Shown: in pieces, positions 1 to 8,676 of the stretch
How the letters are laid out: each line of letters opens with the position of its first letter
How positions within the stretch are numbered: the stretch's first letter is position 1
Source of the DNA: Selaginella moellendorffii
Taxonomy: Eukaryota; Plantae; Lycopodiophyta
Direction: 5' to 3'
Length of the DNA: 8,676 nt
Assembly: GCF_000143415.4 (NCBI RefSeq)
Contig: NW_003314624.1
Coordinates: forward strand, 1-8,676
Program-made: the position numbers and the translations under genes
The notes under the pieces: model-generated
Seen by the model: only the letters and a program-made list of their open reading frames with translations
Database searches by the model: none
What the model was told of the DNA's origin: nothing

Positions 1-1161
1 CACGAAAAGCATTGAGTTGAAGGACGGAAGGTCCAGCTGAGGCATCGAATCCAGCACACGCCTCGCCTGCTCCAAATCTCCAGCTTGAGCATATGCAGCG
101 AGCAACGAGCTCCATGAGAGCACATTCACTTGCGGCATTCGATCAAAAGTGGCTTTGGTCTCGGCGACGTGATGCCGGCTGTAGGCGGCGAGCATGGCGT
201 TCCACGCGATTAGATCTCTCTCAGGCAAGCGATCGAAGAGGAGCTTGGCGTCCTCCAAGCGATCGCTCTGAGCATACGCATGCAAGAGTGTAGTCCACGA
301 GACTAGATCTAGTTGCGGCATGGAGTGTAGAATGATCCTAGCTTCGTCAACCCTCTCACACTGTACGTAGGCCATTAGGAGCGCATTCCAAGCAACTAGA
401 TTTGTTTGAGGCATTGTGTCGAACAAGGCTTTAGCGCTTTCCAAATGCCCGTGCTGGGCATAAGCGGCAAGCATTGCAGTGCAGGATATGAGGTCGTGCT
501 CTGGCATTTCTTCGCTAAAGACTGCCCATGCATGCACGAGACCTTTGCTCTCAATAATGGTTCCCAGCATTGTCGTCCATGACACGATGTTCCACATCGG
601 CATTGCCTCAAACAAGTCCTTGGCTCTTACAACATGCCCTTCACGGGCATATGCAGACAAGAGCACGGACCAGGAAACAAGATCCTTTTGTGGGAGCAAG
701 TCGAAAGCCCTCTTTGCTTCGTCTCGAGATCCATTCTGTGTGTAAGCAGCCAAGATTGTGTTCCATGAAACAAGACTATGCTGGGGCATAGAATCAAACA
801 CTTCTTCAGCCTCCACAAGATGGCCTGCTTCGGCAACTGCACGAAGAAGAATGTTCCATGAAACGACGCTGGGCTGTGGCATCGCGCGGAAGAATTCTCG
901 GGCCTGGTCGAGCTGCCGGTTGCTGGTGTAGGCTAAGAGCATCATGTCCCAGGAGAAGGAATCATTTTTTACTTGGTTCTTGTCGAAGATCTGGCGTGCC
1001 AGGGCGGGGCTTCCACACCTGGCGTACATTTCAATCAGCTTGTTTGCGAGGAAGGAGTCGGAGCTTGCGGAGAGAAAGGAATGGGCTGCCAAGTGAATCT
1101 CTTTTGCATCATTGAGCGTTCTGCAAGATTGAATGGCTTCCACAAGCTGCCTCCTCTCCAT
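1..1161 (-). CDS. PLS-class pentatricopeptide repeat (PPR) protein, N-terminal 387 codons; continues beyond the left window edge; probable organellar RNA-editing specificity factor
   Basis: Manual translation of the minus strand from ATG at 1161 is open to position 1: MERRQLVEAIQSCRTLNDAKEIH...DSFLANKLIEMYARCGSPALARQIFD... followed by ten ~31-aa repeats such as LVSWNTILAAYTQNGSRDEAKRAFDLLPQKD and LISCTAMLAAYAQHGHLESAKALFDTMPQTN, matching the S/SS PPR consensus. Missing from the ORF track because there is no stop inside the window. In-frame stops TAA TGA TGA lie directly upstream of the ATG. Confidence 0.95.
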   Translation of the reverse strand, partial: MERRQLVEAIQSCRTLNDAKEIHLAAHSFLSASSDSFLANKLIEMYARCGSPALARQIFDKNQVKNDSFSWDMMLLAYTSNRQLDQAREFFRAMPQPSVVSWNILLRAVAEAGHLVEAEEVFDSMPQHSLVSWNTILAAYTQNGSRDEAKRAFDLLPQKDLVSWSVLLSAYAREGHVVRAKDLFEAMPMWNIVSWTTMLGTIIESKGLVHAWAVFSEEMPEHDLISCTAMLAAYAQHGHLESAKALFDTMPQTNLVAWNALLMAYVQCERVDEARIILHSMPQLDLVSWTTLLHAYAQSDRLEDAKLLFDRLPERDLIAWNAMLAAYSRHHVAETKATFDRMPQVNVLSWSSLLAAYAQAGDLEQARRVLDSMPQLDLPSFNSMLFV

Positions 1162-1215
1162 TCATCATTAAAAATTTCTCTCGAGTTTGAGACGTTGGAG
1201 CAATAAAGTAAATCG

Positions 1216-1229
1216 ACCCTATAGGGTTT
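1216..1229 (-). promoter_or_regulatory. Telo-box (AAACCCTA on minus strand) overlapping a 12-bp palindrome, ~60 nt upstream of the PPR ATG
   Basis: TAGGGTTT at 1222-1229 is the reverse complement of the plant telo-box; ACCCTATAGGGT at 1216-1227 is a perfect palindrome. Function is inferred from position only. Confidence 0.45.
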
Positions 1230-1634
1230 TCCTGTTCAGATTTTCACTTGTAGCATCTCTTCTTATTTGTCTCTCTCCCCGGGACGTGATGGAGAACTTC
1301 CAGAGCTCCAAATGATCTATTGAAGATCATGAAAGCATTAGAGAGCCTTTGAAAGTTCTCCATTGCCTCTTGGGAGGGGAGACATGGACATGGACATGGC
1401 GGGTCTTCTTTGCATGCTTCATGAAATCCTTTCTCTCTCTGTTTGTTCACCCGTGTTCTTGCTCACAATAAATTCGGACAGCCCCTCTAGTTTTCTATCT
1501 GAGAATCAAAGAAAATGCATTCTACTTTTTTTCTTCTTTTAATCTAAAAGGATTCACTTCACAAAATCTTAGTACTTACTTGGAAGAATGAATGAATCAA
1601 AGGCTAAAAACGCTACAGCAACTAAGACCCTGCT

Positions 1635-3547
1635 TCAGTACTTGTGATTGACGAACCGGCACTCCTTCCTGATCTGGCCCTCCGATCCCAGCAGCGGCTT
1701 GATGGCAGCCATCCTCACCATGGACGCTACAAACTCCTGGAAGAACTTTGCCTGGTCGTAGGCAAATGCCGTAACCAGTGCGCTGGTGGGAGCATACGGC
1801 GCAAACAGCACCTGGTCCGACGTAAGAACACCCTTGTGAAGCTCCAGATCGACGAAGAAGTGATTGTCAAACTTGGTGGGAGTGACGATGTCCAGAGGCG
1901 TCGTCTCCTGCGCGTTGCCTTTGGGAGGACAAATGTGCTCGAGGCTGCGGAGGAGCGCCGGGTCGATGCTCGGATCTGGCCGACGAGTTCCCGCAAAGTT
2001 GTAGAGGCGCTGCCGGAAGCTGGCGCAGCGTGACACGCCAATGGTGTGAGAGCCCGTCAGTGCCACCAAGTCCACGATGGACAGGCCCTTCTTGGCAAAT
2101 GCGGCGATGAGCTGCGGAAGCGTCGAGTTGGGAGGCGGGATGTCTCTGTTGGCCAGGCTGCGGCTCGCAGTCAGGCTGTCTCGACGACCAAGATGAACTT
2201 CCCACGACGGGCCTCCAGTCTGATTCATGCCACACAGAAAAGAAGTGAGATCAAAGATTAGTATCGAAGTACGTACCAGGACGACCGAGTCCCGTGCAGC
2301 AATGGCGAGAACGTCGGCACAAGAAACAACACCCTCGCATTCCTTCTCCAGAGCTGCCTTGATCTCGTCAATGACTTCGAAGCCACGAGCCGAGTTCCTG
2401 TTGGGATTGGCGGTCTTTTCTCCTTTGAAAGTATGCGTATCGTCCAGAAGTATGGAAGCATCACATCCCTGCAAGAAATTCACATCTTATTCTCATAAAA
2501 AACAAAGAAAAACAAAGAAAAAAGAATGCAACAACTTACCAGAACGAAACAATCGTGAAACTGAAGCCTGAGAATGTTTGCAGCAGTTCTGGAATCCTTT
2601 TCCACGGCCTGCTGCAAGACTTCCTTCACGATAGACTCGGCAGCGGGGCACTTCTCCTTGTAGAAGCCAGGCCGCAACACAGCAATTCCCATCTCCGCAG
2701 AAGTAGCACCACCGGGAAATGGAAATGGTCGTCCTCCTGGGAATGGAAAACCCCGTCCTGCTGGGAATGGAAAGCCTCCCACGCCAGGCCTCGGTATCAT
2801 GCCACCGGGAAGTAAACCCGGGATGGCTGGAAACTTTGGAACTTGCTCCTTCGGAACTACTGGATACTCCGGAACCTTTGGCACTTCGGGGACCGGCTGC
2901 TTGGGAAGAATCTCGGGAACTACTGGATACTCCGGAACCTTTGGAACTTCGGGGACCGGCTGCTTGGGAGGAATCTCGGGAACTACTGGATATTCCGGAA
3001 CCTTTGGAACTTCCGGGACCGGCTGCTTGGAAGGAATCTCCGGAACTACTGGATACTCCGGAACCTTTGGAACGGGAACTTCTGGAACTTTGGGACCTTC
3101 TGGCACTTTGGGTGGAATTTCTGGAACTGTGGGTATTTCTGGAGGAACCTCCGGTACCTTGGGAATGATTGGAACTGCTGGAACTTTGGGAACCTCCGGA
3201 ACCTTTGGAACTTCTGGAATGACTGGAACCTCTGGAACCTTTGGAACTTCTGGAACGACTGGAACTTCCTTCGGCGGGACCTTTGGAACGATCGGAATCT
3301 CTGGAATCCTTGGAATCTGTGGAATGCTGGGGATCTCCGGGATCTTGGGAATCGGAATGGTGATCTCTGGGATCAAAGGAGGAAACTCCTGCGCACCGCC
3401 AGCTCCCGGAAAGAATCCAGCGCCAAGCTGTGGCGGAATAAATCCTGGGAACCCCGCAAATCCTCCTTGCTCGGCCTCTCCATCCACTGCCCAAGCAAGA
3501 ACAAGGAAAAGAATGTGTAGCGGCACGAGAAGACGATCCATGGCCAT
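1635..3547 (-). CDS. Class III secretory heme peroxidase with long N-terminal proline-rich repeat extension; exons 3547-2540, 2468-2277, 2219-1635; 594 aa
   Basis: Signal peptide MAMDRLLVPLHILFLVLAWAVDG. The spliced catalytic domain has the distal motif RLQFHDCFVLGCDAS (Arg38/Phe41/His42 equivalents of horseradish peroxidase), NRNSARGFEVID, VSCAD, GGPSWEVHLGRRDS, proximal GSHTIG, TPTKFDN, GQIRKECRFVN and all eight conserved Cys. Exon lengths 1008+192+585 = 1785 nt keep frame; the 192-nt exon 2 is the canonical size for this family. Confidence 0.96.
2220..2276 (-). other. Peroxidase intron 2 (57 nt, GT-AG, phase 0)
   Basis: CTG|GTACGT...AATCAG|ACT GGA GGC; removal joins ARDSVVL to TGGPSW at the conserved class III intron 2 position. 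Confidence 0.92.
2469..2539 (-). other. Peroxidase intron 1 (71 nt, GT-AG, phase 0)
   Basis: CTG|GTAAGT...T-rich tract...TTCTTGCAG|GGA TGT GAT; removal joins HDCFVL to GCDAS at the conserved intron 1 position. Confidence 0.95.
2708..2779 (-). repeat. Three 24-bp coding repeats: GGFPFPAG / RGFPFPGG / RPFPFPGG
   Basis: aa 257-280 of peroxidase exon 1, directly upstream of the catalytic domain. Confidence 0.85.
2819..3382 (-). repeat. Coding proline-rich repeat array (PEVPK/PEIPK, largely 3-residue period) including ~3.5 copies of a 63-bp / 21-aa unit VPKVPEYPVVPEIPPKQPVPE
   Basis: aa 56-243 of exon 1; the plus-strand motif GGAACTACTGGATA recurs at 2853, 2916, 2979 and 3042 (63-nt spacing). 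Confidence 0.95.
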
Positions 3548-3583
3548 GCCTGGAGAAGAAATCTCGCAGCAATCCTCTGGCGC

Positions 3584-3590
3584 TTATATA
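3584..3590 (-). promoter_or_regulatory. TATA box of the peroxidase gene
   Basis: CTATATAAG on the minus strand, 36 nt upstream of the ATG at 3547; identical in the duplicate (7883-7889). Confidence 0.7.
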
Positions 3591-3727
3591 GCAGCTCCAT
3601 TCTTCCTGCTTGGATCGTGGCTGACTTCACACTTCACCTAGAAATCTTGACTGGCCACTGGCATGCGAGAAGAAATCGAAGAAGAACAAGAATCCACCGC
3701 GTCGCGCCTTCCCTACTAGCGAACAGC

Positions 3728-3741
3728 TAACCCTAACCTAA
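3728..3741 (+). promoter_or_regulatory. Telo-box-like element TAACCCTAACCTAA upstream of the relic DUF538 start
   Basis: AACCCTA core 13-25 nt upstream of ATG 3754; one mismatch to canonical AAACCCTA; identical at 7967-7980. Confidence 0.4.
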
Positions 3742-4555
3742 TCGCGCCCACAGATGATGTTCGTGCTTTGTATTTTGACAGTGATCAGCTCACAACCTAA
3801 AACTCCAAATTACATCTACGACTTCGAAATATTGCATGCTACACCAGGTAACAAATTGATGGAATCATTCGAGTCTTGCATTTACCAAGTTCCAAGCTTT
3901 CCTGTGAAAAACGAATTCATACACGATAGTGGAAACTGACGAAGAATCCCATTCATAAACATTGTAAATTTGTATGTGATGAAATGCATAGTACTCACTA
4001 GACGTCTGCTGCCATTCACTGGAGAAATCCATAGCGAGCAACCAGATGTAAAAAAGAAAAAACCTAGAGAGTGATACACATACCGTATGGTAACAAGAAG
4101 CGCAGGGGATCGCAGATGGTGCAATCCTCCAGATTAACTACCTTGCTTAAGTCATACCTATATCGTACCATTCCATGTTTAGGAGCTCCTTTAACATGGG
4201 TTCGTGGGCGTGTTTTTATAAAGATTTTGCTTCGGTCTTTGACTGGTCCAACTATAGATTTACACGCCTCTTTGAAAACGAAGTATTTGGATGAAGCACT
4301 GATCTTTCCCCGCCTTGTCACTCTTCCTTTGCCGTGCAAGTTTCAACATGGCAAAAAAAATGAGATTTAACGGGAGGCCTCTAGTTTTGAATACAGAAAA
4401 GGACTGTTGACAGTGTTTTGGAAGTCGTTCCTGTCGCATCCGGGAAATTAAAAGAAGCCGTTCCAATGGTCCTTCCTGGCGGTGGCGACTTGGAAGTCTT
4501 GCCATTACACATATCGGGGCTGCCTGAAGCCATTTATCGATAGTCGAATTGTTTG

Positions 4556-6469
4556 ATGGCTTGGATCGTCGCCCTTCTCGTAGTGGGGATTCTTCACATT
4601 CACTTGGGAGCAGCGGAAGTATCAGTGCAACGGGGTGAACTGGCTGGAGTAAACAGCTCCAGAGCACTTCTAAGCATGAGCGGTGATACGTCTCAGAAAT
4701 CCATCTGGTGGCAGTTCATTCCGCACCTCAAATCGCATCCAGAGGTCTTCTTGAGGTACTTGGTGTCGATTCCCATTCCAGAAGAGGAGCTGGGCAGTGT
4801 AGAACAGGTATGTGACAAGGACTATCTGAAAGAGATCCGTGATAGGGGAGGGCTCTTAGCAACCAGGAATGCATCCATAGCAGAGTATGAGTCCTCCGAG
4901 CACATCAAGGGTCTGGGAACCATGAAGATCACCATGTGGCTGCTGGCATTTGTCTGTCTGCAGGAAAACCAGCAGGCCGCATCTACAGCAGATGCCGCCT
5001 GTGAACCAATTGCACCAGTTGTTCTGCGGGTTACTCCTCAAGATTATGATCAGGAAATCAGAAACTGGACAAGGTACTCACCAACATACTTCAGCTTGTG
5101 GGAGGTAGTCAGTGACAACAGTAATGTCCAACAGGTCACAAACACGGTTCCCTCCAGGATACTGGAGTTTCCAACTGAGTACTATACAAACACACAGTCA
5201 GAGTCAGGGTTTCAAGCTAGAACTCTAGCAAGGGAAAGCTACAAAAACTTACCAAACTGTGGCAACTTAGGATTTGACATCTTTGCTGATCGAGGTGAGG
5301 TTGCGCTGACTGATAAAGGAGCCCGCTTACCATCTCCAAGCGTGAGAAAAGCTCCTGAAGCAGGTGTGTACAACTATGGTGGAGCCGCGAAATGTTATAG
5401 AATGGATGAAGAGTTCAAGAACGCCACAGGCAGTGAGCTTCTCACTGTCCTGGGACCGGCCTTTCTTCCGGGCAAAATTGTTGGAGGCTGCCAAAGCGAG
5501 TCATCCTTTCTGTTTTCCAACCAGTCGGGCTACTACGCTTGCTACAGTGAGGAGCTGAATGCTACTGGAACCACACTCAGCTCGTGGAGATTCCACTGCG
5601 TACACTTCGACTGTGGCGAGAAAGAAGTGAAAGCCAGTCTGGTGCCGTATTTCAAAGCCGTCTATGAAGCTCCCAGGAACGAGACCAATACACTGGTGCC
5701 TTTGCAAAGGCAGAGCTGCTCAGGACTTTCATCTATCTGGGTGCGAACGACGAACAGTCCGTCATCCAACTTTCCTCTCTATGATGCACCAGTATGTGAA
5801 AATAGAAGAGCAGCCAAGCCGGAAATGTGCTTGTGGGGCATAGATCCACCCCAGGATCTGCTGCAAACAAGTTCGGACATAGACATTCTTAGCTCGCTGC
5901 TCTCTCAAGTTAAGGCGTCGTACATTGCTGAGCATCTCTCGCTTTTGAACCTGGAGCAAGGTTCCCCGGCGGAGTTCTGGGTGGTGGCCATAACTCTCCC
6001 CAGTGCTTTCATCGCAGTTGTTGCGGGAGTGGTGCCATTGACAGATGCACAGTTGAAGCTGGTGCGAGGTGTGAGAGTCTCTTCACGCTTGAAAATAGGG
6101 TTTTTGTGCTGCTGCAACCTGGTCCTGGCCATTGTTTCCTACTCCGCTGTTGTGGCTTTGACGCCGACTGAGTTGCAAAGAGAGAAGAGTTTCAGGAGCT
6201 GGGCACTACACGCTGACCAAGTGCAGGTGACAAGCCATGGATTGCGAGTGCTGGTTGTTGCTCAGGGCGAATCGACTTACAAATCAAATAGTCTCCTGCT
6301 CGCATGGGTGTCCACGGCGGTTTTGATGCCAGTGGTCCTTTTGATCACCTTCCTGAGATGCAGGCAGGAGCTTAGAACTCTTCAAAGCCATAGGAGGAGC
6401 AGTTTGGGTGGGATGCAGCTTTCTTCACGAACGCCAAAGAGGTTTCTGAGATCTTATAGTTTAATATGA
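4556..6469 (+). CDS. Uncharacterised membrane glycoprotein, 637 aa: signal peptide, large Cys-rich ectodomain, three C-terminal TM helices, basic tail
   Basis: 1.9-kb non-repetitive open frame; true ATG is 4556 (the track starts at TTG 4553). Signal-like MAWIVALLVVGILHIHLGAA; 12 Cys and 7 N-x-S/T sequons before TM1; hydrophobic stretches at ~5975-6040, 6095-6160 and 6293-6355; basic loop 1 and tail fit the positive-inside rule. No family recognised. Confidence 0.85.
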   Translation: MAWIVALLVVGILHIHLGAAEVSVQRGELAGVNSSRALLSMSGDTSQKSIWWQFIPHLKSHPEVFLRYLVSIPIPEEELGSVEQVCDKDYLKEIRDRGGLLATRNASIAEYESSEHIKGLGTMKITMWLLAFVCLQENQQAASTADAACEPIAPVVLRVTPQDYDQEIRNWTRYSPTYFSLWEVVSDNSNVQQVTNTVPSRILEFPTEYYTNTQSESGFQARTLARESYKNLPNCGNLGFDIFADRGEVALTDKGARLPSPSVRKAPEAGVYNYGGAAKCYRMDEEFKNATGSELLTVLGPAFLPGKIVGGCQSESSFLFSNQSGYYACYSEELNATGTTLSSWRFHCVHFDCGEKEVKASLVPYFKAVYEAPRNETNTLVPLQRQSCSGLSSIWVRTTNSPSSNFPLYDAPVCENRRAAKPEMCLWGIDPPQDLLQTSSDIDILSSLLSQVKASYIAEHLSLLNLEQGSPAEFWVVAITLPSAFIAVVAGVVPLTDAQLKLVRGVRVSSRLKIGFLCCCNLVLAIVSYSAVVALTPTELQREKSFRSWALHADQVQVTSHGLRVLVVAQGESTYKSNSLLLAWVSTAVLMPVVLLITFLRCRQELRTLQSHRRSSLGGMQLSSRTPKRFLRSYSLI

Positions 6470-6837
6470 CCAGTTTTAATCTGGCTAGTTTTAAAAGACA
6501 ACATATTATAAACGTGTAATAAGGGGACCATAGATTTTTTGATTGATGTTAAGTGAGAGGCTGAAAGAATGCACAGATTAACAGCGTGAAATGTGATCTC
6601 TGTTGGATCACTGGTATAACTACCCATTCTCTTGCTGTCAAGGTGCAGGTGCTTTTGGTACATTTCACAACAGGTGATAGTAAAATCTAAATTTTTTATT
6701 ATAATAATTTCAATTATGTTAGGTGAAACTTGCCATGTTATGCAGAAGCAATAGCACAATCTCATGTACAACAAGAACCACTGTCAAAGAGCATTATGCT
6801 ATATCAATTCATCCTTTTGTGGGTGAGGAAAAGTAGA

Positions 6838-6935
6838 TTTAATTTTTTTTATTAGAATATTTGATATTTATTTTTTTATATTAAACTTATATGTTATTTA
6901 CCTTTTTTTGGACTTAAGATCAAGTTTTATATTTG
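6838..6935. other. Very AT-rich low-complexity tract near the right end of the intervening segment
   Basis: Runs such as AATTTTTTTTATTAGAATATTTGATATTTATTTTTTTATATTAAAC contrast with the roughly balanced GC of the coding regions. Confidence 0.5.
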
Positions 6936-7043
6936 GTGCATCATGTTGACTTCCGTTGGGTTGACTTGAGCTCATCGAATGAACTGAACTCAAAAACTAC
7001 CCAGCCTCTTGAAGACACGAGCCAGAGTTCCAGTTCGTCCATA

Positions 7044-7846
7044 AAAATCACATCTTCTTGTCAAATCCAAAGGAAAAAAAATGCAACAAACTTAACAGAA
7101 CGAAACAATCATGGAAGTGAACCCTGAGAATGTTGCAGCAGTTCTTGGATCTTTTTCCACAGCCTGCTCTTCACAGTGGACTCGGCAGCAGGGCACTTCT
7201 CCTAGTAGAAGCCAGGCCGCAACATAGCAATTCCCATGCAGAAGTAGCACCACCGGGAAATGGCCTGAGAATGGAAAACCCTGTCCCTGACGCCAGGCCC
7301 CAGTATCATGCCACTGGGAAGCAAACCCGGGATCACTGGAAACTTTGGAACTTTGGGGACCGGCTGCTTGAGAAGAACCTCGGGAACTACTAGATACTCC
7401 GGTACCTTTGGAACTTCGGGGACCGGCTTCTTGGGAGGAATCTCCGAAAGTACTGGATACTCCCGAACCTTTGGAACTGGAACTTCTGGCACTTTGGGTG
7501 AGAAGTGAAGAGAAGTGAAGAGAAGAGGAACCTCCGGAACCTCAGGGATGACTGGAACCTCCGGAACCTTTGGAACTTCTGGAATGACTGGAACCTCTGG
7601 AACCTTTGGAACTTCTGGAACGACTGGAACTTCCTTCGGCCTTTGGAACGATCGGGATCTCTGGAATCCTGGGGATCTCCGGATCTTAGGAATCGGAATG
7701 GTGATCTCTCGTATCTCTTGCGCGCCACTAGCTCCTGGAAAGAATCCATCACCAAGCTGTGGCGGGATAAATCCTTGGAACCCGCAAATCCCCCTCATCC
7801 ACTGCCCAAGGAAAAGAACGCGTAGCGGGACGAGAAGAGGATCCAT
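7044..7846 (-). pseudogene. Truncated, degraded duplicate of peroxidase exon 1 and intron 1 (no exons 2-3)
   Basis: Same repeat array and GIAxLRPGFY; AAG>TAG nonsense change at 7202-7204; intron 1 donor GT>TT at 7095; several frameshifting deletions; damaged signal peptide; similarity ends at ~7044. Confidence 0.88.
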
Positions 7847-8011
7847 GGCTGGAGAAGAAATCTCGCAGCAATCCTCTGGCGCTTATATAGCAGCTCCATT
7901 CTACCATCGTAGAAATGCGAGAAGAAATCACCGCGGGAGATTCCTTCTCCCCTACTAGCGAATAGCTAACCCTAACCTAATCGCGCCCAGAGGTGAGAGA
8001 TGATGTTCGTG
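7044..8011 (+). repeat. Direct repeat copy 2 (~0.97 kb) of 2476-3765
   Basis: Shared blocks such as GGAGAAGAAATCTCGCAGCAATCCTCTGGCGCTTATATAGCAGCTCCATTCT and CCCTACTAGCGAA.AGCTAACCCTAACCTAATCGCGCCCA. Confidence 0.9.
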
Positions 8012-8473
8012 GTTGCGCCATTGCTCTTCTTCCTGGCATCGCTGCCTCGATTGTCCGCCGCTGACGCCATTCTCCCCAGCGCCGAGGTGTCGCGATTCTT
8101 GGAAGAGCATGGCCTTCCCGGCGGTCTTCTCCCCAATCTGGTCACCAGCTACTCGCTGCGCGACAACAATTCCACATTCGTCGTCCATCTCCAGCACGAA
8201 TGCTACCACCGCTTCGAGAATCTGGTGTGGTATGGCACTACCATCTCTGGGAAGCTGGGCTATGGCAAGATCGAGAATCTATCGGGAATCCAGGCCAAGG
8301 AGCTCTTCCTGTGGCTGGGAGTGACGGGAATTCGCGTGGATGAATCCAACCGAGACTACATCTACTTTGAGGTGGGGATTGTGTCCAAGAGGCTGCGCGC
8401 ATCGCTCTTTCGAGATCCACCATCGTGCTCAAAGTCTAGTGGCTCTCTTGTGGATCTACACGAGGCAATCTAG
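8000..8473 (+). CDS. DUF538-family protein with signal peptide, 157 aa, intronless
   Basis: Signal peptide MMFVVAPLLFFLASLPRLSAA; family hallmarks LEEHGLPGGLLP, VTSYSL, ECY..F...V.Y...ISG.LGYGKIENLSGIQAKELFLW, IYFEVGIVSK and F..PP.C. Confidence 0.93.
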   Translation: MMFVVAPLLFFLASLPRLSAADAILPSAEVSRFLEEHGLPGGLLPNLVTSYSLRDNNSTFVVHLQHECYHRFENLVWYGTTISGKLGYGKIENLSGIQAKELFLWLGVTGIRVDESNRDYIYFEVGIVSKRLRASLFRDPPSCSKSSGSLVDLHEAI

Positions 8474-8620
8474 AGTTTTAGTTCCTCGTCTTCTTCCTGG
8501 TGTACGTATAAGTGCTCTTTCAAGAGCCTCCATCGTGCTCAAAGTCTAGTGGTTCTCTTGTGGATCTAGATAAGTTTAATCTAGAGTTTTGGTTCCTCGT
8601 GTTCTTCGTGTTCTATGTAT
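8404..8620 (+). repeat. Two-copy ~110-bp tandem duplication spanning the DUF538 C-terminus and 3' UTR
   Basis: 8404-8513 vs 8514-8620; CATCGTGCTCAAAGTCTAGTGG.TCTCTTGTGGATCTA at 8421 and 8531; AATCTAGAGTTTT.GTTCCTCGT.TTCTTC at 8467 and 8578. Confidence 0.92.
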
Positions 8621-8676
8621 CTTTTTGTTATTAAGATAATTCGAAGTGTCACACTCTTGGTGTTCTTGGTGTCACT

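Follow-up and report, generated by a model that had tools for sequence, protein, structure and literature searches.

Plant cell wall proteins of several classes join a functional domain to a Pro-rich module behind one signal peptide, and the available part of PMC5073881 enumerates LRX, PERK, class I formins, FLAs and HyPRPs among such chimeric classes. A peroxidase partner domain is not among the classes named in that part or in the accessible text of PMC3149072. PRX9 and PRX40 have been described as extensin peroxidases (10.1101/319020). PRX9-type peroxidases have a short Gly/Phe-rich stretch of 15-30 residues right before the mature GFY start. The PELPK proteins (AtPELPK1/2, or PRP10/PRP9) and the PRPs are secreted and rich in Pro, Glu, Lys and aliphatic residues, and the PELPK class is reported in the accessible text of PMC3149072 to be angiosperm-only and to have conserved non-repeat termini. 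The protein considered here, from the spikemoss Selaginella moellendorffii, follows the chimeric plan with a class III peroxidase as its functional domain.

The window, by which we mean the whole 8,676-nt stretch of DNA analysed, is the entire S. moellendorffii scaffold GL377928.1. It contains a minus-strand gene of three exons (3547..1635; Table 1), and this model returns the product length of 594 aa given in the original prediction. The accompanying proposal, that signal peptide, repeat block and the start of an intact peroxidase domain share a single exon, is borne out by the reading frame and by RNA. Both exon joints are matched exactly by the public protein SELMODRAFT_235371, the public 309-aa protein carrying them at 100% identity, and the intron positions follow the pattern of the peroxidase family. 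Because four of the six frames are open across the repeats, the open frame is by itself weak evidence; what carries the gene model is the RNA, together with the signal peptide and the in-frame passage into the peroxidase. M1 is the only start that gives a signal peptide, recognised here from hydropathy and predicted structure rather than by a dedicated predictor; M250 and M286 give none. AlphaFold2 predicts a helix at residues 4-22, which is hydrophobic and is the sole predicted helix before residue 296, and predicts neither helix nor strand for residues 23 to 295. An Rfam scan of the window gave no match.

Table 1. Features of the spikemoss peroxidase locus, in window coordinates.
Feature	Position	Strand	Observation
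5' leader	3548..3686	-	RNA contigs: one spans 3570-3686 (X1), another reaches 3750 (X2)
Upstream ATG, 8 codons	3664	-	Inside 5' leader
Upstream ATG, 75 codons	3600	-	5' leader; out of frame, overlaps main ATG
TATATAAG	3590-3583	-	Within 5' leader
Exon 1	3547..2540	-	336 aa, single open frame: ATG, hydrophobic signal peptide, repeats, peroxidase start ending FHDCFV-L
Start codon and putative signal peptide, aa 1 to ~23	3479..3547	-	GRAVY 2.5 for aa 6-21; predicted helix 4-22
N-terminal Gly/Phe/Pro-rich module, aa 26-58	3374..3472	-	Composition
P-[E/K/Q/R]-[I/V] triplet repeats, aa 59-160	3068..3373	-	9-nt units; higher periods 18, 27, 36
Tyr-bearing 21-aa units, aa 161-238	2834..3067	-	Three full 63-nt units and 8/21 aa of a fourth
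Basic Gly/Phe/Pro-rich linker, three GFPFP-type units, aa 239-285	2693..2833	-	Composition
Peroxidase start in exon 1, aa 286-336	2540..2692	-	Includes distal RLQFHDCF motif
Intron 1	2539-2469	-	71 nt, GT..AG; spliced joint in 4/4 runs
Exon 2	2468..2277	-	64 aa, peroxidase
Intron 2	2276-2220	-	57 nt, GT..AG; no in-frame stop; spliced joint in 4/4 runs
Exon 3	2219..1635	-	194 aa and stop; proximal His motif GSHTIG, one NST glycosylation site
3'UTR	1506..1634	-	RNA contig ends at 1506, 1516, 1537, 1582
Degraded partial duplicate: promoter, exon 1, intron 1 start	7070..7996	-	Sequence comparison within window

Contigs from four public runs, belonging to four studies, have both introns spliced out. 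Their coverage, of similar depth throughout, begins in the 3'UTR and extends some 140 nt upstream past the ATG, with values for the 5' and 3' parts of 65 and 69.5 (X1) and of 98 and 88 (X8). A single contig running from 1537 to 2881 extends into the last Tyr unit, and overlapping unitigs continue from there to 3686. A 334-nt unitig (3246-3579) crosses, with 0 mismatches, all six of the indel sites that separate the gene's intact 5' end from the degraded copy. Since unitigs from spliced RNA agree with the intact version at every position, we reject an assembly chimera as the source of the join between repeats and peroxidase. Transcripts that splice out the repeat block had been named in advance as refuting the prediction, and no repeat-skipping joint occurs among the RNA contigs of the four runs. 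These contigs and their comparable depth at both ends support transcription as a single spliced mRNA that includes the repeats, at the level of contigs and unitigs that break at repeats and resolve neither transcript starts nor single-molecule continuity. The out-of-frame upstream ATG in the leader lies in a strong context and could reduce the use of M1.

The PF00141 profile matches exon 2 (1.1e-21) and exon 3 (9.3e-42), and its positions 1-29 are matched in exon 1, below the cut-off when that exon is scored alone. Solved plant peroxidases are matched over their full mature length with E-values of 1e-102 to 1e-92, the banyan peroxidase (4cuo) over mature residues 2-303 with 344 bits. RLQFHDCF, GCDAS and GSHTIG are present, and the 309-aa public protein, whose sequence equals that of the window's exons, has eight Cys where they are expected; family profile, distal Arg/His, proximal His, distal Ca site and the eight Cys of a class III peroxidase are all found. 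Catalytic, Ca-binding and disulfide residues are all shared with HRP C1A, Arabidopsis A2 (1pa2) and 4cuo. To judge by these residues, the domain is a catalytically complete, intact class III peroxidase. Its closest named matches are the PRX72/PRX49-like group, and it is 56-61% identical to normal-length land-plant peroxidases. As in the PRX72/PRX49-like and solved enzymes, the spikemoss protein is secreted with no C-terminal propeptide: it ends in CRFVNHKY, five residues past the last conserved Cys, and because this end coincides with that of the mature solved peroxidases we agree with the earlier reading that a vacuolar extension is absent.

The difference lies at the other end of the protein. 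Related peroxidases are about 310-345 aa long, whereas the spikemoss protein is about 260 residues longer before the mature N-terminus, and the N-termini of the mature solved peroxidases coincide exactly with the end of the Pro-rich block. A secreted peroxidase with ~260 extra Pro-rich residues between signal peptide and enzyme is confirmed to be encoded as such at this locus. Of the peroxidase matches of 450-540 aa, those inspected were mis-merged tandem peroxidases and not extensions, as were P0148, P0172 and P0273, in which the peroxidase start lies far downstream.

In the triplet region, Pro autocorrelation is 2.24x at lag 3 and below 0.25 at lags 1-2, a period of three residues consistent with an extended polyproline-II rod whose separate faces would be occupied by Pro, by aliphatic and by charged residues. 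Titin PEVK and amphipathic polyproline-II repeats are likewise composed of Pro, Glu, Val and Lys and predicted to be unfolded, a compositional likeness with no homology. The Pro-rich domain as a whole is slightly acidic, and its pI of 5.1 makes simple ionic binding to pectin unlikely. The label PELPK-type, under which these repeats had first been placed, stands by composition only: there are 0 exact PELPK and 6 PE[VIL]PK motifs, the P-x-x triplet dominates, and pentapeptide repeats, conserved termini and an angiosperm host (Selaginella is a lycophyte) are all lacking, these last two being features of the class as reported in the accessible text of PMC3149072. Because its repeats are P-[E/K]-[V/I] triplets and an exact PELPK motif is lacking, the spikemoss protein falls outside the angiosperm PELPK class. 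PELPK proteins also stand alone, whereas the spikemoss repeat is part of an enzyme. HMMER matches to PELPK1-like legume proteins are weak (39-43 bits) and limited to the repeats. By the PRP rules set out in the available part of PMC5073881, the PVKCYT content of 56% over aa 26-285 passes the >45% threshold, but the motif rule fails (PPV 0, PVx[KT] 1). The module contains no KKPCPP motif and, in contrast to extensin-type modules with SP3-5 and YxY/VYK, no SPPP, its Tyr occurring solely as PEYPVV; an origin by fusion to such a module is improbable.

The claim of a fusion to a stand-alone repeat protein found no support. Among 1.84 billion representatives searched exhaustively with HMMER there was no stand-alone relative, and exon 1 contains nested repeat periods of 9, 18, 27, 36 and 63 nt, which favour expansion within the exon over fusion. 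The Pro-rich block has the look of repeats that expanded inside the exon, not of the product of a gene fusion. Word-indexed searches with exon 1 and with the linker plus peroxidase start, together with the exhaustive HMMER search, revealed neither another fused peroxidase of this kind nor an orthologue carrying the module outside S. moellendorffii; architecture searches matched only the degraded duplicate in the window itself and a truncated public model. The best matches to the repeats, a formin, a transposase-linked protein and bacterial surface proteins of the LPXTG or cohesin kind, were compositional and were rejected as homologues. There is a resemblance to the PRX9-type stretch, which has the position and a composition similar to that of the GFPFP linker but no P-x-x repeat block. 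Exon-1 pieces, one of them named 'peroxidase 9', also have a short G/F-rich stretch at the linker position. No description of a peroxidase-PRP chimera was found in the open-access full-text literature, in keeping with the earlier statement that the arrangement had no known description; the matches to 'N-terminal extension' there concern RBOH.

Within aa 27-285, Tyr occurs only at 165, 186, 207 and 228, each time in KVPEYPVV, which reproduces the earlier counts and their placing in the half of the domain that adjoins the enzyme. The even spacing is likewise exact at 21 aa, but it does not argue for design, because it is the automatic outcome of a 63-nt tandem amplification (3.5 copies, 95% identical) that is, by its sequence, recent. 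A variant of the gene about 1% divergent (X11) bears on constraint. Over aa 286-594 it differs by nine synonymous changes and one nonsynonymous change, which points to clear purifying selection on the peroxidase part. Over the signal peptide and repeats the counts are two and four, while the reading frame stays open and every Tyr is kept; in the one variant examined, the N-terminal part shows relaxed constraint. Differences among Tyr units 1-3 are mainly synonymous.

The degraded duplicate carries frameshifting indels, a TAG in place of Lys after GFY and a GT donor changed to TT, and it retains two Tyr-bearing units. A twin locus on GL377649.1, found through exact look-ups of the 345-aa model and of a DUF538 protein, lacks 4.3 kb relative to the window and has a frameshifted, hybrid 5' end; exact-sequence look-ups of the 309-aa model and of a 638-aa ORF gave no match, and an Atlas search with that ORF gave no usable match. 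The public models, 309 and 345 aa long, begin at a Met inside the protein (M286 and M250) and have no signal peptide, truncated starts that follow from the frameshifted 5' end of GL377649.1. The hybrid may be an assembly collapse over a stretch of ~100 nt identical in both copies. If the haplotype is instead real, one chromosome has lost the intact N-terminus and the plant can do without it there.

We consider it probable that this is an expressed peroxidase whose Pro-rich module, grown within the exon, is retained on the mature protein as a wall spacer or tether. The module would have arisen by repeat expansion from a short Gly/Phe-rich N-terminus like that of PRX9-type peroxidases, and not by the joining of a PELPK or PRP gene. 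Staying on the mature protein, it would serve as an extended spacer or tether, keeping the enzyme in place or positioning it within the wall matrix, and the protein would then count among the chimeric wall proteins in the LRX/PERK sense. The four Tyr may permit oxidative fixation, although the model can dispense with them.

A more specific role for these residues, put forward in the original prediction, is that the Tyr repeat domain is the enzyme's own substrate, an H2O2 burst producing di- or isodityrosine links between neighbours and so a self-anchored enzyme polymer. Peroxidases do join extensins through Tyr (10.1101/319020; references in the accessible text of PMC3149072), and here the catalytic machinery is intact in a secreted protein with no vacuolar signal. 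The Tyr are clustered in the half of the domain nearest the enzyme, in its recently amplified part, among units whose differences are mainly synonymous. They persist in X11, and two of the degraded duplicate's units have them as well. We nevertheless regard self-cross-linking as unlikely. Four Tyr in 260 residues (1.5%) is far under the content of extensins or PPVYK-type PRPs, PEYPVV differs from the described cross-link sites YxY and VYK, and the 63-nt duplication already accounts for the regular spacing. Quite unlikely, in our estimate, is the fuller version in which the four Tyr of an amphipathic polyproline-II module are coupled in trans by neighbouring catalytic domains into a self-assembling, H2O2-triggered enzyme polymer. 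Such a polymer would confine peroxidase activity to defined wall sites and would represent a new chimeric wall class, arisen de novo by repeat expansion within a peroxidase exon.

Retention of the module must also be weighed against simpler fates. The block could be a cleaved propeptide or a tolerated neutral expansion, leaving a wall peroxidase of the usual kind, soluble or bound ionically, as the excess of nonsynonymous changes N-terminal to aa 286 and the exact fit of its end to the start of mature solved peroxidases would suggest; it is also young and still expanding, the sequence searches did not find it in other species, and the nearest relatives are normal-length enzymes of ~330 aa. Yet no processing site is recognisable, and the lack of any stop or frameshift over 260 aa in both of two diverged alleles, together with a synonymous bias between units, suggests that the block is not wholly neutral, so that we hold this account to be decidedly doubtful. 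Very unlikely is that the gene, at a structurally unstable locus, is an incipient pseudogene or a dispensable lineage-specific copy whose long form has no special biology. The partial duplicate, the 4.3-kb presence/absence variant, the GL377649.1 hybrid allele with its broken N-terminus and the upstream ATGs would agree with decay, but four independent studies show good transcript depth for the intact form, selection on the peroxidase part is clear and the hybrid may be an assembly artefact. We give scarcely any credence to translation from M250 or M286, with the repeats as a mere long 5' leader. Both public models begin there, and the openness of most frames over the repeats means that the open frame proves little; these starts, however, are accounted for by the annotated scaffold, and their products would have no signal peptide, yet the domain, with four disulfides, Ca sites and an N-glycosylation site, needs the secretory pathway. 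M1 and its signal peptide, moreover, are in frame across three compositionally different segments.

Selaginella peroxidase catalogues built on the public models of this locus would miss the full-length form because of the frameshifted hybrid 5' end of the annotated scaffold. The module would be a clear example of a new protein domain arising from microsatellite-like expansion within an exon. It has long been asked how single class III peroxidases are kept at particular sites in the wall, and the known answers involve scaffolds or binding partners separate from the enzyme. If a peroxidase brought its own wall-protein-like domain, nature would have run the experiment of tethering an oxidative enzyme to the wall.

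The gene, on the minus strand at 3547..1635, has three exons and encodes a product of 594 aa, the length given by the original prediction. All three exons match the Pfam peroxidase profile PF00141, at consecutive profile positions (1-29, 31-90 and 92-235). Also as predicted, a single exon 1 runs from the signal peptide via the repeats into the start of the peroxidase, and the four KVPEYPVV tyrosines (165, 186, 207 and 228) are the only Tyr residues within aa 27-285. The C-terminal end lies five residues past the last conserved Cys, so the product has no C-terminal propeptide, in keeping with the extension-free terminus that had been proposed.

Features of the peroxidase gene, its product and the surrounding window (positions in nt unless marked aa)
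Feature	Position	Strand	Details
Exon 1	3547..2540	-	336 codons; ATG start; ends FHDCFV-L, then GTAAGT
Intron 1	2539..2469	-	71 nt; AG at end
Exon 2	2468..2277	-	64 codons; opens GCDAS
Intron 2	2276..2220	-	57 nt
Exon 3	2219..1635	-	194 codons and stop
Signal peptide, hydrophobic	aa 1 to ~23		Exon 1
Gly/Phe/Pro-rich segment	aa 26-58		Exon 1
Long P-[E/K/Q/R]-[I/V] triplet run	aa 59-160		Exon 1
Tyr units, 21 aa	aa 161-238		Each opens KVPEYPVV; three full and start of fourth; Tyr 165, 186, 207, 228
Basic Gly/Phe/Pro linker	aa 239-285		Exon 1; three GFPFP-type units
Peroxidase	from ~aa 286		Starts in exon 1
Upstream ATG 1	3664	-	8 codons; in RNA-supported leader 3548-3686
Upstream ATG 2	3600	-	75-codon ORF, out of frame, overlaps main ATG; A at -3, G at +4 (strong context)
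TATATAAG	3590-3583	-	Only ~40 nt ahead of main ATG
638-aa single ORF	4553-6469	+	Inside 4.3-kb segment missing from GL377649.1
Degraded partial duplicate	7070-7996	-	Promoter, exon 1, start of intron 1; frameshifting indels, TAG, splice donor GT to TT
DUF538 gene	8000-8473	+	Intact, single-exon; divergent from degraded peroxidase copy

A search of sequencing runs found 20 that hold the stretch, and contigs of four of them (X1, X2, X8 and X11, from four studies) were placed on 1450-3750. Both introns are precisely removed in all four, with joints at 2219/2277 and 2467/2539, and the runs therefore contain RNA. In X1, X8 and X11 a single contig leads from the 3'UTR (1506-1537) via exons 3 and 2 into 343-352 nt of exon 1; contigs of this type pass the linker and reach the last Tyr unit (to 2881-2890), beyond which the repeats interrupt the de Bruijn unitigs, and overlaps of ~30 nt carry on to 3579 and then to 3686. 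The 5' unitig and the peroxidase contig are alike in mean word depth: 65.4 versus 69.5 in X1, 98 versus 88 in X8 and 10.8 versus 7.8-11 in X2. No joint skipping the repeat block, such as transcripts that splice the repeats out would leave, occurs in the contigs of the four runs over this region, and the predicted junction of block and enzyme stands at the RNA level. These data show a spliced mRNA covered evenly and without a break from leader to 3'UTR, the evidence being that of contigs and neither of single full-length molecules nor of a transcript start. In X1, depth falls from 65 to 42 upstream of ~3575, which would allow for two classes of transcript start. In other contigs of X8 and X11 the match is confined to ~100 nt at the start codon (3499-3600), with 3-7 mismatches, and these contigs run upstream into sequence absent from both the window and GL377649.1 (loose ends at 3600); X11 also has a 95-nt skip, 3403/3499. 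These contigs may represent another transcript or a paralogue with a common signal-peptide region.

Because the repeats are of low complexity and four of six frames are open across them, an open frame is not decisive by itself. The frame that begins at the ATG with the signal peptide, however, crosses three compositionally different segments and enters the peroxidase in phase, and this join, together with the signal peptide at M1, the RNA coverage and a ~1% diverged variant that keeps the frame, makes the case for the full-length frame. That variant, from X11, differs from the window at 17 coding sites. Across aa 286-594 there are nine synonymous changes and one nonsynonymous (E309K), and in the upstream stretch of signal peptide and repeats two synonymous and four nonsynonymous (R5H, H11R, G151V and V230I); the variant has no frameshift, stop or Tyr change. 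X2 adds two single-contig variants, at L245 (synonymous) and P215L. The enzyme part is clearly constrained, and the N-terminal block is coding under a constraint looser than that of the enzyme.

The feature is mis-annotated in public records. SELMODRAFT_235371/138810 (309 aa) is identical to our exons (100%), uses the same two joints and starts at M286, and in RefSeq XP_002987834.2 ('peroxidase A2', 345 aa) the start is at M250. Signal peptide and repeats are missing from both models, in neither case through splicing of the repeats. In Selaginella moellendorffii (assembly GCA_000143415.2), the window makes up the whole of the 8,676-bp scaffold GL377928.1, and the 833-kb scaffold GL377649.1 carries a twin locus (142705-157870). 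In the alignment, GL377649.1 corresponds to window 8676..7554 (99.6% identity) joined straight to window 3295..1, with no differences over aligned 1500-3295 and with 4.3 kb of the window (~3296-7553) missing. The junction falls within an 87-nt stretch common to both window copies (3189-3275 = 7554-7640), a layout that gives the GL377649.1 gene the 5' end of the degraded duplicate. Its indels of 6, 10, 13, 1, 12 and 19 nt (61 nt in total; 1852 versus 1913 letters) put the ATG frame out of phase, with an in-frame TAA ahead of the peroxidase frame, and it is because this annotated 5' end is frameshifted that the public models begin at an internal Met. Either unequal crossover produced the hybrid as a real haplotype, or it is a collapse in the assembly. 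An X1 unitig (3246-3579) fits the window without mismatch across all six indel sites, and thus the intact 5' end exists and is transcribed. Initiation at an internal Met instead of M1, as the public models would have it, is very improbable: the signal peptide is supplied by M1 only, and the peroxidase domain requires the secretory pathway. For the window scaffold, the gene table gives a product of 594 residues, at 1635..7846; the length is that of our model, the range begins at the ATG of the degraded copy, and the entry may be that model or a different splice. At its upstream end (3754) the main copy has the first codons of the divergent DUF538 gene, and the duplicated region includes them.

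A 55-nt direct repeat (8404-8458 and 8514-8568; 93% identity, 110 nt apart) spans the 3' end of the DUF538 gene. The 638-aa ORF, which adjoins an AT-rich tract (6500-7000, GC 0.32), is hydrophobic at the N-terminus and in stretches of the C-terminal part; Pfam gives no match and Atlas no usable one, and its exact sequence is nowhere else on record. The ORF may represent either a lineage-specific gene or mobile-element cargo. It is unrelated to a 664-aa gene with PPR-like repeats, as judged by eye, that lies on GL377649.1 (positions 8640-10634 of the twin locus), between the twin gene and a second peroxidase of normal length (328 aa; 11208-12316), ~3 kb downstream of the twin; the 3' part of this 664-aa gene is present in the window, at 26-1161.

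Within aa 27-285 Pro accounts for 31% of residues and Val plus Ile for 24%, and the Pro period is strictly 3 (autocorrelation 2.24x at lag 3, <0.25x at lags 1-2), with Glu/Lys and Val/Ile (or Tyr) each taking one of the two remaining places in the triplet; the pI is 5.1. We suggest that this period would suit a polyproline-II helix whose three faces are Pro, aliphatic and charged. AlphaFold2 (single sequence) predicts, at low confidence, that from residue 23 to residue 295 there is neither helix nor strand, which is consistent with a block without a fold. The SPPP motif of extensins, the PPV and KKPCPP motifs of PRPs and exact PELPK were sought in the block and all are absent. The PELPK class, as described in PMC3149072, is angiosperm-wide and has conserved non-repeat termini. 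The likeness to PELPK/PEVK repeats originally proposed is one of composition only.

The Tyr region is a 63-nt tandem repeat (3.5 copies, 95% identity) whose units 1-3 differ from one another at 3-5 nt, and TRF reports nested periods of 9, 18, 27, 36 and 63 nt. The exact 21-aa spacing of the tyrosines is therefore present as claimed, but is inherited from this repeat and cannot count as separate evidence of design. Exon 1 was used in an exhaustive HMMER search, which returned no stand-alone relative and, save for the window's degraded copy, no second peroxidase with such an N-terminal array; the repeats matched best to bacterial surface proteins, a formin and the like. Fragments of exon 1 from other peroxidases, one of them named 'peroxidase 9', have a short Gly/Phe-rich stretch at exactly the place where the main gene has its long Pro-rich block. 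Since no stand-alone relative was found, the periods are nested and this short stretch occupies the same place elsewhere, we infer that the block probably arose by expansion, within the exon, of a short G/F/P-rich N-terminus already present in the ancestor, and not by the two-gene fusion first envisaged. The relatives nearest in similarity over the whole domain (56-61% identity) are enzymes of normal length from Selaginella, Diphasiastrum, gymnosperms and angiosperms, named PRX72-like or PRX49. A peroxidase first exon (P0222) on an unrelated 782-nt environmental contig (ENA assembly ERZ11806573, positions 92-559) has a ~80-aa Pro/Ser/Ala/Tyr-rich stretch between signal peptide and GFY start; it differs from the block, and here a class III peroxidase has apparently gained a Pro-rich N-terminal extension independently.

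The self-cross-linking peroxidase of the original prediction is possible, if rather doubtful: its basis is four Tyr whose context is unusual and whose spacing is an artefact of duplication, and the claim is weaker than first appeared. It is unlikely that the block is cleaved off or neutral, a reading that the looser constraint would allow and to which the frame kept in the diverged variant runs counter. A decaying, dispensable locus, for which the frameshifted twin might speak, is quite improbable beside a constrained and transcribed enzyme.

Taken together, the sequence and the contigs show a peroxidase that is complete and of secreted type, with a long, predicted-unfolded Pro-rich N-terminal module, on a spliced mRNA. 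Most likely, in our analysis, the module would remain on the enzyme and act as an extended tether or spacer, which would make the product a chimeric wall protein, comparable to LRX, PERK and FLA. The feature is real and unusual: a novel Pro-rich domain is built into a class III peroxidase.
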